From: Escherichia phage REP1
Length of the DNA: 64,000 nt
Reading direction: 5' to 3' (one strand)
Sequence record: OQ174500.1
The stretch's first letter is position 1. Each line of letters starts with the position of its first letter. Below the pieces are notes generated by a model that had not been told where the DNA came from, did not search any database, and saw nothing but the letters and a program-made list of their open reading frames with translations. The translations under genes were made by a program, and so were the position numbers. This document shows positions 1 through 64,000 of the stretch, one piece after another.

Positions 1-173
1 CAGTTGTAAAAGAGCCTAAAGTAGAAAAGGTTGATAACCTGAGCGAAGAACGTGAATATCTCAATGCTCGTTTGATTGAAGTTGAAGCCCAGATTGCCGA
101 ACACACCAAATTGTTAAAAGCTCTTAATGCAAAAGCAAATGGTTTACGTAATGCTATTGAGGTATTGAAATGA
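1..173 (+). CDS. 3' end of an upstream gene (partial, start beyond window); coiled-coil-like C-terminus
   Basis: Open frame from window edge to TGA at 171-173, overlapping next ATG (ATGA); translation ...[42 protein letters not shown]. Confidence 0.35.
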   Translation, partial: VVKEPKVEKVDNLSEEREYLNARLIEVEAQIAEHTKLLKALNAKANGLRNAIEVLK

Positions 174-559
174 AAAAGCGTTTATTAGAAGACATTGCAG
201 CTTCAAGTAATTCCAGTTTAATTAAAATTATTATGGCTGGTGAGGAAGATGATATGGAAATGCGTGGAAAGATTCACGGCTGCGACGATTTAGATTTTAA
301 ACCTCCAGCATGGGATGCTATTATGGCTATGGTTGAACGCCGCGAAAGGGCTTCTAAAAACGTTCCTAATTGCCCTGAATGCGGTACTGAACAAGTTCAA
401 TTGATTAACTGGCGTAAACCAGAGCTTGAATATAAATGCCGTCAATGTAAACATAAATTCAGTAAGCATGCTCCGGAAATGGTTAAATTGCCTGACTCTA
501 CTGAGTTCTTTAAAGAACTTGTGAGTGTTCAACCAATGCCTAATAATATTTTGGATTAA
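170..559 (+). CDS. hypothetical protein with Cys4 zinc-ribbon (CPECG...CRQC)
   Basis: 129-aa ORF in track; ATG overlapping upstream stop; CxxC..CxxC motif. Confidence 0.55.
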
Positions 560-561
560 AA

Positions 562-804
562 ATGACCAAGCGTAAAGAATATATGGAGGCTGCTGAAAAG
601 GCAGTCCGTGAATTAGCAATAGCTTATTATAATGAACACGGTAAATTTCCTGATAGATACAGCGTGCTTAAATCTGCTTTAACTCGTTCATACAAAAATA
701 TGCTATCAGAAGTAAGTGATATTATATACAAACATAAAGAACAAACAGGCCAAAGTCTTGATTACGATGAGACTTTTAAACAAGTACTAGGAATTAAGGA
801 ATAA
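562..804 (+). CDS. hypothetical early protein
   Basis: 80-aa ORF, tightly packed 3 nt after upstream stop. Confidence 0.5.
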
Positions 805-805
805 T

Positions 806-1069
806 ATGTTTAAAGTATATGGTTATGATAGCAACATCCATAAATGTGTGTATTGTGATAATGCAAAGCGTCTTTTGACCGTGAAGAAACAGCCGTTTGA
901 ATTTATCAACATTATGCCGGAAAAAGGTGTTTTTGATGATGAGAAAATCGCTGAGCTTCTGACTAAACTAGGTCGTGATACTCAAATCGGCTTAACAATG
1001 CCCCAAGTATTTGCTCCTGATGGAAGTCATATTGGTGGATTTGACCAACTGCGAGAATATTTTAAATGA
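806..1069 (+). CDS. nrdC: phage thioredoxin/glutaredoxin NrdC
   Basis: 87 aa; CVYC redox motif; sequence matches my recollection of T4 thioredoxin (MFKVYGYDSNIHKCVYCDNAKRLL...). Confidence 0.85.
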   Translation: MFKVYGYDSNIHKCVYCDNAKRLLTVKKQPFEFINIMPEKGVFDDEKIAELLTKLGRDTQIGLTMPQVFAPDGSHIGGFDQLREYFK

Positions 1070-1281
1070 TGCTCGAAGGAACTGACTATATTCATGATTA
1101 CCGCGGAAGCGCGGTATATGTAGGTGATGAAGTTGCAGTTTATTATGGGTATGGAACTTTGATGACAGCAAAGGTTATTCAAATTAAAAATAATCGTGCT
1201 AAACTTGAAGTTTATTATTCTAACGGTGAAAAGTCTATTTCTAAGTGGAAATACGGCGATTGTATGGTCAAACTGGGGTAA
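1066..1281 (+). CDS. hypothetical protein
   Basis: 71-aa ORF, ATG overlaps nrdC stop. Confidence 0.45.
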   Translation: MMLEGTDYIHDYRGSAVYVGDEVAVYYGYGTLMTAKVIQIKNNRAKLEVYYSNGEKSISKWKYGDCMVKLG

Positions 1282-1283
1282 AT

Positions 1284-1454
1284 ATGATTTACGATATTAA
1301 TGTAGCAAGAGCTCCGTCAATGGTTACTATTCCTGCTGAAGAACTAGATCGTCTTCATAAAATTGAAGAACTTCTTTGGGAAATTGAATCTGATTTGCCA
1401 TCAGGATTAGAATCCTGGATTGATTATGAAGAACTTAATAAATTGCGAAATTAA
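1284..1454 (+). CDS. hypothetical small protein
   Basis: In-frame ATG (M14 of track ORF 1245..1454) just after upstream stop; 56 aa. Confidence 0.4.
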   Translation: MIYDINVARAPSMVTIPAEELDRLHKIEELLWEIESDLPSGLESWIDYEELNKLRN

Positions 1455-1464
1455 TTGGTGAAAA

Positions 1465-1785
1465 ATGACTATTGAAAATAAATTAGATGTTGATGCAGTT
1501 CTGAGCGAAATTATTGAAGACCATGATGCATTTTCGGAAAACTATGATTTCGATTTTTCCGATTATCTTAAACCTGTCGAAATAGAAGACTGGGTGCAAG
1601 ATGGTAAATGTCAATATCGTCAGTGTGTTTACTTTAGTCCAAAACATAATGTACATGTAGCGGTAAATGAATCTCGGTCAGGTTCTTATCATTCTGATTG
1701 GTATTATGCAGTTCCTACCGTTGAACTGGTTGAGCTTCGAGAACGTGTAGTAACTCAGACAGTAAGAGAATGGATTACGCTATAA
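1465..1785 (+). CDS. hypothetical protein
   Basis: 106-aa ORF with ATG start. Confidence 0.5.
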   Translation: MTIENKLDVDAVLSEIIEDHDAFSENYDFDFSDYLKPVEIEDWVQDGKCQYRQCVYFSPKHNVHVAVNESRSGSYHSDWYYAVPTVELVELRERVVTQTVREWITL

Positions 1786-1908
1786 AACCTTGGTGGGCGG
1801 CTAGATGGGAAACTGTAGAGCCAGAGCCGGAAGAACCGGTTTACACTGATGAAGAAACGGTGTATAATGAACCAACGATAAATGACTTAATTGATATGGA
1901 GATGGGAC

Positions 1909-2394
1909 ATGATTACAGTAGATAAGTGGTTTAGAATTAATCGTGCTGATACAGGGCTGTGTAATTACTGGCCGGAACTTAGTGCAGGTACTGTCTTTAA
2001 AGTTCGTGAACTTGCAAAAGAATGTGAAGATGATATAGAACCTGATACTGGAATTATTGAAATTGAACTTTCTGATGGAAAGATTATTAACATCTACGAT
2101 AAGCCAATTACGTATTGGTGTTTGTGGAATACTGAATCAGTCGAAAATGGCGAAATTGAAGAAGTTGTAGAGCGAACTAATCAAGTTGTTCAGAAGCCTA
2201 AAGCCGATTTTCAAGGTGAACGTATTTCATACGCATTAGCTAAATTAGCTGCACAAGAAAATAACGATGGCTATGAAGGTAACCTGATGCAAGCTGCCGC
2301 AGAATACATTGAATGGCTTGAAACTCAAATTTCTTTTTCTGACCGAATGATTCAGCAATATAAGCGATTGCATCAAATGTTTTACAATACTTGA
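1909..2394 (+). CDS. pin: Pin-like protein (inhibitor of host Lon protease), by position and length
   Basis: 161 aa from first ATG of track ORF 1891..2394; lies immediately upstream of gene 49 as pin does in T4. Confidence 0.55.
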   Translation: MITVDKWFRINRADTGLCNYWPELSAGTVFKVRELAKECEDDIEPDTGIIEIELSDGKIINIYDKPITYWCLWNTESVENGEIEEVVERTNQVVQKPKADFQGERISYALAKLAAQENNDGYEGNLMQAAAEYIEWLETQISFSDRMIQQYKRLHQMFYNT

Positions 2395-2405
2395 AAATAA
2401 TAAAT

Positions 2406-2435
2406 ACCCTTATCTATTTAAGGTAAGGGTTTATT
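2406..2435 (+). terminator. hairpin (ACCCTTA...TAAGGGT) followed by T-rich tract
   Basis: Perfect 7-bp inverted repeat with 11-nt loop, then TTATT; between pin and gene 49. Confidence 0.4.
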
Positions 2436-2909
2436 ATGTTATTGACTGGCAAATTATATAAAGAAGAAAAACAGAAATTTTATGATGCACAAAACGGTAA
2501 ATGCTTAATTTGCCAACGAGAACTAAATCCTGATGTTCAAGCTAATCATCTTGACCATGACCATGAATTAAATGGACCAAAAGCAGGAAAGGTACGTGGA
2601 TTGCTTTGTAATCTCTGTAATGCCGCAGAAGGTCAAATGAAGCATAAATTTAATCGTTCTGGCTTAAAGGGACAAGGTGTTGATTATCTTGAATGGTTAG
2701 AAAATTTACTTACTTATTTAAAATCCGATTACACCCAAAATAATATTCACCCTAACTTTGTTGGAGATAAATCAAAGGAATTTTCTCGTTTAGGAAAAGA
2801 GGAAATGATGGCCGAGATGCTTCAAAGAGGATTTGAATATAATGAATCTGACACCAAAACACAATTAATAGCTTCATTTAAGAAGCAGCTTAGAAAGAGT
2901 TTAAAATGA
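2436..2909 (+). CDS. 49: endonuclease VII (Holliday-junction resolvase)
   Basis: 157 aa; CLICQ...CNLCN zinc site; matches T4 gp49 sequence and length. Confidence 0.9.
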   Translation: MLLTGKLYKEEKQKFYDAQNGKCLICQRELNPDVQANHLDHDHELNGPKAGKVRGLLCNLCNAAEGQMKHKFNRSGLKGQGVDYLEWLENLLTYLKSDYTQNNIHPNFVGDKSKEFSRLGKEEMMAEMLQRGFEYNESDTKTQLIASFKKQLRKSLK

Positions 2910-4723
2910 CAATTGAAAAAGAAATTGAAGGATTGATTCATAAAACTAATAAAGACCTTTTAAACGAGAATGCTAATAAAGATTCTCGTGTTTTTCCAAC
3001 TCAACGGGACCTTATGGCTGGTATTGTGTCTAAACACATTGCCAAAAATATGGTCCCGTCTTTTATTATGAAAGCGCATGAAAGCGGAATTATTCATTTC
3101 CATGATATTGATTATTCCCCTGCTCTTCCATTTACTAATTGCTGTTTAGTAGATTTAAAAGGAATGCTTGAGAATGGATTTAAATTAGGCAATGCTCAAA
3201 TTGAAACGCCTAAATCGATTGGTGTTGCTACTGCAATTATGGCACAAATTACTGCACAAGTTGCTTCCCATCAATACGGCGGAACGACTTTTGCTAATGT
3301 AGATAAAGTACTTTCTCCTTATGTTAAACGCACCTATGCAAAACATATTGAGGATGCAGAAAAATGGCAAATCGCTGATGCGTTGAATTATGCTCAATCC
3401 AAAACAGAAAAAGATGTATACGATGCATTCCAAGCTTATGAATATGAAGTAAATACTCTCTTTAGTTCAAACGGACAAACGCCTTTTGTAACAATTACAT
3501 TTGGTACGGGAACTGACTGGACTGAACGAATGATTCAGAAAGCAATTCTGAAAAATCGTATTAAAGGTCTTGGTCGTGATGGAATAACTCCTATTTTCCC
3601 TAAGCTTGTTATGTTTGTTGAAGAAGGTGTTAATCTTTATAAAGACGATCCGAACTATGATATTAAACAGCTTGCTCTAGAGTGCGCAAGCAAAAGAATG
3701 TATCCTGATATTATTTCAGCTAAGAACAATAAAGCTATCACCGGCTCATCTATTCCTGTTTCTCCAATGGGTTGTCGTAGTTTCTTGAGTGTGTGGAAAG
3801 ATTCGACTGGCAATGAAATTCTTGATGGACGTAATAATCTCGGTGTTGTAACACTGAATCTTCCTCGTATCGCGTTAGATTCTTATATTGGAACACAATT
3901 CAATGAACAGAAATTTGTTGAGCTATTTAATGAACGAATGGATCTGTGTTTTGAAGCATTGATGTGTAGAATTAGTTCCTTAAAAGGAGTTAAAGCGACT
4001 GTTGCTCCTATTCTTTACCAAGAAGGTGCATTCGGGGTTCGTCTTAAACCTGATGACGATATAATTGAGTTATTTAAAAATGGTAGAAGTTCAGTGTCTC
4101 TAGGATACATTGGTATTCACGAATTGAATATTCTTGTCGGTCGTGATATTGGACGAGAAATTTTAACTAAAATGAATGCTCATCTTAAGCAGTGGACTGA
4201 AAGAACCGGATTTGCTTTTAGTTTATATTCGACTCCTGCTGAAAACCTTTGTTATCGCTTCTGTAAACTTGATACAGAAAAATATGGAAGTGTAAAAGAT
4301 GTTACCGATAAAGGCTGGTACACTAACAGTTTCCACGTTTCAGTAGAAGAAAATATTACTCCGTTTGAAAAGATTTCTCGTGAAGCGCCATATCATTTCA
4401 TTGCGACAGGTGGTCACATTTCTTATGTTGAACTTCCTGATATGAAAAATAACTTAAAGGGTCTTGAGGCCGTATGGGATTATGCTGCACAACATTTAGA
4501 TTATTTTGGTGTTAACATGCCAGTAGATAAATGTTTTACATGTGGAAGTACCCATGAAATGACTCCTACTGAAAATGGATTTGTTTGTTCTATTTGTGGA
4601 GAAACTGATCCTAAAAAGATGAACACAATAAGAAGAACATGTGGTTATTTGGGAAATCCGAACGAACGCGGATTTAATCTCGGCAAAAATAAAGAAATCA
4701 TGCATAGGGTTAAGCACCAATGA
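2906..4723 (+). CDS. nrdD: anaerobic ribonucleoside-triphosphate reductase NrdD, uninterrupted
   Basis: 605 aa; C-terminal glycyl-radical motif RTCGYLG and Cys4 zinc ribbon (CFTCGS...CSICGE); continuous ORF. Confidence 0.95.
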   Translation: MTIEKEIEGLIHKTNKDLLNENANKDSRVFPTQRDLMAGIVSKHIAKNMVPSFIMKAHESGIIHFHDIDYSPALPFTNCCLVDLKGMLENGFKLGNAQIETPKSIGVATAIMAQITAQVASHQYGGTTFANVDKVLSPYVKRTYAKHIEDAEKWQIADALNYAQSKTEKDVYDAFQAYEYEVNTLFSSNGQTPFVTITFGTGTDWTERMIQKAILKNRIKGLGRDGITPIFPKLVMFVEEGVNLYKDDPNYDIKQLALECASKRMYPDIISAKNNKAITGSSIPVSPMGCRSFLSVWKDSTGNEILDGRNNLGVVTLNLPRIALDSYIGTQFNEQKFVELFNERMDLCFEALMCRISSLKGVKATVAPILYQEGAFGVRLKPDDDIIELFKNGRSSVSLGYIGIHELNILVGRDIGREILTKMNAHLKQWTERTGFAFSLYSTPAENLCYRFCKLDTEKYGSVKDVTDKGWYTNSFHVSVEENITPFEKISREAPYHFIATGGHISYVELPDMKNNLKGLEAVWDYAAQHLDYFGVNMPVDKCFTCGSTHEMTPTENGFVCSICGETDPKKMNTIRRTCGYLGNPNERGFNLGKNKEIMHRVKHQ

Positions 4724-5190
4724 ATTATGATAGATTTTATCCTTGCGATTTTGTTAATGGTCCTGGCTGCAGGACCGTTCTTTTCGTTACAGGTTGTTTG
4801 CATAAATGCGAAGGGTGTTATAATAAATCAACATGGAATGCTAGAAATGGTGTTCCATTCACTGGTGAAACACTAGAACAATTAATTGAATGTTTGAATA
4901 ATGATTATATAGAAGGATTGACTATAACCGGAGGTGACCCTCTCTATCCTGATAACAGAGACGTGATTCACTCTGTGGTTCAAACTATTAAAAATCTTTA
5001 TCCCAATAAAAGCATTTGGTTGTGGACAGGATATAAGTTTGAAGATATTAAACAACTAGAAATGCTTAAATATGTTGATGTTATTATTGATGGGAAGTAT
5101 GAGAAAAATCTTCCGACTAAAAAGCTGTGGCGAGGATCAGATAATCAGCGACTTTGGTCAAATACCGATGGGGTGTGGAAACATGATTAA
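4720..5190 (+). CDS. nrdG: anaerobic RNR activating enzyme NrdG (radical SAM)
   Basis: 156 aa; CxxxCxxC cluster (CLHKCEGC); ATGA overlap with nrdD stop. Confidence 0.9.
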   Translation: MNYDRFYPCDFVNGPGCRTVLFVTGCLHKCEGCYNKSTWNARNGVPFTGETLEQLIECLNNDYIEGLTITGGDPLYPDNRDVIHSVVQTIKNLYPNKSIWLWTGYKFEDIKQLEMLKYVDVIIDGKYEKNLPTKKLWRGSDNQRLWSNTDGVWKHD

Positions 5191-5305
5191 ATTGAATTAT
5201 ATTATGGACACTATAAATGATATGATTTTTCATTTTGGTCCAGAATTTTATTCGCAATATAGTTTAGTGCTTATCAATGCTTGGTTAATCAATTAAGGGT
5301 AAAAT

Positions 5306-5521
5306 ATGTATAAATTTCGTAAAGGTTTAGCTGATTTTCTTACAACTGTAACGTTCTTTCTGTTTATGGCAGTTGGAGCTATTTTTCTTATTCCTTTTAT
5401 TGTTGTATTTTTCGTGATTAGTTTAATTTCTCCAGAAAAGGGCTTATCTTCTAGTGAGTTCAATGAGCGTCTGGATAAAATTACTAACAAGCTGAATGCG
5501 GTTCTTGATAAAAAGGATTAA
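5306..5521 (+). CDS. hypothetical small membrane protein
   Basis: 71 aa; hydrophobic segment FFLFMAVGAIFLIPFIVVFFVISLI; AAGGG Shine-Dalgarno. Confidence 0.5.
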   Translation: MYKFRKGLADFLTTVTFFLFMAVGAIFLIPFIVVFFVISLISPEKGLSSSEFNERLDKITNKLNAVLDKKD

Positions 5522-5523
5522 TT

Positions 5524-5835
5524 ATGATTAGTTTTGAGCGGTATGTAGTAGAGAGTTGGAATGGTTTTGATATGTTCGGTAATGACTATTATTTCTATGA
5601 ATGTAGTCTGAACCCAAGCTTCTGGGCTGGACGTGAACAAGACCTCGAAGAAATCAACGCTCGTGCCGATTTGTTAGGTGAACTGCCTACGGTTTATTTT
5701 ACCTTTGATGAATCCGGCTTCGTTATCCAGGTTTATTTTCCTGAAGAAAACTCTGGTGAGGATTCTGTTAATCCTCCTTATTGGGCTTACCAAGGAATTA
5801 TTTCTCGTGGAACAAAACTCGAACTTAAAGAATAA
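5524..5835 (+). CDS. hypothetical acidic protein
   Basis: 103-aa ORF with AAGGA RBS. Confidence 0.5.
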   Translation: MISFERYVVESWNGFDMFGNDYYFYECSLNPSFWAGREQDLEEINARADLLGELPTVYFTFDESGFVIQVYFPEENSGEDSVNPPYWAYQGIISRGTKLELKE

Positions 5836-5836
5836 G

Positions 5837-6130
5837 ATTGAAGTCTATGGAATTCCAGATGAAGTAGGTCGTTGTCCTGGATGTCAATCAGTTACAAAAC
5901 TTCTAAAGGAGCTCAATGCTCCTTTTACTTTTTATAAAGTTCTTACTAATAATGGTAAGATTGAGTATGATCGTCAACTGATTGTATCTCTTGCTAAACG
6001 CGCTGGATTCACATCTCTTAACATTCGTTATCCAGTCATTTTCATTAATGATTCCAGACAAAAGAACATTAAACACTTCAAAGAAACTCTCATTTCACTT
6101 GGATATGATAGAGATATCATAGAAGACTAA
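5837..6130 (+). CDS. glutaredoxin/NrdH-like redoxin (CPGC), start codon unresolved (possible ATT)
   Basis: Translation IEVYGIPDEVGRCPGCQSV...YPVIFIND is a glutaredoxin fold; no ATG/GTG/TTG in frame between upstream TAA (5833-5835) and the domain. Confidence 0.55.
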   Translation: MEVYGIPDEVGRCPGCQSVTKLLKELNAPFTFYKVLTNNGKIEYDRQLIVSLAKRAGFTSLNIRYPVIFINDSRQKNIKHFKETLISLGYDRDIIED

Positions 6131-6133
6131 GAT

Positions 6134-6156
6134 GGGCCCTCTGGGCCTTTCTTTCT
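6134..6156 (+). terminator. rho-independent terminator hairpin GGCCC-tct-GGGCC + T tract
   Basis: GC stem then TTTCTTTCTT directly after redoxin ORF. Confidence 0.6.
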
Positions 6157-6211
6157 TACATTCTGTATATTACCATTCTAAGCTATCGTTCCTTTCTTAT
6201 CATTCCCTAAA

Positions 6212-6260
6212 ATATTTTTCACAAAGTTGTTTACAACAAGTTCAAACCGTGGTATTATTA
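6212..6260 (+). promoter_or_regulatory. T4-type early promoter (A/T UP element, -35 GTTTAC, -10 TATTAT)
   Basis: aatatttttcacaaagttGTTTACaacaagttcaaaccgtggTATTAT; matches T4 early promoter consensus. Confidence 0.6.
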
Positions 6261-6288
6261 ACATATGAATTACCTTTGAGGAATTGAT

Positions 6289-6471
6289 ATGATTATGGTT
6301 GATAAAGAAATTAAAAAGGGACAGTATTATCTCATTAATGGTAATGCTGTTCGTGTTACTCATGTAAATAGTTTTGAAGTTTGCTATATTATACTCAAGT
6401 TACATAAACGCATGATTTGCGATCGTGCTGCATTTAGTTCAGTTGCTAAGGAAATTAAACTCCATGGGTAA
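6289..6471 (+). CDS. hypothetical protein
   Basis: 60 aa; GAGGAA RBS 6 nt upstream of ATG; downstream of early promoter. Confidence 0.45.
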   Translation: MIMVDKEIKKGQYYLINGNAVRVTHVNSFEVCYIILKLHKRMICDRAAFSSVAKEIKLHG

Positions 6472-6757
6472 AACGTATCGTCGTAAAGATTTAAAAGTAC
6501 GTGATTATGACTATTTCGGAAAGCGTAAAGCTCCTGATGGTGTAAGTCATAAAGATATGGTTGAAAACATTTTTCGCTCAGATAAATGGCGTAGAATGAA
6601 AGGCATTGATTCAGAAGTTAAAGATGAGCTAAATCGCCAATTACGTGGTGAAGTAAGAAAGTTGAAAAAATCAGTTTACATTGACGATGATTTTGATTAT
6701 AATACTTCTCAACGAGTTGCTAAACGTAAATCAAACGAGTGTTATCGTTACAGCTGA
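6464..6757 (+). CDS. hypothetical basic protein
   Basis: 97 aa from ATG (in frame with track ORF 6425..6757); Lys/Arg rich. Confidence 0.5.
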   Translation: MGKTYRRKDLKVRDYDYFGKRKAPDGVSHKDMVENIFRSDKWRRMKGIDSEVKDELNRQLRGEVRKLKKSVYIDDDFDYNTSQRVAKRKSNECYRYS

Positions 6758-6764
6758 GGAAAAT

Positions 6765-6896
6765 ATGAATATCAAACGAATGCTTTTTAAGCAGGGGTTA
6801 TACACTTTAAATGTTACTCCAAAAGGCGATACAACTAAGTGGTCAGTAAATGACTGGATTAAATTCATTGATGAAAATGGTAATTGGGAAATTTAA
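6765..6896 (+). CDS. hypothetical small protein
   Basis: 43 aa; strong GAGGAAAA RBS before ATG. Confidence 0.4.
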   Translation: MNIKRMLFKQGLYTLNVTPKGDTTKWSVNDWIKFIDENGNWEI

Positions 6897-7097
6897 ATGA
6901 ATCCTGAATCTAAATTATCGCAACGAATTGCCGAAGCTCGTCGTCAGTTCTTTGAAAATATGATAGCACAAGGTATTGATGATGAAGTTTTTCTAAACTG
7001 GTTTTGGAATCACAAATATTCAAGTTGCTCAGGAGCAATATTAATATCAGCCGCAATGATGTACGAAGGCTGGAAGGGTGCCAAAAAGTTTAGCTAA
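6897..7097 (+). CDS. hypothetical protein
   Basis: 66 aa; ATG overlaps upstream stop. Confidence 0.5.
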   Translation: MNPESKLSQRIAEARRQFFENMIAQGIDDEVFLNWFWNHKYSSCSGAILISAAMMYEGWKGAKKFS

Positions 7098-7115
7098 GGG
7101 CTTCGGCCCTTTTTG
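7097..7115 (+). terminator. rho-independent terminator AGGGCTTCGGCCCT + TTTTT
   Basis: UUCG-tetraloop GC hairpin followed by T run. Confidence 0.7.
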
Positions 7116-7149
7116 GATAATAAAATTTTAACGTAATTGAGGATAATGT

Positions 7150-7476
7150 ATGACTATTCAAATTAAAAACGTCATTAATTCTTACGCATATGATAAAGTA
7201 GTTTCTTTGCTAGAAAAAGGCGATATTGTAACTCCTCAAAGTTTGGATAAATGGGAAAAAGAGCTTCATCAAACGATGAAACAGAATGATCAGAAGATTG
7301 GACGCAATACTGTCCGTGAATTGTTGGTTCAATATATCTTGTCAGAATTTGATGTTAAAGCTTTTGGTGTAGAATCTAAAGCTTATCAAAAGCATGAAAT
7401 TTCCGATAAAACTATTCGTCGCATGAAAAATCAACGCAAGAAAAAATTTGCAGACCTGAAAATTACTAAGGTATAA
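7150..7476 (+). CDS. hypothetical protein
   Basis: 108-aa ORF. Confidence 0.5.
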   Translation: MTIQIKNVINSYAYDKVVSLLEKGDIVTPQSLDKWEKELHQTMKQNDQKIGRNTVRELLVQYILSEFDVKAFGVESKAYQKHEISDKTIRRMKNQRKKKFADLKITKV

Positions 7477-7478
7477 TT

Positions 7479-7694
7479 ATGAACGAAGCTCTTATTAACG
7501 ATTTGCGTCTTGCTGGATATGAAGTAAATACAAATGGCATTGGTTTAACTCAAATTGAAGGAAACGGATTCATCCTTGAGTATGAATTTAGCCAATGGTG
7601 GTTATATGCCAATTATGGCGAATTGATTGAATACGTTGACCAATTTGATTCACTAGATGCAGCTCTTGAAGCGGCTAAGTTGATGAATGTATGA
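7479..7694 (+). CDS. hypothetical protein
   Basis: 71-aa ORF. Confidence 0.5.
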   Translation: MNEALINDLRLAGYEVNTNGIGLTQIEGNGFILEYEFSQWWLYANYGELIEYVDQFDSLDAALEAAKLMNV

Positions 7695-7960
7695 AATTTA
7701 TTAATATTTCTATTACTATTGAAAATTATGGCATTTTCTATGTTGACCAATACATGAAAATTTCATTTTTCCCAAATAAGACTGGTGTTGGATATTGGGA
7801 AAGCCATGTTTCTGAATTAAATGAAAGTGAATATGTTAGTACACATGAAAAGTTTTTAGACTTTTTATATCATGCTGATCTAACTAGTCATTATATAGAT
7901 ATTCATGAATTTAAAAAGATGATGGAAAAAGTATTCCAAGCATACTGTTTACTTAGATAA
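7691..7960 (+). CDS. hypothetical protein
   Basis: 89-aa ORF; ATGA overlap. Confidence 0.5.
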   Translation: MKFINISITIENYGIFYVDQYMKISFFPNKTGVGYWESHVSELNESEYVSTHEKFLDFLYHADLTSHYIDIHEFKKMMEKVFQAYCLLR

Positions 7961-8038
7961 CTGATATCCTCTATGCTTTAAGATAGATCTTCAAATATTA
8001 TGATATAATAGATCTATGAATTGAGCTAAGAGGTGAAA

Positions 8039-8596
8039 ATGTCAGAAACTAAGCCTAAATATAATTACGTAAACAATAAAGAGCTTTTACAAGCTATTAT
8101 TGATTGGAAAACAGAATTAGCAAATAATAAAGACCCAAATAAAGTAGTTCGTCAGAATGATACTATCGGATTAGCCATTATGCTTATTGCAGAAGGCTTA
8201 TCTAAGCGTTTCAACTTTTCAGGATACACCCAGTCTTGGAAACAAGAAATGATTGCAGATGGTATAGAAGCTTCTATTAAGGGGCTTCACAATTTTGATG
8301 AAACGAAATATAAAAACCCACATGCATATATAACTCAAGCTTGTTTTAATGCATTCGTCCAGCGTATTAAAAAAGAACGTAAGGAAGTTGCAAAGAAATA
8401 TAGTTACTTCGTTCACAATGTCTATGACAGCCGTGACGACGATATGGTTGCGTTAGTAGATGAAACTTTTATTCAAGACATCTATGATAAAATGACGCAT
8501 TACGAAGAATCAACCTATAGAACACCGGGGGCTGAAAAGAAAAGTGTTGTAGACGATTCTCCTAGTTTGGATTTTTTATATGAGGCTAACGATTAA
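8039..8596 (+). CDS. 55: late-transcription sigma factor gp55
   Basis: 185 aa from ATG (track ORF begins at upstream GTG); [24 protein letters not shown]... matches T4 gp55. Confidence 0.9.
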
Positions 8597-8798
8597 CCTC
8601 TCCGGATTCTTGGAAGAAATACCTGAAGTTGAAGCTATTCCCTATTTACTTAAAATGTATCTCAGGGAAGTTTTAGCTCTTGACATTGATATTGATCCAG
8701 AAAATCCGTATGATACCGCTTTTAAATCTAATGGTGTAGAATTAAACTATCGGTATCATTTAACAGATGATGATTTTTATTTTATATTAGAGAAATAA
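8580..8798 (+). CDS. hypothetical protein
   Basis: 72-aa ORF overlapping gp55 3' end. Confidence 0.45.
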
Positions 8799-8799
8799 T

Positions 8800-9117
8800 A
8801 TGACTGATAAACCCGAAATTAATGATGAAGTGGAAAAGCTTATTTCTTCTATTGAAGAAAAGAACCGTCTTGAAGCAGAAAGAAAAGCAAATAAGTTATT
8901 GTCTAAAAACAAACGCGAACTGAACCGTCTTTATAAACACGCTCAGATTGCAGCTGAAAACAATAATTTTGCTCAATACGAATATGCTATCAAGAAAAGT
9001 CGGGATATTCTAAAACAGCCATATAACGATGAACTTATTAGTATTCTTTGGAAGACTACTAGATCGCAGATTGAGGATATGATTGATGCTTACACACGTA
9101 AAATTCAAGCGTCTTAA
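8800..9117 (+). CDS. hypothetical protein (coiled-coil-like)
   Basis: 105-aa ORF. Confidence 0.5.
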   Translation: MTDKPEINDEVEKLISSIEEKNRLEAERKANKLLSKNKRELNRLYKHAQIAAENNNFAQYEYAIKKSRDILKQPYNDELISILWKTTRSQIEDMIDAYTRKIQAS

Positions 9118-9289
9118 AATTAATGCAGGATTTACTGAATCTTTGAATGGTCATCTTTGTGTGAAAATTTCTGAAAAAGAATACCATGATAGTTCAATTA
9201 AAGAAGTTAATCCTCCTATTGTAAGAGCAGACCCTAATATGAAAGTGTGGGTTGATTCTTATCAAGTCAAAAAATGGTGGCAACTGTGA
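9086..9289 (+). CDS. hypothetical protein
   Basis: 67 aa from ATG within track ORF 9083..9289. Confidence 0.45.
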   Translation: MLTHVKFKRLKINAGFTESLNGHLCVKISEKEYHDSSIKEVNPPIVRADPNMKVWVDSYQVKKWWQL

Positions 9290-9464
9290 AAGATGAACGC
9301 CCAGACTTGTGAAATAGATTATAATAAAATTCGTTCCTCTAAAGTAGAAATGATGAGACGCTTTAAAGAGTCTCATGATAAAGCTAAAGCAGAAGGAACT
9401 ATAACATATAAGCGTATAAAATTTAGAAGCTCTAATGAGCCTCTGTATGGTGTATTATGCGGAT

Positions 9465-9485
9465 AGGAGCTTCGGCTCCTATATT
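9465..9485 (+). terminator. hairpin AGGAGCTTCGGCTCCT, probable terminator
   Basis: UUCG-loop hairpin; weak T tract. Confidence 0.5.
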
Positions 9486-9532
9486 GCTTTATAAATTTTT
9501 GGTAAAATAAACCAAAACAATGAGGATATTAA

Positions 9533-10735
9533 ATGAAAGTATGCATTTTTATGGCTCGAGGTCTTGAAGGTTGTGGCGTAACTAAATTTTCTCTTGAGCA
9601 GCGTGATTGGTTTATTAAAAATGGTCATGAAGTAACTTTGGTTTATGCTAAAGATAAATCATTTACCCGTAATTGCGCGCATGATTATAAATCATTTTCA
9701 ATTCCGGTTTTATTGGCAAAAGAATACGATAAAACACTTAAACTGGTAAATGATTGTGATATTCTAATTATCAATTCAGTTCCTGCTACTTCGGTTGAAG
9801 AAGACACTATTAATAACTATAAAAAAATTATTGATAACATTAAACCTTCTGTTCGTGTTGTAGTTTATCAACATGACCATTCTTCTCTTTCTTTGCGTCG
9901 AAATTTGGGATTAGAAGAAACTGTTCGTCGAGCTGATGTTATTTTTAGCCATTCTGATAATGGTGATTTTAATAAAGTTCTGATGAAAGAATGGTATCCA
10001 GAAACTGTTTCTCTGTTTGATGATATTGAAGAAGCACCGACAGTATATAACTTTCAGCCTCCTATGGATATTGCGAAGGTTCGGTCAACATACTGGAAAG
10101 ATGTTTCTGAAATTAACATGAATATCAACCGTTGGATTGGTCGTACGACTACATGGAAAGGTTTTTATCAGATGTTTGATTTTCATGAAAAACATCTTAA
10201 ACCTGCAGGACTAAGTACTATTATGGAAGGTCTGGAACGTTCTCCAGCGTTCATTCCCATTAAAGAAAAAGGAATTCCATACGAGTATTATCGTCTTCAT
10301 CAAGTAGACCAAATTAAAATTGCTCCTAATTTGCCAACGCAAATTCTTGACCGTTATGTAAATAGCGAAATGCTTGAACGTATGAGTAAATCCGGATTTG
10401 GTTATCAGCTGAGTAAGTTGGACAAAAAATATCTACAACGTTCTTTAGAATATACTCATCTCGAGCTTGGTGCATGTGGAACAATTCCGGTATTTTGGAA
10501 ATCTACTGGCGAAAATTTAAAATTCCGTGTTGATAATACTCCTTTGACCTCGCATGATAGCGGTATCATTTGGTTTGATGAAAATGACATGGAATCAACA
10601 TTTGAACGTATTAAAGAACTGTCATCTGACCGAGCTCTTTATGACCGTGAGCGAGAAAAAGCATATGAATTTTTGTATCAGCATCAAGATTCAAGCTTCT
10701 GCTTTAAAGAACAGTTTGACATTATTACAAAATAA
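9533..10735 (+). CDS. agt: DNA alpha-glucosyltransferase
   Basis: 400 aa, same length as T4 alpha-gt; position between 55 and 47. Confidence 0.85.
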   Translation: MKVCIFMARGLEGCGVTKFSLEQRDWFIKNGHEVTLVYAKDKSFTRNCAHDYKSFSIPVLLAKEYDKTLKLVNDCDILIINSVPATSVEEDTINNYKKIIDNIKPSVRVVVYQHDHSSLSLRRNLGLEETVRRADVIFSHSDNGDFNKVLMKEWYPETVSLFDDIEEAPTVYNFQPPMDIAKVRSTYWKDVSEINMNINRWIGRTTTWKGFYQMFDFHEKHLKPAGLSTIMEGLERSPAFIPIKEKGIPYEYYRLHQVDQIKIAPNLPTQILDRYVNSEMLERMSKSGFGYQLSKLDKKYLQRSLEYTHLELGACGTIPVFWKSTGENLKFRVDNTPLTSHDSGIIWFDENDMESTFERIKELSSDRALYDREREKAYEFLYQHQDSSFCFKEQFDIITK

Positions 10736-10756
10736 AGGGCTTCGGCCCTTTAGCTT
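10735..10756 (+). terminator. rho-independent terminator AAGGGCTTCGGCCCTT
   Basis: GC hairpin with UUCG loop right after agt stop. Confidence 0.7.
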
Positions 10757-10782
10757 TATGCGGAGTTTGATATAATGATATT
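10750..10782 (+). promoter_or_regulatory. middle (MotA-dependent) promoter-like element
   Basis: GCTTTA Mot-box-like sequence, 12 nt, then TATAAT. Confidence 0.4.
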
Positions 10783-10911
10783 TCTTGGATATGTGATACT
10801 TTTTCTTGCATTTTATCTATTCACTAGAGCATGTTGGATTGGGTTCTTTAGCACTCCAGATGGATTTATTTCAATAATTTTATTTTGCATTTCAATGACG
10901 GTTCTTGATAT

Positions 10912-11535
10912 ATGAAAAAATATATAACTTATTTAACAATATATAGTGGAGATAAACTTCCTCCTTTTTATATTGGATCTACATCTTTAGATAGGCATTT
11001 AGCTGGATATCATGGATCAGTTTTATCTAAAAAGTATAAGAAAATTTATAATAAAGAACTTTCAGATAACCCGCATCTATTTGATTCATGCATTTTAGCT
11101 GAATTTGATACGCGTGAAGAAGCTATTAAATGCGAGCTATATTATCAACGATTGCATGATGCAGTTAAAAATCCATTATTCTTTAATATGTCATATGCTG
11201 CTCCAAAAGGTTCATTTGGAAGAGATATTAAAGGACAAAATCATCCATTATATGGTTCTCATAATTGTAAAGGAAATATACATTCACATGATCCATTAAC
11301 AGGAAAATCTGCATTTTTACCTTATATTCCAGAAGGTTATGTAAAAGGAAGGTCAAATAAATTTAAAGCTTCATCACATAATAAAGGTAAAAAATGGTAT
11401 AATAACGGAGTTAAGCAAATGTTATGTCATGAACCTCCTGGTCCTGAATGGACAAAAGGAAAAATTAAAGAACTGGTTTCAAAAGCAGCTAAATTAGGAT
11501 GGAAAAGACACCATGAAAATACTAAACTTGGGTGA
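10912..11535 (+). CDS. GIY-YIG family homing-endonuclease-like protein (seg-like)
   Basis: 207 aa; N-terminal TIY-(9 aa)-YIGSTS...R..H module consistent with GIY-YIG; 3' end overlaps gene 47 start by 23 nt. Confidence 0.6.
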   Translation: MKKYITYLTIYSGDKLPPFYIGSTSLDRHLAGYHGSVLSKKYKKIYNKELSDNPHLFDSCILAEFDTREEAIKCELYYQRLHDAVKNPLFFNMSYAAPKGSFGRDIKGQNHPLYGSHNCKGNIHSHDPLTGKSAFLPYIPEGYVKGRSNKFKASSHNKGKKWYNNGVKQMLCHEPPGPEWTKGKIKELVSKAAKLGWKRHHENTKLG

Positions 11536-12532
11536 TTGGCATTTAGGCGTTAAAGCTGATGATGAGTGGATTCGCGGTATTCAAATTGATGGAATTAAGC
11601 AAGCGATAGAATATTCTAAGAAAAATGGAATTACGGTATGGATTCAATACGGTGATATTTTTGATGTGCGAAAAGCGATCACGCATAAAACTATGGAGTT
11701 TGCCCGTGAAATAGTTCAAATGCTTGATGGTGCTGGAATCACATTACATACTATTGTAGGAAATCACGATCTCCACTACAAAAATGTAATGCATCCAAAT
11801 GCTTCTACTGAGCTTTTGGCTAAATATCCTAATGTTAAAGTATATGATAAGCCTACTACAGTAGATTTTGACGGATGTTTGATTGATTTAATTCCTTGGA
11901 TGTGTGAAGAAAATACTGGTGAAATTCTTGAACACATCAAAACTTCATCTGCTTCTTTTTGTGTTGGTCACTGGGAACTGAATGGATTTTATTTTTATAA
12001 AGGAATGAAATCTCACGGTCTTGAACCTGATTTCCTTAAGACTTATAAAGAAGTGTGGTCTGGTCACTTCCATACTATCTCTGAGGCTGCTAACGTCAGA
12101 TATATTGGGACACCATGGACACTAACTGCAGGTGACGAGAATGACCCTCGCGGGTTCTGGATGTTTGATACAGAAACAGAACGAATGGAATTTATTCCAA
12201 ACAATACTACCTGGCATCGTAGAATTCATTATCCATTTAAAGGAAAAATTGACTATAAAGATTTTACAAATCTATCAGTACGTGTTATAGTAACTGAAGT
12301 AGACAAAAATCTGACGAAGTTTGAATCTGAACTAGAGAAAGTTGTGCATTCATTACGAGTTGTGTCAAAGATTGATAACTCTGTCGAGTCAGATGACAGT
12401 GAAGAAGTTGAAGTTCAATCTCTTCAGACGTTGATGGAAGAATACATTAATGCAATTCCAGACATCACTGATTCTGATCGCGAAGCACTTATTCAATATG
12501 CAAATCAGTTATATGTAGAGGCAACACAATGA
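11513..12532 (+). CDS. 47: recombination nuclease subunit gp47 (Mre11/SbcD-like)
   Basis: 339 aa; phosphoesterase motifs GDWHLG, GNHD; matches T4 gp47. Confidence 0.92.
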   Translation: MKILNLGDWHLGVKADDEWIRGIQIDGIKQAIEYSKKNGITVWIQYGDIFDVRKAITHKTMEFAREIVQMLDGAGITLHTIVGNHDLHYKNVMHPNASTELLAKYPNVKVYDKPTTVDFDGCLIDLIPWMCEENTGEILEHIKTSSASFCVGHWELNGFYFYKGMKSHGLEPDFLKTYKEVWSGHFHTISEAANVRYIGTPWTLTAGDENDPRGFWMFDTETERMEFIPNNTTWHRRIHYPFKGKIDYKDFTNLSVRVIVTEVDKNLTKFESELEKVVHSLRVVSKIDNSVESDDSEEVEVQSLQTLMEEYINAIPDITDSDREALIQYANQLYVEATQ

Positions 12533-12792
12533 CTTTTGATGAATTTAAAAATGTTATGATGAGTCAGCATTTTGAATGCGAAGTAAAAGATGATATTGGT
12601 CATAAAGAAATTATTGAATATTGGTTTGAACCGCTAGAGGTTGAAGATAATTGTATTAAAAAGGTTACAGTCTGCACTGACTGGGCTGTATCTTTTAACT
12701 TCAACATTTTAGATAATGACACACCTAAATCATTACGAGATATGGCTGTATCTTGTATTAAGGATGCATACTGTGAAGTTTTCGACATTTGA
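12529..12792 (+). CDS. hypothetical protein (46.2-like position)
   Basis: 87-aa ORF, ATGA overlap with gene 47. Confidence 0.5.
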   Translation: MTFDEFKNVMMSQHFECEVKDDIGHKEIIEYWFEPLEVEDNCIKKVTVCTDWAVSFNFNILDNDTPKSLRDMAVSCIKDAYCEVFDI

Positions 12793-12979
12793 CATTAATG
12801 ATGAATTCATAGCAAACATTGATTATACCGAAGAAGATTCTAGATATGTTGGAATAATTTATATTACATCAAAAACAGCACAAGGTGTTGTTTGCATGGC
12901 TGAATTTGATGAATACTTTTTAGATTATGATGATATGATAGAATGGTCTAAAAGATACATTAAAAGGAATCTTTTGTGA
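12716..12979 (+). CDS. hypothetical protein (46.1-like position); start uncertain (12716 or 12764)
   Basis: Track ORF overlaps the previous ORF; internal ATG at 12764. Confidence 0.4.
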   Translation: MTHLNHYEIWLYLVLRMHTVKFSTFDINDEFIANIDYTEEDSRYVGIIYITSKTAQGVVCMAEFDEYFLDYDDMIEWSKRYIKRNLL

Positions 12980-14658
12980 AGAATTTTAAACTAAACCGAG
13001 TTAGGTATCAAAATATAATGTCAGTAGGTGGAAATCCTATTGACATTCAATTAGATAAGGTTCAAAAAACTCTTATTACTGGACGAAATGGCGGTGGTAA
13101 GTCTACTATGTTAGAAGCCATCACATTTGGGCTTTTTGGCAAGCCATTTCGCGATGTAAAGAAAGGTCAATTAATAAACAGCACAAATAAGAAAGAACTT
13201 TTAGTTGAACTGTGGATGGAATATGATGAGAAAAAGTACTATATCAAAAGAGGACAAAAACCGAACGTTTTTGAAATCACCGTTAACGGTACACGTCTTA
13301 ATGAATCTGCCAGCAGTAAAGATTTCCAAGCAGAATTTGAACAGCTTATCGGAATGTCATATGCCAGTTTCAAGCAGATTGTTGTCCTTGGTACAGCAGG
13401 GTATACCCCTTTCATGGGTTTGTCGACCCCTGCACGAAGAAAGCTTGTGGAAGACCTGCTTGAGGTAGGAACATTAGCTGAAATGGATAAGCTTAATAAA
13501 GCACTAATACGTGAATTAAATTCGCAGAACCAAGTGCTTGATGTTAAAAAAGATAGTATTATCCAACAAATTAAAATATATAATGATAATGTTGAACGCC
13601 AGAAAAAATTGTCTGGTGACAACCTTACTCGTCTACAAAATATGTATGATGATTTGGCAAAAGAAGCTAGAACGCTAAAATCGGAAATAGAAGAAGCTAA
13701 TGAAAGATTAGTTAATATTGTTTTGGATGAAGACCCGACTGATGCATTTAATAAAATCGGTCAAGAAGCAGTTTTAATTAAATCAAAAATTGACTCGTAT
13801 AATAAAGTCATTAATATGTATCACGAAGGTGGATTATGTCCAACCTGTTTGTCACAATTAAGTTCCGGTGATAAAGTTGTTTCTAAAATTAAAGATAAAG
13901 TTTCTGAATGTACGCATTCGTTTGAACAGCTTTCAACACACCGTGATAATTTAAAAGTTCTTGTCGATGAATACCGAGATAATATTAAAACCCAACAGTC
14001 GTTGGCGAATGATATTCGCAATAAAAAGCAATCCCTAATCACAACGGTAGATAAAGCTAAAAAAGTTAAAGCAGCTATAGAAAAAGCATCTTCTGAGTTT
14101 ATTGACCATGCTGATGAAATAGCACTGCTTCAAGAAGAACTTGATAAAATTATTAAGACAAAAACTAATTTAGTAATGGAAAAATACCACCGAGGAATTT
14201 TGACTGATATGCTCAAAGATTCTGGTATTAAAGGTGCTATTATTAAAAAGTACATTCCATTATTTAATAAGCAGATTAACCATTATCTTAAAATAATGGA
14301 AGCGGATTATGTGTTTACATTAGATGAAGAATTTAATGAGACAATTAAATCCCGTGGTCGTGAAGATTTTAGTTATGCTTCATTCAGTCAAGGTGAAAAA
14401 GCGCGAATTGATATTGCTCTTTTATTTACTTGGCGTGATATTGCTGAAAAAGTTTCAGGTGTTAAAATAAACACACTAATTCTTGATGAAGTTTTTGATT
14501 CAGCGACCGACGTTGAAGGTGTAAAAGCTATTTCAACTATTTTAGATAGTTTAAAAAATACTAATGTTTTTGTTATTTCACATAGAGACCATGACCCGCA
14601 AGCATACGGTCAGCATCTTCAAATGAAGAAAGTTGGTCGATTTACTGTAATGGTTTAA
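12976..14658 (+). CDS. 46: recombination nuclease ATPase subunit gp46 (Rad50/SbcC-like)
   Basis: 560 aa; Walker A GRNGGGKST; zinc hook CPTC; GTG start; matches T4 gp46. Confidence 0.92.
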   Translation: MKNFKLNRVRYQNIMSVGGNPIDIQLDKVQKTLITGRNGGGKSTMLEAITFGLFGKPFRDVKKGQLINSTNKKELLVELWMEYDEKKYYIKRGQKPNVFEITVNGTRLNESASSKDFQAEFEQLIGMSYASFKQIVVLGTAGYTPFMGLSTPARRKLVEDLLEVGTLAEMDKLNKALIRELNSQNQVLDVKKDSIIQQIKIYNDNVERQKKLSGDNLTRLQNMYDDLAKEARTLKSEIEEANERLVNIVLDEDPTDAFNKIGQEAVLIKSKIDSYNKVINMYHEGGLCPTCLSQLSSGDKVVSKIKDKVSECTHSFEQLSTHRDNLKVLVDEYRDNIKTQQSLANDIRNKKQSLITTVDKAKKVKAAIEKASSEFIDHADEIALLQEELDKIIKTKTNLVMEKYHRGILTDMLKDSGIKGAIIKKYIPLFNKQINHYLKIMEADYVFTLDEEFNETIKSRGREDFSYASFSQGEKARIDIALLFTWRDIAEKVSGVKINTLILDEVFDSATDVEGVKAISTILDSLKNTNVFVISHRDHDPQAYGQHLQMKKVGRFTVMV

Positions 14659-14713
14659 TTTATAAGAGATTATGCTTTAATTTATTAGAGTATAATCTCT
14701 ATGGAGGAAAAAC

Positions 14714-14902
14714 ATGGAATATTCAACTGGACAGCATTTATTAACTTTTCCTGAAATAAAACGATATATTCTGAGAAATAATTTTTCTAATGAAGAGCAT
14801 ATAGTTACTGAATCTATGCTTAGGAATGCATTTAAAGCAGAATATACAAAAATAATGTCCAATAGAAATGAAGCTTGGACTGTTACTGATTATTATGACT
14901 AA
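14714..14902 (+). CDS. hypothetical protein (45.2-like)
   Basis: 62 aa; GGAGGAAAA RBS. Confidence 0.5.
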   Translation: MEYSTGQHLLTFPEIKRYILRNNFSNEEHIVTESMLRNAFKAEYTKIMSNRNEAWTVTDYYD

Positions 14903-14911
14903 AGGTGTATT

Positions 14912-15301
14912 ATGACTAAAATTACTGTGAATTATACTGTTGACGTAAAAGATATTCAGCCAAAACACGTGCGTTCTGAATCAAATCCACAAAACCAAAA
15001 TAAAATTCGTCGAGCATGGGTTTTGTCTCTTTCTGATAACGCAATGGAAGTTATTCAGAACAAAATTAAATCTGCACCTGCTCGTCATGCGTATTATGAA
15101 GCTATCGATCGTGAAGTAAGTAATAAATGGATTGAACTAATGCGCAAACATACTACAGAATCCCTAAACGCCGGTGCTAAATTTATTATGACTTCATGTG
15201 GTGAACGCCTTGAAGATGATTATTGTGGTAATGCAGATGAACGTCTAATTGTTGCTGCTCAAATTGTTGCGGAAACAATTGCGGCTGATTTTAATCGTTA
15301 A
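14912..15301 (+). CDS. rpbA: RNA polymerase binding protein RpbA
   Basis: 129 aa, same length and position as T4 rpbA. Confidence 0.65.
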
Positions 15302-15304
15302 TTG

Positions 15305-15335
15305 CTTTATTAAATTAGTTATAAAATTAAATCTC
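15305..15335 (+). promoter_or_regulatory. middle-promoter-like element upstream of gene 45
   Basis: GCTTTA box followed about 10 nt later by TATAAA. Confidence 0.35.
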
Positions 15336-15356
15336 ATTTGAATTGAAGGAAATTAC

Positions 15357-16043
15357 ATGAAACTGTCTAAAGATACTACTGCTCTGCTTAAAAATTTCGC
15401 TACTATTAACTCCGGTATTATGCTTAAATCCGGTCAATTTATTATGACTCGCGCAGTTAATGGTACAACTTATGCGGAAGCAAATATTTCTGACGTTATT
15501 GATTTTGATGTAGCAATTTACGATTTGAACGGTTTTCTCGGTATTCTGTCTCTAGTTAATGATGATGCAGAAATTTCCCAGTCAGAAGATGGAAATATTA
15601 AAATTGCTGATGCCCGTTCAACAATTTTTTGGCCAGCAGCCGATCCGAGTACAGTAGTTGCTCCTAATAAACCAATTCCATTCCCGGTAGCATCTGTTGT
15701 TACTGAAATTAAAGCTGAAGACCTTCAACAACTGTTGCGTGTATCTCGTGGTCTGCAAATTGATACAATTGCTATCACGGTAAAAGAAGGTAAAATCGTA
15801 ATTAACGGTTTTAATAAAGTAGAAGATTCTGCTCTGACCCGTGTTAAATATTCTTTGACTCTTGGTGATTATGATGGTGAAAATACATTTAATTTCATTA
15901 TCAATATGGCAAATATGAAAATGCAACCAGGAAATTATAAACTTCTGCTCTGGGCAAAAGGTAAACAAGGTGCTGCTAAATTTGAAGGTGAACATGCGAA
16001 TTATGTAGTAGCTCTTGAAGCTGATTCTACCCACGATTTTTAA
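15357..16043 (+). CDS. 45: sliding clamp gp45
   Basis: 228 aa; sequence matches T4 gp45. Confidence 0.95.
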   Translation: MKLSKDTTALLKNFATINSGIMLKSGQFIMTRAVNGTTYAEANISDVIDFDVAIYDLNGFLGILSLVNDDAEISQSEDGNIKIADARSTIFWPAADPSTVVAPNKPIPFPVASVVTEIKAEDLQQLLRVSRGLQIDTIAITVKEGKIVINGFNKVEDSALTRVKYSLTLGDYDGENTFNFIINMANMKMQPGNYKLLLWAKGKQGAAKFEGEHANYVVALEADSTHDF

Positions 16044-16046
16044 TAG

Positions 16047-16065
16047 AGGGCTTCGGCCCTTTATA
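16047..16065 (+). terminator. hairpin AGGGCTTCGGCCCT between genes 45 and 44
   Basis: UUCG-loop GC hairpin + TTTAT. Confidence 0.6.
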
Positions 16066-16094
16066 ATTTACACTAAAACTTGAATGAGGAAATT

Positions 16095-17054
16095 ATGATT
16101 ACCGTAAATGAAAAAGAACACATTCTTGAACAGAAATATCGTCCATCTACTATCGATGAATGTATTCTTCCCGCCTTTGATAAAGAAACCTTTAAATCTA
16201 TTACAAGTAAAGGTAAGATTCCACATATTATTCTTCATTCTCCTTCTCCAGGAACAGGTAAAACAACTGTAGCAAAAGCATTGTGTCATGATGTAAATGC
16301 TGATATGATGTTTGTAAATGGATCAGACTGTAAAATTGATTTCGTTCGTGGTCCTTTAACTAATTTTGCGAGTGCAGCTTCATTTGATGGTCGTCAAAAA
16401 GTAATCGTTATTGATGAATTTGACCGCTCAGGTTTAGCAGAATCTCAGCGACATCTTCGTTCCTTTATGGAAGCTTATAGTTCAAACTGTAGTATTATTA
16501 TTACTGCTAACAATATTGATGGTATTATTAAACCACTTCAGTCACGCTGCCGAGTTATTACGTTCGGTCAACCGACCGATGAAGATAAAATTGAAATGAT
16601 GAAGCAGATGATTCGTCGATTGACTGAAATCTGTAAACATGAAGGTATTGCTATAGCTGATATGAAAGTTGTAGCAGCTTTGGTTAAAAAGAATTTTCCT
16701 GATTTTCGTAAAACTATTGGCGAGCTCGATAGTTATTCATCTAAAGGTGTTTTGGATGCTGGTATTTTATCACTGGTTACTAACGATCGTGGTGCTATTG
16801 ATGATGTTCTTGAGTCTCTCAAAAATAAAGATGTTAAACAACTCAGAGCTTTAGCACCAAAATATGCAGCCGATTATTCGTGGTTCGTGGGTAAACTTGC
16901 CGAAGAAATCTATTCACGTGTAACTCCACAGAGTATTATTCGTATGTACGAAATTGTCGGCGAAAATAATCAGTATCATGGTATTGCAGCTAATACTGAA
17001 TTGCATTTAGCTTATCTTTTCATTCAATTAGCATGCGAAATGCAGTGGAAGTGA
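16095..17054 (+). CDS. 44: clamp loader large subunit gp44 (AAA+)
   Basis: 319 aa from ATG after GAGGAAA RBS (track ORF starts at upstream ATG 16080); Walker [18 protein letters not shown] motif. Confidence 0.95.
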
Positions 17055-17055
17055 T

Positions 17056-17619
17056 ATGAGCTTATTTGAAGATGATATTCAATTAAACGAGCATCAAGTT
17101 GCTTGGTATTCTAAAGATTGGACAGCTGTCCAATCTGCTGCTGATACTTTTAAAGAAAAAGCTGAAAATGAATTTTTTGAAATAATTGGAGCTATTAATA
17201 ATAAAACTAAATGCTCTATTGCTCAAAAAGATTATTCAAAATTCATGGTTGAAAATGCATTATCACAATTTCCAGAGTGCATGCCAGCTGTATATGCTAT
17301 GAATTTAATTGGATCAGGCTTAAGTGATGAAGCTCATTTTAATTATCTAATGGCTGCAGTTCCTCGTGGTAAAAGATATGGTAAATGGGCAAAACTAGTT
17401 GAAGATTCCACCGAAGTATTGATTATTAAGTTACTTGCTAAGCGGTATCAAGTTAATACAAATGATGCAATTAACTATAAATCAATTCTTACTAAAAATG
17501 GAAAACTACCTTTAGTATTAAAAGAACTTAAAGGATTAGTCACGGATGATTTTTTAAAAGAAGTGACTAAGAACGTAAAAGAACAGAAACAACTCAAAAA
17601 ACTAGCATTGGAATGGTAA
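17056..17619 (+). CDS. 62: clamp loader small subunit gp62
   Basis: 187 aa; matches T4 gp62. Confidence 0.9.
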
Positions 17620-17620
17620 A

Positions 17621-17989
17621 ATGATTGAAATTACTCTTAAAAAACCTGAAGATTTTCTGAAAGTAAAAGAAACTTTGACTCGTATGGGAATTGCTAATAA
17701 TAAAGATAAAGTTCTGTATCAGTCCTGTCATATTCTTCAGAAAAAAGGACTATACTATATCGTTCATTTTAAAGAAATGCTTCGTATGGATGGCCGTCAA
17801 GTTGAAATGACAGAAGAAGATGAAGTTCGTCGTGATTCGATTGCATGGCTGTTAGAAGATTGGGGACTGATTGAAATCGTTCCTGGACAAAGAACTTTTA
17901 TGAAAGATTTAACTAATAACTTCCGAGTTATTTCTTTTAAACAAAAACATGAATGGAAACTCGTTCCTAAATATACGATTGGTAATTAA
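17621..17989 (+). CDS. regA: translational repressor RegA
   Basis: 122 aa; matches T4 RegA. Confidence 0.93.
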   Translation: MIEITLKKPEDFLKVKETLTRMGIANNKDKVLYQSCHILQKKGLYYIVHFKEMLRMDGRQVEMTEEDEVRRDSIAWLLEDWGLIEIVPGQRTFMKDLTNNFRVISFKQKHEWKLVPKYTIGN

Positions 17990-17999
17990 GGTAAATTAT

Positions 18000-18224
18000 A
18001 TGACACAATCAGAGATTCAGTTTACCGAAGCTTTTCTAATATTCGAAAATCTAAAACAAACATATGGTCTGTCTTCTACCCAACTGGTTTTTGACCTCCC
18101 GGAAGATAAACAAAAAGAATTCCAACGATTAGTTTACCCACGCCAACGCGCATTTCATGCGATTATCAAAACCACAAATAAAGATGGCAAGTCCGTTATA
18201 TCGCGTCGTACAATAGAAATTTAA
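18000..18224 (+). CDS. hypothetical protein between regA and gene 43
   Basis: 74 aa from ATG (M18 of track ORF 17949..18224); followed by terminator. Confidence 0.4.
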   Translation: MTQSEIQFTEAFLIFENLKQTYGLSSTQLVFDLPEDKQKEFQRLVYPRQRAFHAIIKTTNKDGKSVISRRTIEI

Positions 18225-18227
18225 AGC

Positions 18228-18252
18228 AAAGGGGCTTCGGCCCCTTATTTGG
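18228..18252 (+). terminator. rho-independent terminator AAGGGGCTTCGGCCCCTT + TTT
   Basis: GC hairpin with UUCG loop. Confidence 0.7.
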
Positions 18253-18265
18253 AGTATAATATATC

Positions 18266-18300
18266 AAGAGCCTAATAACTCGGGCTATAAACTAAGGAAT
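18266..18300 (+). promoter_or_regulatory. gene 43 translational operator-like hairpin adjacent to the Shine-Dalgarno
   Basis: GAGCCUAAUAACUCGGGCU hairpin then AAGGAA and ATG; resembles the T4 gp43 autoregulatory operator. Confidence 0.5.
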
Positions 18301-18304
18301 ATCT

Positions 18305-21001
18305 ATGAAAGAATTTTATATCTCTATCGAAACAGTCGGAAATAACATTGTTGAACGTTATATTGATGAAAATGGAAAGGAACGTACTCGTGAAGTAGAA
18401 TATCTTCCAACTATGTTTAGACACTGTAAGGAAGAATCAAAATACAAAGACATTTACGGTAAAAACTGTGCTCCTCAAAAATTTCCATCAATGAAAGATG
18501 CCCGAGATTGGATGAAACGAATGGAAGACATCGGTCTCGAAGCTCTCGGTATGAACGATTTTAAACTCGCTTATATCAGTGATACATACGGTTCAGAAAT
18601 TGTTTATGACCGAAAATTTGTTCGTGTAGCTAACTGTGACATTGAGGTTACTGGTGATAAATTTCCTGACCCAATGAAAGCTGAATATGAAATTGATGCT
18701 ATCACTCATTACGATTCAATTGATGATCGTTTTTATGTTTTCGACCTTTTGAATTCAATGTATGGTTCAGTATCAAAATGGGATGCAAAGTTAGCTGCTA
18801 AGCTTGACTGTGAAGGTGGTGATGAAGTTCCTCAAGAAATTCTTGACCGAGTAATTTATATGCCATTCGATAATGAGCGTGATATGCTCATGGAATATAT
18901 CAATCTCTGGGAACAGAAACGACCTGCTATTTTTACTGGTTGGAATATTGAGGGGTTTGACGTTCCGTATATCATGAATCGCGTTAAAATGGTTCTCGGT
19001 GAACGTAGTATGAAACGCTTCTCTCCAATCGGTCGAGTAAAATCTAAACTAATTCAAAATATGTACGGTAGCAAAGAAATTTATTCTATTGATGGCGTAT
19101 CTATTCTTGATTATTTAGATTTGTACAAGAAATTCGCTTTTACTAATTTGCCGTCATTCTCTTTGGAATCAGTTGCTCAACATGAAACCAAAAAAGGTAA
19201 ATTACCATACGACGGTCCTATTAATAAACTTCGTGAGACTAATCATCAACGATACATTAGTTATAACATCATTGACGTAGAATCAGTTCAAGCAATTGAT
19301 AAAATTCGCGGGTTTATCGATCTAGTTTTAAGTATGTCTTATTACGCTAAAATGCCTTTTTCCGGTGTAATGAGTCCTATTAAAACTTGGGATGCTATTA
19401 TTTTTAACTCATTGAAAGGTGAACATAAGGTTATTCCTCAACAAGGTTCGCACGTTAAACAGAGTTTTCCGGGTGCATTCGTATTTGAACCTAAACCAAT
19501 TGCTCGTCGATATATTATGAGTTTTGACTTGACGTCTCTGTATCCGAGCATTATTCGTCAGGTTAACATTAGTCCTGAGACTATTCGTGGACAGTTTAAA
19601 GTTCATCCAATTCATGAATATATCGCAGGAACAGCTCCTAAACCGAGTGATGAATATTCTTGTTCTCCGAATGGATGGATGTATGATAAGCATCAAGAAG
19701 GTATCATTCCAAAGGAAATCGCTAAAGTATTTTTCCAGCGTAAAGATTGGAAAAAGAAAATGTTCGCTGAAGAAATGAATGCCGAAGCTATTAAAAAGAT
19801 TATTATGAAAGGCGCAGGGTCCTGTTCAACTAAACCAGAAGTTGAACGATATGTTAAGTTCAGTGATGATTTCTTAAATGAACTATCGAATTATACTGAA
19901 TCTGTTCTCAATAGTCTGATTGAGGAATGTGAAAAAGCGGCTACACTTGCTAATACAAATCAACTGAACCGTAAAATTCTCATTAACAGTCTTTATGGTG
20001 CTCTTGGTAATATTCATTTCCGTTACTATGATTTGCGAAATGCTACTGCTATCACAATTTTCGGCCAAGTTGGTATTCAGTGGATTGCTCGTAAAATTAA
20101 TGAATATCTGAATAAAGTATGCGGAACTAATGGTGAAGATTTCATCGCAGCAGGTGATACTGATTCGGTATATGTTTGTGTAGATAAAGTTATTGAAAAA
20201 GTTGGTCTTGACCGATTCAAAGAGCAGAACGATTTGGTTGAATTCATGAATCAGTTCGGTAAGAAAAAGATGGAACCTATGATTGATGTTGCATATCGTG
20301 AGTTATGTGATTATATGAATAACCGCGAGCATCTGATGCATATGGACCGTGAAGCTATTTCTTGTCCTCCACTTGGTTCAAAGGGCGTTGGCGGATTTTG
20401 GAAAGCGAAAAAGCGTTATGCTCTGAACGTTTATGATATGGAAGATAAGCGTTTTGCTGAACCACATCTAAAAATCATGGGTATGGAAACTCAGCAGAGT
20501 TCAACGCCTAAAGCGGTCCAAGAAGCTCTCGAAGAAAGTATTCGTCGTATTCTTCAGGAAGGTGAAGAGTCTGTCCAAGAATATTACAAAAACTTCGAGA
20601 AAGAATATCGTCAACTTGACTATAAAGTTATTGCTGAAGTAAAAACTGCGAACGATATAGCGAAATATGATGATAAAGGTTGGCCAGGATTTAAATGCCC
20701 GTTCCATATTCGTGGTGTGCTAACTTATCGTCGAGCTGTTAGTGGTCTGGGTGTAGCTCCAATTTTGGATGGAAATAAGGTAATGGTTCTTCCATTGCGT
20801 GAAGGAAATCCATTTGGTGACAAGTGCATTGCTTGGCCGTCGGGCACAGAACTTCCAAAAGAAATTCGTTCTGATGTACTGTCTTGGATTGACTACTCAA
20901 CTTTGTTCCAAAAATCGTTTGTTAAACCGCTTGCGGGTATGTGTGAATCGGCTGGTATGGACTATGAAGAAAAAGCTTCGTTAGACTTCCTGTTTGGCTG
21001 A
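18305..21001 (+). CDS. 43: DNA polymerase gp43 (family B)
   Basis: 898 aa; pol motifs DLTSLYPS and GDTDS; matches T4 gp43. Confidence 0.97.
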   Translation: MKEFYISIETVGNNIVERYIDENGKERTREVEYLPTMFRHCKEESKYKDIYGKNCAPQKFPSMKDARDWMKRMEDIGLEALGMNDFKLAYISDTYGSEIVYDRKFVRVANCDIEVTGDKFPDPMKAEYEIDAITHYDSIDDRFYVFDLLNSMYGSVSKWDAKLAAKLDCEGGDEVPQEILDRVIYMPFDNERDMLMEYINLWEQKRPAIFTGWNIEGFDVPYIMNRVKMVLGERSMKRFSPIGRVKSKLIQNMYGSKEIYSIDGVSILDYLDLYKKFAFTNLPSFSLESVAQHETKKGKLPYDGPINKLRETNHQRYISYNIIDVESVQAIDKIRGFIDLVLSMSYYAKMPFSGVMSPIKTWDAIIFNSLKGEHKVIPQQGSHVKQSFPGAFVFEPKPIARRYIMSFDLTSLYPSIIRQVNISPETIRGQFKVHPIHEYIAGTAPKPSDEYSCSPNGWMYDKHQEGIIPKEIAKVFFQRKDWKKKMFAEEMNAEAIKKIIMKGAGSCSTKPEVERYVKFSDDFLNELSNYTESVLNSLIEECEKAATLANTNQLNRKILINSLYGALGNIHFRYYDLRNATAITIFGQVGIQWIARKINEYLNKVCGTNGEDFIAAGDTDSVYVCVDKVIEKVGLDRFKEQNDLVEFMNQFGKKKMEPMIDVAYRELCDYMNNREHLMHMDREAISCPPLGSKGVGGFWKAKKRYALNVYDMEDKRFAEPHLKIMGMETQQSSTPKAVQEALEESIRRILQEGEESVQEYYKNFEKEYRQLDYKVIAEVKTANDIAKYDDKGWPGFKCPFHIRGVLTYRRAVSGLGVAPILDGNKVMVLPLREGNPFGDKCIAWPSGTELPKEIRSDVLSWIDYSTLFQKSFVKPLAGMCESAGMDYEEKASLDFLFG

Positions 21002-21013
21002 TAGAATAAATCT

Positions 21014-21036
21014 AGGGACCTCCGGGTCCCTTTTTC
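21014..21036 (+). terminator. rho-independent terminator AGGGACCTCCGGGTCCCT + TTTTT
   Basis: 8-bp GC stem + T run after gene 43. Confidence 0.7.
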
Positions 21037-21099
21037 ATACAAGTAATATAAATCTATACTTATGAAAAACAGATGATTCTGGACCTTTAGAATTCCCTA

Positions 21100-21150
21100 A
21101 AAAATTTTTCACAAAACTGTTTACAAGACTGTTCCTCTGTGGTACTATAC
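21100..21150 (+). promoter_or_regulatory. T4-type early promoter (GTTTAC -35, TACTAT -10)
   Basis: aaaaatttttcacaaaactGTTTACaagactgttcctctgtggTACTAT. Confidence 0.6.
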
Positions 21151-21182
21151 AACTATCAGCTAATACGGATTTGGAGAATAAA

Positions 21183-21419
21183 ATGAAAATTGTTTATGGT
21201 TGCTTAGCAGTGTGTTTAGTTGCATTAGCAGCAGTTCCATTTGTTAGTGTTGAAAATGATACTCAACCTGTGATTGAATCTAGCACCGTTATTCACACTA
21301 ATGGTAAAATATCAGTTAAAATTGATGATAATCTTCATGTGAATACAAATGGATCTTTAGGTGTGCAAATGGGTAATACCTGCATAAGCACTACTGGAGT
21401 AATTACTACTTGCATTTGA
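21183..21419 (+). CDS. hypothetical secreted/membrane protein
   Basis: 78 aa from ATG; N-terminal hydrophobic signal-like segment. Confidence 0.5.
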   Translation: MKIVYGCLAVCLVALAAVPFVSVENDTQPVIESSTVIHTNGKISVKIDDNLHVNTNGSLGVQMGNTCISTTGVITTCI

Positions 21420-21429
21420 GGAAATTATT

Positions 21430-21810
21430 ATGAAAATCGCTATTTTGGTTATTGCATTAGGTCTTACTGGTTGTGTAGCTCAAGGACCGGTAGTAAATCA
21501 GTCTGATGTAGGAAAAATTGTAAACTGTTCAAGCAAATTTTATAATCCTAATGTCAAGTGTTATAAAGAAGCTCCAAAACAGACAGTAGAACAAATGCAG
21601 GCGAATTTTGACGAAGCTATTCGTCCAGATGAATCTGCTCAAGCATATCGTAATTCGGATGTAATTACACGCGAAGAAAAAATTGAAAACTACTGCGCCG
21701 AGCTTTGGGCTAATTGGGCTAATAATTACCAATGGCGTACTGGTAAAAATGCTCCGATGGAGTATGTAGTGAATTCTTATAATTCATGTGTAAAAAATTT
21801 GACTAAGTGA
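21430..21810 (+). CDS. putative lipoprotein
   Basis: 126 aa; signal peptide with lipobox LTGC. Confidence 0.5.
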   Translation: MKIAILVIALGLTGCVAQGPVVNQSDVGKIVNCSSKFYNPNVKCYKEAPKQTVEQMQANFDEAIRPDESAQAYRNSDVITREEKIENYCAELWANWANNYQWRTGKNAPMEYVVNSYNSCVKNLTK

Positions 21811-21817
21811 GGAAAAC

Positions 21818-22069
21818 ATGGAAACTTTAGTAGCAGGTTCAATTTTTATGGTTTTAGTTTCAGGCGTGTTGGCTATTATTATATACATGCTTCCATGGTT
21901 TATCGCCTTGATGCGTGGGTCAAAATCGACAGTAGGAATCTTTTTCACATCTTTACTGTTTAACTGGTCAATTATTGGTTGGTTTATTACATTTATTTGG
22001 TCAATTGCGGGTGAAACTAAAAAGTCTGCACAGCCAAATCAGGTAATTATCATCAGAGAGAAGGAATGA
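21818..22069 (+). CDS. imm: Imm-like membrane protein (superinfection immunity), by size and position
   Basis: 83 aa, two hydrophobic helices; just upstream of gene 42. Confidence 0.5.
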   Translation: METLVAGSIFMVLVSGVLAIIIYMLPWFIALMRGSKSTVGIFFTSLLFNWSIIGWFITFIWSIAGETKKSAQPNQVIIIREKE

Positions 22070-22215
22070 AAAGCAAAATTATAACAGTGTTGCTTTTAAT
22101 CTTGATGATTATAATAAGTATATACTATAGTGTAACGGTTCCTCTTATGATTCCAACTATTATTTTAGGTTGGGGTTTATTACTGTTACAAGTTAAATAT
22201 GAATGTATCAATTGA
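22066..22215 (+). CDS. hypothetical small membrane protein
   Basis: 49 aa hydrophobic ORF; ATGA overlap with upstream stop; not in ORF track (<60 aa). Confidence 0.35.
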   Translation: MKSKIITVLLLILMIIISIYYSVTVPLMIPTIILGWGLLLLQVKYECIN

Positions 22216-22222
22216 GGTTTAA

Positions 22223-22963
22223 ATGATTAGTGACTCTATGACAGTTGAAGAAATCCGTCTTCATTTGGGGCTTGCATTAAAAGAAAAAGATTTCGTAGTT
22301 GATAAAACTGGTGTTAAAACTATTGAAATTATTGGCGCATCATTTGTAGCAGATGAACCGTTTATTTTTGGCGCTCTTAATGATGAATACATTCAGCGTG
22401 AACTTGAATGGTATAAATCTAAAAGCTTGTTTGTTAAAGATATTCCAGGTGAAACACCAAAGATTTGGCAGCAGGTAGCATCTTCTAAAGGCGAAATTAA
22501 CTCGAATTATGGTTGGGCTATTTGGTCAGAAGATAACTATGCCCAGTATGATATGTGTTTAGCTGAACTTGGTCAAAATCCTGATTCTCGACGTGGTATC
22601 ATGATTTATACTCGTCCATCCATGCAATTTGATTACAATAAAGATGGTATGTCAGATTTCATGTGTACTAATACAGTACAGTACCTGATTCGTGATAAGA
22701 AAGTCAATGCAGTAGTAAGCATGCGCTCAAATGATGTGGTCTTCGGATTCCGTAATGATTATGCATGGCAAAAATACGTATTAGATAAATTAGTATCTGA
22801 TTTGAATGCCGGCGATTCAACTCGTCAGTATAAAGCAGGTTCTATTATATGGAATGTTGGAAGTCTTCATGTATATTCTCGTCATTTTTACTTGGTTGAT
22901 CATTGGTGGAATACTGGCGAAACTCATATTGTGAAAAAAGATTATAACGGTGAGTGGAAATGA
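22223..22963 (+). CDS. 42: dCMP hydroxymethylase
   Basis: 246 aa; matches T4 gp42. Confidence 0.95.
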   Translation: MISDSMTVEEIRLHLGLALKEKDFVVDKTGVKTIEIIGASFVADEPFIFGALNDEYIQRELEWYKSKSLFVKDIPGETPKIWQQVASSKGEINSNYGWAIWSEDNYAQYDMCLAELGQNPDSRRGIMIYTRPSMQFDYNKDGMSDFMCTNTVQYLIRDKKVNAVVSMRSNDVVFGFRNDYAWQKYVLDKLVSDLNAGDSTRQYKAGSIIWNVGSLHVYSRHFYLVDHWWNTGETHIVKKDYNGEWK

Positions 22964-23802
22964 TTCAATTCGTAATTCCAAGCTATCAACGCGTAGGGGC
23001 AGTTTCTGCCCTTGATATGTTTCCGACTGATTATGAACCACATATTGTAGTGCGTGAACATGAAGAAAAAGCTTATCATGACGCTTATGGGTCTAGAGTT
23101 AAAATTATAACTATTCCTGATGATGTAAACGGAATTGCCGGTACTCGTAAAGCAATTACTGATATGTATGCAGGTCAACGAATCTGGATGATTGACGATG
23201 ATACTACTATTCGTATGAGTTCAATGCGAAAAAGAGATGATCGTCGTTGCGTAGATAAAGTCAATCAATTGACTCGTGAACAGTTCTATGAATTGATTCA
23301 ATATGTTGAGGATGCCATGGATTGTGGGTATTATCATGGCCATGCTCGTCTACCTATTTTTAAAATTACTTCATCTTGGGGTAATTATCGTGAAAATTCA
23401 TATGGATTCACGAATACATGGTATGACCTCGGAAAACTTACGACAGAACAAATTGGGTATGGAAAAATTGATTTATGCGAAGATATGTATGCATTTCTCA
23501 ATTTAATTAATCAAGGTTATCCGCATTTGGCCTTGTTCAAATATCTGGTTGTATCTGGAAAAGCACAAGCTCCTGGCGGGTGCAGTTCAATTCGCAGTAA
23601 TTCTAAACATAATAGAGCGCTTGAGCAGATCAATAGAGAGTTTCCAGAGCAAGCTCGTTGGAAAACTTCTAATATTGAAAAACGAAAATCGTTGGGTGAA
23701 GAAGACGAGCCATTAAAGGTTCTTCGTATGTGTGTTTCACGTAAAGAAAAATCAGAAGCATTTCATAAGTTTAATGCTATTCATCCAATAGCAGTTGATT
23801 AA
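22960..23802 (+). CDS. putative glycosyltransferase with DXD motif (candidate beta-glucosyl-HMC alpha-glucosyltransferase), occupying the beta-gt position
   Basis: 280 aa; MIDDDTTI DXD motif; not similar to T4 beta-gt as I recall it. Confidence 0.5.
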   Translation: MIQFVIPSYQRVGAVSALDMFPTDYEPHIVVREHEEKAYHDAYGSRVKIITIPDDVNGIAGTRKAITDMYAGQRIWMIDDDTTIRMSSMRKRDDRRCVDKVNQLTREQFYELIQYVEDAMDCGYYHGHARLPIFKITSSWGNYRENSYGFTNTWYDLGKLTTEQIGYGKIDLCEDMYAFLNLINQGYPHLALFKYLVVSGKAQAPGGCSSIRSNSKHNRALEQINREFPEQARWKTSNIEKRKSLGEEDEPLKVLRMCVSRKEKSEAFHKFNAIHPIAVD

Positions 23803-23830
23803 TGCCTAAATTTATTGTGTTATAATTACT
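23797..23830 (+). promoter_or_regulatory. middle-promoter-like element upstream of uvsX
   Basis: TGCCTAAA (Mot-box-like), about 12 nt, then TATAAT. Confidence 0.35.
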
Positions 23831-23879
23831 CTATCTTTAACCAGTGAGGAAAATATAATGATGCCTATGGAAAAAATGA

Positions 23880-25061
23880 ATGTCTATTGCAGATTTAAAA
23901 TCCCGTTTGATTAAAGCTTCCACTTCTAAAATGACTGCTGAACTGACTACATCTAAATTCTTTAATGAAAAGGATGTAATCCGTACAAAAATCCCAATGC
24001 TTAATATTGCTATTTCTGGTGCGATTGATGGCGGCATGCAGTCTGGTTTAACTATTTTCGCAGGGCCTTCTAAACACTTTAAATCAAATATGTCTTTGAC
24101 TATGGTTGCGGCATATTTGAACAAATATCCTGACGCGGTTTGTCTATTCTATGATAGTGAATTTGGTATTACTCCAGCTTATTTGCGATCCATGGGAGTT
24201 GACCCGGAACGAGTAATTCATACGCCGATTCAGTCAGTTGAACAGCTGAAAATTGATATGGTGAACCAGCTTGAAGCTATTGAGCGTGGTGAAAAGGTTA
24301 TTGTATTCATCGACTCAATCGGTAATATGGCTTCTAAGAAAGAAACGGAAGATGCCTTAAATGAAAAATCTGTGGCAGATATGACTCGTGCTAAATCACT
24401 GAAGTCATTATTCCGTATTGTTACTCCTTATTTTAGCATTAAAAATATTCCGTGCGTTGCGGTTAACCATACAATTGAAACAATTGAAATGTTTAGTAAA
24501 ACCGTGATGACAGGTGGTACAGGCGTAATGTATTCGGCTGATACAGTATTCATTATCGGTAAGCGTCAGATTAAAGATGGTTCTGATCTTCAGGGGTATC
24601 AATTTGTTCTAAATGTAGAAAAATCTCGTACCGTTAAAGAAAAAAGTAAATTCTTTATTGATGTTAAATTTGACGGTGGTATTGATCCTTATTCTGGATT
24701 GCTAGATATGGCTCTTGAATTAGGATTTGTAGTAAAACCTAAAAATGGTTGGTATGCTCGTGAATTTCTTGACGAAGAAACCGGCGAGATGATTCGCGAA
24801 GAAAAATCTTGGCGTGCAAAAGATACCAACTGCACTACATTCTGGGGTCCTTTATTTAAGCATCAACCATTCCGAGATGCTATTAAACGTGCTTATCAAT
24901 TAGGTGCTATTGATAGTAATGAAATTGTTGAAGCTGAAGTTGATGAATTGATTAACTCAAAGGTTGAAAAATTTAAATCTCCAGAAAGTAAAAGTAAATC
25001 AGCAGCTGATTTAGAAACTGACCTCGAACAGTTAAGTGATATGGAAGAATTTAATGAATAA
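23880..25061 (+). CDS. uvsX: recombinase UvsX (RecA-like)
   Basis: 393 aa; Walker A GPSKHFKS; matches T4 UvsX. Confidence 0.95.
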   Translation: MSIADLKSRLIKASTSKMTAELTTSKFFNEKDVIRTKIPMLNIAISGAIDGGMQSGLTIFAGPSKHFKSNMSLTMVAAYLNKYPDAVCLFYDSEFGITPAYLRSMGVDPERVIHTPIQSVEQLKIDMVNQLEAIERGEKVIVFIDSIGNMASKKETEDALNEKSVADMTRAKSLKSLFRIVTPYFSIKNIPCVAVNHTIETIEMFSKTVMTGGTGVMYSADTVFIIGKRQIKDGSDLQGYQFVLNVEKSRTVKEKSKFFIDVKFDGGIDPYSGLLDMALELGFVVKPKNGWYAREFLDEETGEMIREEKSWRAKDTNCTTFWGPLFKHQPFRDAIKRAYQLGAIDSNEIVEAEVDELINSKVEKFKSPESKSKSAADLETDLEQLSDMEEFNE

Positions 25062-25398
25062 AGATGATTTAGATTTAGATCTAGAAATTATCGACGAATC
25101 CCCCTCTTCGGAGGGGGAAGAAGAAAGAAAAGAACGTCTTTTTAATGAATCTCTTAAGATAATTAAATCTGCCATGGAAAATGTTATCCAGGAGATTGTC
25201 ATTAAACTAGAAGATGGTTCTACACACATTGTGTATGTGACAAAATTAGATTGGGTTGATGGAAAAGTCGTAATGGACTTTGCTGTTCTTGACCAAGAAA
25301 GAAAAGCTGAGTTAGCTCCTCATGTAGAAAAATGTATTACAATGCAACTACAAGATGCATTTAATAAAAGGTCAAAGAAAAAGTTTAAATTCTTTTAA
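25054..25398 (+). CDS. 40: gp40-like protein (head vertex assembly chaperone), by position
   Basis: 114 aa from ATG overlapping uvsX stop; acidic. Confidence 0.5.
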   Translation: MNKDDLDLDLEIIDESPSSEGEEERKERLFNESLKIIKSAMENVIQEIVIKLEDGSTHIVYVTKLDWVDGKVVMDFAVLDQERKAELAPHVEKCITMQLQDAFNKRSKKKFKFF

Positions 25399-25407
25399 GG
25401 AGTAAGT

Positions 25408-26835
25408 GTGGTAGAAATTATTCTTTCTCATCTCATATTTGATCAAGCTTATTTTTCAAAAGTTTGGCCATATATGGATTCAGAATATTTTGAAAGTGGT
25501 CCAGCTAAAAATACATTCAAATTAATTAAATCTCATGTTAACGAGTATCATAGCGTTCCATCTATTAATGCGTTAAATGTTGCGTTAGAAAATAGTTCAT
25601 TTACTGAAACAGAATATTCTGGTGTAAAAACACTTATTTCAAAACTGGCTGATTCTCCAGAAGACCACAGTTGGTTAGTAAAAGAAACAGAAAAATATGT
25701 TCAGCAAAGGGCGATGTTTAATGCTACGTCTAAAATAATCGAAATTCAAACTAATGCTGAACTTCCTCCGGAAAAACGAAATAAGAAAATGCCGGATGTT
25801 GGTGCTATTCCTGACATCATGCGTCAAGCATTATCAATTTCATTTGATAGCTACGTTGGTCATGATTGGATGGATGACTACGAAGCACGCTGGCTATCTT
25901 ATATGAATAAAGCTCGTAAGGTTCCATTTAAACTTCGTATTTTGAATAAAATTACAAAAGGCGGAGCTGAAACAGGAACACTGAACGTTTTAATGGCTGG
26001 CGTTAACGTTGGTAAATCATTAGGACTTTGCTCATTAGCAGCAGATTATTTGCAGCTTGGTCATAACGTTCTTTATATCTCCATGGAAATGGCAGAAGAA
26101 GTCTGTGCTAAACGTATTGATGCTAACATGCTCGATGTTTCTCTTGACGATATTGATGATGGACATATTTCTTACGCCGAATATAAAGGAAAAATGGAAA
26201 AATGGCGTGAGAAATCTACTCTCGGTCGTTTAATCGTTAAGCAATATCCTACTGGTGGAGCAGACGCTAATACATTCAGGTCTCTCTTGAATGAATTGAA
26301 GCTCAAGAAGAATTTTGTTCCAACAATCATTATTGTCGACTATCTAGGTATTTGTAAATCTTGCCGCATTAGAGTTTATTCAGAAAATAGTTACACAACT
26401 GTTAAAGCTATCGCAGAGGAATTACGTGCTCTGGCTGTTGAAACAGAAACTGTTCTTTGGACTGCAGCACAGGTTGGTAAACAAGCTTGGGACTCTTCCG
26501 ATGTTAACATGAGCGATATTGCAGAATCTGCTGGTCTTCCAGCAACAGCTGATTTTATGCTTGCGGTCATTGAAACCGAGGAGCTAGCAGCTGCTGAACA
26601 ACAACTCATTAAGCAAATCAAATCACGATATGGTGATAAGAATAAGTGGAATAAGTTTTTGATGGGTGTTCAAAAAGGAAATCAAAAGTGGGTAGAAATT
26701 GAACAAGATTCTACTCCAACTGAAGTGAGTGAAGTAGCAGGTTCACAACAGATTCAGGCTGAACAGAATCGCTATCAAAGAAATGAATCCACTCGAGCTC
26801 AGTTAGATGCTTTGGCAAATGAATTAAAATTTTAG
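25408..26835 (+). CDS. 41: replicative DNA helicase gp41 (DnaB-like)
   Basis: 475 aa; GTG start; Walker A GVNVGKS; matches T4 gp41. Confidence 0.95.
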   Translation: MVEIILSHLIFDQAYFSKVWPYMDSEYFESGPAKNTFKLIKSHVNEYHSVPSINALNVALENSSFTETEYSGVKTLISKLADSPEDHSWLVKETEKYVQQRAMFNATSKIIEIQTNAELPPEKRNKKMPDVGAIPDIMRQALSISFDSYVGHDWMDDYEARWLSYMNKARKVPFKLRILNKITKGGAETGTLNVLMAGVNVGKSLGLCSLAADYLQLGHNVLYISMEMAEEVCAKRIDANMLDVSLDDIDDGHISYAEYKGKMEKWREKSTLGRLIVKQYPTGGADANTFRSLLNELKLKKNFVPTIIIVDYLGICKSCRIRVYSENSYTTVKAIAEELRALAVETETVLWTAAQVGKQAWDSSDVNMSDIAESAGLPATADFMLAVIETEELAAAEQQLIKQIKSRYGDKNKWNKFLMGVQKGNQKWVEIEQDSTPTEVSEVAGSQQIQAEQNRYQRNESTRAQLDALANELKF

Positions 26836-26866
26836 TTTACAAGCTGGCAAGACTATGGTATAGTAG
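26835..26866 (+). promoter_or_regulatory. T4-type early promoter (GTTTAC, 18 nt, TATAGT)
   Basis: Directly downstream of gene 41, upstream of dmd. Confidence 0.5.
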
Positions 26867-26893
26867 TCTTGTTGGTTAAATGAGGAGATTGTT

Positions 26894-27076
26894 ATGGAAT
26901 TAGTAAAGGTAGTTTTTATGGGGTGGTTTAAGAATGAAAGCATGTTTACTAAAGAAATCACAATGATGAAAGATGACGTTCAATGGGCTACTACTCAATA
27001 TGCTGAAGTTAATAAAGCATTAGTTAAAGCTTTCATTGATGACAAGCAAGTGTGTGAAGTAGATTGCAGAGGATAA
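26894..27076 (+). CDS. dmd: Dmd antitoxin (inhibitor of host RnlA/LsoA toxins)
   Basis: 60 aa; MELVKVVFMGWFKNESMFTKEI... matches T4 Dmd. Confidence 0.85.
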   Translation: MELVKVVFMGWFKNESMFTKEITMMKDDVQWATTQYAEVNKALVKAFIDDKQVCEVDCRG

Positions 27077-27077
27077 T

Positions 27078-27335
27078 ATGCATATTGTTTTATTTAAACC
27101 TACTCCGTATAATGTTAGGAAAAATACTCAATTCAAGGCACTTATTGCGGATACGTGGGAATTGGTGTTAGATATTCCAGCAGAAGAAAGTCCTCCATTT
27201 GGTCGAGTGGAATTTATTAAGTTTGCTGTGCGCCCTACGAAGCGACAGATTCGCCAATGCAAAAGATACTTTCGTAAAATCGTCAAGTTAGAGAAACAGT
27301 TTGTAACATGTGATTATGCAGAAGTTTTAAAATAG
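27078..27335 (+). CDS. hypothetical protein (61.4-like)
   Basis: 85-aa ORF. Confidence 0.5.
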   Translation: MHIVLFKPTPYNVRKNTQFKALIADTWELVLDIPAEESPPFGRVEFIKFAVRPTKRQIRQCKRYFRKIVKLEKQFVTCDYAEVLK

Positions 27336-27337
27336 CT

Positions 27338-27366
27338 GTTTACTTTTGTTGGAAATTGATATACTA
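27338..27366 (+). promoter_or_regulatory. early promoter (GTTTAC ... TATACT)
   Basis: ctGTTTACttttgttggaaattgaTATACT upstream of sp. Confidence 0.45.
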
Positions 27367-27395
27367 TATAAACATAAACTACTGAGGAGATTATC

Positions 27396-27689
27396 ATGAA
27401 AAAATTTATTTTTGCTACAATTTTTACTTTGGCTTCTTGTGCTGCTCAGCCTTCTATGGCAGGATATGATAAAGATTTGTGTGAATGGTCTATGACTGCA
27501 GATCAGACTGAAGTTGAAACTCAAATTGAAGCGGATATTATGAATATCGTTGAGCGCGATCGTCCTGAAATGAAAGCTGAAGTGCAAAAACAACTTAAGT
27601 CTGGTGGTGTAATGCAGTATAATTATGTTCTGTATTGCGATAAAAACTTTAATAACAAAAATATCGTAACCGAAATCACAGGCGAATAA
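27396..27689 (+). CDS. sp: spackle periplasmic protein Sp
   Basis: 97 aa; N-terminal signal peptide MKKFIFATIFTLASCAAQPSMA; length and position match T4 sp. Confidence 0.75.
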   Translation: MKKFIFATIFTLASCAAQPSMAGYDKDLCEWSMTADQTEVETQIEADIMNIVERDRPEMKAEVQKQLKSGGVMQYNYVLYCDKNFNNKNIVTEITGE

Positions 27690-27690
27690 T

Positions 27691-28323
27691 ATGATTTATT
27701 ATATGCACAAAAATCCACCGTTTAAATACGGTAAATTTCCTGATGCACAATGTTATAATATAACGCCTGATGAAAATAACCGTGGATATCTTATTGGCAC
27801 AATTTTTGTAATTGTTAAAGATAACGAAATCGTTGCCTGGGCAGATTTTAAAGGTACAACATATGATGTTAATCCGGTGCCTTTCACATATTACAATTTA
27901 ATGGATTTGGCATACGATTATAATTGGTTTAATCATGACACTTTGGCTCATATTGAAGGTGTAGGATTTGATATTTCATATTCGGAATACACTTTAAGCC
28001 CTATGAGTCGAGCCCATAAAGAACCTGAATATTTTTCATTTAGGAAACGTTTAAACTTTAAACGCAGCACAGAGTATGTCGGTGGAATCTTTGTTAAAGA
28101 TAATCGAATTATTCGTATTAATTATGCTTTGAGCGTTAGTCAAAAAGATATTGATGTTGATTTAGATTTCACTGAAAATAATATTAATAATATTGCTTCT
28201 GTGTATTTTGGTATCGATCACAAAATTGTAATATGTGGATATGAATTACCGTTTGAAGAACAGCCTAAAGTAAAAGTTTCTATTGACGATCAAATTTTTA
28301 ATGCTTTTATGAATAAAGGTTAA
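27691..28323 (+). CDS. hypothetical protein with internal domain repeat (61.2-like)
   Basis: 210 aa; two VKDNxI-containing repeats; C-terminal SIDDQIFNAFMNKG. Confidence 0.5.
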   Translation: MIYYMHKNPPFKYGKFPDAQCYNITPDENNRGYLIGTIFVIVKDNEIVAWADFKGTTYDVNPVPFTYYNLMDLAYDYNWFNHDTLAHIEGVGFDISYSEYTLSPMSRAHKEPEYFSFRKRLNFKRSTEYVGGIFVKDNRIIRINYALSVSQKDIDVDLDFTENNINNIASVYFGIDHKIVICGYELPFEEQPKVKVSIDDQIFNAFMNKG

Positions 28324-28324
28324 T

Positions 28325-28681
28325 ATGTATAGTTCTGAATTTTCATATTTAAAAATGGAAAAAATTTCATACGATTTTATAGATGAAAAGGTTTATTACA
28401 GTTTCCATGAACCGCGTTTTAATAGTGAGGTTGGGTTTATTGTAGTAAAAGACAATTTCATTTTAAAGATATATTCGGCATTAAAGGATTTTCACTACGA
28501 AAATATTAACCTAAAATTTGATAAAGAAAACGTTCGTAATTGTGCAGTAACAATTACAGGAAATAAAGGTACATGTGTTATGCTATCTGATGAAATTAAT
28601 GATTTGCTAAATGATGCAGAAAATATTACTGCGCCATCTATTGATGACCAAATTTTTAATGCTTTTATGAATAGAGGTTAA
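28325..28681 (+). CDS. hypothetical protein, paralog of preceding ORF
   Basis: 118 aa; VKDNFIL motif and near-identical C-terminal SIDDQIFNAFMNRG. Confidence 0.45.
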   Translation: MYSSEFSYLKMEKISYDFIDEKVYYSFHEPRFNSEVGFIVVKDNFILKIYSALKDFHYENINLKFDKENVRNCAVTITGNKGTCVMLSDEINDLLNDAENITAPSIDDQIFNAFMNRG

Positions 28682-28682
28682 T

Positions 28683-28847
28683 ATGAAAACATATAAAGAA
28701 TTTATTAAAGAAGATATGGTCGCTGGAGATTCAGGTGGTAATCCTGAAAATATCTCTACTGGAACAACGTCAGGTGCTGTAGTAAATAAAGGTCCTGAAC
28801 AGATTCCTAAAAAGAAAAAAGAGGAATCTAAAGAAAAAGAAGAGTAA
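28683..28847 (+). CDS. hypothetical small Lys/Glu-rich protein (61.1-like); end uncertain
   Basis: ATG 1 nt after upstream stop; about 42-54 aa depending on exact reading. Confidence 0.3.
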   Translation: MKTYKEFIKEDMVAGDSGGNPENISTGTTSGAVVNKGPEQIPKKKKEESKEKEE

Positions 28848-28849
28848 AA

Positions 28850-29878
28850 ATGTCATCAATACCTTGGATTGATAATGAGTTTGCATACCGTGCATTAGCT
28901 CATCTACCTAAATTCACACAAGTAAATAATAGTTCAACTTTTAAATTACGGTTTAGATGTCCTGTTTGTGGAGATTCAAAAACCGATCAAAATAAAGCCC
29001 GTGGATGGTATTATGGCGATAATAATGAAGGAAATATTCATTGTTATAACTGTAATTATCATGCACCAATCGGAATATATTTAAAGGAGTTTGAACCTGA
29101 TTTATATCGTGAGTATATCTTTGAAATAAGAAAAGAAAAAGGTAAAAGTCGTCCAGTAGAAAAACCTAAAGAACTTCCTAAGCAACCTGAGAAGAAAATA
29201 ATTAAATCTCTTCCGTCATGTGTTAGATTAGATAAACTGGCGGAAGACCATCCAATTATAAAATATGTAAAAGCTCGTTGTATTCCAAAGGATAAATGGA
29301 AATATCTTTGGTTTACAACCGAATGGCCTAAATTAGTTAATAGCATAGCACCGGGAACATACAAAAAGGAAATTTCTGAGCCTCGTCTTGTTATTCCAAT
29401 TTATAATGCTAATGGAAAAGCTGAGTCTTTTCAAGGACGTGCATTAAAGAAAGATGCTCCACAAAAGTATATCACCATCAAAGCTTATCCTGAGGCAACA
29501 AAAATTTACGGTGTTGAACGAGTTAAAGATGGTGATGTATATGTTCTAGAAGGACCCATCGATTCACTTTTTATTGAAAATGGTATAGCCATTACTGGCG
29601 GTCAATTAGACCTAGAAGTTGTTCCATTTAAAGATAGACGAGTGTGGGTTTTAGATAATGAACCTCGTCACCCTGACACTATCAAACGAATGACTAAATT
29701 AGTTGATGCAGGAGAAAGGGTTATGTTTTGGGATAAATCTCCCTGGAAATCAAAAGATGTTAATGATATGATTAGAAAGGAAGGTGCAACCCCTGAACAA
29801 ATTATGGAATATATGAAAAATAATATTGCCCAGGGGTTGATGGCTAAAATGCGGTTATCTAAATATGCTAAGATTTAA
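28850..29878 (+). CDS. 61: DNA primase gp61
   Basis: 342 aa; N-terminal zinc ribbon CPVCGDS...CYNCNYH; matches T4 gp61. Confidence 0.93.
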   Translation: MSSIPWIDNEFAYRALAHLPKFTQVNNSSTFKLRFRCPVCGDSKTDQNKARGWYYGDNNEGNIHCYNCNYHAPIGIYLKEFEPDLYREYIFEIRKEKGKSRPVEKPKELPKQPEKKIIKSLPSCVRLDKLAEDHPIIKYVKARCIPKDKWKYLWFTTEWPKLVNSIAPGTYKKEISEPRLVIPIYNANGKAESFQGRALKKDAPQKYITIKAYPEATKIYGVERVKDGDVYVLEGPIDSLFIENGIAITGGQLDLEVVPFKDRRVWVLDNEPRHPDTIKRMTKLVDAGERVMFWDKSPWKSKDVNDMIRKEGATPEQIMEYMKNNIAQGLMAKMRLSKYAKI

Positions 29879-30075
29879 ATTAACCCAACTAAAGCAAATG
29901 CTAAATCTACAAATGTATCAAGAGTAACCACTGGAATATTAATACCATGTGCAATTGCAATAGGTGATAGAATAAAGTTCCAGAGTAAAATTCCTACCAT
30001 AGCAGAAATAGTAAAAGCTATACGTTTTTTATTACCTTTTATGGCATTAACAAGTGCCATTAATTTTTGTACCAT
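29875..30075 (-). CDS. hypothetical small membrane protein encoded antisense to the early genes
   Basis: 66 aa, two hydrophobic segments; strong SD (AAGGAGGA) 3 nt upstream of ATG on - strand; AATAAATA late-promoter-like box upstream. Confidence 0.4.
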   Translation of the reverse strand: MVQKLMALVNAIKGNKKRIAFTISAMVGILLWNFILSPIAIAHGINIPVVTLDTFVDLAFALVGLI

Positions 30076-30087
30076 ATATCCTCCTTA

Positions 30088-30118
30088 TTGCTTTATATTT
30101 ATTGTATAATTAATCTAC
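30088..30118 (+). promoter_or_regulatory. middle-promoter-like element upstream of gene 56
   Basis: GCTTTA box, then TATAAT about 12 nt downstream. Confidence 0.4.
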
Positions 30119-30144
30119 TAACCCATGAATTGAAAGGAAAAATA

Positions 30145-30663
30145 ATGGCTTACTTTAATGAATGTGCTCATTTGATCGAAGGTGTTGATAAAGCAAATCG
30201 TGCATATGCTGAGAATATTATGCACAATATTGACCCACTGCAGGTTATGCTTGATATGCAGCGGCATTTACAGATTCGTTTGGCTAATGATAAACCAGAA
30301 ACAAATCGTCATCCTGATTCACTTGAAACTGCAGGAGAAGTTCTTGCTTGGTTGCGAAACCAAGACGATTATATCGCAGATGAAACTCGCGAGCTATATA
30401 CTTCTCTTGGTGGTATGAGTAATGGTGAAAAAGAAGCTTCTGCCGTATGGAAACCTTGGAAGAAACGTTATTCTGAAATGCAATCCAAGAAAATTCAAGA
30501 CTTATCTCCTGAAGATCAGCTTGAAATTAAATTTGAACTGATTGACCAATTTCACTTTTTCATGAATAAATTTATTGCTCTTGGAATGTCAGCTGAAGAA
30601 ATCTTTAAACTTTATTACCTGAAAAATGCTGAAAACTTCGCTCGTCAAGACCGAGGTTATTAA
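30145..30663 (+). CDS. 56: dCTP pyrophosphatase gp56 (MazG-like)
   Basis: 172 aa from ATG after GAAAGGAAA RBS (track ORF begins upstream); MAYFNECAHLIEG... consistent with T4 gp56. Confidence 0.8.
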   Translation: MAYFNECAHLIEGVDKANRAYAENIMHNIDPLQVMLDMQRHLQIRLANDKPETNRHPDSLETAGEVLAWLRNQDDYIADETRELYTSLGGMSNGEKEASAVWKPWKKRYSEMQSKKIQDLSPEDQLEIKFELIDQFHFFMNKFIALGMSAEEIFKLYYLKNAENFARQDRGY

Positions 30664-30857
30664 TGGCTCGTTTAAATAAGCGTCAGCTTAAGAAAGCTCA
30701 TAAGAAACGTATTGACCAACTATTTAAAGATTATGACAAGGAGCTCGTGTGTGAGCTCTTAACTAATCAACTTCGTATGGTTGAAGTTATAGAAGGTCCT
30801 GACGAAATTTTTGTCAGTGAAGAAGCTTTAAAATTAATTATAGAGCATTCAAAATGA
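30663..30857 (+). CDS. hypothetical protein (soc.2-like position)
   Basis: 64-aa ORF. Confidence 0.5.
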   Translation: MARLNKRQLKKAHKKRIDQLFKDYDKELVCELLTNQLRMVEVIEGPDEIFVSEEALKLIIEHSK

Positions 30858-31027
30858 AAATATCCAAAGAAGAATTTATTAGACGTCAAAAAGCTTTAAT
30901 TAATTTACACGAGTGGTATGCTTATCAACTTAAAGTAGATAGCTCTAATATAAATGCTGTAATGGCTTTATATAAACAAATTCAAGATGAACACGAATTC
31001 CTGGCACAAGTTTTCATTGAAGACTGA
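30854..31027 (+). CDS. hypothetical protein (soc.1-like position)
   Basis: 57 aa; ATGA overlap; not in ORF track. Confidence 0.35.
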   Translation: MKISKEEFIRRQKALINLHEWYAYQLKVDSSNINAVMALYKQIQDEHEFLAQVFIED

Positions 31028-31035
31028 TATAAATA
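31028..31035 (+). promoter_or_regulatory. late promoter TATAAATA for soc
   Basis: Exact TATAAATA about 30 nt upstream of soc ATG with AAGGAG RBS between. Confidence 0.7.
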
Positions 31036-31066
31036 CACCTGTAATTAAACAATAAAGGAGTTTATT

Positions 31067-31303
31067 ATGGGTGGTTTCGTTAACATCAAGACCTTTACTC
31101 ATCCAGCAGGTGAAGGCAAAGAAGTTAAAGGTATGGAAGTTTCTGTAGCATTTGATGTATATTCAAATGAACACCGTATTGCAGATTCTCATTATCAAAT
31201 CTTTCCGTCAGAAAAAGCAGCTTATTCTGATGTAGTTTCCGATGCAGCAACTTGGAAAACTAAGAATGCTGCAATGTTTACACCTACAGAAATAGGTGGT
31301 TAA
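31067..31303 (+). CDS. soc: small outer capsid protein Soc
   Basis: 78 aa; VNIKTF...YQIFPSEKAAYS similar to T4 Soc; preceded by late promoter. Confidence 0.85.
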   Translation: MGGFVNIKTFTHPAGEGKEVKGMEVSVAFDVYSNEHRIADSHYQIFPSEKAAYSDVVSDAATWKTKNAAMFTPTEIGG

Positions 31304-31310
31304 TAATTCA

Positions 31311-31335
31311 AGGACTCCTTCGGGAGTCCTTTTTC
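31311..31335 (+). terminator. rho-independent terminator AGGACTCCTTCGGGAGTCCT + TTTTT
   Basis: 8-bp stem, UUCG loop, T run. Confidence 0.7.
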
Positions 31336-31400
31336 ATTTTACTGGTTTACTTTCCAAAATGAGTATGGTATAATAGAATTATCTTATAGAGGAGAGTACT

Positions 31401-31607
31401 ATGTTAAATCGTTGGATTAAACCAAATGAAGATTTAGATATTATCATTTCACGGCATGTAATGAAGAAATATGAACTGCAGCCATGGTCTACAGAAGTTG
31501 TTGTGCACTCATTTATGATGTACGCAGATGGTTCTGTCGAATTTAATGCAGAGATTCGATATGATTATGGCGAAAAGCAAGTCGAATTCAAGAGAGGCTT
31601 TTTGTAA
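31401..31607 (+). CDS. hypothetical protein
   Basis: 68-aa ORF. Confidence 0.45.
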   Translation: MLNRWIKPNEDLDIIISRHVMKKYELQPWSTEVVVHSFMMYADGSVEFNAEIRYDYGEKQVEFKRGFL

Positions 31608-31948
31608 TGTTTATCTTTAATTGGTTTAAAAGTTTCTTTACGGATTTTTTCTCTACAACTCCGGGGGAAGGTGTAGTTCCTATTTCAAATGACTACCTTC
31701 CTTTAACTGTAGTTGAGTATGTTTATATGGGAGATGGAACAGTAGAAGCAGTCACTATGACTTATGAAGAAGCCCAAGAATATTATAAAAATCCTTGGCG
31801 CTGGTCAGTACCTACTACATCATCTAACACACAGAATACACAGTCTAGTTCTGATTCATATGACACTAATGTTCCTGTTCATGTATGGACGGGCGATTCG
31901 TGTGGAAGTTCTTGCGATTCTAGTTGTTCATCTACATCTTGTGATTGA
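31607..31948 (+). CDS. hypothetical protein with Ser/Cys-rich C-terminal tail
   Basis: 113 aa; C-terminus [17 protein letters not shown]. Confidence 0.5.
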
Positions 31949-31956
31949 GGAAAATT

Positions 31957-32442
31957 ATGGAAGCGATTTTGTTTGAAATGTATATTAGCAGTAATAGTAT
32001 GTCGTTTGCTAAAGACGTTCCAATTACCGTAGCAGTAATGATTGATAAGGGTTATTGTGACCCAATGTATCTCGTAGAAAATTTTGTTTCAATGCCAGTT
32101 CCAGAAGATGCTGAAATAAAACTTAAAAAGATCGGAATTATTGAAACTGTACCAAATATTCCGTTTAGAGCAATTGAAGCATTTACTAAATCCGAATACA
32201 TTAATGTTAGCGCAGAACAATATAATGATAAACCTTTATCTTTCTATTCGTATGATTCAGTATATAGCTGGAAAATAGATAAAGGAAATAAATTTATAAT
32301 TGTGAGTGAAGATGCTTTATCATACTTTATTTCTTCTGTATGGAATAGTTTACATCCAAATTTGCTAAAAATTCATGAATTTGATGATGCTCCTACTGTT
32401 GTTTTAGGTAAAACAAATGAAAGTTCTGAAGAAAATGCTTGA
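31957..32442 (+). CDS. hypothetical protein
   Basis: 161 aa from ATG after GAGGAAA RBS. Confidence 0.5.
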
Positions 32443-32620
32443 ATGGTTCAGTAGACCAAACTCAATGTACATTGATGATGGCTGGGTTGAACAAGCAAAT
32501 AAAGAAATGCAGAACGAATCAGAAGAATGGATGAAATCAATGATTAGTGCTGAGAAAGAAAAGAAATTAGAACGCTCAGCGCTTAAATTGATGAGAGACA
32601 TCTATGGTGATAAATCATGA
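32417..32620 (+). CDS. hypothetical protein
   Basis: 67-aa ORF. Confidence 0.4.
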
Positions 32621-32781
32621 TCAAAGATATGACGTTGGAAGAGGCAAAGGCTAAAGCAAATGAAGCCTTGGATTTGCTTCTTAAAATTGGCAGTAAAATG
32701 ATGGAAGAAAATGAAAAATACATTCAGGAAAATAAAATTCCTGACGGTCCATTAGTAGGCAAAAGGAAATCACATGATTGA
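32617..32781 (+). CDS. hypothetical small protein
   Basis: 54 aa; ATGA overlaps at both ends; not in ORF track. Confidence 0.35.
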
Positions 32782-33244
32782 AGTAGCAAAATTATATTCA
32801 ATAGAATTTATGTCTAAAGAAGGTAAATCAGTAAATACACTTGATAAAAAATGCTCGTTAATTATTCCTTTAGCAGAAAATCCGGATATTTTAATTAAAG
32901 ATATAAAAGAAAGAAAATATCCAGAAAATGTTATTCTAATTATAAAGCATACTGAAGATATTTTGCAGAATACAGATTCACCATTTTCTTCTTCTGAAGC
33001 TTTAACTATTAAAGGCTATAAAAGAGCTCATGAATATGGTCTTTTTGACATGTTTGAAGACGATAAAGTTAAATTAGCGAGTCAACCTTCTAAAAGTAAA
33101 ACATTCATTATTGAAGATATTAAAGATATAAATGCATTTGTTAGGATGGTCTGGGCTCATTTTGATGTTGGACTACGCTGGAGAATGTCCGAAGAAGAAA
33201 GAAAGATTATTGAAGCTAATCGTCAATTTGGTTTTTATCGCTAG
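32774..33244 (+). CDS. hypothetical protein (mrh-region)
   Basis: 156-aa ORF. Confidence 0.5.
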
Positions 33245-33252
33245 GAATTAGT

Positions 33253-33435
33253 ATGGATTTATTTGAGATGTTAGAAGATAATCATTCTACGAATATCCAG
33301 AATGATTCTAGTGATTATAAGAAAGAATACCGTATAGTATTACAGAATTATGGAATTGAAGCCCCAGATGCTCTTCTAGAAGAACTAGCTTCATACCATC
33401 TTGACCCTCCGCCTTGGGCTCCCTGGGCAAAATAA
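33253..33435 (+). CDS. hypothetical protein
   Basis: 60-aa ORF. Confidence 0.45.
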   Translation: MDLFEMLEDNHSTNIQNDSSDYKKEYRIVLQNYGIEAPDALLEELASYHLDPPPWAPWAK

Positions 33436-33439
33436 TTCA

Positions 33440-33478
33440 AAAAGTTGTTTACTTTCCTTTCTAACGATGATATGATAG
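33440..33478 (+). promoter_or_regulatory. early promoter (GTTTAC, 18 nt, TATGAT)
   Basis: aaaaagttGTTTACtttcctttctaacgatgaTATGAT. Confidence 0.5.
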
Positions 33479-33502
33479 CTTCTGAAGTATACGGAGGCTA
33501 TC

Positions 33503-34126
33503 ATGATTATTAATCTTGCAGATGTTGAACAGTTATCTATAAAAGCTGAAAGCGTTGATTTTCAATATGATATGTATAAAAAGGTCTGTGAAAAATTTAC
33601 TGACTTTGAGCAGTCTGTTCTTTGGCAATGTATGGAAGCTAAAAAGAATGAAGCTCTTCATCGGCAGTTGAATAAAATCGTTAAAAAGCATTTAACTAAA
33701 TCACCTTATCAGTTATATCGCGGTATATCAAAATCGACAAAAGAACTTATTAAAGATTTACAGGTTGGAGAAGTGTTTTCAACGAACAGGGTAGATTCAT
33801 TTACTACTAGTTTGCATACAGCGTGTTCTTTTTCTTATGCTGAATATTTCACTGAAACAATACTTCGTTTAAAAACTGATAAAGCTTTTAATTATTCTGA
33901 CCATATCAGCGATATTATACTTTCTTCTCCTAATACTGAGTTTAAGTATACATATGAAGACACTGATGGATTAGATTCAGAAAGAACTGATAACTTAATG
34001 ATGATTGTACATGAACAAGAATGGATGATTCCAATTGGAAAGTATAAAATAACTTCTATTTCAAAAGAAAAATTACACGATTCATTTGGAACATTTAAAG
34101 TTTATGATATTGAGGTAGTTGAATGA
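33503..34126 (+). CDS. modB: ADP-ribosyltransferase ModB-like
   Basis: 207 aa; R (YRGIS), S-T-S-like (FSTNR, SFTTS) and EQEWMIP (E-x-E) motifs. Confidence 0.7.
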   Translation: MIINLADVEQLSIKAESVDFQYDMYKKVCEKFTDFEQSVLWQCMEAKKNEALHRQLNKIVKKHLTKSPYQLYRGISKSTKELIKDLQVGEVFSTNRVDSFTTSLHTACSFSYAEYFTETILRLKTDKAFNYSDHISDIILSSPNTEFKYTYEDTDGLDSERTDNLMMIVHEQEWMIPIGKYKITSISKEKLHDSFGTFKVYDIEVVE

Positions 34127-34725
34127 AATACTCAGTAATGCAACTAAAAGATTTTAAAATAAAATCAATGGATGCATCGGTGCGTGCTTCTATTCGTGAA
34201 GAATTACTTTCTGAAGGGTTTAATTTATCTGAAATTGAACTTTTAATTCATTGTATTACCAACAAACCAGATGACCATACTTGGTTAAATGAAATAATCA
34301 AATCTCGTTTGGTTCCAAACGATAAACCTCTTTGGAGAGGTGTTCCAGTCGAGACTAAGCAGGTGTTAAATCAAGGAATTGATATTATTACATTTGATAA
34401 AGTCGTATCAGCTTCATATGATAAAAATATAGCTCTACATTTTGCTTCCGGTTTAGAGTATAACACACAGGTTATTTTTGAATTCAAAGCTCCTATGGTA
34501 TTCAATTTCCAGGAGTATGCTATAAAAGCTCTACGCTGTAAAGAATACAATCCAAACTTTAAGTTTCCGGATAGCCATCGTTATCGTAATATGGAATTAG
34601 TTTCAGATGAACAAGAAGTAATGATACCAGCTGGAAGTGTATTTAAAATTGCAGATAGATATGAGTACAAAAAGTATTCAACATACACTATCTATACTCT
34701 TGATTTTGAAGGATTTAATCTATAA
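34123..34725 (+). CDS. modA: ADP-ribosyltransferase ModA-like
   Basis: 200 aa; LWRG, SASYD, EQEVMIP motifs; paralog of preceding gene. Confidence 0.7.
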   Translation: MKYSVMQLKDFKIKSMDASVRASIREELLSEGFNLSEIELLIHCITNKPDDHTWLNEIIKSRLVPNDKPLWRGVPVETKQVLNQGIDIITFDKVVSASYDKNIALHFASGLEYNTQVIFEFKAPMVFNFQEYAIKALRCKEYNPNFKFPDSHRYRNMELVSDEQEVMIPAGSVFKIADRYEYKKYSTYTIYTLDFEGFNL

Positions 34726-34764
34726 TGGAAGGACTTAGATTCATTATACCATGAAATTTTTAAA

Positions 34765-34812
34765 GCATTTTTACATAAAGTTGTTTACAATCTGAAGTAA
34801 AAATGTTATAGT
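34765..34812 (+). promoter_or_regulatory. early promoter (GTTTAC ... TATAGT)
   Basis: ttttacataaagttGTTTACaatctgaagtaaaaatgtTATAGT. Confidence 0.5.
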
Positions 34813-34850
34813 ATAAGTAGTTAACCCGTCCGTGAGAAAAATAGAAAAAT

Positions 34851-35597
34851 ATGAAACTGACTAATAATCAAATTCGTAAAATTAAACGTCGTTTAGAGCA
34901 CACTCAGGCATCTGCAAAAAGACGTTCTAAAGATTTTAACTTAGACTTCAATTACATTAAGAATATTTTAGATCAAAAAGTTTGTGCCTATTCAGGAGAA
35001 CCTTTTGATAATCGTATTGAAGGAGAGAAATTATCATTAGAACGTTTTGATAATAACATTGGATACATTAAAGGGAATGTTATTGCAGTAAAGAAAAAGT
35101 ATAATACATTTCGTTCTGATTACACTTTAGAAGAGTTGATTGAAAAGCGTGATTTATTTGCTTTGCGAATTGGTCGTTCATCTGCGAAAAAAGTTCATAA
35201 ACTAAATTTAGATGAAAAGAAATGGGCTAAAATCAAAAAGACTTATAATCAAATTAAAGCTATACAGAAAAAACGTGAAAACCGAATTGAACACATTTCT
35301 CAGCTTTCTAAATCAAAACAGACCTCTGACATTAAGCTAAGGATTATAGCACTTAAAGCTCGTATTGATGGTTCTCGCATAGCAGAAGGCGCTGAAGTTG
35401 TTAAACTGAACGTTCTTCTTAAAGGCTCGGATTGGAAAATTGTGAAAAAGTTGTCAGAAGCAGAAATGCAATATGATATGTGTGATAAAATTATTCAAGG
35501 TGTAGAGCGGTATCAAAACTTGTCTTTTATTGATAAACTTAAACTGAAAAGAGGATACCCGCTAAATTGTTCAATTTTTAAACTTATCCGAGGATAA
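34851..35597 (+). CDS. hypothetical basic protein (srd-position; function uncertain)
   Basis: 248 aa; Lys/Arg rich; between modA and dda. Confidence 0.4.
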   Translation: MKLTNNQIRKIKRRLEHTQASAKRRSKDFNLDFNYIKNILDQKVCAYSGEPFDNRIEGEKLSLERFDNNIGYIKGNVIAVKKKYNTFRSDYTLEELIEKRDLFALRIGRSSAKKVHKLNLDEKKWAKIKKTYNQIKAIQKKRENRIEHISQLSKSKQTSDIKLRIIALKARIDGSRIAEGAEVVKLNVLLKGSDWKIVKKLSEAEMQYDMCDKIIQGVERYQNLSFIDKLKLKRGYPLNCSIFKLIRG

Positions 35598-35598
35598 T

Positions 35599-35910
35599 AT
35601 GGTTTATGTATATGCGATAGTTTACCGAGACAAAGACGGATTTACTGCGCCAGTTCCACTTGATGAACATCGTCCTGCTGTGTTTTTTGAAAGAGAGATT
35701 GCTGATAGAGTTTTTACTACTCTCAAAGACCAATATCGACTAGCTTTAGGTATGGGAATTCCAAGACTAGTTGAGACTCCACGCAAGTTTTGGTTTAATA
35801 AAATAGAAGTTAAACATGTTAAGCCTGATGTAGATACACAAAGATTATATCAACGAATTCTAGATACTGGGCGTATTGTTAGTATTCCAATTGCAGGGAC
35901 TTTCCGATGA
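35599..35910 (+). CDS. hypothetical protein (dda.1-like)
   Basis: 103-aa ORF. Confidence 0.5.
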   Translation: MVYVYAIVYRDKDGFTAPVPLDEHRPAVFFEREIADRVFTTLKDQYRLALGMGIPRLVETPRKFWFNKIEVKHVKPDVDTQRLYQRILDTGRIVSIPIAGTFR

Positions 35911-37226
35911 CATTTGATGATTTGACAGAAGGCCAGAAAAATGCCTTTAACATCGTTATGAGGGCTATTAAAGAAAAGAAACATCATGTAACTATTAATG
36001 GACCTGCTGGTACTGGTAAGACTACTCTTACTAAGTTCATCATTGAAGCTTTAATATCAACAGGCGAAACTGGTATCATTTTGGCAGCTCCTACACATGC
36101 AGCTAAAAAGATTCTTTCAAAACTGTCGGGGAAAGAAGCGAGTACTATTCACAGTATTCTTAAAATTAACCCAGTTACGTATGAAGAAAACGTTCTTTTT
36201 GAACAGAAGGAAGTACCAGATTTAGCTAAATGCAGGGTATTAATCTGCGACGAAGTGTCAATGTATGATAGAAAGCTATTTAAAATTCTGCTTTCAACTA
36301 TTCCACCTTGGTGTACTATAATTGGAATAGGTGATAATAAGCAAATTAGACCTGTTGATCCAGGAGAAAATACTGCTTATATCAGTCCATTCTTTACACA
36401 CAAAGATTTTTATCAGTGTGAACTTACTGAAGTTAAACGCAGTAATGCTCCTATTATTGATGTAGCTACTGATGTTCGCAACGGTAAGTGGATTTATGAT
36501 AAAGTTGTTGACGGGCATGGAGTACGTGGATTTACTGGTGATACCGCTTTACGCGATTTTATGGTAAATTATTTTTCAATCGTAAAATCATTAGATGATT
36601 TGTTTGAAAATCGCGTAATGGCATTTACGAATAAATCTGTTGACAAGTTAAATAGCATTATTCGTAAAAAGATTTTTGAAACTGATAAAGATTTTATTGT
36701 TGGTGAAATTATTGTAATGCAGGAACCATTAATTAAAACATATAAAATTGATGGAAAGCCTGTGTCAGAAATTATTTTTAATAACGGACAATTAGTTCGT
36801 ATTATAGAAGCAGAGTATACATCAACGTTTGTTAAAGCTCGTGGTGTTACTGGAGAATACTTAATTCGTCATTGGGATTTAACAGTAGAAACTTATGGCG
36901 ATGATGAATATTATCGTGAAAAGATTAAAATAATTTCATCTGATGAAGAGCTATATAAGTTTAACCTGTTTTTAGGTAAAACGGCAGAAACTTATAAAAA
37001 TTGGAACAAAGGCGGAAAAGCTCCGTGGAGTGATTTTTGGGATGCTAAATCACAGTTTAGTAAAGTGAAAGCACTTCCTGCATCAACATTCCATAAAGCT
37101 CAGGGTATGTCTGTAGACCGTGCTTTCATTTATACGCCTTGTATTCATTATGCAGATGCTGAACTAGCTCAACAACTTCTTTATGTTGGTGTAACACGTG
37201 GTCGTTATGATGTATTTTATGTGTGA
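35907..37226 (+). CDS. dda: DNA helicase Dda (SF1)
   Basis: 439 aa; Walker A GPAGTGKTT; matches T4 Dda. Confidence 0.93.
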   Translation: MTFDDLTEGQKNAFNIVMRAIKEKKHHVTINGPAGTGKTTLTKFIIEALISTGETGIILAAPTHAAKKILSKLSGKEASTIHSILKINPVTYEENVLFEQKEVPDLAKCRVLICDEVSMYDRKLFKILLSTIPPWCTIIGIGDNKQIRPVDPGENTAYISPFFTHKDFYQCELTEVKRSNAPIIDVATDVRNGKWIYDKVVDGHGVRGFTGDTALRDFMVNYFSIVKSLDDLFENRVMAFTNKSVDKLNSIIRKKIFETDKDFIVGEIIVMQEPLIKTYKIDGKPVSEIIFNNGQLVRIIEAEYTSTFVKARGVTGEYLIRHWDLTVETYGDDEYYREKIKIISSDEELYKFNLFLGKTAETYKNWNKGGKAPWSDFWDAKSQFSKVKALPASTFHKAQGMSVDRAFIYTPCIHYADAELAQQLLYVGVTRGRYDVFYV

Positions 37227-37232
37227 GGCTAT

Positions 37233-37493
37233 ATGATTAACATCAATTCAAAATATTTAAATCGTCTAATAGATGGTATAAGGAAGCATACTAATAAGCA
37301 AGATAATCTCGATGTTATGGTAACAGGAGCTGAGCTCCTTCATAAGCTTTATCTTATAAGTGATACTATATTAGCAATTAAACGAATTGAAAAACAATCA
37401 TATCACAGTAATACAGATACGGTAATTACACTAGATGAAAGTGTCTGTAAATTACTAATTAAATTTGAGGAAGCTATTCGTGGAAATAACTAA
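37233..37493 (+). CDS. hypothetical protein, first of three tandem small ORFs
   Basis: 86-aa ORF. Confidence 0.5.
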   Translation: MININSKYLNRLIDGIRKHTNKQDNLDVMVTGAELLHKLYLISDTILAIKRIEKQSYHSNTDTVITLDESVCKLLIKFEEAIRGNN

Positions 37494-37725
37494 AGATCAG
37501 TTTTATCTTCTTCAGGATAAAGTTAGCGAAATTTATGAAATTGCTCATGGTAAAAATCGTGAAACTGTAAAAATTGAATCTAGTAAGTTGATGCTTCAAT
37601 TAGAAGAAATTGAACGAGATTTAATTGCGTTAGAATTCTTTTGCGGTGAAGTGAAAACTGTTACAATTAATGATTATGTTTTAGGCGAAATTAGCTATCT
37701 TTATGAGGCGATTATTAATGATTGA
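37465..37725 (+). CDS. hypothetical protein (paralog family; probable start at GTG 37480)
   Basis: Track start is TTG; GAGGAAG RBS precedes GTG at 37480. Confidence 0.45.
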   Translation: MRKLFVEITKDQFYLLQDKVSEIYEIAHGKNRETVKIESSKLMLQLEEIERDLIALEFFCGEVKTVTINDYVLGEISYLYEAIIND

Positions 37726-37960
37726 ATTAAGTTGGTACCAATTTAAATCTCTTATGACAAATGTTAAAGCTGTCATTGAAGAAAATTCAGGACCTGATAA
37801 TGTTACTATTCGCGAAAAAGCTTTAAAGATAGTATACAGTCTTGAAGAGATACAAAAAGATATTGAATCTATGGCAAAATTTATTGATGAGCCTATTAAT
37901 AAAGTTTATATTCAAGACTATACTGTAGGTCAAATTCGCGATTTAGCAAGGAAAATTTAA
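37718..37960 (+). CDS. hypothetical protein (paralog of preceding ORF)
   Basis: 80 aa; shared LEEIxxDI and DYxxGxI pattern. Confidence 0.45.
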   Translation: MIELSWYQFKSLMTNVKAVIEENSGPDNVTIREKALKIVYSLEEIQKDIESMAKFIDEPINKVYIQDYTVGQIRDLARKI

Positions 37961-38643
37961 TGTTTGATTTTATTATAGATTTTGAAACAATGGGAAGTGG
38001 TGAAAAAGCAGCTGTTATTGATTTGGCTGTAATTGCTTTTGACCCTAATCCAGAAGTCGTTGAAACATTTGATGAATTAGTTTCACGTGGCATTAAAATC
38101 AAATTTGATTTAAAAAGCCAAAAAGGACATCGTCTTTTTACTAAAAGCACTATCGAATGGTGGAAGAATCAATCCCCTGAAGCTCGAAAAAATATTGCGC
38201 CATCAGATGAAGATGTAAGCACTATCGATGGTATTGCAAAATTTAATGATTACATCAATGCGCATAATATCGATCCTTGGAAATCTCAAGGCTGGTGCCG
38301 TGGAATGTCGTTTGATTTTCCAATTTTAGTCGATCTCATTCGCGATATTCAACGTCTTAACGGCGTTTCCGAGAATGAGCTTGATACATTTAAGTTAGAA
38401 CCGTGTAAATTCTGGAATCAGCGTGATATTCGTACCAGAATTGAAGCACTTCTCCTTGTTCGTGATATGACTACGTGTCCTCTTCCAAAAGGAACTTTAG
38501 ATGGATTCGTTGCGCATGATTCCATTCATGACTGTGCGAAAGACATCCTGATGATGAAGTATGCTTTGCGCTATGCTATGGGTCTTGAAGATGCTCCGTC
38601 AGAGGAAGAGTGCGATCCTCTATCTCTTCCAACAAAACGATAA
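37960..38643 (+). CDS. dexA: exonuclease A (DEDDh 3'-5' exonuclease)
   Basis: 227 aa; N-terminal DFETMG exo I motif; matches T4 DexA. Confidence 0.9.
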   Translation: MFDFIIDFETMGSGEKAAVIDLAVIAFDPNPEVVETFDELVSRGIKIKFDLKSQKGHRLFTKSTIEWWKNQSPEARKNIAPSDEDVSTIDGIAKFNDYINAHNIDPWKSQGWCRGMSFDFPILVDLIRDIQRLNGVSENELDTFKLEPCKFWNQRDIRTRIEALLLVRDMTTCPLPKGTLDGFVAHDSIHDCAKDILMMKYALRYAMGLEDAPSEEECDPLSLPTKR

Positions 38644-38644
38644 A

Positions 38645-38682
38645 AAGTTGTTTACTTCCTCGGTTAGTTGTGGTATTATAAC
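38645..38682 (+). promoter_or_regulatory. early promoter (GTTTAC ... TATTAT)
   Basis: aaaagttGTTTACttcctcggttagttgtggTATTAT. Confidence 0.5.
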
Positions 38683-38706
38683 ACCATAGCTACTGAGGAT
38701 AATAAA

Positions 38707-39210
38707 ATGAAAATTTATCGTGTTGAATCATCATTTAGTATTCTTAATTATGAAGATGCTATAACAATACGTCGAGATCTTTGTGTTCAAATAACTCCGT
38801 ACAGGAGTATAATGGATTCATGGAGCGAAGAGTGGTTATTACACGTAGGTTATGACAGACCTAATTTTATGCATCATAGTAATGATAATAAAAGAATTCC
38901 TCTTCCGCACGAAGACAAACTATTAGTTAAAAATGCTAATATAGCAATTAATACTAATTTTGAGAAAGAAGAATATGTAGGCGTAGATCACTATATTCCA
39001 GGATGGTTTATAGCTCTTTATCATTTTGCTTTTGCTAGTGAATATGATATGATGAGATGGTTCACACGAGAAGAGCGTGAAGAATTAGCTTCTAAAGGAT
39101 TTTATCTCGCTGTATACGAAGTACCTGAAGATAAAGTTATCATTGGTGGGCATCAAGTAATGTTCCGCAAGTCACATGCCGAATTAAAAGGCTTTATTAC
39201 CTTAGATTAA
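38707..39210 (+). CDS. hypothetical early protein
   Basis: 167 aa from ATG after GAGGA RBS. Confidence 0.5.
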   Translation: MKIYRVESSFSILNYEDAITIRRDLCVQITPYRSIMDSWSEEWLLHVGYDRPNFMHHSNDNKRIPLPHEDKLLVKNANIAINTNFEKEEYVGVDHYIPGWFIALYHFAFASEYDMMRWFTREEREELASKGFYLAVYEVPEDKVIIGGHQVMFRKSHAELKGFITLD

Positions 39211-39220
39211 AGAGAAAATT

Positions 39221-39658
39221 ATGATTAAAAATAATGCTGTTTATCAATTGAAAAAATTTGATGAAATTAAGAATTTTTCGGTACTGTCTAATACAGCTCA
39301 TAATAAGTTTTGTGAACTTCTTGGTTTAACTGGCGGATATCCTTTTACTGTTATTAGTGTTAATAGCGGAATTCTTATCGGTATGATGTATATTGAAATT
39401 AGAAACTATTATGGAATGGTATCACCGCTTATTATTTATGAAAAAGATTTTAGTCTATTGACAGAAATTGAAAAACCTGAAGATCCAACTGATCTGCTGT
39501 GTAAGGCAGTTTATATTCGTCGTCCATTCGCGAATCCTGTGGGTGGATGGGTGACTGATCAGTGGATTGAAGATGGTGTTGAACTTCTGAACGTAGTTCA
39601 TGCTGGAGAGTACTCTGTAGTTCCTCGCAGCGCAGTGATTAATGTTCGTGTAAGCTAG
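39221..39658 (+). CDS. hypothetical protein sharing C-terminal domain with the next two ORFs
   Basis: 145 aa; C-terminal GGWVTDQWIEDGVELLNVVHAGEYSVVP. Confidence 0.55.
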   Translation: MIKNNAVYQLKKFDEIKNFSVLSNTAHNKFCELLGLTGGYPFTVISVNSGILIGMMYIEIRNYYGMVSPLIIYEKDFSLLTEIEKPEDPTDLLCKAVYIRRPFANPVGGWVTDQWIEDGVELLNVVHAGEYSVVPRSAVINVRVS

Positions 39659-39688
39659 TTTACAAACTCTTGGACCAGAGTATAATGG
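39658..39688 (+). promoter_or_regulatory. early promoter (GTTTAC, 17 nt, TATAAT)
   Basis: taGTTTACaaactcttggaccagagTATAAT. Confidence 0.5.
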
Positions 39689-39729
39689 TCCTGCGGAGTA
39701 TAAATCTTAACAACAAAGAGAGAAAAATT

Positions 39730-40203
39730 ATGATTACTATCGGTGAAATTAAGCGTGTATCGTCTGCATCTCGTTCTAAAGCTGCAGGTCGTCTAGTTGA
39801 AGTGGTAGGACTTCGTACTAATGGTACTGGTCGTGTTAAAGAAGTTAAAGTTCGAATCATTCCTAGTTCTGGAAAAACTGAAACTCAGTACGCTTACGTA
39901 AGTCCTAAATTTCTGGAAACTCGTGTTAGCTCTCATTTTGCTTCTGTTGAAGAAGTTGAATCCACTGAGTCTAATGCACAATTTAAATGGGCGTTGTGTA
40001 AAGGCGTTGAATTTGTAACTGATGAAGAATTCGATTATATTGATGATTTCGCTGGTCCAAGTAAAACTGATAGGATGTGTGGCTTCATCACAGACCAATG
40101 GGTTGAAGATGGTGAAAAGCTCTACAATATCGTATTCTTAGGTGACTTCCGGGTTGTTGAAGAATCTGAAATCACTCGTTATGCTTCTCCTCATAAAGCT
40201 TAA
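39730..40203 (+). CDS. hypothetical protein, tandem paralog
   Basis: 157 aa; ASRSKAAGRLVEV N-term and GFITDQWVEDGEKLYNIVFLGDFRVV C-term. Confidence 0.55.
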   Translation: MITIGEIKRVSSASRSKAAGRLVEVVGLRTNGTGRVKEVKVRIIPSSGKTETQYAYVSPKFLETRVSSHFASVEEVESTESNAQFKWALCKGVEFVTDEEFDYIDDFAGPSKTDRMCGFITDQWVEDGEKLYNIVFLGDFRVVEESEITRYASPHKA

Positions 40204-40212
40204 GGAATTATT

Positions 40213-40632
40213 ATGAATATTGTAAATCTCTCTACTGGTGATTACGTATATGTATCCGTTGCTTCTCGTTCTAAAGTTGCAGGAAAGCTGGTTGAAGTTC
40301 TTTCTGTAAGTGATCCAGTTTTTGGTCGTAACGAGGTTAAAGTTCGTGACGCTGATGGTAACATTGGTTATGTCTCAAGTCAGTTCATTGAGCCAGAAGA
40401 AAGCGCATTTAAATGGAAACTTTGTTCTTCAGTTTTAGTTGTAAAAGACCATAAATTCACAATTGCGGCGGCAACAGATGGAACTCCATGGACAACGAAT
40501 CAAGTCGCTGGTTTTATTTCGGACCGTTGGGTAGAAGATGGTGTCAAGCTCTACAATATTGTTTTTGCAGGCCAGTTCATGGTAGTTCCTGAATTCCAAA
40601 TTAAAAAATGGTGCGAAGCAGCTTTAGCATAA
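40213..40632 (+). CDS. hypothetical protein, tandem paralog
   Basis: 139 aa; ASRSKVAGKLVEV and GFISDRWVEDGVKLYNIVFAGQFMVV. Confidence 0.55.
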   Translation: MNIVNLSTGDYVYVSVASRSKVAGKLVEVLSVSDPVFGRNEVKVRDADGNIGYVSSQFIEPEESAFKWKLCSSVLVVKDHKFTIAAATDGTPWTTNQVAGFISDRWVEDGVKLYNIVFAGQFMVVPEFQIKKWCEAALA

Positions 40633-40738
40633 ATTTGCATAAAGTTTAAAATTTTTCATAAAACTATATACATCAGTAGTTGATTATGGTACTATATCAA
40701 TATCAACTACTGATACAGAAAACAACTTGGAGAATAAA

Positions 40739-41008
40739 ATGGAAAATTTAATTATCATCGAGCAATCTTTCAATGATTATGGTATGGCTTATGGTTATCG
40801 TGCGATAATGGAAGATTCTCGTGGATGTGTTATCGATATTGCTGAATGTAAAGATTTACTGCAGCTTTTGAAGATTGTTCGCAAAAATTGGGATTGTGAA
40901 AATATTAAAGTTCGAGTTGTTACAGAAGAAGAAACTGTTTTTCATGATGTAAAATTTGCCAAAGGTGCTGCTACTCTTCTGAAACGCATCGCTCCACTGT
41001 TCAATTAA
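40739..41008 (+). CDS. hypothetical protein
   Basis: 89 aa from ATG after GGAGAA RBS. Confidence 0.5.
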   Translation: MENLIIIEQSFNDYGMAYGYRAIMEDSRGCVIDIAECKDLLQLLKIVRKNWDCENIKVRVVTEEETVFHDVKFAKGAATLLKRIAPLFN

Positions 41009-41021
41009 TGAGGAAATTGTA

Positions 41022-41237
41022 ATGAAACGTAAAATTGTTCAGAATTGCACTAATGACGAATTTGAAGATGTATTATTTGATCCAGATTTGGTAGTGGTTC
41101 AAAAGGAACATACCGTTAAGTTTACTCACTTGACTTCGGTTTATGTGTATGAGAAAGTCGGTGATAAACAGCCAATTTACGGTGTATTTCGTGAAATTAC
41201 TGAAAACGGCACAACTTACTGGAAGGAAATTTATTAA
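41022..41237 (+). CDS. hypothetical protein
   Basis: 71-aa ORF. Confidence 0.5.
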
Positions 41238-41650
41238 TGGCTATTAAATTTGAAGTTAATAAATGGTATCAATTTAAAAATAAACAAGCTCAAGAAAATT
41301 TTATTAAAGACCATACTGAAAACGGACTCTACGCACGACGTTTAGGTATGTATCCTTTTAAAATTTTAGATGTGGACGCTCTTGGGCGTCCAATTAAAAT
41401 TTTGTCATCTACTGGAAATTTAGTACTATCTTCTGGTAAAGATGTTTTGGATGAAGACTTTATTTGGCTTTCAAAAAGTGAAGCTGGGTTCTTTGATGAA
41501 GTGGAAAATCCATATCAGGCAGCTGAAGAGCAGGAAGACCCTGCACCAGTAATTGACCCATCTGAGTTTCCTTTAATGAAAATTACTATTGAAAATAATT
41601 ACCAAGCATGGTCTTTATATCAGATGCTGAAAGCTCACTTTAAGGAATAA
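41237..41650 (+). CDS. hypothetical protein
   Basis: 137-aa ORF. Confidence 0.5.
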
Positions 41651-41652
41651 TT

Positions 41653-41829
41653 ATGCCACTTTATGATTATAAATGTCAATTCAAAGACTGTGCAAAAGAA
41701 TACGAAAAAATCAAGAAAATTTCTGAAAGGGATACTGATGTATGTCCTGATTGTTATCGGCTGGCTGTTCGGTTAGTTTCCGCTCCTAAGCGTGTGAATG
41801 GCGGATTTTACGACTTGCTTAAAGGGTAA
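41653..41829 (+). CDS. small zinc-ribbon protein (FmdB-type CxxC...CxxC)
   Basis: 58 aa MPLYDYKCQFKDC...CPDC; tightly packed between flanking ORFs; not in track. Confidence 0.4.
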   Translation: MPLYDYKCQFKDCAKEYEKIKKISERDTDVCPDCYRLAVRLVSAPKRVNGGFYDLLKG

Positions 41830-41831
41830 TT

Positions 41832-42092
41832 ATGAAATATGTTAATCGTTCTATCGCAGCATTAGTATTAGCAGTATCTTTAGTAGGATGTACTGATGCT
41901 GATAATGCAACTAAAATTTTATCATCAAGTGGTTTTACTAATATTGAAATCACTGGATATAACTGGTTCGGTTGCTCTGAAAATGATTTCCAACATACTG
42001 GATTTCGTGCTATTGGACCTACCGGGCAGAAAGTAGAAGGAACAGTATGTTCTGGGCTGTTCTTTAAGGATTCAACTATTCGTTTTAAATAA
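41832..42092 (+). CDS. putative lipoprotein
   Basis: 86 aa; signal peptide with lipobox LVGC. Confidence 0.5.
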   Translation: MKYVNRSIAALVLAVSLVGCTDADNATKILSSSGFTNIEITGYNWFGCSENDFQHTGFRAIGPTGQKVEGTVCSGLFFKDSTIRFK

Positions 42093-42116
42093 AAGGCCTT
42101 CGGGCCTTTAGCTTTA
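42093..42116 (+). terminator. rho-independent terminator AAGGCCTTCGGGCCTT
   Basis: GC hairpin with UUCG loop + T-rich. Confidence 0.65.
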
Positions 42117-42137
42117 TGATTACTGGAGTATAATATT
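42103..42137 (+). promoter_or_regulatory. middle-promoter-like element upstream of gene 39
   Basis: GCTTTA box, 12 nt, TATAAT. Confidence 0.4.
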
Positions 42138-42158
42138 CCCGAAACCAAACGAGGATAA

Positions 42159-43979
42159 GTGATGATTAAGAATGAAATTAAAATTCTGAGCGATATTGAA
42201 CATATCAAAAAGCGTAGCGGCATGTACATTGGCTCTTCAGCTAATGAAATGCATGAGCGCTTTCTGTTTGGTAAATGGGAAAGTGTTCAGTATGTACCTG
42301 GTCTTGTTAAGCTTATTGATGAAATTATCGATAACTCAGTAGATGAAGGTATTCGTACTAAGTTTAAATTCGCGAATAAAATTAATGTTACCATTAAAAA
42401 TAATCAGGTAACAGTTGAAGATAATGGTCGCGGTATTCCACAAGCGATGGTTAAAACACCTACCGGTGAAGAAATTCCTGGTCCAGTTGCTGCTTGGACT
42501 ATTCCAAAAGCAGGTGGTAACTTCGGTGATGATAAAGAACGCGTCACTGGTGGTATGAATGGTGTTGGTTCTAGTTTGACAAACATTTTTTCTGTGATGT
42601 TTGTCGGTGAAACTGGCGATGGTCAAAATAATATTGTAGTTCGTTGTTCAAATGGCATGGAAAATAAATCATGGGAAGATATTCCTGGAAAATGGAAAGG
42701 AACCCGTGTTACTTTCATTCCTGATTTTATGTCATTTGAAACTAATGAGCTGTCCCAAGTTTATCTTGACATTACACTAGATCGTCTCCAAACACTTGCT
42801 GTTGTTTATCCTGATATTCAATTTACCTTTAATGGTAAAAAGGTTCAGGGTAATTTTAAGAAATACGCACGCCAATATGATGAACATGCTATCGTTCAAG
42901 AACAAGAAAATTGTTCTATTGCGGTTGGTCGTTCACCGGATGGATTTCGTCAGTTAACTTATGTGAATAACATTCACACTAAGAATGGTGGCCATCATAT
43001 TGACTGTGTTATGGATGATATTTGTGAAGACCTTATTCCACAAATCAAACGTAAGTTCAAAATTGATGTAACTAAAGCACGCGTTAAAGAATGTTTGACT
43101 ATCGTTATGTTTGTTCGTGATATGAAAAACATGCGATTTGATTCTCAAACTAAAGAGCGTTTGACTTCTCCATTTGGCGAAATTCGTAGTCATATTCAAC
43201 TTGATGCTAAAAAGATTTCACGTGCTATTCTAAATAATGAAGCAATTCTAATGCCAATTATTGAAGCAGCATTAGCTCGTAAATTGGCAGCAGAAAAAGC
43301 AGCAGAAACTAAAGCAGCTAAAAAGGCTTCTAAAGCTAAGGTTCATAAACATATTAAAGCGAATCTTTGCGGTAAAGATGCTGACACTACTCTTTTCTTG
43401 ACTGAAGGTGATTCTGCTATCGGATATCTTATTGATGTTCGTGATAAAGAACTTCATGGTGGTTATCCATTACGTGGTAAAGTTCTTAATAGTTGGGGTA
43501 TGTCATATGCTGATATGCTTAAAAACAAAGAACTATTTGATATTTGCGCAATCACTGGATTAGTTCTTGGTGAAAAGGCTGAAAACTTGAATTATCATAA
43601 TATTGCTATTATGACCGATGCTGACCATGATGGTCTAGGAAGCATTTATCCTTCTCTGCTCGGATTTTTTAGTAATTGGCCAGAATTGTTTGAGCAAGGA
43701 CGAATTCGCTTTGTCAAAACTCCTGTAATCATCGCTCAGGTCGGTAAAAAACAAGAATGGTTTTATACAGTCGCTGAATATGAGAGTGCCAAAGATGCTC
43801 TACCTAAACATAGCATCCGTTATATTAAAGGACTTGGCTCTTTGGAAAAATCTGAATATCGTGAGATGATTCAAAACCCAGTATATGATGTTGTTAAACT
43901 TCCTGAGAACTGGAAAGAGCTTTTTGAAATGCTCATGGGGGATAATGCTGACCTTCGTAAAGAATGGATGAGCCAGTAG
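42159..43979 (+). CDS. 39: DNA topoisomerase II large subunit gp39 (GyrB-like), unsplit
   Basis: 606 aa; GHKL ATPase motif EIIDNSVDE; Toprim motifs LTEGDSA and TDADHDG; single continuous ORF. Confidence 0.93.
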   Translation: MMIKNEIKILSDIEHIKKRSGMYIGSSANEMHERFLFGKWESVQYVPGLVKLIDEIIDNSVDEGIRTKFKFANKINVTIKNNQVTVEDNGRGIPQAMVKTPTGEEIPGPVAAWTIPKAGGNFGDDKERVTGGMNGVGSSLTNIFSVMFVGETGDGQNNIVVRCSNGMENKSWEDIPGKWKGTRVTFIPDFMSFETNELSQVYLDITLDRLQTLAVVYPDIQFTFNGKKVQGNFKKYARQYDEHAIVQEQENCSIAVGRSPDGFRQLTYVNNIHTKNGGHHIDCVMDDICEDLIPQIKRKFKIDVTKARVKECLTIVMFVRDMKNMRFDSQTKERLTSPFGEIRSHIQLDAKKISRAILNNEAILMPIIEAALARKLAAEKAAETKAAKKASKAKVHKHIKANLCGKDADTTLFLTEGDSAIGYLIDVRDKELHGGYPLRGKVLNSWGMSYADMLKNKELFDICAITGLVLGEKAENLNYHNIAIMTDADHDGLGSIYPSLLGFFSNWPELFEQGRIRFVKTPVIIAQVGKKQEWFYTVAEYESAKDALPKHSIRYIKGLGSLEKSEYREMIQNPVYDVVKLPENWKELFEMLMGDNADLRKEWMSQ

Positions 43980-44011
43980 TTTACTTTACCACAAGGATGT
44001 GGTATAATTAA
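43979..44011 (+). promoter_or_regulatory. early promoter (GTTTAC ... TATAAT)
   Basis: taGTTTACtttaccacaaggatgtggTATAAT. Confidence 0.5.
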
Positions 44012-44033
44012 TTGGGCAAATGAGGATATTGAA

Positions 44034-44237
44034 ATGAAATCATATAAAGTAAATTTAGAACTTTTTGATAAAGCAGTTCATCGAGAATATAGAATCATTC
44101 AACGCTTTTTCGATATGGGAGAAGCCGAAGAATTTAAAAACCGCTTTAAAGATATTAGAGATAAAATTCAATCCGACACCGCAACTAAAGATGAACTACT
44201 AGAAGTTGCTGAAGTTATTAAGCGTAATATGAATTAA
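44034..44237 (+). CDS. hypothetical protein (rIIA.1-like)
   Basis: 67-aa ORF. Confidence 0.5.
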
Positions 44238-44247
44238 TGAGGAAATT

Positions 44248-46425
44248 ATGATTATCACCACTGAAAAAGAAACAATTCTTGGTAATGGTTCTAAATCAAA
44301 AGCATTTAGCATCACAGCATCTCCTAAAGTATTTAAAATTCTGTCATCTGATTTGTATACAAACAAAATTCGCGCAGTTGTTCGTGAATTGATTACCAAC
44401 ATGATTGATGCCCATGCTCTCAATGGAAATCCTGAAAAATTTATCATACAAGTTCCTGGACGTTTAGATCCACGATTTGTTTGCCGAGATTTTGGTCCGG
44501 GTATGAGCGATTTTGATATTCAGGGTGATGATAATTCTCCTGGTCTGTATAATTCATACTTCAGTTCATCTAAGGCTGAATCTAACGATTTCATTGGCGG
44601 ATTTGGTTTAGGTTCTAAATCTCCGTTTAGTTATACTGATACGTTTAGTATTACTTCGTATCATAAAGGTGAAATTCGTGGTTATGTAGCTTACATGGAT
44701 GGTGATGGCCCACAGATTAAACCTACATTCGTAAAAGAAATGGGTCCAGATGATAAAACTGGTATTGAAATCGTAGTTCCAGTTGAAGAAAAAGACTTTA
44801 GAAACTTTGCTTATGAAGTTTCTTATATCATGCGACCGTTCAAAGATTTGGCTATCATTAATGGTCTTGACCGCGAAATTGATTATTTTCCTGATTTTGA
44901 TGATTATTATGGTGTAAATCCAGAAAGATACTGGCCTGATCGTGGTGGATTATATGCTATCTATGGCGGTATTGTTTATCCTATCGATGGTGTTATTAGA
45001 GACCGTAACTGGCTAAGCATTCGCAATGAAGTGAATTACATTAAGTTTCCAATGGGTTCACTTGATATTGCTCCATCTCGCGAGGCTCTTTCACTAGATG
45101 ATCGCACTCGTAAAAATATCATTGAACGAGTTAAAGAACTCAGTGAGAAAGCATTTAATGAAGATGTAAAACGATTTAAAGAATCTACATCTCCTCGTCA
45201 CACATATCGCGAATTAATGAAGATGGGGTATTCTGCTCGAGATTATATGATTAGTAATTCAGTCAAATTCACGACTAAAAATCTGTCATATAAAAAGATG
45301 CAGAGCATGTTTGAACCTGACAGTAAGTTATGCAATGCAGGAGTTGTGTATGAAGTAAATCTTGACCCTCGACTGAAACGCATTAAGCAAAGTCATGAAA
45401 CTTCAGCCGTTGCATCAAGTTATCGTCTGTTTGGTATTAATACAACAAAAATTAATATCGTTATTGATAATATTAAAAATCGTGTTAATATTGTTCGTGG
45501 ATTAGCACGTGCGTTAGATGATAGTGAATTTAATAACACTTTGAATATTCATCATAACGAACGCCTTTTGTTTATTAACCCAGAAATAGAATCGCAGATT
45601 GATTTACTTCCTGATATTATGGCGATGTTTGAAAGTGATGAAGTTAACATTCATTATTTGTCAGAAATTGAAGCTTTAGTAAAAAGTTATATTCCAAAGG
45701 TAGTTAAAAGTAAAGCTCCTCGTCCTAAAGCTGCTACAGCATTTAAGTTTGAAATTAAAGATGGGCGTTGGGAAAAAGAGGAATTATTTACACTTACGTC
45801 AGAAGCAGATGAAATTACTGGTTATGTAGCGTATATGCATCGTTCTGATATTTTCTCTATGGATGGTACTACATCACTTTGTCATCCATCTATGAATATT
45901 TTGATTCGTATGGCTAATCTTATTGGCATTAATGAATTTTATGTTATTCGTCCGCTTTTACAGAAAAAGGTAAAAGAACTCGGTCAGTGCCAATGTATTT
46001 TTGAAGCTTTGCGTGATTTATATGTAGATGCTTTTGATGATGTAGATTATGATAAGTATGTAGGTTATTCAAGTTCAGCTCAACGATATATTGATAAAAT
46101 TATCAAGTATCCTGAACTAGATTTTATGATGAAGTACTTCAGTACAGATGAAGTTTCTGAAGAATATACACGACTTGGTAATATGGTTAGTTCATTACGC
46201 GGTGTGTATTTCAATGGTGGAAAAGATACCATCGGTCATGATATCTGGACAGTAACTAATCTCTTTGATGAATTATCACGTAATGCTTCAAAAAATAGTG
46301 ATAAAATGGTTGCTGAGTTTACCAAGAAATTCCGTATTGTTTCCGACTTCATCGGTTATCGCAACTCTTTAAGTGATGATGAAGTTTCCCAAATCGCTAA
46401 AACTATGAAGGCCCTTGCGGCCTAA
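44248..46425 (+). CDS. rIIA: rIIA protein (membrane-associated, GHKL-like N-terminus)
   Basis: 725 aa, same length as T4 rIIA; position between 39 and rIIB. Confidence 0.9.
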
Positions 46426-46436
46426 TAAGGAAAATT

Positions 46437-47375
46437 ATGTACAATATTAAATGCCTGACCAAAAACGAACAAGCTGAAATTGTTAAGCTGTATTCAAGTG
46501 GTAATTACACCCAACAGGAATTGGCTGATTGGCAAGGTGTATCGGTTGACACAATTCGTCGTGTTTTGAAAAATGCTGAAGAAGCTAAACGCTCTAAAGT
46601 TACTATTAGCGGTGATATTACAATTAAAGTTAATAGCGATGCAGTTATTGCTCCAGTTGCTAAATCTGACATTATTTGGAATGCATCTAAAAAATTCATT
46701 TCAATTACTGTTGACGGTGTAACTTATAACGCAACTCCTAATACTCATTCAAACTTCCAGGAAATTCTTAATCTGCTTGTAGCAGATAAGTTGGAAGAAG
46801 CGGCACAAAAAATTAATGTTCGTCGCGCTGTTGAAAAATATATTTCCGGCGATGTTCGAATTGAAGGCGGAAGCTTGTTCTATCAAAATATCGAATTACG
46901 GTCTGGTTTAGTTGATCGTATTCTCGATTCGATGGAAAAAGGTGAAAACTTTGAATTTTATTTTCCGTTCTTGGAAAATCTGCTGGAAAACCCAAGCCAG
47001 AAAGCGGTATCTCGACTCTTTGATTTCTTGGTAGCAAACGATATTGAAATTACAGAAGATGGTTACTTCTATGCTTGGAAAGTAGTTCGTGACAACTACT
47101 TTGACTGTCACTCAAACACCTTTGATAACAGTCCTGGTAAAGTAGTTAAAATGCCGCGTACTCGTGTGAATGACGATGATACACAAACTTGTTCTCGTGG
47201 TCTGCATGTATGTTCTAAATCTTATATTCGTCACTTTGGCAGTTCAACCAGCCGAGTTGTAAAAGTTAAAGTACATCCACGTGATGTAGTATCAATTCCG
47301 ATTGATTACAACGATGCTAAAATGCGTACCTGCCAATACGAAGTAGTTGAAGACGTTACTGAACAATTTAAATAA
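46437..47375 (+). CDS. rIIB: rIIB protein
   Basis: 312 aa, same length as T4 rIIB. Confidence 0.9.
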   Translation: MYNIKCLTKNEQAEIVKLYSSGNYTQQELADWQGVSVDTIRRVLKNAEEAKRSKVTISGDITIKVNSDAVIAPVAKSDIIWNASKKFISITVDGVTYNATPNTHSNFQEILNLLVADKLEEAAQKINVRRAVEKYISGDVRIEGGSLFYQNIELRSGLVDRILDSMEKGENFEFYFPFLENLLENPSQKAVSRLFDFLVANDIEITEDGYFYAWKVVRDNYFDCHSNTFDNSPGKVVKMPRTRVNDDDTQTCSRGLHVCSKSYIRHFGSSTSRVVKVKVHPRDVVSIPIDYNDAKMRTCQYEVVEDVTEQFK

Positions 47376-47393
47376 GGGCTTCGGCCCTTATCA
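47374..47393 (+). terminator. rho-independent terminator AAGGGCTTCGGCCCTT
   Basis: GC hairpin after rIIB. Confidence 0.65.
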
Positions 47394-47407
47394 TATTAAG
47401 GAAAATT

Positions 47408-47602
47408 ATGTTAGGTTATCAAGCACGAGTAAAAGAAGAATACGATCAATTAATGCTCAAAATTAATGCACTGAGCAAATTTTTAGAAAGCGCAAAGTTT
47501 CTAACAGTTAACGCAGTTGAGCAAGAACTGCTACTTTCGCAGTTCATCTCAATGAAATCTTATGCTGAGTGTCTAGAGAAAAGAATCGCACAATTCAAAT
47601 AA
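47408..47602 (+). CDS. hypothetical protein (D1 region)
   Basis: 64-aa ORF. Confidence 0.5.
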   Translation: MLGYQARVKEEYDQLMLKINALSKFLESAKFLTVNAVEQELLLSQFISMKSYAECLEKRIAQFK

Positions 47603-47605
47603 AAT

Positions 47606-47628
47606 AAGGGCTTCGGCCCTTTTGTTTT
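47606..47628 (+). terminator. rho-independent terminator AGGGCTTCGGCCCT + TTTTGTTTT
   Basis: GC hairpin + T tract. Confidence 0.7.
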
Positions 47629-47665
47629 AAGAGAAATTATGATTCCGACATAAAGGAAAGTTTAA

Positions 47666-48223
47666 ATGCAGAAAACGAATCCGGGTTTACAGAGACTATT
47701 TCAGATTCCGACATTTACCCTATCGAACAGTGACTTGACTAGTGAAATGAAGGTCAAAATTGCTGATACAGCAAGATACTCTTTAAAACAAAACCCGAAC
47801 CAGGATAAAGCAGAAGTTATCGAAAGATGCCGTATCGCTGTGTACGCAGAGTTTTTTGTGGCAGATTGGCTAAGCGGATATGTCAATAAAGGCCAAGAAA
47901 ATGTCGATGATCCGTACACGTATGCATGGGATGTTTTAGCGCATCCAAAATATTGCGGGCTTCGTGTAGAAGTCAAAACACATCAAACTGACTCGCGTTG
48001 GATTTCGGTAACAACGGGATGCAGCGGAGAGTATCCATATGGTTCTGGAATAAATTTAGGGCCCATTCTAAATCATCAAGTCGCTGACTGTATAATTATA
48101 TTCAACACTAAAGAAATTCATCCAGGTGTCATCCAGTACACTCCGAAGTTCATCGGTGACAGAGAAGACCTTCGTAAGGTTGTAAGAAAAAGCAACTACA
48201 ACGGATGGTATCTTTCCATTTAA
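47666..48223 (+). CDS. denB: endonuclease IV DenB
   Basis: 185 aa, length and position as T4 denB. Confidence 0.75.
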   Translation: MQKTNPGLQRLFQIPTFTLSNSDLTSEMKVKIADTARYSLKQNPNQDKAEVIERCRIAVYAEFFVADWLSGYVNKGQENVDDPYTYAWDVLAHPKYCGLRVEVKTHQTDSRWISVTTGCSGEYPYGSGINLGPILNHQVADCIIIFNTKEIHPGVIQYTPKFIGDREDLRKVVRKSNYNGWYLSI

Positions 48224-48227
48224 AAAT

Positions 48228-48284
48228 TTTTTCACAAAACGGTTTACATACCACAAGGACCGTGGTACTATACAACTATCAACT
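48228..48284 (+). promoter_or_regulatory. early promoter (GTTTAC ... TACTAT)
   Basis: aaaaattttttcacaaaacgGTTTACataccacaaggaccgtggTACTAT. Confidence 0.6.
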
Positions 48285-48308
48285 ACTGATACGGATTTGG
48301 AGAATAAA

Positions 48309-48572
48309 ATGAAATTTAAATTTTATTACGCTAAACATAAAATAACTGATGAGTTTGTGTCAGTTGAATATTCGAGCGATGATGAAGGCATGATTTATAC
48401 TCGCTTAGGATTATCGCATTGGGAGTCTGATCAGCCTTATTTTTCAACTCCTGAAGAAATTACACGCTTAGTTAATGGTCATATGAATGACCACTGGAAT
48501 GTAATTCTTTCAGATAGTCTTAAAGAGGCTATTAATAGTAATGAAATGAAAATCGCTGAGATTGAGCTATGA
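48309..48572 (+). CDS. hypothetical protein
   Basis: 87 aa from ATG after GGAGAA RBS. Confidence 0.5.
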   Translation: MKFKFYYAKHKITDEFVSVEYSSDDEGMIYTRLGLSHWESDQPYFSTPEEITRLVNGHMNDHWNVILSDSLKEAINSNEMKIAEIEL

Positions 48573-48757
48573 GTTCACTATGGTGGTGTTTCGTTTGGTT
48601 AATTAGTATTCCATTAATTTGTTTAACATTTACTTTTGTAATGAGGTTATTATGAAAATTTTGAATTCTGTACTTATTGCTTGCGCGTGGTGGGTTGCAC
48701 AGGTTTCAGCGGTAGTAGTTGGTATTCACATTTATTACGAATATTTTTAAAAAAGTT

Positions 48758-48800
48758 GTTTACAAGACTGTTCTTCCGTGGTACTATTACCCTATCAACT
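48758..48800 (+). promoter_or_regulatory. early promoter (GTTTAC ... TACTAT)
   Basis: aaaaagttGTTTACaagactgttcttccgtggTACTAT. Confidence 0.55.
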
Positions 48801-48815
48801 ACGGAGGAACAGAAA

Positions 48816-48929
48816 ATGAAAAAGATTATTAAAGCTATATGGAATGTAGTTATAATACTAATAGTTTTGAGTATATTCCCAATCGTTTTAATGATTGATG
48901 TATTAAACGTTTACTTTGGATTTATGTGA
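48816..48929 (+). CDS. hypothetical small membrane peptide
   Basis: 37 aa hydrophobic; strong GGAGGAA RBS. Confidence 0.35.
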   Translation: MKKIIKAIWNVVIILIVLSIFPIVLMIDVLNVYFGFM

Positions 48930-48936
48930 GGAAAAT

Positions 48937-49134
48937 ATGAAGCGTAAACGCAGTGCTTTTACATTTATTGAATGGTTTTTCGATAATATTTTTCCGGCTT
49001 TATTCATTTTCATGCTGATTTTTGCCTTAGGTTCAGTTGTAGTTGGAATCTATTTGATGACAGTAGTCGGAATTGATATTCATCAAAATGGTTTAAAATC
49101 CGTGGTTGAAACAATTTGGAACGGTGTAAAATGA
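48937..49134 (+). CDS. hypothetical small membrane protein
   Basis: 65 aa; GAGGAAAA RBS; hydrophobic core. Confidence 0.4.
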   Translation: MKRKRSAFTFIEWFFDNIFPALFIFMLIFALGSVVVGIYLMTVVGIDIHQNGLKSVVETIWNGVK

Positions 49135-49241
49135 TGAATTTGTTGAGCGGTTGGTTTTATATTCTTATGTTTTACATTGGTGCAAATTTTCCATATTGGA
49201 TGGGATGGTCAACAACTGCATTCGGATTTTATACTCCTTGA
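49131..49241 (+). CDS. hypothetical small membrane peptide
   Basis: 36 aa; ATGA overlap; not in track. Confidence 0.3.
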   Translation: MMNLLSGWFYILMFYIGANFPYWMGWSTTAFGFYTP

Positions 49242-49249
49242 GGTAAATT

Positions 49250-49465
49250 ATGAAAAGTTTTAAAGATGTAAAAGTTGGTGAAATTTTTTGTTTAGATAAC
49301 GGTGATCAGTTAATTCGTATTTCACCTCTTAAGAGCACCAGCGAGAAAATGACAGTTAACGCTACTTTAGCAAATAACAGTAATGAACGTTTCTGTATTG
49401 AAAATGATACTGAAACTTACACCGTAGAAGAATTCTGGGAATTGAGCGTCGACTGCGACGATTAA
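49250..49465 (+). CDS. hypothetical protein
   Basis: 71-aa ORF. Confidence 0.5.
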   Translation: MKSFKDVKVGEIFCLDNGDQLIRISPLKSTSEKMTVNATLANNSNERFCIENDTETYTVEEFWELSVDCDD

Positions 49466-49525
49466 TTTAATGGCCGTGTGTATTCATGCGGCCTTGGAGT
49501 AGAAAATAATTTAGAGGAAATTAAT

Positions 49526-49969
49526 ATGAAATACATGACTGTTACTGATCTGAATGATGCAGGCGCTACTGTTATTGGTACAATCAAGGGTGGTGAGTGG
49601 TTTTTGGGAACTCCGCATAAAGATATTTTATCTAAACCTGGATTTTACTTTTTAGTAAGTGAATTCGATGGTTCATGCGTATCTGCACGATTTTATGTAG
49701 GTAATCAGCGTTCTAAGCAAGGATTCAGTGCAGTTCTAAGTCATATTCGTCAACGCCGGTCTCAACTTGCGCGTACTATTGCAAATAACAATATGGTATA
49801 CGCAGTGTTTTATCTGCCTGCTTCTAAGATGAAACCTCTGACGACGGGATTTGGAAAAGGTCAGTTAGCTTTGGCGTTTACTCGTAATCATCATTCTGAG
49901 TATCAAACACTTGAAGAAATGAACCGTATGTTGGCTGATAACTTTAAATTCGTTTTGCAGGCATATTAA
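49526..49969 (+). CDS. ndd: nucleoid disruption protein Ndd
   Basis: 147 aa from ATG after GAGGAAA RBS; [10 protein letters not shown]... matches my recollection of T4 Ndd. Confidence 0.75.
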
Positions 49970-50049
49970 TGAGTAATTTCCATAACGAACATGTGATGCA
50001 GTTTTATCGTAATAATTTTAAAACTAAAGGCGTCTTCGGACGCCAGTGA
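49969..50049 (+). CDS. stp: Stp peptide (26 aa; activator of host PrrC anticodon nuclease)
   Basis: [26 protein letters not shown]; ATG overlaps ndd stop; not in track (<60 aa). Confidence 0.75.
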
Positions 50050-50056
50050 GGAAAAT

Positions 50057-50212
50057 ATGAATATTGCAAAATTATTAGGAGTTATTTCATTTATTTGTTG
50101 GATAGTAGCATGTGTTTTAACTATCTGTATTGATGCCAGCAGTGTGTTTTCGCAGGCTTTAGCCCAAGGTATGTGTGCATATTTAACATTTGTGTTGTTA
50201 TCTAATGATTAA
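50057..50212 (+). CDS. ac: Ac-like small membrane protein (acridine sensitivity)
   Basis: 51 aa hydrophobic; GAGGAAAA RBS; position between stp and 52. Confidence 0.55.
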   Translation: MNIAKLLGVISFICWIVACVLTICIDASSVFSQALAQGMCAYLTFVLLSND

Positions 50213-50345
50213 GAAAATCTTGGGCTATTCATTAGCCCTTGCTATTTTATTGATAGCGTTATATTACGGAATAATGTTCGGATTAATTCAAGTCGTGCTT
50301 TTCATTTCTGATGTTATTATGGCACTACATTCACTAGTATGGTAA
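50205..50345 (+). CDS. hypothetical small membrane peptide (52.1-like)
   Basis: 46 aa hydrophobic; overlaps ac stop. Confidence 0.35.
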   Translation: MIKKILGYSLALAILLIALYYGIMFGLIQVVLFISDVIMALHSLVW

Positions 50346-50349
50346 ATTT

Positions 50350-51678
50350 ATGCAACTGAATAATCGCGATTTAAAAAGTATCATTGATAATGAAGCATTG
50401 GCTTATGCTATGTACACGGTTGAAAATCGTGCTATCCCAAATATGATTGACGGATTTAAGCCAGTTCAACGATTTGTTATTGCTCGAGCTCTTGATTTGG
50501 CACGAGGAAATAAAGATAAGTTTCACAAACTCGCTTCTATTGCAGGTGGTGTAGCGGACCTTGGATATCATCATGGTGAAAACTCCGCACAAGACGCAGG
50601 CGCTTTGATGGCTAATACTTGGAATAATAACTTTCCTCTGTTAGATGGTCAAGGAAACTTTGGTTCTCGTACCGTTCAAAAGGCAGCTGCGAGTCGTTAT
50701 ATTTTTGCTCGTGTAAGTAAAAATTTCTATAGCGTATATAAAGATACTGAATATGCTCCGGTACATCAAGATAAAGAACACATTCCGCCTGCTTTTTATT
50801 TGCCTATTATTCCTACTGTTCTTCTTAATGGTGTTTCCGGTATTGCAACTGGTTATGCAACTTACATTCTTCCTCATAGCGTTTCTTCTGTCAAGAAAGC
50901 TGTACTGCAAGCTCTTCAAGGAAAGAAAGTAACTAAACCGAAGGTTGAATTCCCAGAATTTCGTGGTGAAGTCGTTGAAATTGACGGTCAATATGAAATT
51001 CGTGGAACATACAAGTTTACTTCACGAACTCAAATGAATATCACTGAGATTCCGTATAAGTATGATCGTGAAACTTATGTGAGTAAAATCTTAGACCCAC
51101 TTGAAGATAAAGGCTTCATTACATGGGATGATGCTTGTGGTGAGCACGGCTTCGGCTTTAAAGTTAAATTCCGTAAAGAATATTCTTTGAGCGATAACGA
51201 AGAAGAACGCCATGCAAAAATTATGAAAGACTTCGGGTTGATTGAGCGTCGTTCTCAGAATATTACCGTCATTAATGAGAAAGGAAAGCTACAAGTTTAC
51301 GATAACGTAGTTGATTTAATTAAAGATTTCGTTGAAGTTCGTAAAACTTATGTCCAAAAACGAATTGATAACAAAATTAAAGAAACTGAGTCAGCTTTTC
51401 GTTTAGTCTTTGCCAAGGCGCATTTCATTAAGAAAGTAATTTCAGGTGAAATTGTTGTACAAGGTAAAACTCGTAAAGAACTGACCGAAGAACTTTCTAA
51501 AATTGATATGTATTCTTCTTATGTTGATAAACTAGTTGGTATGAACATTTTTCATATGACTTCCGACGAAGCAAAGAAACTTGCTGAAGAAGCTAAAGCT
51601 AAAAAAGAAGAAAACGAATATTGGAAAACTACTGATGTAGTTACAGAATACACTAAAGATTTAGAGGAAATCAAATGA
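50350..51678 (+). CDS. 52: DNA topoisomerase II medium subunit gp52 (GyrA-like)
   Basis: 442 aa; N-terminal AYAMYTVENRAIP...KPVQR motif; matches T4 gp52. Confidence 0.93.
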   Translation: MQLNNRDLKSIIDNEALAYAMYTVENRAIPNMIDGFKPVQRFVIARALDLARGNKDKFHKLASIAGGVADLGYHHGENSAQDAGALMANTWNNNFPLLDGQGNFGSRTVQKAAASRYIFARVSKNFYSVYKDTEYAPVHQDKEHIPPAFYLPIIPTVLLNGVSGIATGYATYILPHSVSSVKKAVLQALQGKKVTKPKVEFPEFRGEVVEIDGQYEIRGTYKFTSRTQMNITEIPYKYDRETYVSKILDPLEDKGFITWDDACGEHGFGFKVKFRKEYSLSDNEEERHAKIMKDFGLIERRSQNITVINEKGKLQVYDNVVDLIKDFVEVRKTYVQKRIDNKIKETESAFRLVFAKAHFIKKVISGEIVVQGKTRKELTEELSKIDMYSSYVDKLVGMNIFHMTSDEAKKLAEEAKAKKEENEYWKTTDVVTEYTKDLEEIK

Positions 51679-51824
51679 GTCCATTCATTGGTATCACAAG
51701 CGCTGCATTAGTATCTGGTAGCATTTTACTGGCGGGTTTAGGTGTTGTTCTAGCCGTAGCAGGAGGTCTTCTTGCATTCGGAATTCAACGTGTTATCATG
51801 ACAGTTATCACAGTCATGCAGTAA
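51675..51824 (+). CDS. hypothetical small membrane peptide
   Basis: 49 aa hydrophobic; ATGA overlap with gene 52 stop. Confidence 0.35.
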   Translation: MSPFIGITSAALVSGSILLAGLGVVLAVAGGLLAFGIQRVIMTVITVMQ

Positions 51825-51828
51825 TTTT

Positions 51829-51856
51829 AGGGAGAGCCGAGGCTCTCCCTTTTTTA
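51829..51856 (+). terminator. rho-independent terminator AGGGAGAGCCGAGGCTCTCCCT + TTTTTT
   Basis: 9-bp stem + T run. Confidence 0.75.
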
Positions 51857-51865
51857 TTTCAAAAA

Positions 51866-51918
51866 TTTTTTCACAAAACGGTTTACAACCAAAGCATACT
51901 ATGGTACTATACAACTAT
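51866..51918 (+). promoter_or_regulatory. early promoter (GTTTAC ... TACTAT)
   Basis: aaaaattttttcacaaaacgGTTTACaaccaaagcatactatggTACTAT. Confidence 0.6.
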
Positions 51919-51951
51919 CAACTATTGATACAGAATTACGGAGATTAGAAA

Positions 51952-52587
51952 ATGTCTAAAGTAACTTACATCATCAAAGCTTCTAACGATGTTCTGAATG
52001 AAAAAACCGCTGCGATTTTAATTACTATTGCTAAGAAAGATTTCATTACAGCTGCAGAAGTTCGTGAGGTGCATCCAGATTTAGGTAACGCAGTAGTTAA
52101 TAGTAATATTGGGGTGTTGATTAAAAAAGGCCTGGTGGAGAAATCAGGTGATGGACTAATCATTACTGGTGAAGCTCAGGATATTATTTCAAATGCAGCA
52201 ACTTTATACGCACAGGAAAACGCTCCTGAACTGCTGAAAAAACGAGCAACTCGTAAAGCTCGCGAAATTACTTCTGATATGGAAGAAGATAAAGACTTCA
52301 TGTTAAAACTTTTAGATGAAAATGGATTTGTTCTTAAAAAGGTTGAAACTTATCGTAGTAACTATCTCGCTATTTTAGAAAAACGCACTCACGGAATTCG
52401 TAATTTTGAAATTAATAACAATGGAAATATGCGAATTTTTGGATACAAAATGATGGAACATCATATTCAGAAATTTACTGATATCGGAATGTCATGTAAA
52501 ATCGCTAAAAACGGTAATGTGTATCTTGACATTAAACGCTCGGAAGAAAACATTGAAGCAGTAATCACTGTAGCATCTGAACTGTGA
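51952..52587 (+). CDS. motA: middle-transcription activator MotA
   Basis: 211 aa, same length and position as T4 motA. Confidence 0.8.
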   Translation: MSKVTYIIKASNDVLNEKTAAILITIAKKDFITAAEVREVHPDLGNAVVNSNIGVLIKKGLVEKSGDGLIITGEAQDIISNAATLYAQENAPELLKKRATRKAREITSDMEEDKDFMLKLLDENGFVLKKVETYRSNYLAILEKRTHGIRNFEINNNGNMRIFGYKMMEHHIQKFTDIGMSCKIAKNGNVYLDIKRSEENIEAVITVASEL

Positions 52588-52597
52588 GGAATAAATA

Positions 52598-52927
52598 ATG
52601 AACAAGTTAGAAATTATCAATGAACTTCGTCGTTGTGCAGAACCCACTCAAGAGGGGTGGGATATCTGGTACCATGGAGCTTATCTTGGAACTATCGTAA
52701 AGATTAAGACTGGTAAATACATGATTATTCGTGAAAGTAAAGATGCTCCAGTAGGTATTCGCAATAATTTCATGGCAGCGATAAGTTCCTTTACAGATGC
52801 AGCTTACGAAATTTACCTTGCCGATTATAAAGAATTCCAGGAATCTCAACCGGTTATTCGCTCAATTGGCGTTAACAAAGCTCGACAGAAAACTTTGTGG
52901 CAGCGTATTAAAGGATGGTTTAAATGA
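52598..52927 (+). CDS. hypothetical protein
   Basis: 109-aa ORF. Confidence 0.5.
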
Positions 52928-53385
52928 ACCCATTTATCAATCGTTTAAAAATGCTGAATGTTCCTTTATCTCGTGAGACTCCAGAAAGTCTTGTTGAAAA
53001 ATTTAAAGCGCATGGTTATAAATGCACAGAAGAAGATATTCTGAAAGAAGTTCCTGAAATCTGTTGGCAGACTGCGTATTGGGATGAAAACCAAAAGTAT
53101 CAACGACGAATTGTCTGTGCAGCCAACCGTTTTAAATTAAAAGATGGACGAACTCTTATTATTCCAGGTGCTCGTCATTATTCTAAAGATATGGCAGAAG
53201 TTTTAGATGTAGTTAAACCTCAATTAGTTACTCAACAAGTTTGTAATGATGACCAAGGGTTTATTGACCAATATAGTAATTATTGGACACGTGAAGAAGC
53301 AATGATTATTGCAACTTACGCTGGACAAGTACGTATTGAACGTGGTGGTAATGAAAAAGAACTTTACTCTGAGGACCTTTACTAA
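52924..53385 (+). CDS. hypothetical protein
   Basis: 153-aa ORF. Confidence 0.5.
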
Positions 53386-53681
53386 TGAATATTAAAAAGT
53401 TTCAAATTGATGGAATTAAGAATCAAATCCAGGCGTTGGAATATGCTAATAAAATGATGTCAACTAATTGGGGAATTTATGCCAATGAACCGGGATTTAA
53501 GTTCTGCGATATGGAATTCACTAAAAAGCTTGTAGGAAAAGATTATGTATGTCCATTTAGTTCTATAATAAATGACATGTTAAAACCCGCTTTACGCGAT
53601 CTTTATATTGCGATGAACGAAGAAATGATAAAAGAACTAAAACGTCAACTGAAGGTGATTCAATTTGGCCAGGGAAATTAA
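53385..53681 (+). CDS. hypothetical protein
   Basis: 98-aa ORF. Confidence 0.5.
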   Translation: MNIKKFQIDGIKNQIQALEYANKMMSTNWGIYANEPGFKFCDMEFTKKLVGKDYVCPFSSIINDMLKPALRDLYIAMNEEMIKELKRQLKVIQFGQGN

Positions 53682-53883
53682 TTCAAAATCCGATTATTTT
53701 AATTCTCTTAATGATAAAGATAAAAATCTAATACGGCATTTTATCGTTGAGATGGGATATACTGATACACGTGATTTAAGAGAACATATATTTGAATGTG
53801 GTGTAGCTAAAAAGTTTTCATTCACATGCAAATGTTTGAGAGAGGTAATTCAGCACTATGAACAATTTAGTCGCAAAACATAA
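53665..53883 (+). CDS. hypothetical protein
   Basis: 72-aa ORF. Confidence 0.45.
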   Translation: MAREINSKSDYFNSLNDKDKNLIRHFIVEMGYTDTRDLREHIFECGVAKKFSFTCKCLREVIQHYEQFSRKT

Positions 53884-53966
53884 TTTTAATAAAGCTTCTG
53901 TTCATAAGGATAAGAAGAAAGCGTTTAAAGAATCTAATCGCAAACAGAAACATAAGGGGAAGGTCT

Positions 53967-54245
53967 ATGATTATTGATTCTCAATCCGTGGTTCAATACA
54001 CAATCAAAATTGATATTCTAGAAAAGCTATATAAGTTTCTACCAAACCTATACCATTCAATTGTTAATGAATTAGTTGAAGAACTGCATCTTGAGAATAA
54101 TGATTTCTTGATTGGAACTTATAAAGACCTCTCAAAAGCAGGATATTTTTACGTAATTCCAGCTCCAGGAAAAAGTATTGATGATGTATTAAAAATTATA
54201 ATGATTTATGTCCATGATTACGAAATTGAAGATTATTTCGAATGA
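53967..54245 (+). CDS. hypothetical acidic protein (possible Arn-like anti-restriction protein, by size/position only)
   Basis: 92 aa, acidic; lies in the motA-asiA interval where T4 has arn. Confidence 0.35.
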   Translation: MIIDSQSVVQYTIKIDILEKLYKFLPNLYHSIVNELVEELHLENNDFLIGTYKDLSKAGYFYVIPAPGKSIDDVLKIIMIYVHDYEIEDYFE

Positions 54246-54394
54246 GTCATAATCTTGAAAAAGTAATCGAGCATAATGTAGCTCAGGAACGTAAGTCGTT
54301 CAAGGAATTCGTAGAAAAAATTTTTGAAGAAAATAACACAGACCAGTTTACAAATCAAGCGTCTGATGATATTATAACAAAGTCAACTAATTGA
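54242..54394 (+). CDS. hypothetical small protein
   Basis: 50 aa; ATGA overlap; not in track. Confidence 0.3.
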   Translation: MSHNLEKVIEHNVAQERKSFKEFVEKIFEENNTDQFTNQASDDIITKSTN

Positions 54395-54406
54395 GTGGTA
54401 TAGTTA

Positions 54407-54679
54407 ATGAATAAAAACATTGATACAGTTCGTGAAATTATTACTGTTGCGTCTATTTTGATTAAATTTTCCAGAGAAGATATTGTTGAGAATCGTGCTA
54501 ATTTTATTGCATTTCTGAATGAGATTGGAGTAACGCATGAAGGTAGAAAATTAAATCAGAATTCATTCCGTAAAATTGTTTCTGAATTAACTCAAGAAGA
54601 TAAGAAAACCCTCATCGACGAATTCAACGAGGGTTTTGAGGGTGTATATCGATATCTAGAGATGTATACGAACAAATAA
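54407..54679 (+). CDS. asiA: anti-sigma70 factor AsiA
   Basis: 90 aa; matches T4 AsiA. Confidence 0.92.
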   Translation: MNKNIDTVREIITVASILIKFSREDIVENRANFIAFLNEIGVTHEGRKLNQNSFRKIVSELTQEDKKTLIDEFNEGFEGVYRYLEMYTNK

Positions 54680-55336
54680 TTATTTAGCCCTTCCTAATAT
54701 TCTGGCCGCCTGGGCACATATTGATTCAAGGCGGTCATTACTTATATGATCATTTCTATACCAGTACATGGTTATCGTTCCAGCATAGATATTATCCAAA
54801 TTAAAATATGGACAACTGTACATGTAGTTTATTTCAGGAGTAGGCTTTTTAGTTGGTAAAAAAGCAAATTTTGAGTTGGAATAATAATGACGTCCATTTA
54901 AATGAACTGTATATTCATCCATAGTTTTATCAACAGGATATCCTCCAAGTGATTTTTCAGTTATTGTTGAAGGTAATCTTCCTTCGTATGCTATAATATC
55001 AACAAAATAGTTTAAGTTTTTAGGGCGGAAAGAATACACCGCACTAAAGTCTGCCTCAGATGATATATGAACTATCTGGAGTTGTTCCAGGGCGACAGAT
55101 TCAAAGCGTGCATTTCTTTCCTTTTCAATAATTTCACTGTATGTTTCATACTTTGATTGCTTATAGTACTCAAAGAAACTATCTCCCCTATACCAAACAA
55201 TCGCCATCATAAATAAAAGAATTACGACAGCTACCCGGGAAGCAAGAACCTTCCCGGTAGCGTTATCTTTGAACAAGCGATCTAGAACACCAAACAGAAT
55301 ATCAGAGGGCGAAAATGATATTCTAGGTGCTGCCAT
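54680..55336 (-). CDS. t: holin T
   Basis: 218 aa; single TM segment VAVVILLFMMAIVWY; matches T4 holin. Confidence 0.92.
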   Translation of the reverse strand: MAAPRISFSPSDILFGVLDRLFKDNATGKVLASRVAVVILLFMMAIVWYRGDSFFEYYKQSKYETYSEIIEKERNARFESVALEQLQIVHISSEADFSAVYSFRPKNLNYFVDIIAYEGRLPSTITEKSLGGYPVDKTMDEYTVHLNGRHYYSNSKFAFLPTKKPTPEINYMYSCPYFNLDNIYAGTITMYWYRNDHISNDRLESICAQAARILGRAK

Positions 55337-55354
55337 AGACCCTCCTTTTAAGGA

Positions 55355-55362
55355 TATTTATT
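55355..55362 (-). promoter_or_regulatory. late-promoter-like AATAAATA upstream of t
   Basis: Reverse complement reads GAATAAATATCC, then AAGGAGGG SD and ATG. Confidence 0.4.
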
Positions 55363-55367
55363 CAAAA

Positions 55368-56153
55368 TTATACTCTTGAACCATATATTGTACCAACTTT
55401 AGTCCAAGATGGAGCATTACCAGTAACAGCTTTACCAGCAGCGCCGCCGTTATATTCTGATCCTTGACCGCGAATATTACATTTACCTCCTGCGGCACCG
55501 GCATCACCACCATTCCCGCCATTATAGATACCATTGACAGACCCTTTACCGGGCGCAGAAATAGTACCAGCAGTAGCACCCTGTTCCATATTAGCAGACC
55601 CACCAGCAGCACCAAATGGACGACCACCTCCACCGCCAAAAGTCAATCTCATTTGTGAAAAAGGAGAGTAGTATCCGCCGCCACCGCCGCCACCGCCACC
55701 TGCGATAACACCATTGTTATTAATACGTAATCTAGTTCCAATTCCGTTATTTATTGCAGTTCCTCCTGCTCCGCCAGCAGAGTTATTTCCACCATTCCCG
55801 CCGCGACCCCAAACATGCACGCCTGAATTGATATTAAGTGTCACGTATGCATTAGTTAATGAACTAGGAAAATCTAAGCAAGGTTGCCCAGCTGATGAAG
55901 AAACAATATTTCCTGTAATAGTAACAACAACAGGAGTACTACCTTGAGATTTGAGATAATTTATTAGCGTGTCTTTATTATATGAATTACTAGCGCCAAT
56001 ACTGTAATATACTTCTTTAGATTGCCCAGCCATTGAACTCATCCAACCGGGAACTGAAACACGAACTGCTCTCATCGCAGCATCCATCCAACGTTGTCCA
56101 GTTTCATTCACGGCAGATTCGCCAATCCAGCCAGGAACACCTACAATTGCCAT
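55368..56153 (-). CDS. 38: long tail fibre tip adhesin gp38 (T2/T6 type) with glycine-rich motifs
   Basis: 261 aa; several Gly-rich blocks (GGGGGGGGGYY, GGGGGRPFGAAGG, NGGNGGDAGAAGG) separating variable segments. Confidence 0.88.
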   Translation of the reverse strand: MAIVGVPGWIGESAVNETGQRWMDAAMRAVRVSVPGWMSSMAGQSKEVYYSIGASNSYNKDTLINYLKSQGSTPVVVTITGNIVSSSAGQPCLDFPSSLTNAYVTLNINSGVHVWGRGGNGGNNSAGGAGGTAINNGIGTRLRINNNGVIAGGGGGGGGGYYSPFSQMRLTFGGGGGRPFGAAGGSANMEQGATAGTISAPGKGSVNGIYNGGNGGDAGAAGGKCNIRGQGSEYNGGAAGKAVTGNAPSWTKVGTIYGSRV

Positions 56154-56161
56154 TAAAAATC

Positions 56162-56182
56162 CTTAGAGGGCCGAAGCCCTCT
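56162..56182 (-). promoter_or_regulatory. hairpin AGAGGGCTTCGGCCCTCT between genes 37 and 38 (attenuator or processing stem)
   Basis: GC hairpin in the 30-nt intergenic space on the - strand. Confidence 0.4.
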
Positions 56183-56183
56183 T

Positions 56184-59100
56184 TTACATAAGTTTAGATT
56201 CAAGTTCTTTTACACGAGAAGAAAGTGTTTTCACAGCTTCAACCAGAAGAGCAATCTGGGATTGAGAAGAAACAGTGAGTATTTTATTACCCTTAATATC
56301 TTCAACTTCACGAACTGCTTCTGGTAAAACATCTTGCAGTGTTTGAGCCACAATACCCGCTTCAGTTTGAACAATTTCACCGCCTATATAGTCAGCTTTA
56401 TCATAGATTAAACCATCAAGCTGTTCAACCTTTTCAAGAGCATTTTCAATAGGTCTGAAATTAGATTTCAAACGAATATCAGAACGAATATAAACGTTTG
56501 GGGCATTTATATTCATGTCAGAATAAGTGTCACCCGTTTGGAATCTCATTCGGCGTGCGGCATTAGTAATGATATCAAGAACTCCGTCAGCGGATTGTTT
56601 AATTCCGGTATCATTATCACCAAATGCTATACTATTTCCACCAAGTGCGTTATTGATATTAATACCAAATGAATTTGTTTGATTAATACCAGCTACAGTA
56701 GCATTATTTACTACAAAGCGGTTAGCTCCACCTGGAGTTTTTTCAAAGTAAGCAATATAGTTAGTTTCATCTGCAATTTCAATGCGGTTACCGCGAGAAG
56801 CATCACCAGCATGAAATATTCTCATATTTCTCGGGTTAGCACCAGACTTATCAAAGTTAATACTTCCATTATTTTTGATGTTAAGGCCATTATAAAACTC
56901 TGATACCCCAGAAACGCTCATAGAGTTTGAAATAGTTACTTTACCTGAATCGATATTGATAGAAAAAGGTCTCAAGCTATTATAAGAACCGGAGGCTTTA
57001 GTTTTATCAGTATCGGTATTTTTATCTGTTAATAATATATGGAACGTAGTACCATCATTATAAAACAGAGCAGCTGCAGAGCCACTTTCGTCGCCGTTAG
57101 ATTTGTGACGGAATCCTATAGTAGTATTTGCCACAAAAGTTGCATTTGTAGAAATATTAGAACTACCTGCATCAAAAACGCCTGAGCTATTATTAAGAAG
57201 TTTAAAAACACGACCTTTAACAGTATCTACAGGAAGCTCTTCTACTGGTGATTGTGTAGGCCCATATAATCCATGAACTACTACTGAAGCGTTTTCTGAA
57301 GTGCTATATTCTAATGTAAGTCTATTTAAATAAGTGCCACAATTAATATAAACATCATACTCATCGCCTGAGGTATTAATATACGCAATATCTTTAATAG
57401 CATCTGTTTCGCGTTGCCATAAAACACCATTAATTCCTTTAGGGCTGTTATTACCTGAACGCAATACAATTTCATTAATTGTTGCTTGTCTAAAAGTACC
57501 AACGTTAAATCCAGAACCACCAGTAATTTTAAATTGAACTGTAGCCACACCTTGAGGCATAGTTACTGTTGCCAATTTATACCAACCGCTATCGACAGAA
57601 TAATTAATCCAGCCGGTAGTTACTTTACGGTCTAAAGTAGTGTTTAAGTTAGCAAAATTACCAGAACCGTTGGTAATATTACCGTCAGTTCCTAGTTGGG
57701 CATTTCCGACTTTAAGAGGTTTACTGATTGACACGAAATTATCGCTTATAACAAGACCGTGTCCATAAGATTGACTATAAAGCGATAAATCACTTCCAGC
57801 GCCACCAAGACCAACATACCACGATCTAATTCCAGCTTTAGAACCTTGTAAATAATTAGCAGAAGAAGATGAAGGAGAATCTAGAGTAAGCGCTGCATTA
57901 CGTTCATTAATAGTTACTGGACATATCATTTTAATAGTTTTAAGACTATTACTTACTTGTAATAATCCTGTACCAGATCCAGAATCTCCTAAATGAACAT
58001 CATGCGACATTTTAACTGTGCCGGTGTTCAGTTCTATTATCAATGGTCTAAGATTACTTATACCGCCTGATTCTCCGGCACCTTTAGGAGTCGGGATAAT
58101 ATAAAGATTACTTTCCGAACGGCGGAAAATAGCACCATATTCAGCATTCCAAATTCTTAATGCATCAGCTGTTCCACCAATTTTTACCTGTCCAGTAATA
58201 GAAGAACCACCTTGGACAAACAAACCATTAGACATGGTAACATTGCCACCAAAAGAACCTGTACCAGAGGCACTTATATTTCCGAGCCCGACAATATGTC
58301 CAGTTTCGACAGTTCCGTTAAATTTAAAGTTAACCGGACCTACTGTTTGACCTGACGCAGGATTAGTACGTTGAGCGTAGAAATAATAACCTTGTGAATC
58401 TGAAACTTCGAATACAGTTTCTCTATTACCTGGAGTTGAGTTAAATGAGTTACCCCATGCTTTAATGGTTACAGTATTTTTATTCTGACCATTACGAGTG
58501 CCTGCATCCCAGTTAATGGTTTTTGTTCCGTCAACACCTGTAGGCGCTTTAAATGACAAAGCATTGGTATTGTCATCACCTGATAAAAATAACCCGGTAC
58601 GCATTGAAATACGTTGGGTTGAGTCAAATGTACCATCTGCTCTAATAGCAACTCTATTAGACCCAGTTTTAATATCTAAAATACCTGGCTCAACAAGAAG
58701 TCCATCGCCCATGTTAACAGACATACGACCCGTGCCACGGAAATAGTGATACATTTTAGAATTACTGCTATAACCGATATGAGTCTGACCGTCGCCGTTA
58801 TTATTATTACCATCAATATCGGTGCGTGCAGTAAACATTGCTTGGTTGTTATTTGGGAAATCCCAAGTAGAACCGGAATCTCGACTATAACCAACCATCA
58901 ATTTTTTAGTACTATTAATACCATTATTCAAAATGGTAGCGGATGAAATACCGTTAGCCATCAGGTCATAAACGCCATCACGGACCCATTTAATACCAGT
59001 ATCGTTATCGCCAATTGCAATACCAATGGAAATGGCAGACTCTAAAGGATAACGCCCATTTGTACCATTATCAGGAAGACCTACTGAAATAGATTTACCT

Positions 59101-59990
59101 GCGGTAATACGTCCAGAGGTATCAAACGCCCACTGGAAAGACGAAGGTCCTACGCCGGTCCACCAAGAAATTTCTTGCGGCTTTCCCGAACGACAGTCAA
59201 CTATTTCATGGAAAATGCTAGAAGTATTTGAAGCCCGCATTTTACGCATGTAGTTCAATCCGTTTGTATCACGGTCAGAACCATCTGCTGGTGGATTATA
59301 AATCCAAGTAGGTAAAGAAACAATGTCATAACCCGTGTCATTATTCGGTATAAAGGTTTTAGAACTCAGGTTAATATTTTTTGTATTGACGCGCGGTGCA
59401 GAAACAAATCCAGTTGCCGAGTTAATATTACCTGAAGCCGAAATATTACCTGCACGGACTTCAATACTGCCATTATCTACAATAAAACTACCGTTTCGAT
59501 TAAAAGTCCAATATTTTGAATCACCAGATTCATTGATATATTGAATTTTAAAACTTCCTTCATTTACTAACGTACCAACAGAAAAAGTTCCATCTTTATA
59601 GCGTTGTTTAATTAGCGGATGGTATTCTGAAGTAGAAGTAGTTGAACTCAAATCGGTAAAGATAGGAGCTTTATTTTTATGTTGGTTTGCCCAAGCACCA
59701 TTACCAGCAGTTTTAGGTAAAAATTCAATATATTTTCCTGCATAAACAAACTGGTTTCCATTAAGATTATATGTTCCATTTTGTAAATAATCACCAGTTT
59801 GAGTGATATTTCCACTGATATTACCGCCAGCGGAAATGCTTAAGTCAATGATATTTCCTGAATCATCTTTAGTAAAAATTGTTCTATCTTTTAAGTTTAT
59901 AGCCAATTCACCTTCGGCTAATACTGAAGCAGCAGGACGTGCACCTGCGATTTTGCTTCTTTTAAATTGTATTTGTTTTAAAGTAGCCAT
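56184..59990 (-). CDS. 37: long tail fibre distal subunit gp37 with C-terminal intramolecular chaperone-like domain
   Basis: 1268 aa; N-terminus and central blocks match T4 gp37; divergent C-terminal part ending ...ALLVEAVKTLSSRVKELESKLM. Confidence 0.92.
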   Translation of the reverse strand: MATLKQIQFKRSKIAGARPAASVLAEGELAINLKDRTIFTKDDSGNIIDLSISAGGNISGNITQTGDYLQNGTYNLNGNQFVYAGKYIEFLPKTAGNGAWANQHKNKAPIFTDLSSTTSTSEYHPLIKQRYKDGTFSVGTLVNEGSFKIQYINESGDSKYWTFNRNGSFIVDNGSIEVRAGNISASGNINSATGFVSAPRVNTKNINLSSKTFIPNNDTGYDIVSLPTWIYNPPADGSDRDTNGLNYMRKMRASNTSSIFHEIVDCRSGKPQEISWWTGVGPSSFQWAFDTSGRITAGKSISVGLPDNGTNGRYPLESAISIGIAIGDNDTGIKWVRDGVYDLMANGISSATILNNGINSTKKLMVGYSRDSGSTWDFPNNNQAMFTARTDIDGNNNNGDGQTHIGYSSNSKMYHYFRGTGRMSVNMGDGLLVEPGILDIKTGSNRVAIRADGTFDSTQRISMRTGLFLSGDDNTNALSFKAPTGVDGTKTINWDAGTRNGQNKNTVTIKAWGNSFNSTPGNRETVFEVSDSQGYYFYAQRTNPASGQTVGPVNFKFNGTVETGHIVGLGNISASGTGSFGGNVTMSNGLFVQGGSSITGQVKIGGTADALRIWNAEYGAIFRRSESNLYIIPTPKGAGESGGISNLRPLIIELNTGTVKMSHDVHLGDSGSGTGLLQVSNSLKTIKMICPVTINERNAALTLDSPSSSSANYLQGSKAGIRSWYVGLGGAGSDLSLYSQSYGHGLVISDNFVSISKPLKVGNAQLGTDGNITNGSGNFANLNTTLDRKVTTGWINYSVDSGWYKLATVTMPQGVATVQFKITGGSGFNVGTFRQATINEIVLRSGNNSPKGINGVLWQRETDAIKDIAYINTSGDEYDVYINCGTYLNRLTLEYSTSENASVVVHGLYGPTQSPVEELPVDTVKGRVFKLLNNSSGVFDAGSSNISTNATFVANTTIGFRHKSNGDESGSAAALFYNDGTTFHILLTDKNTDTDKTKASGSYNSLRPFSINIDSGKVTISNSMSVSGVSEFYNGLNIKNNGSINFDKSGANPRNMRIFHAGDASRGNRIEIADETNYIAYFEKTPGGANRFVVNNATVAGINQTNSFGININNALGGNSIAFGDNDTGIKQSADGVLDIITNAARRMRFQTGDTYSDMNINAPNVYIRSDIRLKSNFRPIENALEKVEQLDGLIYDKADYIGGEIVQTEAGIVAQTLQDVLPEAVREVEDIKGNKILTVSSQSQIALLVEAVKTLSSRVKELESKLM

Positions 59991-59998
59991 AAGTCCTC

Positions 59999-60661
59999 TT
60001 AATAATAGCCGAAATCTTGAACAGAATCCTTAATTACGATTTGGTCAAATCGTGGAACATGTGAAGGTTGAGATGCAGGATTCTGCGAGAAAAAGTTTGG
60101 CGCGGTTAAGTTACCTGTCATAGTGTCACCAGATCGTAACACTCTAGAGTTCGCATTTGCCGTAACAGTATTTATTGCTCCATCAACATAGTCCTTTCTA
60201 GTAAGGTCATTTGCTGATACAGGAGAAACTGCATTACTTCTTATTTGACCTACTGCTGTCACAACGCCTTTTGTACTAATATCACCATTACGTGCATTAA
60301 TTACAACAGTTCGGTCTGCTGAACCTTGTGATGATTTAAAACCAATACCATTCCATGAAACGATGTCAATATTTGCCATAGCAAAAGTAGCTGCATCACC
60401 GTTACCTGGATAAACACCGCACTGTTGACTACTACCTATAGTAGGAACATGTACTCCTCCATTAAATCGAACGGTCGCGGCGTAAGTACCACCATTAGCT
60501 TTAGAAACGAAATCGTTATCAGCAGCTTGTGGTTTATTATATTCTGAATATATTTTAAATGATTTATAGAGTACATCGTCACCGGCTGGATTCAATGGAA
60601 AATTTCCTTGATGCCAAATGACAGAGCCTCCGGTTGTTGAACCTACTTTTAAATCAGCCAT
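59999..60661 (-). CDS. 36: long tail fibre distal connector gp36
   Basis: 220 aa; matches T4 gp36. Confidence 0.93.
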   Translation of the reverse strand: MADLKVGSTTGGSVIWHQGNFPLNPAGDDVLYKSFKIYSEYNKPQAADNDFVSKANGGTYAATVRFNGGVHVPTIGSSQQCGVYPGNGDAATFAMANIDIVSWNGIGFKSSQGSADRTVVINARNGDISTKGVVTAVGQIRSNAVSPVSANDLTRKDYVDGAINTVTANANSRVLRSGDTMTGNLTAPNFFSQNPASQPSHVPRFDQIVIKDSVQDFGYY

Positions 60662-60685
60662 TGTATGCCCCTTTATTTTAATAGT

Positions 60686-60693
60686 ATTTATAA
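60686..60693 (-). promoter_or_regulatory. late promoter TATAAATA for gene 36
   Basis: Reverse complement of tatttata; followed by AAGGGG SD and ATG. Confidence 0.65.
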
Positions 60694-60694
60694 A

Positions 60695-60720
60695 GAAAAA
60701 GGGAACCCGAAGGCTCCCTC
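60695..60720 (-). terminator. rho-independent terminator after gene 35 (GGGAGCCTTCGGGTTCCC + TTTTT on - strand)
   Basis: GC hairpin with UUCG loop then T run, read on the - strand. Confidence 0.6.
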
Positions 60721-60723
60721 AAT

Positions 60724-61839
60724 TTATACTTCTCTAAATTCTTGCCCAAACACTTTACCAGTTTTAGACGATGCTTGTGTAGGAAGTACCATTATATCCG
60801 GAGGTGAAGCAGATTCACAGATATAATTAACACGAATACCATTGACGCCAAATTCAGCAGGTTTTGAAATTCCGCCATTTCTTGATACTTCAGAAAAGCT
60901 TAAATTTCTCATGCCACCTTGGCCAGCTTGTGCAGTTCTCTGTGCGTATATCGTAAATCCTACAGCGTTTTCTGGAACAACTACATAATCTTCCTTTAAT
61001 TCCCATGACCCAGCTTGCCCAGTAAACTCAGCTTGTGTCGAGGAAATATATCCATTCGATGCATTATAAAATCGAATGGATATATTCGTAGTTCCAAGAG
61101 CAAGTAAATCAGCATCAGCATATAACTGAGCTTTAAGATAAAGAACATCTCCAGGAATTAAATTATAATCAGATAATTTACTTATAGCAGCTGAAGTTGG
61201 TAATCTCGCAATTTCGTTATTAGTTCCACCGACTGCCGACATAAATTGCTCAACGCTTTCATACGTTCTTCTTGGAAACCCGGTAGCTCCTACATCTTCT
61301 AAACTATCAAATACAACATCTAAAATAGTTTGATAATCATCTGTGCTTTTTCTATTACTCAGTTTAACATGCTCTAATGCAATAGCTCTTTTAGAAGAAG
61401 TATAAAAAGCAGCATATGATACGTCAAATCTTGACAATATAGAGTCAGATGGAAAAGCAGACGTTCCGGCGGTTCTTAACCAAGATACTACTTCAGGAGG
61501 AAAATTAACCTTTCCGCTAGTTAATATAGCAACAATTCGATTATTCGTCAAAGAATTCATGAAACTAACAAAAGCAGCTGATGTAGTATCGTTTGAAGTC
61601 GAAAAGGCATATGACTTACTATCAACTAATGCTCCGGTGGAAGGGTCAAAAACTCTTAGATGAAGTCCTGCGCTAAATGTTTGATTTCCGACAGGATTAT
61701 CTTGAAATTTAACATATGGTCCTGCAGTAGAAAGCGGGCAAGAACCCGCTATACTTATTTTGTATCTTACTGAATTACTTTCCGATAAAAATGGCGTTTG
61801 GACATATCCTTGTCCAAACTCTGCCATAAATTTTTCCAT
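60724..61839 (-). CDS. 35: long tail fibre hinge connector gp35
   Basis: 371 aa; position and length as T4 gp35. Confidence 0.88.
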   Translation of the reverse strand: MEKFMAEFGQGYVQTPFLSESNSVRYKISIAGSCPLSTAGPYVKFQDNPVGNQTFSAGLHLRVFDPSTGALVDSKSYAFSTSNDTTSAAFVSFMNSLTNNRIVAILTSGKVNFPPEVVSWLRTAGTSAFPSDSILSRFDVSYAAFYTSSKRAIALEHVKLSNRKSTDDYQTILDVVFDSLEDVGATGFPRRTYESVEQFMSAVGGTNNEIARLPTSAAISKLSDYNLIPGDVLYLKAQLYADADLLALGTTNISIRFYNASNGYISSTQAEFTGQAGSWELKEDYVVVPENAVGFTIYAQRTAQAGQGGMRNLSFSEVSRNGGISKPAEFGVNGIRVNYICESASPPDIMVLPTQASSKTGKVFGQEFREV

Positions 61840-61847
61840 AATACCTC

Positions 61848-64000
61848 TTATTCAATCCATTCAAATTTAACAGATTTATTTACTGGGTCAGGAATAATGC
61901 GAACATTACCAATTCGTAAGAAATCGCGAATAGTAAGATTCCCCATTGTAGCATTATCAGATGGTAAAGCACCGATATCAGACGGCTGAGGAGGGTTACC
62001 TCCATCAAATACCTGAACAAAACTCGACCAAGAGTTTTTGGTTTTCTGCCATGTACGGGTCCAGCGAGTGGTACGTGCTTCTGGAGTCGTTGGATAAGTA
62101 ATCCAATCTTGGTAAAGCGAATCAAGTGTGTTACCAAACTGAGTCAATGTACCAGGAGATTTAACTTCTTCACCGCGTTCTAAGTATGGAAGTCCAGTCA
62201 CTTCATTAGTTTTTTCAACCATTTTAAAATAACCTGGGAACTGATTATAAGTGGCTGAATCATTAATGTCAATTGACCAGAATCCTACAGTATCAGATGT
62301 CGGTGCACGGGTGTATAAATCAGCGGTTTTAGTACCCTGAGAACGAATTCTCGAGTTAACAGTTAAACCACCTGAATTTATAGTAGCACCTTTGGCAATG
62401 ATTAAGCTTTCACCAATCGTTACTTGACCAGATGCATTATTAATAGCTAAAGGACGTAATCCATTAAATCCACCAGTCTGATCACCCGATGCAGTAAGCA
62501 TAAAATATGTGTTAGCAGCATCATTGCGAATAAAGAATCCATAATCACCGTTTATTGCTCTGAAAGCATTTGCAGACTTGCTAATGAATTCACCATTGGC
62601 TGTAACTGAACTACCAAATGTTGCTACGCCATTCGCATTCAATGAACCGGAAGCGTTAACATTTATTGGCATCACAGTACCATTAATGCTAAACGTAATA
62701 TTACCAGCTTTATTACGTTGAGAATAAAAGTGATTAGATGTTTCATCACCAACTTCAAATACAGTAGAACGTGTTGTATCTGATCCACCACCAAACTGAT
62801 TTCCCCAAACTCTGATAGTCATCGTCTGCGCTGGGTTAGTTCCAGTTTGAGGTCCTTTCTCAAAAATCAGACGAGTTGCCGTTCCAGTATTAGAAATAGT
62901 TAATGTACTATTTGCCGAAACTGAACCACCAAACGCAGCAGTACTAGATGATACAAGAGGGGCACTCAGATTCGTTTGTTGGGTTAATGTTAGTGAACCA
63001 TTAACTGTCTGCGCAATGTCCCTACGAATGAACTGAGATGAATCTAGACCATCCAATAAATTACTATCTACAGCTTTTGCTTTTAACGGCAAATAATTTG
63101 CTAATACACGGTTTAATTCATATGGTGATACTGCATAGCTATTTTTCTCATACAGTTCTAAATCTTGGGTAGAACCGACTGTATCATTACCAACGAATGT
63201 AATTGAACCAGATGAAGTTTTAACAAAACCTCTTATCGCAGTAGTAGCTGCCCAGGTAGGTTCACTCTGCACAATCCATTTTAAATTTTTTGGAGATACA
63301 GCAGTATTTGCTGATGTTCCAGTCACAGTTTCAGACTGAGTTGCAACTTTAATAACACCTTCTTGCGATTCGGTAGATTTAGTACCTAAAAGCTTTTTAG
63401 GAGTTATTAAAACATTATCTAATGTTCCTGCAGCAGCTTCAACCTGTGTAGCTACACGAAGTGTACCACGCTGTGTCTCATTTGCTTCAAGAATATTAAG
63501 GGTATAATGGTCCCAGAGAGTTCCTGATTCAACTAATCCAGATAGAGCAACAACAGAAGTACGATCAGTACTATTAAATCTGGTTTTAATTTTTAATGGT
63601 GTAGAGATACGAGTATCGTCGACGCCTGCGTCGAATTCAACTTGCGTAGCAATTTCAGCTATACCACTTAAACTTTCAGTTGCTCTACGGTCATTTAAAG
63701 TTTTAGGAGTGACTGCACGAGTATAATCAGTTCCTGTATTAACTTCACTTTGCGTAGCAATTTCAATTAAACCAATTCTTGCATCAGTTGATGTCTTTTT
63801 ATGTAACGTTTCTGGCGTTACAACCGCATTTGCCCATCCTTCTTGGCTTTGTCCAGCAATTACTTCACTTTCAACTGCTAAAATTACTGCACCTTGTTGC
63901 GTTGGAGTAGCTTTATACTGATCCAAGGCTTTAGGTGAAACAACTAAGTTATTAGTGTTTTTATTATAAACATTCGTACCATTTAATTCACGGCTAGAAG
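61848..64000 (-). CDS. 34: long tail fibre proximal subunit gp34, C-terminal portion (5' end beyond window)
   Basis: Open frame continues to the window edge; repetitive Thr/Ser/Gly-rich fibre sequence; upstream of 35 as in T4. Confidence 0.85.
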   Translation of the reverse strand, partial: SSRELNGTNVYNKNTNNLVVSPKALDQYKATPTQQGAVILAVESEVIAGQSQEGWANAVVTPETLHKKTSTDARIGLIEIATQSEVNTGTDYTRAVTPKTLNDRRATESLSGIAEIATQVEFDAGVDDTRISTPLKIKTRFNSTDRTSVVALSGLVESGTLWDHYTLNILEANETQRGTLRVATQVEAAAGTLDNVLITPKKLLGTKSTESQEGVIKVATQSETVTGTSANTAVSPKNLKWIVQSEPTWAATTAIRGFVKTSSGSITFVGNDTVGSTQDLELYEKNSYAVSPYELNRVLANYLPLKAKAVDSNLLDGLDSSQFIRRDIAQTVNGSLTLTQQTNLSAPLVSSSTAAFGGSVSANSTLTISNTGTATRLIFEKGPQTGTNPAQTMTIRVWGNQFGGGSDTTRSTVFEVGDETSNHFYSQRNKAGNITFSINGTVMPINVNASGSLNANGVATFGSSVTANGEFISKSANAFRAINGDYGFFIRNDAANTYFMLTASGDQTGGFNGLRPLAINNASGQVTIGESLIIAKGATINSGGLTVNSRIRSQGTKTADLYTRAPTSDTVGFWSIDINDSATYNQFPGYFKMVEKTNEVTGLPYLERGEEVKSPGTLTQFGNTLDSLYQDWITYPTTPEARTTRWTRTWQKTKNSWSSFVQVFDGGNPPQPSDIGALPSDNATMGNLTIRDFLRIGNVRIIPDPVNKSVKFEWIE

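Follow-up and report, generated by a model that had tools for sequence, protein, structure and literature searches.

The interval between a-gt and gene 47 of Escherichia phage REP1 raises the question of what kind of gene has entered this locus, which is empty in T4, and on which DNA its product may act. The window analyzed is the whole 64,000-nucleotide stretch of DNA from this phage (OQ174500.1). The gene belongs to the free-standing GIY-YIG endonuclease genes of the Seg type and encodes a catalytic domain, a flexible linker, and a putative Seg-type DNA-binding region at the C-terminus. Its product is likely to be an active homing endonuclease, of the kind represented by the Seg proteins of T-even phages, and its predicted target of cleavage is the 5′ end of gene 47. 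This homing endonuclease gene (HEG) and its neighbors have the following positions in the window.

9533–10735: a-gt (Pfam AGT, E = 1.8e-237).
10733–10752, plus strand: GC-rich, terminator-like hairpin AAAGGGC-TTCG-GCCCTTT, right after the a-gt stop codon; the T4 copy is identical.
10753–10776, plus strand: T4 middle-promoter-like site found by pattern match, with the GCTT core of a MotA box at 10753 and TATAAT at 10771–10776.
10775–10915, plus strand: gene 47.1, a predicted membrane protein of 46 aa (phrog_6693, E = 1.5e-31; 100% identical to T4 gp47.1).
10912–11535, plus strand: the Seg-like free-standing GIY-YIG HEG (207 aa, ATG start, from the ORF list).
10912–10918, plus strand: left copy of the 7-bp direct repeat ATGAAAA, at the HEG start (window versus T4 alignment).
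11513–12532, plus strand: gene 47, a Mre11/SbcD-like recombination nuclease subunit (Pfam Metallophos; 98.8% identical to T4 gp47).
11513–11519, plus strand: right copy of the 7-bp direct repeat ATGAAAA, at the gene 47 start (window versus T4 alignment).

Among the ORFs of the window, the ATG of the HEG overlaps the TGA of gene 47.1 (as ATGA). At the other end, the last 23 nt of the HEG (11513–11535) overlap gene 47, as the preliminary description of this DNA had reported, and the start codon and upstream region of gene 47 are embedded in the HEG 3′ end. That description also placed the ORF between a terminator/middle-promoter pair and gene 47. Both flanks are found as described, and the intervening overlap with gene 47.1 had gone unmentioned.

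The hairpin at 10733–10752 satisfied the T-run rule of the scan on the minus strand only, and a terminator is annotated at the equivalent hairpin position in the close relatives G2540 and fPS-90 (GenBank). The site at 10753–10776 was matched to the MotA consensus, and a promoter is annotated at the equivalent site in phage Lutter (GenBank). Because its -10 element overlaps the ATG of gene 47.1, transcripts from this site would begin inside gene 47.1; transcripts from this candidate promoter would carry the HEG together with genes 47–46. A pattern search for the late-promoter TATAAATA found none within 9000–13500, and a sigma-70 scan was uninformative (5 matches versus 7.5 expected). A 5-bp hairpin inside the HEG (10948–10964) was attributed to chance.

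In T4, genes 47.1 and 47 overlap directly by ATGA, and there is no ORF between them. Relative to T4, the window has 601 bp of additional DNA, cleanly inserted, with the 7-bp repeat ATGAAAA at both boundaries. The earlier suggestion that T4 has no seg gene at this locus agrees with the published table of the 15 homing endonucleases of T4, none of which is located at the 47.1/47 locus (PMC2988022). As in Seg genes generally, the HEG is flanked by conserved genes (47.1 and 47) that are transcribed in its own direction, is not associated with an intron or intein, and is present sporadically among close relatives that have a conserved empty site. In the phage collection, the HEG was found at ≥95% nucleotide identity in 68 records, and the uninterrupted 47.1/47 junction in 446 records. 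The frequency of the HEG is ~13% among Tequatrovirus-type records (~66 of ~510), and six of 53 T4-genus records in an even sample carry it. The HEG is absent from T4, T2, RB14, RB32, and six IMG/VR T4-like contigs. The latter came from an IMG/VR scan with gp47 that returned 28 loci, six of them of T4's own genus, and one of these HEG-less contigs encodes a gp47 that is 100% identical to that of the window. The HEG is thus scattered over otherwise recombining backgrounds and patchy among T-even phages, so it is not a conserved resident of all of them. The suggestion in the preliminary description that it is a free-standing mobile insertion is borne out by this distribution.

Two sets of records match the HEG imperfectly. 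ESh34 and ERS-1 match it in two or three pieces, which may represent frameshifts or sequencing errors. KNP1/KNP5 was considered as a decaying copy with a 124-bp internal deletion, and this was rejected because the record is UNVERIFIED and the apparent gap consists of consecutive N. The copies of the HEG in dozens of database records are labeled "putative homing endonuclease," "HNH endonuclease," or "hypothetical protein." A full-text literature search and term look-ups found no paper that describes an endonuclease at the 47.1/47 locus. The HEG is known in databases as annotation only and appears to be experimentally uncharacterized.

For the encoded protein, 170 homologues were found at E ≤ 1e-3, of which 53 were aligned, and this alignment was also used for the AlphaFold2 model. 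The protein may be divided as follows.

10912–11226, plus strand: N-terminal GIY-YIG catalytic domain, approximately aa 1–105 (fold matches, hhalign, and pLDDT).
11227–11532, plus strand: flexible linker and C-terminal putative DNA-binding region (pLDDT dip, SegE/SegB motifs, and terminal helix).

The ~105 N-terminal residues form a tightly conserved domain across the 53 homologues. Invariant residues in this alignment are Y33, S39, L56, F57, A71, E75, and N92, whereas Y7, Y11, G13, Y20-I-G-S, and R68 are nearly invariant. The catalytic residues of GIY-YIG nucleases are the Tyr of GIY, the Tyr of YIG, a Glu, and an Asn, and counterparts of all four are found in the HEG product as Y7, Y20, E75, and N92 (the two Tyr in 52 of the 53 homologues, E75 and N92 in all 53). 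These residues, together with Y20-I-G, were placed in catalytic columns by hhalign. The preliminary description had read a TIY-(9 aa)-YIG…R..H module from the sequence. TIY (residues 9–11) and YIG (20–22) are indeed present, but their spacing is eight residues rather than nine, there is no literal R..H (the protein has R28-H29…H34), and the GIY column is occupied by I5-T6-Y7. In addition, G32-Y33-H34-G35-S36 is the counterpart of the Seg-specific D-G-Y-M-G-S-G motif (GY.GS).

The model has a mean pLDDT of 85, with 93–98 over residues 1–90, ~55 at residues 101–120 (the linker), and 84–93 for most of the remainder, except for 64 at residues 151–160 and values below 65 from residue 191. In the alpha/beta fold of GIY-YIG nucleases, helices flank a sheet of three strands, the first two of which bear GIY and YIG, and the model has this fold. 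In a Foldseek comparison with the PDB, the catalytic domain of I-TevI was ranked first to third (probability 0.99–0.89) and Slx1 was ranked fourth. When the N-domain of the family was compared with I-TevI plus SegA–E by hhalign, the probability was 94% (E = 2e-8). These matches, along with the SegE/SegB motifs in the C-terminal region, uphold the original assignment to Seg-like GIY-YIG nucleases.

Sequence-only searches were less sensitive. The GIY-YIG HMM search that had been proposed as a check gave a sub-threshold match to Pfam PF01541 (21.4 bits versus a gathering cut-off of 22.6, E = 3.1e-4), and this profile is matched by only 14 of the 53 relatives at E ≤ 0.01. The low score reflects the limited sensitivity of the profile toward sequences of the Seg kind and is compatible with the fold result. 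An NCBIfam search with the HEG product gave no matches. Among PDB sequences, phmmer gave ribosomal-protein noise alone and the 53-sequence profile gave none, so the family call rests on the fold comparison and hhalign. A marginal "HEase" match was the sole result from PADLOC (E = 0.0096) and provides no link to a defense system. In PHROGs, the best match is phrog_10820 ("HNH endonuclease," E = 1.3e-94), followed by the weaker phrog_314 ("homing endonuclease"). The "HNH endonuclease" label used in RefSeq and PHROGs is wrong: the HEG product has no match to an HNH family in Pfam at E ≤ 1, and the structural matches are exclusively GIY-YIG.

One feature of the active site is atypical. A conserved Arg in the first helix of GIY-YIG nucleases corresponds to R27 of I-TevI. 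This canonical column has R28 in the HEG product, but among the 53 homologues it contains Lys in 31, Arg in 13, and Asn in 6, and according to hhalign SegA–E have no basic residue there. Given this variable column, the active-site chemistry as read from the alignment is not fully accounted for.

The C-terminal halves of the 53 homologues fall into different types. That of the HEG product contains GQNHPLYG, IPEGYVKGR, and GKKWYNNG…PEWTKGK motifs. NUMOD3 (PF07460) is absent from it at E ≤ 1, with a single G.NHP.YG motif visible, and is found in 27 of the 53 relatives that have the same N-domain.

Comparison of the window HEG with five other copies identified 10–15 synonymous and 1–3 non-synonymous differences, corresponding to a pN/pS of ~0.03–0.08. 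Every database copy compared differs from the window allele by at least 10 synonymous changes, and across 3.3 kb the closest database sequence is 98.2% identical to the window. Together with the 170 homologues, these values indicate that the 207-aa ORF with its ATG start is a real gene, as first proposed, and more than a chance reading frame. The pN/pS also argues for a selected protein that has resided at the locus for about as long as the flanking genes have been diverging.

One further feature, located in the head of gene 47, bears on the target.

11521–11530, plus strand: four synonymous substitutions in gene 47 codons 3–6 (nt 9, 10, 15, and 18), linked to the HEG; a candidate altered (immune) target site.

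The flanks of the insertion point (1.4 kb on the left and 1.5 kb on the right) were compared among 21 loci, namely six carriers, KNP5, nine ordinary HEG-less loci, four special HEG-less loci, and RB14. These 2.9 kb contain 436 variable columns, of which only four are fixed differences between the HEG-carrying and the ordinary HEG-less loci, and all four are synonymous changes in gene 47. The sequence ATT TTA AAT TTA, found in nine of nine ordinary HEG-less loci, is replaced by ATA CTA AAC TTG in all HEG-carrying loci. The remaining variable columns are mosaic, showing free recombination around the HEG. Nucleotide diversity in gene 47 nt 21–300 is 0.012–0.023 in HEG-carrying loci (n = 6) versus 0.047–0.11 in HEG-less loci (n = 9), whereas left-flank diversity is equal in the same two groups. 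This one-sided drop is consistent with the pattern that would be expected from co-conversion with a break on the gene 47 side. The preliminary description had suggested the alpha-gt/47 region as the target of the enzyme; these findings narrow the candidate to the 5′ end of gene 47 specifically, where the nuclease is predicted to act.

Across database records, the T4-type gene 47 head was found in ~422 HEG-less records, and the two halves of the junction were found as separate matches in ~62 records, as expected if the HEG separates them. The exact variant head is also present in eight HEG-less records, namely SHFML-26 (two records), UGKSEcP1, BCPEco_001, BCPSen_003, PBM-1, Ec_YwIITB1, and EPIMAM01. 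UGKSEcP2, which is HEG-less as well, has all four changes and mismatches the query at one additional position outside them, and RB14 has a single one of the four changes. Such a "resistant" allele without the HEG may represent the ancestral state of the site. Alternatively, it could have resulted from precise loss of the HEG between the ATGAAAA repeats.

Several observations bear on how the four changes may be interpreted. The Mosigvirus-like locus L023, which is HEG-less, likewise has the triplets ATA CTA AAC. In the overlapping frame of the HEG itself, the four changes are non-synonymous (tail TKLG versus FKFR), and the C-terminal tail of the HEG product is not conserved and has a pLDDT below 50. 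As only 9–18 nt separate the changes from the insertion, they could have hitch-hiked in with donor DNA instead of being an immunity determinant. Furthermore, the characterized Seg enzymes of T4 often cut hundreds of bp from their own gene (PMC2988022), so the true cleavage site of the HEG product could be elsewhere.

The same genomic position is occupied in other genera. Three other lineages have full-length orthologues (60–70% identity and the same C-terminal type) immediately ahead of gene 47. The carriers outside Tequatrovirus are Klebsiella SmallBear_ER8, Serratia LC53 (Winklervirus), and, for Mosigvirus, AV116 and the IMG/VR loci L024 and L027. The distribution of the HEG is also patchy within Mosigvirus-like and other genera. 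In L024, the HEG and the start of gene 47 share 14 nt. The HEG-less relatives of L024 differ from it at the same hotspot (gene 47 nt 9, 10, 12, 15, and 18), and the next 24 bases are identical. A relative in Yersinia phage TG1 has the N-domain alone in common, with another C-terminal region, and is located upstream of the topoisomerase II large-subunit gene. Adjacency to gene 47 was found only in homologues that keep the C-terminal region. Taken together, the full-length orthologues at gene 47 and the TG1 relative elsewhere indicate that genomic position follows the putative DNA-binding domain.

These patterns can be combined into a proposed mechanism of homing. Predicted to have no promoter of its own, the HEG would share its transcripts with genes 47.1, 47, and 46, both those of early transcription that begins upstream and those of the middle-type promoter. 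Because the HEG start codon and the gene 47.1 stop codon overlap and no good Shine-Dalgarno sequence was found ahead of the HEG, its translation is probably coupled to that of gene 47.1, or weak. Several seg and mob genes of T4 have a similar expression mode (PMC2988022). When a carrier and a HEG-less relative infect the same cell, the enzyme would bind the empty allele and cleave it at, or close to, the opening codons of gene 47, which adjoin the conserved G-D-W-H metallophosphatase motif. Seg cleavage is typically a double-strand cut on the endonuclease-less allele that leaves a 2-nt 3′ overhang. Repair of the break from the HEG-carrying genome would copy in the 601-bp gene together with ~300 bp of gene 47, and silent recoding of gene 47 codons 3–6 at four positions would shield the carrier's own copy. 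Most deletions of the HEG would damage gene 47 because the gene 47 start codon is inside the HEG 3′ end. The population pattern, as far as sequence comparison can tell, is consistent with preferential inheritance and co-conversion of flanking markers.

A broader interpretation is a lineage-specific arms race, in which the orthologues are tuned to the local HEG-less codons 3–6, silent recoding lets carriers and a few HEG-less phages escape, and the nuclease also acts as a competition weapon. SHFML-26 and UGKSEcP1 would be HEG-less "resistant" examples under this interpretation, which we regard as tentative and rather doubtful. If it is true, the choice of a Mre11-like break-processing gene as target would make the HEG also an interference weapon between co-infecting T4-like phages.

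The HEG may instead be an inactive or domesticated relic that is kept for the embedded gene 47 start and translation initiation region, or for a role as a DNA-binding regulator. Such a gene would be costly to delete owing to its 23-nt overlap with gene 47, and both the variable Arg column of the family and the sub-threshold Pfam GIY-YIG score may be read in this way. Moreover, embedded host signals favor seg gene retention, and I-TevI represses its own promoter (PMC2988022). However, the pN/pS of ~0.03–0.08 applies to the whole ORF including the nuclease domain, and Y7, Y20, E75, and N92 show little or no variation among the 53 homologues. The distribution is patchy and strictly linked to the variant target sequence, and the intact 47.1/47 junction in HEG-less genomes indicates that the HEG is dispensable for gene 47 expression. 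A relic is therefore unlikely, and an active homing endonuclease directed at gene 47 accounts for these findings better.

The nuclease could also serve mainly in competition between phages (marker exclusion), cutting gene 47 of a co-infecting relative, thereby disabling the Mre11-like nuclease gene of this competitor and favoring the alleles of the carrier. The evidence for homing counts equally here, since the molecular steps are identical to those of ordinary homing and no computation in this analysis separates the two. The predicted target is an important recombination/replication gene, the lowered diversity reaches ~300 bp into gene 47 in carriers, and SegG and SegF are described as agents of localized marker exclusion (PMC2988022). 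In a mixed infection, however, gp47 of the carrier would act in trans and blunt the knock-out, and competition as the main function appears quite improbable. Finally, it is extremely improbable that the HEG was ancestrally present between a-gt and gene 47 and then lost from T4 and most relatives, with the "HNH" label taken at face value: although it has the same position in several genera and phrog_10820 is described as an "HNH endonuclease," the gene is present in ~13% of records only, scattered over recombining backgrounds, is patchy in Mosigvirus-like and other genera too, leaves an empty site that is a clean 47.1/47 ATGA overlap, exact in hundreds of records, and encodes a GIY-YIG fold with no HNH match at E ≤ 1.

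The homing endonuclease proposed here adds to the T-even set a Seg-type enzyme with a well-defined candidate target, at a locus where T4 has none. Natural carriers (~66 records), sensitive records (~435), and the eight or nine HEG-less "resistant" records, which differ at four silent bases, make the homing prediction easily testable. The analysis also corrects a widespread "HNH endonuclease" mislabel. The class has been thoroughly studied, and the general understanding of homing elements is unchanged by the HEG.

Among annotated sequences, phrog_10820 and bas42_0170 of the BASEL phage AndreasVesalius represent the same gene at the same locus (98–99.5% protein identity), and both are annotations only. 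Among characterized enzymes, I-TevI (1MK0 and 1LN0) is the top structural match and has the same arrangement of catalytic domain, linker, and DNA-binding domain. As with intron endonucleases such as I-TevI, the predicted target of the HEG product is close to the insertion point. In contrast, I-TevI is encoded by the td intron, its sequence identity to the HEG product is ~17–21%, and no zinc finger or helix-turn-helix was found by Pfam in the HEG product.

Pairwise comparison of the HEG product with all ten GIY-YIG proteins of the T4 record gave SegG (E = 8e-6) and SegE (E = 1e-4) as the best matches in this 10-sequence database, and the relationship to Seg proteins is found in both the nuclease and the C-terminal regions. 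SegE has 28% identity over 196 aa, which is nearly the whole length, and has the G-Y-x-G-S motif in common with the HEG product. The similarity extends to the C-terminal IPEG(F/Y)(V/I)KG and W(V/Y)NNG…P(D/E)(G)(F/W).KG repeats, and the C-terminus of SegB has a comparable IPEGWFKGR. Like the HEG, segE and segB are free-standing genes with a sporadic distribution. However, their identity to the HEG product is low, the GIY-to-YIG hairpin of the HEG product is two residues longer, and SegA–E have an acidic or neutral residue at the position of R28. Their insertion sites and targets differ as well from those of the HEG, for which gene 47 is the predicted target: the SegE gene is located between inh and uvsW and its product cuts uvsW, whereas the SegB gene is located in the tRNA region.

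SegG is distant from the HEG product, has another locus and target, and has a C-terminal half without alignment. Its gene is located between T4 genes 32 and 59, and its cutting of T2 gene 32 has been demonstrated, whereas the activity of the HEG product is predicted. The N-domains have 27% identity over 109 aa, with PP(F/Y)YIGS, E..YQ, NP.(F/Y)FN, and G..HP in common. In both cases, the gene is a promoter-less cassette transcribed with an essential neighbor and located immediately upstream of its target, which for the HEG would be gene 47 (PMC2988022).

The window's copy of the endonuclease gene (10912-11512) was compared in detail with five copies from the database and differs from them by 10-15 synonymous substitutions, while four of these five are nearly identical among themselves. 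The element therefore circulates in three or more allelic lineages, namely that of the window, the common type, and that of phiC600P9. The gene seems to be shortened in phages KNP5 (L032, KX452698) and KNP1 (KX452694), but these records are flagged as UNVERIFIED and have a run of N in place of the absent part, so that the apparent deletion is an assembly gap. Both RefSeq records (e.g., NC_054911, NC_054916, and NC_054924) and annotation derived from PHROGs systematically label the family to which the 207-aa product belongs (phrog_10820) as "HNH endonuclease". Despite this label, the family has a GIY-YIG fold and the HNH motif is missing.

Gene 47 of the carriers (i.e., genomes with the endonuclease gene) has four characteristic silent changes at its 5' end. 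All four are also found in eight or nine records that lack the endonuclease gene, including SHFML-26, UGKSEcP1/2, and BCPEco_001, while RB14 (L035) has one of the four. Among the compared loci from other phages, the carrier-type head without the endonuclease was found in:
L031, L033, L034, and L036, gene 47 nt 1-30, locus position ~2523
These alleles may be explained by precise loss between the ATGAAAA repeats that bound the insertion, by short-tract conversion, or by retention of an ancestral allele.

Several T4-genus phages have another, different gene annotated as "homing endonuclease" between 46.1 and 46, about 1.4 kb downstream of the endonuclease gene at 47.1/47. The product is about 285 aa in size (205 aa in T2), and the annotated copies are:
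L031 3986-4840, SHFML-26
L036 3986-4840
L038 4517-5371, Lutter
L041 3986-4600, T2
At the corresponding position in the window (compare 12716-12979), no gene is inserted and 46.1 abuts 46 at 12976. Endonuclease genes have thus inserted independently into the gene 46/47 operon at least twice. For other endonuclease genes, T4 has the HNH endonuclease gene mobB between a-gt and a-gt.2 (T4 locus L001 6886-7680). This gene is missing from the window, in which the a-gt/a-gt.2 spacer is only 66 nt (9466-9533). Searches of the window by tblastn with T4 SegA-G, I-TevI, I-TevII, and EndoII found no further GIY-YIG genes. SegA and SegF would also be absent if the 64 kb extends to their loci, as the gene order suggests.

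The C-terminal half varies among relatives of the endonuclease. Two Mosigvirus-like genomes have longer orthologues, of 251-267 aa, in which the additional C-terminal segment is different:
L027 2249-3004
L048 1498-2301
In both, the G-D-W-H motif region of the adjoining gp47 reads MKILNIGDLH, with the substitution W9L. In Yersinia phage TG1 (L049 1498-2181), the same nuclease domain is joined to a C-terminal half of the NUMOD3 type. The TG1 gene lies immediately upstream of the gene for the topoisomerase II large subunit and overlaps it. This arrangement looks like domain shuffling, with the same nuclease retargeted to another conserved gene.

Follow-up and report, generated by a model that had tools for sequence, protein, structure and literature searches.

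The regA-43 interval of a T-even phage: the T4 control region with a probable accessory gene placed ahead of it

The window, as we call the whole 64,000-nucleotide stretch of DNA analysed here, comes from a T-even phage, as seen from its RegA (100% identical to that of T4) and its gp43 (identical at 895 of 898 residues). The interval between its regA and gene 43 is very probably the control cassette of T4 with one accessory gene slotted in ahead of it. The control region, whose RNA operator ranks with the best studied in biology, is unchanged here, and the ORF added upstream of it is a genuine protein-coding gene. The novelty that a preliminary description had implied for this ORF does not hold up, because the ORF is already annotated in hundreds of T-even genomes and has a family of its own, PF25760.

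Results

Layout of the regA-43 interval

Positions 17990-18304 are exactly the regA-43 intergenic space (Table 1), which is 315 nt long in the window compared to 78 nt in T4. In the T4 genome (NC_000866), the end of regA at 29972 and the start of gene 43 at 29893 leave a 78-nt spacer without an ORF; the preliminary description, which knew of no ORF at this position in T4, was right on this point. When the two intervals are aligned, window positions 18228-18304 (77 nt) match the T4 spacer base for base. It is this 3' part of the interval that the window shares with the T4 intercistronic region, with its terminator, promoter and operator, and the same layout is kept in RB69, JS10, VR7, CkP1, a Jiaodavirus phage, and KMB17. 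The sole difference from T4 is a segment of about 237 nt with the ORF, ORF 43.1, added precisely at the junction of the regA stop codon with the terminator. Alignment with T4 and RB69 had been proposed as a check on the first reading; it finds the ORF absent from T4, the junction empty in RB69, and the hairpin upstream of gene 43 conserved.

Table 1. Features of the regA-43 interval and its flanking genes, in window coordinates.
Feature	Position	Strand	Basis or remark
Gene 45	15357-16043	+	
Gene 44	16080-17054	+	
Gene 62	17056-17619	+	
regA, translational repressor RegA, 122 aa	17621-17989	+	Pfam PF01818, E 1.2e-74; 100% amino acid identity to T4
regA stop codon UAA	17987-17989	+	
AAGG Shine-Dalgarno of the extra ORF	17988-17991	+	8 nt before the ATG; overlaps the regA stop codon
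Extra ORF, "RB18 ORF43.1" family, 74 aa plus stop, allele A	18000-18224	+	PF25760, phrog_3826
Remaining 12-nt unit CAAAAAGAATTC; two-copy tandem in RB51 (CAAATAGAATTC CAAAAAGAATTC)	18111-18122	+	RB51 alignment
Predicted intrinsic-terminator hairpin, 7-bp stem, UUCG loop, with UUAUUU tail	18229-18250	+	Identical to T4
GGAG followed by the TATAAT -10-like hexamer (18255-18260); T4 gene 43 promoter region	18251-18260	+	
Predicted gp43 translational operator: hairpin (18269-18286) and single-stranded stretch through the Shine-Dalgarno to the AUG	18269-18304	+	Identical to T4
Gene 43, DNA polymerase gp43, 898 aa; both the regulated gene and the repressor	18305-21001	+	895/898 residues as in T4 gp43

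The control region upstream of gene 43

The hairpin close to the gene 43 Shine-Dalgarno had been described as resembling the T4 gp43 autoregulatory operator; it is in fact identical to it. The hairpin reads AGCCU-AAUAACUC-GGGCU, with a 5-bp stem and an 8-nt loop, and folds at -6.3 kcal/mol (z = -3.1), with only 1 of 200 shuffled sequences folding as well. The gene 43 Shine-Dalgarno, AAGGAA at 18294-18299, lies 7 nt 3' of the hairpin, followed by the ATG at 18305. We therefore find here the features that mark a T4-type operator: a short stem carrying the loop AAUAACUC, with its UAAC core, immediately 5' of the gene 43 Shine-Dalgarno and reaching over it. The operator hairpin is 18 bases long in T4 and 16 in RB69, with a UAAC-containing loop, and the T4 operator also includes bases overlapping the ribosome-binding site (PMC3014915). 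In the window, the whole element (hairpin, spacer, and Shine-Dalgarno) and its position relative to the AUG are the same as in T4, and the repressor, gp43, is 99.7% identical. Judged by its sequence, 18269-18304 is the T4 gp43 translational operator, beyond mere resemblance.

The T4 gene 43 operator is the RNA of the first SELEX experiment; in T4, free gp43 attaches to this site in the gene 43 mRNA and thereby represses its own synthesis. Free gp43 would likewise bind the hairpin-plus-Shine-Dalgarno operator in the window phage and turn off translation of gene 43. We infer this autorepression because the operator is identical to that of the pair studied in T4 and gp43 is identical at 895 of 898 residues. 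Compared to T4, only readthrough transcripts would differ, in carrying an extra 237 nt (the ORF) before the terminator, and the added ORF would leave the autoregulatory circuit untouched.

We compared the regA-43 intervals of eight other phages: VR7 (Gaprivervirus), JS10 (Dhakavirus), CkP1 and KMB17 (Karamvirus), RB69 (Mosigvirus), Klebsiella phage Biddle_MM4, a Jiaodavirus phage, and a Gelderlandvirus phage (Proteus phage ABTNLPp2). The stem of the operator hairpin varies as AGCCU/GGGCU, AGUC/GACU, AGAC/GUCU, GGUCU/GGACC, and AGACC/GGUCU, while the loop is kept as AAU-N-ACUC; across 8 sequence types, 7 of its 8 bases are invariant and the fourth alone varies. The terminator stem varies across genera as GGGGC/GCCCC, GGGAC/GUCCC, and GGGCC/GGCCC, again with its UUCG loop kept. 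In these short alignments, which were anchored by hand on the loops and so favour structure, 90% of the operator cells are paired, with changes on both sides in 4 of the 5 stem pairs (8 sequence types; covariation score 0.95, compared to at most 0.18 for slid partners), and 98% of the terminator cells are paired, with compensatory changes in 3 of 7 pairs (7 sequence types; slid controls collapse). Both hairpins covary in Tequatrovirus, Gaprivervirus, Dhakavirus, Karamvirus, Mosigvirus, and Jiaodavirus. A permissive Rfam scan of positions 17800-18500 gave chance-level matches only, so the gp43 operator is not among the Rfam models.

The strong terminator that had been placed after the ORF is borne out as well. 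The hairpin AAGGGGC-UUCG-GCCCCUU occupies 18229-18246, with UUAUUU next; it folds at -13.1 kcal/mol (z = -2.4) and is identical to that of T4. A stable G+C-rich hairpin followed by a U-run, as expected of an intrinsic terminator, is thus found at 18229-18250, with the U-run interrupted. A consensus terminator scan called the site on the minus strand only, because extension of the stem consumes the U-tail; the record of phage G50 annotates the hairpin as a terminator. The match to T4 argues that the UUCG hairpin is T4's own regA-distal terminator, and transcripts of 45-44-62-regA, with or without the ORF, would end at this predicted site.

Downstream of the terminator, the TATAAT hexamer lies within GGAGTATAAT, which is kept in T4, JS10, RB69, Biddle_MM4, the Jiaodavirus phage, and KMB17. 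A consensus promoter scan found no sigma-70 promoter at TATAAT, because there is no -35 element; gene 43 mRNA would begin just 3' of the hexamer. We do not claim the GCTT in the terminator loop as a MotA box, given that its spacing to TATAAT is about 15 nt and that it is not kept in VR7, JS10, and RB69. Directly 5' of TATAAT is a GGAG, at 18251-18254, which is conserved within GGAGTATAAT. GGAG is the target motif of the RegB endoribonuclease. Synthesis of gp43 is stimulated by RegB processing (PMC3014915).

The extra ORF and its translation

The preliminary description had placed a 74-aa ORF with its own ribosome-binding site between regA and gene 43, and this proves correct. The ORF runs from the ATG at 18000 to the TAA at 18222-18224 (225 nt, 74 codons), preceded by AAGG at 17988-17991, and the initiation region (17985-18020) is unstructured, at 0 kcal/mol. 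A 91-aa version starting at 17949, from a mechanical list of ORFs, was rejected, since it would begin within regA, out of the regA frame. We likewise treat the N-terminal extensions of six database entries as over-long gene calls.

The product has a 100% match in a hypothetical protein of Escherichia phage REP1. With Pfam PF25760 ("Phage RB18 ORF43.1 protein"; cut-off 27 bits) it scores 89.1 bits (E 1.7e-25), with residues 12-74 aligned to profile positions 3-69 of 69, and it also matches phrog_3826 (E 1.2e-27); both families are catalogued with unknown function. The ORF is annotated in RB51 and RB14 as "RB32ORF047c, similar to RB18 43.1" and is also annotated in RB32, in each case as a hypothetical gene; it is left out of some annotations, including those of ECML-363 and RB68. 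The name 43.1 derives from the position between regA and gene 43. The members known as PF25760, phrog_3826, and RB32ORF047c share with the window ORF the same length, the same regA-43 position, and the same predicted fold. Within the family, the window ORF is an allele of the RB51 type that differs in having 74 rather than 78 residues, with 4 residues missing in helix 2.

Several observations show that the ORF at 18000-18224 truly codes for a protein. In four genera, alleles with no more than 32-55% identity all keep the frame open, and 13 columns of the alignment are invariant. The dN/dS ratio (Nei-Gojobori) is 0.16 between VR7 and JS10, and 0.19 between RB14 and a metagenomic homologue.

The ORF is closely joined to regA. 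In most lineages its ATG lies 1 nt past the regA stop codon or overlaps it: the junction is UAAUAUG in RB14 and JS10, UAAAUG in VR7, and the overlapping UAAUG in CkP1. The window allele, unlike most lineages, has a 10-nt spacer after regA and its own Shine-Dalgarno. Translation would start from this AAGG site in the window allele and by stop-start coupling to regA in RB14, JS10, VR7, and CkP1. Because it has no promoter of its own and lies upstream of the terminator, the ORF is expected to be co-transcribed with 45-44-62-regA, as the fifth cistron of that unit, and would share the early and middle transcripts that carry the clamp, clamp-loader, and regA genes. AU-rich sites of the kind found where the ORF begins are said to be recognised by RegA (PMC3014915); by analogy, it is plausible that the AU-rich start region of the ORF, which contains the UAA of regA, is a RegA target.

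Predicted structure and searches

An AlphaFold2 model built from a 13-sequence alignment has a mean pLDDT of 88.5. In this model, a helix at residues 3-22 is followed by a structured loop with the conserved FDL, a second helix at 35-45, and a beta-hairpin formed by 51-59 and 65-73; the product is accordingly modelled as a small helix-helix-beta-hairpin protein. A Foldseek search of viral models returned family members only (42-43% identical, TM 0.74-0.79), and a Foldseek search of the PDB found no fold relative (best E 0.38, TM 0.2-0.3). A sequence profile search of the PDB and a search of NCBIfam gave nothing informative on the ORF, and no nuclease domain (GIY-YIG, HNH, or similar) was found by Pfam, NCBIfam, PDB sequence, or Foldseek searches. 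PADLOC, whose models cover defence systems rather than anti-defence proteins, matched 0 families with any of three alleles at E values up to 10. An exhaustive HMMER search of 1.8 billion representatives returned only the small ORF family and three long repetitive proteins; we treat the three long matches as spurious, the one that was inspected being made of tandemly repeated segments. A search of a literature library on ORF43.1, ORF047c, and PF25760 found no relevant paper.

Distribution, alleles, and exchange of the ORF

By tblastn, the ORF is present in about 305 phage records, 68 of which have a copy more than 90% identical (the window type, allele A) and 237 a copy less than 60% identical. 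The empty junction of the T4 type was found with a 41-nt probe in 235 records, including T4, T2, T6, RB3, and RB27; a short empty spacer is also present in RB69, Klebsiella phage Biddle_MM4, the Jiaodavirus phage, and the RB49-like phage W115. Wherever we located the ORF, it lies between regA and gene 43: this is the case in RB51, RB14, VR7, JS10, CkP1, KMB17, and a 173-kb metagenome contig.

A contrast between the ORF and its surroundings is seen when the window is compared to RB14. The DNA of regA is 100% identical and that of the first 600 nt of gene 43 is 98% identical, whereas the ORF is only 55% identical (45% for the protein); the RB32 and RB18 copies are of this same 45%-identical type. 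Because the ORF has diverged so far between flanks of 98-100% identity, two old alleles and a null state segregate in replication clusters that are nearly isogenic. Indeed, phages with identical RegA and gp43 carry allele A, the 45%-identical allele, or nothing.

The empty junction of T4, in which GGTAATTAA is joined directly to GCAAGGGG, corresponds to the RB14 arrangement minus everything between the regA TAA and the ORF TAA. The endpoints of this deletion are the near-repeats TAATTAA and TAATTTAA, and the empty junction fits a simple microhomology deletion. The same deletion geometry is seen when RB69 is compared to a metagenomic contig, L015.

L015 (ENA ERZ27241652, k141_149291, 1-576) carries a window-type ORF, 92.9% identical in nucleotide sequence, between flanks of the RB69 type: identity is 96.5% at the regA 3' end and 100% at the gene 43 5' end when the contig is compared to RB69, in which the junction itself is empty. 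These flanks are only about 74% identical to the window, and the terminator and operator are of the RB69 type. This arrangement suggests that the ORF cassette passed between Tequatrovirus and Mosigvirus once the flanks had already diverged, with the proviso that it is a single 576-nt contig in which misassembly is possible.

Smaller changes are found in the ORF as well. Compared to RB51, the window ORF lacks 4 codons (QIEF), one helical turn of helix 2. NBEco003 has retained the other 12-nt unit than the window/REP1 lineage; therefore the 12-nt loss happened independently, at least 2 times, and in frame, and both losses took one such turn (4 residues) out of helix 2. Four copies of the ORF are frame-shifted or truncated. 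Within allele A, dN/dS is higher, at 0.5-0.6, and close copies have 1-3 differences that are all non-synonymous, while their flanks differ synonymously only; the counts are tiny, and these ratios fit relaxed constraint and adaptation alike.

The slot between regA and gene 43 holds other cargo in two other genera. In ABTNLPp2 (Gelderlandvirus; L012, 1315-2019), an HNH homing-endonuclease gene is inserted after the terminator and TATAAT. In KMB17 (Karamvirus; L013, 1267-1630), there is a divergent PF25760 member (E 6.7e-19) together with a second, unrelated 53-aa ORF.

Other small ORFs near the interval

Two further small ORFs lie downstream of gene 43 on the plus strand. The first, at 21171-21419, encodes 82 aa from a TTG start (with an inner ATG at 21183), has a hydrophobic N-terminus resembling a signal or transmembrane segment, and is situated between gene 43 and an imm.1 homologue (21430-21810; Pfam DUF5481). 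It has no Pfam match. The equivalent site in T4 is just 183 non-coding nt, and the ORF appears, labelled hypothetical, in 325 phage records; it is therefore another accessory ORF of the presence/absence kind. The second, at 22066-22215, encodes a very hydrophobic protein of 49 aa between imm (21818-22069) and gene 42 (22223-22963), likewise with no Pfam match. Its T4 counterpart is a 153-nt imm-42 stretch without an annotated gene, and in RB69 a small ORF at this site is annotated as "similar to T4 42-imm intercistronic region".

Discussion

In its behaviour the regA-43 slot is like the plastic accessory slots described in T4-like phages (PMC2993671), with presence/absence polymorphism, diverged alleles in near-identical flanks, other cargo in other genera, and evidence for exchange between genera. 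It differs from the large hyperplastic regions in lying inside an otherwise strictly conserved cluster of replication genes.

What the product of ORF 43.1 does can be approached through this pattern. From sequence comparison, it may be an accessory protein that the phage can do without and that is directed at the host or at competitors, as in host takeover or counter-defence, and not a part of the replisome. We tentatively favour this reading because it shows no co-variation with its replisome neighbours, is missing from the model T-even phages, is deeply polymorphic, and seems to have moved laterally. Its constant place among the replication genes of four genera would fit a role in replication or translational control just as well. 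It would be a bolder proposal, and on the comparisons made here a rather unlikely one, that ORF 43.1 is either an exchanged host-interaction or counter-defence factor or a modulator of the RegA/gp43 circuit that T4 has lost.

The strongest competing explanation is that the protein is an auxiliary of replication or translation control, with the sliding clamp, gp43, or RegA as a possible partner and the adjustment of replication, or of repression by gp43 or RegA, as a possible task. The constant regA-43 position, the expected co-transcription with the clamp and clamp-loader genes, and the tight translational coupling to regA in most lineages all speak for such a role. So does the best-conserved stretch of the protein, [QE]-x-x-F-D-L, which in the window reads QLVFDL and which we take to recall, if loosely, bacterial clamp-binding peptides of the QLxLxL type. 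However, neither the Q nor the L of the putative motif is conserved (RB14 has ETLFDL), and the model places the motif where folding is predicted with confidence, not in a flexible tail. RegA, gp62, and gp43 are essentially identical with either allele or without the ORF, so there is no co-variation with the neighbouring proteins, and T4, T2, and T6 replicate normally without the ORF. We consider an auxiliary role of this kind improbable.

Much weaker is the proposal that the ORF is a selfish mobile cassette which, like the free-standing homing-endonuclease genes of T-even phages, spreads into empty regA-43 junctions. Its presence/absence, its precise boundaries between near-repeats that contain stop codons (AATTAA ... 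A(A/T)TTTAA), its cross-genus occurrence in the RB69-like contig, and the HNH endonuclease gene in the same slot of Proteus phage ABTNLPp2 would all suit such an element. The boundary near-repeats explain simple deletion equally, though, and homologous recombination in the conserved flanks suffices for exchange. In the family proteins, of 71-78 aa, searches with Pfam, PDB, and Foldseek found neither a nuclease nor a DNA-binding domain, and we know of no homing enzyme so small; a selfish cassette is thus very unlikely.

Least credible of all is that the ORF is non-functional, either a decaying remnant or a chance frame in inserted DNA: many relatives lack it, some copies are truncated or frame-shifted, some annotations (ECML-363, RB68) omit it, near-identical copies of allele A differ only non-synonymously, and a 12-nt unit has been lost twice, but the frame is open across 32-55% identity in four genera with dN/dS of 0.16-0.19 and 13 invariant columns, the indels are in frame, and the AlphaFold2 model is confident, with a fold common to distant homologues.

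Beyond annotation, the significance of these findings is small; the ORF is one of many small uncharacterised accessory genes of T-even phages. It nevertheless provides a clean natural experiment, with allele A, allele B, and the empty state found in replication clusters that are otherwise nearly isogenic, and its phenotype is therefore easily testable by swapping alleles into T4. If ORF 43.1 does encode an exchanged host-interaction or counter-defence factor, the divergence of the alleles, their frequent loss, and their transfer across genera would reflect an arms race with host functions.

Follow-up and report, generated by a model that had tools for sequence, protein, structure and literature searches.

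Superinfection exclusion by bacteriophage T4 is a classic system, although a mechanism for its Imm protein was proposed only in 2026. T4 Imm is an inner-membrane protein. According to that proposal, it blocks genome translocation by binding to a helical-bundle domain in gp29, the tape measure protein of the incoming phage, and Imm expressed from a plasmid is sufficient on its own to exclude T4 (preprint, bioRxiv 10.64898/2026.03.06.709160). The second protein of the system, Spackle (Sp), inhibits the gp5 lysozyme (PMC7677548). Far less has been written about imm.1, the gene immediately upstream of imm: a comparative paper of 2018 merely speculates that Imm.1 takes part in exclusion (PMC5885020), and no functional study of imm.1 or of its domain family, DUF5481, was found in the literature searched.

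The locus described here lies in a 64,000-nt stretch of the genome of Escherichia phage REP1 (OQ174500.1), hereafter the window, which is a Tequatrovirus (T4-like) genome; 514 phage records match a 1.3-kb stretch of the locus, with 495 covering at least 80% of the region and 435 being at least 95% identical. Four open reading frames (ORFs) are packed tightly at 21183-22215 on the plus strand, flanked by gp43 upstream and gp42 downstream (Table 1), and an earlier note on this DNA had placed the cluster between these two genes at exactly this range. The imm.1-imm region of T4 (NC_000866, 26227-27013) has the same order of gene 43, promoter, imm.1, imm, a 49-aa ORF and gene 42, and the shared DNA is ~97-98% identical to the window. 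T4 differs in being without the 247-nt cassette that carries the first ORF, ORF78, and in a 1-nt insertion, as a result of which Imm.1 is one residue shorter and imm gains an ATG upstream and in frame, giving a 94-aa Imm. Of the four ORFs only ORF78 is lacking from T4; the lipoprotein, Imm and ORF49 are all present in T4 DNA. The locus is the T4 imm.1-imm region with a variable cargo gene added, and a further gene in it lacks annotation in the T4 reference; each of its genes has a database family, carries annotation in numerous genomes and is found in hundreds of sequenced phages. Taken as a whole, the explanation of this stretch as an early transcription unit around imm, common to T-even phages (Tequatrovirus), is given a probability of about 0.8; the part played by Imm.1 is graded separately below.

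Table 1. Features of the imm region and its surroundings in the window.
Feature	Position	Strand	Source
Gene 43 (DNA polymerase, gp43, 898 aa)	18305-21001	+	
Intrinsic terminator 3' of gene 43: stem-loop AGGGACC-TCCG-GGTCCCT (21014-21031), then TTTTT	21014-21036	+	terminator scan
Invariant TAATATAAAT	21044-21053	+	invariant columns, six-lineage alignment
Early-type sigma-70 promoter (predicted): TTTACA (21120-21125), 17 nt, TACTAT (21143-21148), TG 5' of the -10 hexamer	21120-21148	+	promoter scan
ORF78, 78 aa, predicted secreted, PHROG 4189	21183-21419	+	
imm.1 ortholog, 126-aa predicted lipoprotein, Pfam DUF5481, PHROG 1754	21430-21810	+	
imm, 83-aa superinfection immunity inner-membrane protein, PF14373, PHROG 1039	21818-22069	+	
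ORF49 (gp42.1 in RB14), 49-aa two-segment hydrophobic hairpin peptide, PHROG 3610	22066-22215	+	
Gene 42 (dCMP hydroxymethylase, gp42)	22223-22963	+	
spackle	27396-27689		

The gene 43 terminator hairpin, a TATAAAT motif and the early promoter are all kept in an alignment of six lineages, in which GTTTACA and TACTATA of the promoter are invariant and divergence begins just 3' of it. The invariant TAATATAAAT resembles the T4 late-promoter core TATAAATA at seven of eight bases and may be a late promoter. The predicted early promoter probably drives the whole four-ORF cluster. A Shine-Dalgarno motif can be read before each of the four ORFs, which are separated by gaps of 7-10 nt or, in the case of imm and ORF49, joined by an ATGA overlap in which the ORF49 start codon overlaps the imm stop codon; with this arrangement the genes are probably co-transcribed and partly translationally coupled, and we infer that the four ORFs form one early operon. 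The unit would thus run from the gene 43 terminator through the conserved early promoter to a variable slot, occupied here by ORF78, and on through imm.1, imm and 42.1 to gene 42. No paralogs of any of the four proteins were found by tblastn within the window.

A strongly hydrophobic segment opens each of the four ORFs. Of the 109 non-overlapping ORFs in the window, 11 reach the threshold used for such an N-terminus, and the four cluster ORFs are consecutive and carry the four highest scores (2.7-3.3), a run that by our own arithmetic would arise by chance with a probability of ~0.006; the export and membrane signals that the earlier note had assigned to all four are thus borne out. In ORF78 the one hydrophobic segment is N-terminal (MKIVYGCLAVCLVALAA), and residues 14-16 form an A-L-A site in keeping with the -3/-1 rule of signal peptidase I. 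The window allele of ORF78 has no canonical lipobox, its two nearest approaches, VYGC (Cys7, too near the N-terminus) and LAVC (Val at -1), being off-pattern. The N-terminus of Imm.1, MKIAILVIALGLTGC, does contain the lipobox named in the earlier note, a canonical L-T-G-C with Cys15 and with Val at +2; it matches a PROSITE PS51257-like pattern as well as the definition applied here, in which an n-region of positive charge and a hydrophobic h-region precede [LVI][ASTVI][GAS]C. Imm contains two long hydrophobic stretches, and ORF49 consists largely of two 17-residue hydrophobic segments linked by VTVP. All calls of cleavage and lipidation in this article are rule-based predictions from the sequence.

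The identification of the 83-aa ORF as Imm-like proved correct. It matches Pfam PF14373 (Imm_superinfect) over residues 22-63 with 58.2 bits (cut-off 27.9; E = 7.7e-16) and PHROG 1039, 'immunity to superinfection', at 3.6e-32, sits between imm.1 and gene 42, and is identical to T4 Imm at 82 of 83 residues, the exception being T54 here against A54 in T4. Pairwise dN/dS values for imm among five Tequatrovirus genomes are 0-0.09. Because of this near-identity to the T4 protein, the Imm of the window would be expected to exclude superinfecting T-even phages through binding of gp29.

Imm.1 is a member of a very small family. It matches Pfam DUF5481 (PF17578) with 239.2 bits (cut-off 27; 5.4e-72), residues 22-124 covering profile positions 1-103 of 103, and differs from the 125-aa T4 protein NP_049661, encoded at the same position, by one residue and by one extra residue at the C-terminus. 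Pairwise dN/dS among the five Tequatrovirus genomes is 0-0.17, indicating strong purifying selection. Searched exhaustively with HMMER, a set of 1.84 billion representative proteins yielded only six clusters; in the phage collection the gene is present in 501 Tequatrovirus records at 95% identity or more and in 155 Mosigvirus records at ~33%. The lipobox cysteine is kept in four of five Imm.1 lineages and is replaced in the fifth by a signal of the signal peptidase I type, AHA|S, so that periplasmic location, and not the lipid anchor, is the common denominator of the family. In the family alignment YNP..K.Y, YR.S, Cys89 and Cys120 are invariant, and the mature part of the protein has four cysteines. 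An AF2 model built from a six-sequence alignment (mean pLDDT 63.7) is confident only for a C-terminal helical hairpin, residues 81-125, in whose two helices Cys89 and Cys120 fall, and is poor for residues 1-80. Foldseek against the PDB gave no fold match at E <= 0.001, a profile search of PDB sequences gave no meaningful match, and the PADLOC and NCBIfam libraries returned only noise; given the poor model and the lack of a PDB match, no particular target of Imm.1 is indicated.

Several other identities for Imm.1 can be set aside. The product name 'iduronate sulfatase' carried by T4 imm.1 in RefSeq is spurious, no sulfatase signal having been obtained from the libraries. A spanin pair is contradicted by the neighbouring gene, since the 83-aa Imm is almost wholly membrane-embedded and without a periplasmic domain, and there were no spanin family matches in Pfam or PHROG. 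T4 Spackle is, like Imm.1, a small early exported protein with cysteines, and its gene lies ~5 kb downstream of the cluster, but the two share no homology beyond the signal peptide, hhalign aligning only the signal peptides (residues 1-19). The Spackle signal peptide also holds a lipobox-like LASC, yet Spackle is described as a soluble periplasmic protein, with signal peptidase I cutting at a more distal site, a precedent that calls for caution over the predicted lipidation of Imm.1.

Circumstantial evidence on the role of Imm.1 comes from its genetic linkage. In all five lineages with a readable context (the Tequatrovirus window, Mosigvirus PhAPEC2, and the metagenomic lineages L017, L019 and L020) imm.1 lies immediately 5' of a PF14373 imm gene, and the pairing persists across divergence to 32-46% identity. 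The order is 43, imm.1, imm, 42.1, 42 in L017, 43, imm.1, imm, 42 in L019, and 43, a frd.3-like gene, imm.1, imm, 42.1 in L020; the distant Imm.1 homologs P0018, P0019 and P0021 are absent from the cultured-phage collection, and their contexts come from metagenome contigs only. Mosigvirus (RB69-like; PhAPEC2, NC_024794) resembles the window in having an Imm.1 homolog with an LTGC lipobox (33-36% identity) directly 5' of Imm (65%), and differs in that the pair is not found between genes 43 and 42, having been relocated to a position beside spackle in the order dmd, imm.1, imm, sp, and in having neither ORF78 nor a 42.1 homolog. This adjacency supports, short of proof, an envelope role for Imm.1 alongside Imm, and such circumstantial evidence modestly strengthens the suggestion of a lipoprotein that acts in exclusion or on the envelope. 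It could also be that the adjacency reflects only a shared early timing and a shared targeting to the membrane.

ORF78 is the sole gene of the cluster that is truly absent from T4, whose DNA aligns without exactly positions 21183-21429. On both sides of the cassette stands an 18-nt direct repeat, at a spacing of 247 nt, which takes in the ribosome-binding site and start codon and includes ATGAAAAT. The encoded protein has a signal-like N-terminal helix and a beta-rich C-terminal part with Cys67 and Cys77 (mean model pLDDT 52.8), and its homologs form 14 clusters confined to Tequatrovirus or unnamed assemblies. The slot that it fills behind the promoter is occupied by ORF78 in 320 of ~514 Tequatrovirus records, by the unrelated 83-aa RB51ORF048, which lacks a signal peptide, in T2 and 30 other records, and by a Frd.3-like gene in L020; it is empty in T4, L017 and L019, and in CT01 it holds a decayed remnant of ORF78 fused upstream of imm.1. 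Since the state of the slot varies and the homologs are so confined, ORF78 is strain-variable cargo outside the conserved module and one of several alternative slot genes. The direct repeat fits either direction of change, a gain of ORF78 or its loss in T4. The empty slot of the distant L017 and L019 is of approximately the same length as that of T4, which favours gain within Tequatrovirus, and the CT01 remnant indicates that loss occurs too. Over the same five genomes ORF78 has a dN/dS of 0.14-0.36 at a dS of 0.3-0.46, evolving faster than its cluster neighbours Imm.1 and Imm, and the C-terminus of gp43 has a value of ~0. The relatives examined keep its frame open, and its signal-peptide region grows by in-frame 21-nt duplications, one of which creates a LAAC lipobox in HY01-type alleles. 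ORF78 can thus be described as a small, faster-evolving, predicted exported protein.

The fourth ORF, ORF49, matches PHROG 3610 over its full length (5e-26), is annotated as 42.1 in RB14 (NC_012638), and carries the precomputed family PF26865.1 on all nine of its homolog clusters. T4 has an intact copy (L001, 6228-6377, minus strand) with three amino acid differences, which is unannotated in the T4 RefSeq record. In three lineages (Tequatrovirus, L017 and L020) the gene comes directly after imm; an ATGA overlap joins its start to the stop codon of imm in the window and in L017, and in L020 it starts within the 3' end of imm. Its homologs share an invariant MIP motif and a C-terminal LQ.K.EC.N; in L017 the product keeps 59% identity while Imm is just 38% identical, and in L020 identity is 63%. 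No gp42.1 homolog is found in Mosigvirus or L019, so the protein is dispensable for Imm. A literature search for ribosome profiling of small T4 ORFs gave nothing relevant.

Two explanations concern the genes themselves. The earlier note counted the lipoprotein as additional to T4 imm.1 and imm, which would make it a newly acquired exclusion factor, a claim that had rested on counting four ORFs against two annotated T4 genes and for which nothing is left after checking: T4 imm.1 is co-positioned and aligns with the window gene almost base for base, and the DUF5481 match and the hundreds of near-identical phage copies described above point the same way. The claim is wrong, the 126-aa lipoprotein being the ortholog of T4 imm.1 and not an extra gene, and as an explanation of the locus it can be given practically no weight. 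The earlier note had named a T4 ortholog of known unrelated function as what would count against the idea; an ortholog does exist, and the literature searched gave no function for it. It could also be supposed that ORF78 or ORF49, or both, are no more than chance reading frames of the AT-rich DNA between genes, or that they matter solely in coupling translation into imm.1 and gene 42. Both are short, ORF49 lacks annotation in the T4 reference, and ORF78 is missing from ~40% of relatives and is modelled with low confidence. The dN/dS of ORF78, its intact frame and its in-frame expansions nevertheless speak against this, as do the intact ORF49 in nine of nine Tequatrovirus genomes read, for which dN/dS is ~0.2-0.4 from few sites (five-genome pairwise comparison), its conservation in two distant metagenomic lineages, and the Shine-Dalgarno sequences and PHROG families of both. 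Such an origin is very improbable; on the strength of selection and of conservation in distant lineages both small ORFs are real genes, and gp42.1 is a real, conserved micro-protein with two predicted membrane segments.

With regard to function, it is suggested tentatively, at rather less than even odds, that Imm.1 is a periplasmic accessory to Imm, works at the same entry step and is probably anchored in the outer membrane. Imm.1 would be exported and lipid-anchored at Cys15 and, having Val and not Asp at +2, would under the E. coli Lol rule probably be sorted to the periplasmic face of the outer membrane, where its disulfide-stabilised helical domain may act at the same step as Imm and Spackle, the target being either the tail tip or tape measure of the superinfecting phage or the envelope site crossed by the tail. 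It would then be an accessory of Imm, not an independent system, and gp42.1, made together with Imm, may modulate Imm in the inner membrane. A counterpoint is that plasmid-expressed Imm alone excludes T4, and Imm.1 is therefore not required. The same sufficiency of Imm agrees with the proposal that Imm.1, gp42.1 and ORF78 are unconnected with exclusion and are early envelope proteins (with roles such as the timing or inhibition of lysis, stabilisation of the envelope or effects on host physiology) clustered by shared early expression and membrane insertion, and it is also the case that the literature searched gave no function for any of the three and that the slot 5' of imm.1 takes unrelated cargo, even cytoplasmic proteins, making position weak functional evidence. 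This proposal is unlikely but deserves to be taken seriously; it fits poorly with an imm.1-imm pair that stays intact across such deep divergence and, after relocation, has landed beside spackle. A different role would be to mask or inactivate a receptor or porin of the host as an independent outer-membrane lipoprotein, in the way that T5 Llp and Cor act on FhuA, excluding other phages or preventing progeny from adsorbing to debris. Imm.1 resembles Llp and Cor of phi80 and N15 in being a small, predicted early, predicted outer-membrane phage lipoprotein, and its very high conservation within the genus would suit a conserved host target. The likeness is one of functional analogy only, with no sequence or fold match to these lipoproteins in Pfam (E up to 1, where DUF5481 alone was recovered and no receptor-blocking family), PADLOC, NCBIfam, Foldseek or PDB sequences. 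Unlike Llp and Cor, Imm.1 is invariably encoded beside an inner-membrane Imm, a strict adjacency that receptor masking leaves unexplained, and the lineage in which a predicted soluble periplasmic form has replaced the lipidated one is a poor fit with outer-membrane anchoring; receptor masking is accordingly considered improbable.

A bolder version of the accessory reading would make imm.1, imm and 42.1 a conserved three-layer module for blocking entry, in which outer-membrane-anchored Imm.1 engages the tail tip, the tape measure or the envelope site crossed, and ORF78 serves as a strain-specific tuner of exclusion specificity; this extension is doubtful and is offered as speculation. As a discovery the region is ordinary and the stakes are modest. 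Its immediate yield is a set of annotation corrections, namely that gp42.1 is missing from the T4 reference, that the 'iduronate sulfatase' name of imm.1 should not be relied on, and that, of the nine Tequatrovirus genomes read, T4 alone has the 94-aa start of Imm. Should Imm.1 and gp42.1 indeed take part in exclusion, the two-protein picture of Imm and Spackle would be incomplete, and plasmid assays that use imm only would underestimate or mis-specify exclusion. If the three-layer module were true, Imm.1 would be an unrecognised third T4 exclusion protein beside Imm and Spackle.

The variable stretch directly 3' of the conserved early promoter, extending to imm.1, is occupied by ORF78 in the window and is empty in T4. 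In phage T2 and 30 other records it carries RB51ORF048, an 83-aa protein lacking a signal peptide, and in a metagenomic relative (L020) it carries a Frd.3-like 70-aa protein; these are unrelated genes, and the slot is a small gene-exchange hotspot. In Shigella phage CT01 the slot has been rearranged independently: the promoter-proximal leader recurs behind a mid-ORF78 remnant that is fused in frame to imm.1, which accounts for annotated ORFs of 101 aa and 179 aa.

ORF78 itself varies in its signal peptide. The phage HY01 allele contains a perfect 21-nt tandem duplication at a TTAGCAG repeat with 21 nt spacing, which adds CLVALAA to the hydrophobic core and creates a canonical LAAC lipobox, while two other alleles (P0005 and P0012) carry different 7-aa expansions. 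The N-terminus of the 97-aa Spackle ortholog (MKKFIFATIFTLASC) contains a lipobox-like LASC within a signal peptide described as being of the signal peptidase I type, a warning for predictions resting on a lipobox alone. Strongly hydrophobic N-termini are found in six more small ORFs (46-86 aa) of the window, two of which overlap one another at 50205-50212.

RefSeq calls T4 imm.1 (NP_049661) and a number of its orthologs 'iduronate sulfatase', a label that appears to be an artefact of annotation, since Pfam, NCBIfam, and PHROG scans found no sulfatase signal. Because of a 1-nt insertion at the imm.1/imm junction (TTTGACCTAAG versus TTTGACTAAG in the window), T4 Imm.1 ends after 125 aa and an ATG farther upstream comes into frame, giving a 94-aa Imm, the form used for cryo-EM in a 2026 preprint (bioRxiv 10.64898/2026.03.06.709160). 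In the window and the seven other Tequatrovirus genomes examined, Imm.1 is 126 aa and a stop codon closes this extension, which supports the 83-aa start of Imm. T4 carries an intact copy of the 49-aa gene 42.1, which its RefSeq record leaves unannotated although RB14 and many other records do annotate it.

Coordinates of the features discussed (L-numbers denote comparison regions)
Feature	Window	Other genome	Strand
ORF78 duplication, HY01	21204-21231	L003 1471-1728	
Slot, T2		L009 1237-1488	
Slot, metagenomic relative		L020 450-662	
Slot rearrangement, CT01		L006 1224-2061	
Spackle ortholog	27396-27689		
Small ORFs, hydrophobic N-termini	50057-50212, 50205-50345, 51675-51824, 10775-10915, 41832-42092, 5306-5521		+
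imm.1, T4		L001 6637-7014	
imm.1/imm junction	21795-21830	L001 6374-6658	(-) on L001
42.1, T4	22066-22215 (counterpart)	L001 6228-6377; about NC_000866.4 26227-26376	(-) on L001
TAATATAAAT	21044-21053		
Glucosyltransferase gene	22954-23802		

Downstream of the gene 43 terminator, ahead of the early promoter, sits TAATATAAAT, invariant across six lineages whose surrounding sequence has diverged. Its resemblance to the T4 late-promoter core, TATAAATA, raises the possibility that late transcription of the cluster occurs as well.

Immediately after gene 42, the window encodes a T2/T6-type beta-glucosyl-HMC-alpha-glucosyltransferase (PHROG 842, 2.4e-89; Pfam TAGT) and, unlike T4, the phage lacks beta-gt and segA. 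This gene content indicates that its DNA is glucosylated in the manner of T2 and T6 rather than that of T4.

Follow-up and report, generated by a model that had tools for sequence, protein, structure and literature searches.

The stretch of DNA considered here, referred to below as the window, comprises 64,000 nucleotides of Escherichia phage REP1 (OQ174500.1) and passes through the region of early genes in a T4-like phage, with the local order gp43, imm.1, imm, 42, ba-gt, uvsX, 40, 41. From gene 42 to gene 41 the order is the same in the window, T2 and T6. The genes that bear on the glucosylation of its DNA, together with their neighbours, are as follows:

9533..10735, + strand: alpha-gt, an alpha-glucosyltransferase of 400 aa that would make alpha-glucosyl-hmC, the acceptor for ba-gt (PHROG 2888, E 6.8e-223; PF11440 AGT, E 1.8e-237).
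18305-21001: DNA polymerase gp43.
22223..22963, + strand: gene 42 (gp42), a dCMP hydroxymethylase that makes the hmC precursor (PHROG 160, E 5e-67; Pfam Thymidylat_synt; gp42 annotated in T2, T4 and T6).
22960..23802 including the stop, + strand: ba-gt (also ggt, or TAGT), a beta-glucosyl-HMC-alpha-glucosyltransferase of 280 aa, assigned from its ORF, identity with T2, PHROG 842, PF20691 and GT-A fold matches.
23880-25061: uvsX.
30145..30663, + strand: gene 56 (gp56), a dCTPase (tblastn with the Geo 'dCTP pyrophosphatase', 98% identity, 172 aa).

The original prediction had placed between gene 42 and uvsX a 280-aa reading frame bearing the DXD motif MIDDDTTI, and this is borne out by the sequence: W-M-I-D-D-D-T-T-I forms residues 76-84 and the stop codon occupies 23800-23802. 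The start codon, ATG at 22960, shares bases with the gene 42 stop (TGA, 22961-22963), the two forming an ATGA overlap. An alternative start, GTG at 22954, lies two codons upstream and would give a protein of 282 aa; GTG is annotated in the record of phage Phaginator and ATG in that of T2. The ORF represents a genuine gene rather than a fortuitous reading frame, because it matches PHROG 842 (E 6.9e-89, residues 1-275), has homologues in 688 phage records (tblastn), and differs from the gene of phage Some mostly at synonymous positions (30 synonymous and 2 non-synonymous codon differences).

Repeats within ba-gt are confined to homopolymers of 5 bases at most and an imperfect GAC-GAT-GAT repeat. 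Phase variation of the gene is not proposed, given homopolymers of only 5 bases; the preprint on 'contingency loci' deals with agt instead. Codons 12-18 contain a G+C-rich hairpin, GGGGCAG-TTTC-TGCCC (22994-23014; -13.4 kcal/mol, z = -2.6), with a T-rich tract after it; T2, T6 and Phaginator carry the identical hairpin sequence. Promoters and terminators scanned for around ba-gt did not exceed those of shuffled sequence (19 versus 17.6 and 4 versus 2.5, respectively). Two small ORFs were also noted nearby: one for a predicted membrane protein of 82 aa (PHROG 4189) at 21171-21419, between gene 43 and imm.1, an interval represented in T4 by just a 183-bp gap, and a hydrophobic one of 49 aa (PHROG 3610) at 22066-22215, between imm and gene 42, which is annotated in Geo and unannotated in the T2, T4 and T6 records examined.

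The prediction that this protein is the second glucosyltransferase of the T2/T6 type was upheld by homology searching. It is identical at 276 of 280 residues to the T2 beta-glucosyl-HMC-alpha-glucosyl-transferase (BBC14657.1; LC348380), encoded in the same slot, and differs from the T6 protein, again in the same slot, at 4-5 residues. Megablast recovered the gene from 474 phage records at 90-99% nucleotide identity, including all T2 records at 98.2%. Apart from PHROG 842, the only family recognized was Pfam PF20691, 'TET-associated glycosyltransferase' (TAGT), with 41.4 bits against a curated gathering cut-off of 27.5 bits, residues 3-207 aligning with positions 2-205 of the 205-position profile; both are the families of the T2/T6 enzyme itself, and an unrelated enzyme class is not indicated. 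The claimed lack of similarity to the 351-aa beta-glucosyltransferase (beta-gt) of T4 also held, the best BLASTP E value being 2.2, and PF09198, on which T4 beta-gt itself scores 325 bits, was absent among the Pfam hits. The ORF thus almost certainly encodes a T2/T6-type beta-glucosyl-HMC-alpha-glucosyltransferase, a TAGT (PF20691) of GT-A fold that would add a second glucose and give a T6-like pattern of DNA modification.

HMMER, run exhaustively against 1.84 billion representatives, found 340 relatives. Residues conserved in the family were identified in an alignment of the window protein with 142 near-full-length relatives (143 sequences). The conserved positions are:

22990..22992, + strand: codon of Arg11, in an N-terminal I-P-S-Y-x-R motif after strand 1 (Arg in 139/139 non-gap sequences).
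Arg63: 134/143.
23194..23202, + strand: GAC GAT GAT, Asp79-Asp80-Asp81, the DXD metal/UDP-sugar motif (D79 142/143, D80 143/143, D81 135/143).
23479..23484, + strand: Glu174-Asp175, an 'ED' motif (E174 118/143, D175 143/143).
Gly186: 139/143.
Gly206 and Gly207: 141/143 and 143/143.
Arg212: 138/143.

All of these (R11, R63, D79-81, E174-D175, G186, G206-207 and R212), each 83-100% conserved, are kept in the window protein. With an open frame and every family-conserved residue present, the gene as sequenced is intact. A search of the PDB by sequence detected no solved relative; the fold was therefore approached through a structural model, which matched GT-A (GT2-type) glycosyltransferases and related nucleotidyltransferases. 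The model is of moderate confidence, residues 125-151 and 203-211 falling below pLDDT 50, the latter segment holding the conserved GG motif; as modelled, the fold is GT-A. The DDD motif directly follows a modelled strand (residues 74-77), the place at which the metal-binding DXD motif is found in GT-A enzymes. Glu174-Asp175 sits 95 residues downstream of the DDD. An 'ED' motif is a feature of inverting GT2 enzymes, and because Glu174-Asp175 resembles it, Asp175 is taken as the probable catalytic base.

The enzyme would act last in a short pathway. Hydroxymethyl-dCMP would be produced by gp42, while gp56 would remove dCTP and so keep unmodified cytosine out, such that the polymerase would build DNA with hmC replacing C. 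One alpha-linked glucose would then be placed on most hmC residues by alpha-gt; since alpha-gt, gene 42 and gene 56 are all in the window, the alpha-glucosyl-hmC acceptor can be made. With UDP-glucose as donor, ba-gt would attach another glucose to the first through a beta-1,6 linkage, yielding gentiobiosyl-hmC. Formation of a beta linkage from UDP-alpha-glucose would imply an inverting mechanism, in which, by analogy, Asp79-81 may bind the UDP-sugar and a divalent metal, Arg11 may contact the nucleotide, and Asp175 may serve as the base. A search of the 64-kb window with T4 beta-gt (tblastn) did not find a gene of that type. As alpha-gt is present and beta-gt was not found in the window, the glucosylation pattern is predicted to differ from that of T4, as had been proposed.

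How much gentiobiosyl-hmC to expect can be gauged from relatives. The classical values, repeated in PMC11078745, are for T2 DNA approximately 70% alpha-glucosyl, 5% gentiobiosyl and approximately 25% bare hmC, and for T6 DNA approximately 3%, 72% and 25%, respectively. Ten Tequatrovirus isolates of the Durham Collection possess alpha-gt and TAGT without beta-gt, and beta-glucosyl-mdC was found in none (PMC13390438). By HPLC/MS, seven of the ten, including Some and Solly, had approximately 1/3 hmdC and 2/3 alpha-gentiobiosyl-mdC; Geo, EL and BGP gave hmdC, alpha-glucosyl and gentiobiosyl forms at approximately 1:2:2 (PMC13390438). The gentiobiosyl share in close relatives thus reads 5% (T2), approximately 40% (Geo group) and approximately 70% (T6, Some). 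The window protein differs at 2 residues each from those of Some and Solly and at 9 from that of Geo, and the alpha-gt of the window is 92% identical to that of Geo. The Geo group is recognized by its possession of dam between genes 61 and 56 (PMC13390438); the dam methyltransferase gene and its neighbouring 186-aa ORF are absent from this interval in the window (29878-30145), unlike Geo, and the phage is therefore grouped with the dam-less Durham phages having approximately two-thirds gentiobiosyl DNA. Phages with almost the same ba-gt allele have had their DNA measured, and on that basis the DNA of the window phage is predicted to resemble that of T6, Some and Solly: gentiobiosyl-hmC would make up approximately two-thirds, bare hmC most of the remainder, and beta-glucosyl-hmC would be absent. 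The ratio of mono- to di-glucosyl forms may also depend on factors beyond ba-gt, namely alpha-gt, expression levels and timing.

Comparison of alleles pointed to differences among the classical phages themselves. Among eight close ba-gt alleles, His11 occurs in T2 only (codon at LC348380 3037-3039), Arg being present in the window, T6, Some, Solly, Geo and Phaginator. A 57-nt probe for the T2 His11 allele gave exact megablast matches in 8 T2 or T2-derived records and 128 other hits, for which one-mismatch seeding is possible. His11 may account for the low gentiobiosylation of T2 (5% versus 72% in T6). The broader proposal, that ba-gt allelic variation sets the mono/di-glucosyl ratio of the T-even phages, with His11 giving the approximately 5% of T2 and Arg11 alleles such as that of the window giving heavy, T6-like modification, is offered tentatively and would sooner be wrong than right; if true, the window phage would provide a natural wild-type reference for ba-gt allele swaps. 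The two independent genome records of T6 each carry a lesion in ba-gt. In MH550421 a TAG stands at codon 10 (4951-4953, minus strand) and the protein is annotated from Met20, at 261 aa; in NC_054907/AP018814 codon 10 is intact and a 3-bp deletion (GAT-GAT-GAT to GAT-GAT, 1165-1170) reduces DDD to DD. Both are absent from the window gene, and laboratory stocks of T6 may accordingly differ in gentiobiosylation.

These alleles bear on the best surviving alternative, that ba-gt of the window, though present, has lost its activity wholly or in large part, leaving DNA with mainly single alpha-glucose as in T2. That T2 carries the same gene and yet has only approximately 5% gentiobiosyl-hmC, that the T6 records MH550421 and NC_054907 are damaged, and that A47V is private to the window among the alleles compared would all fit; this reading is nonetheless very improbable, as the frame is intact, the family-conserved residues are all present, including the Arg11 lost in T2, differences from relatives are mostly synonymous, and position 47 is unconserved in the family. 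Still less probable is a TAGT-family transferase of other specificity, using a different sugar or acting on bare hmC or beta-glucosyl-hmC. The family is diverse, with homologues found beside alpha-gt, beside beta-gt, or alone, and distinct specificities have been raised (PMC13216743), but the window protein is 99% identical to that of T2 and at most 5 residues from that of T6, the two enzymes by which this activity is defined; phages whose enzyme is 2 residues away have measured alpha-gentiobiosyl-mdC (PMC13390438), and the window has alpha-gt and lacks beta-gt. A divergent T4-type enzyme placing a single beta-glucose on hmC, suggested by the shared position and by records reading 'putative beta-glucosyltransferase', has next to no chance of being correct and is refuted by comparison of sequence and fold, namely the BLASTP and PF09198 results above and a model matching GT-A enzymes and related nucleotidyltransferases rather than the GT-B fold of T4 beta-gt; beta-glucosyl-mdC is also lacking in Durham phages with ba-gt (PMC13390438).

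With ba-gt taken as the second, gentiobiose-forming transferase, the suggestion that it stands 'in place of' beta-gt required revision: the slot is indeed that of T4 beta-gt, but the replacement most likely ran in reverse. The T4 beta-gt gene was found in 29 phage records versus 474 for ba-gt; T4 is the exception, and ba-gt is the majority state and the commonest Tequatrovirus arrangement. Homology between the window and T4 breaks off a few codons short of the gene 42 end and restarts at approximately codon 4 of uvsX; the intervening T4 DNA consists of beta-gt, a short spacer and segA, which encodes a homing endonuclease. The part of ba-gt that persists in T4 is:

23780..23804, + strand: 3' end of ba-gt (last 7 codons, stop and one following base), kept in T4 as a relic at 24/25 nt.

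The T4 relic, TTCATCGAATAGCAGTTGATTAATG, lies directly upstream of the segA start (NC_000866 24262-24238; pairwise E 5e-7). Because T4 keeps this remnant of the ba-gt 3' end, it is most likely that ba-gt formerly occupied this site in the T4 lineage and disappeared with the arrival of beta-gt. Neither segA nor a ba-gt remnant is mentioned in the text of the NAR 2026 paper (PMC13216743). T4 SegA found no counterpart in a tblastn search of the whole window, in which ba-gt and uvsX are separated by 77 bp (23803-23879, compared with T4 locus 3563-4400); UvsX has 393 aa in the window versus 391 aa in T4. The two enzymes were found to be cross-labelled in public records: the T4-identical beta-gt genes of RB55 (KM607002) and RB59 (KM607003) are labelled 'beta-glucosyl-HMC-alpha-glucosyl-transferase', several ba-gt phages read 'putative beta-glucosyltransferase', and the T2 gene is named 'b-gt'. 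MF158045 (Sf22) and MN895437 (teqskov) are further records in this observation.

The significance of the second glucose is that it alters which host defences can read phage DNA; by covering the first sugar, it would hide alpha-glucosyl-hmC from defences that read a single alpha-glucose. T6 DNA, in which gentiobiosyl-hmC predominates, is resistant in vitro to Brig1, a glycosylase of alpha-glucosyl-hmC, while the DNA of a T6 ba-gt deletion mutant is degraded by Brig1 and the mutant phage is more susceptible to it (PMC11078745). Likewise, the deglucosylase BapA was reported to release no glucose from T6 DNA and to release it from DNA of a T6 g-gt deletion mutant. Gentiobiosyl DNA is still cut by GmrSD-family enzymes such as BrxU (PMC13216743; PMC13390438). 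Possession of alpha-gt and an intact ba-gt, with no beta-gt in the window, consequently predicts the defence sensitivity profile of the phage, and the same gene set also predicts the behaviour of its DNA with restriction enzymes and in sequencing.

The gene, its family, fold and distribution are all published, ba-gt being the usual gene at this slot in T4-like coliphages, and the window gene, as one already described in the literature, brings nothing new to biology; the mildly new points are only those on T2, T4 and T6, and none concerns the window gene. T2 and T6 are known to combine alpha-GT with beta-glucosyl-HMC-alpha-GT, the latter equated with the PF20691 TAGT, which adds glucose to an already alpha-glucosylated cytosine to form gentiobiosyl-methylcytosine (NAR 2026; PMC13216743). 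T6 TAGT, as modelled with AlphaFold3, has a GT-A fold and clusters beside GT2, and most phages with such enzymes pair alpha-GT or beta-GT with TAGT, the alpha plus beta pair of T4 being rare (PMC13216743).

Against this background, the T2 gene is like that of the window in length (280 aa), slot and ATGA overlap with gene 42, and differs in having His11, Tyr40, Ala47 and Ser251 where the window has Arg11, His40, Val47 and Pro251. With T6 (YP_010067197.1; AXN58083.1) the window shares both gene and position, the T6 protein differing in Asn40, Gly55 and His106. The TAGT of Some and Solly co-occurs with alpha-gt and without beta-gt, as in the window, although these are separate isolates and do not carry its A47V. 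The name of PF20691 refers to linkage with TET/JBP dioxygenases; in the window, it is gp42 that produces hmC, at the level of the nucleotide, and ba-gt would act on a sugar already attached to the base. T4 beta-gt uses the same donor as ba-gt, UDP-glucose. It also shares with the window enzyme its genomic position and beta linkage (NP_049658.1, PF09198), but it is unrelated in sequence, has a GT-B fold (PMC13216743), and acts on bare hmC, not on alpha-glucosyl-hmC.
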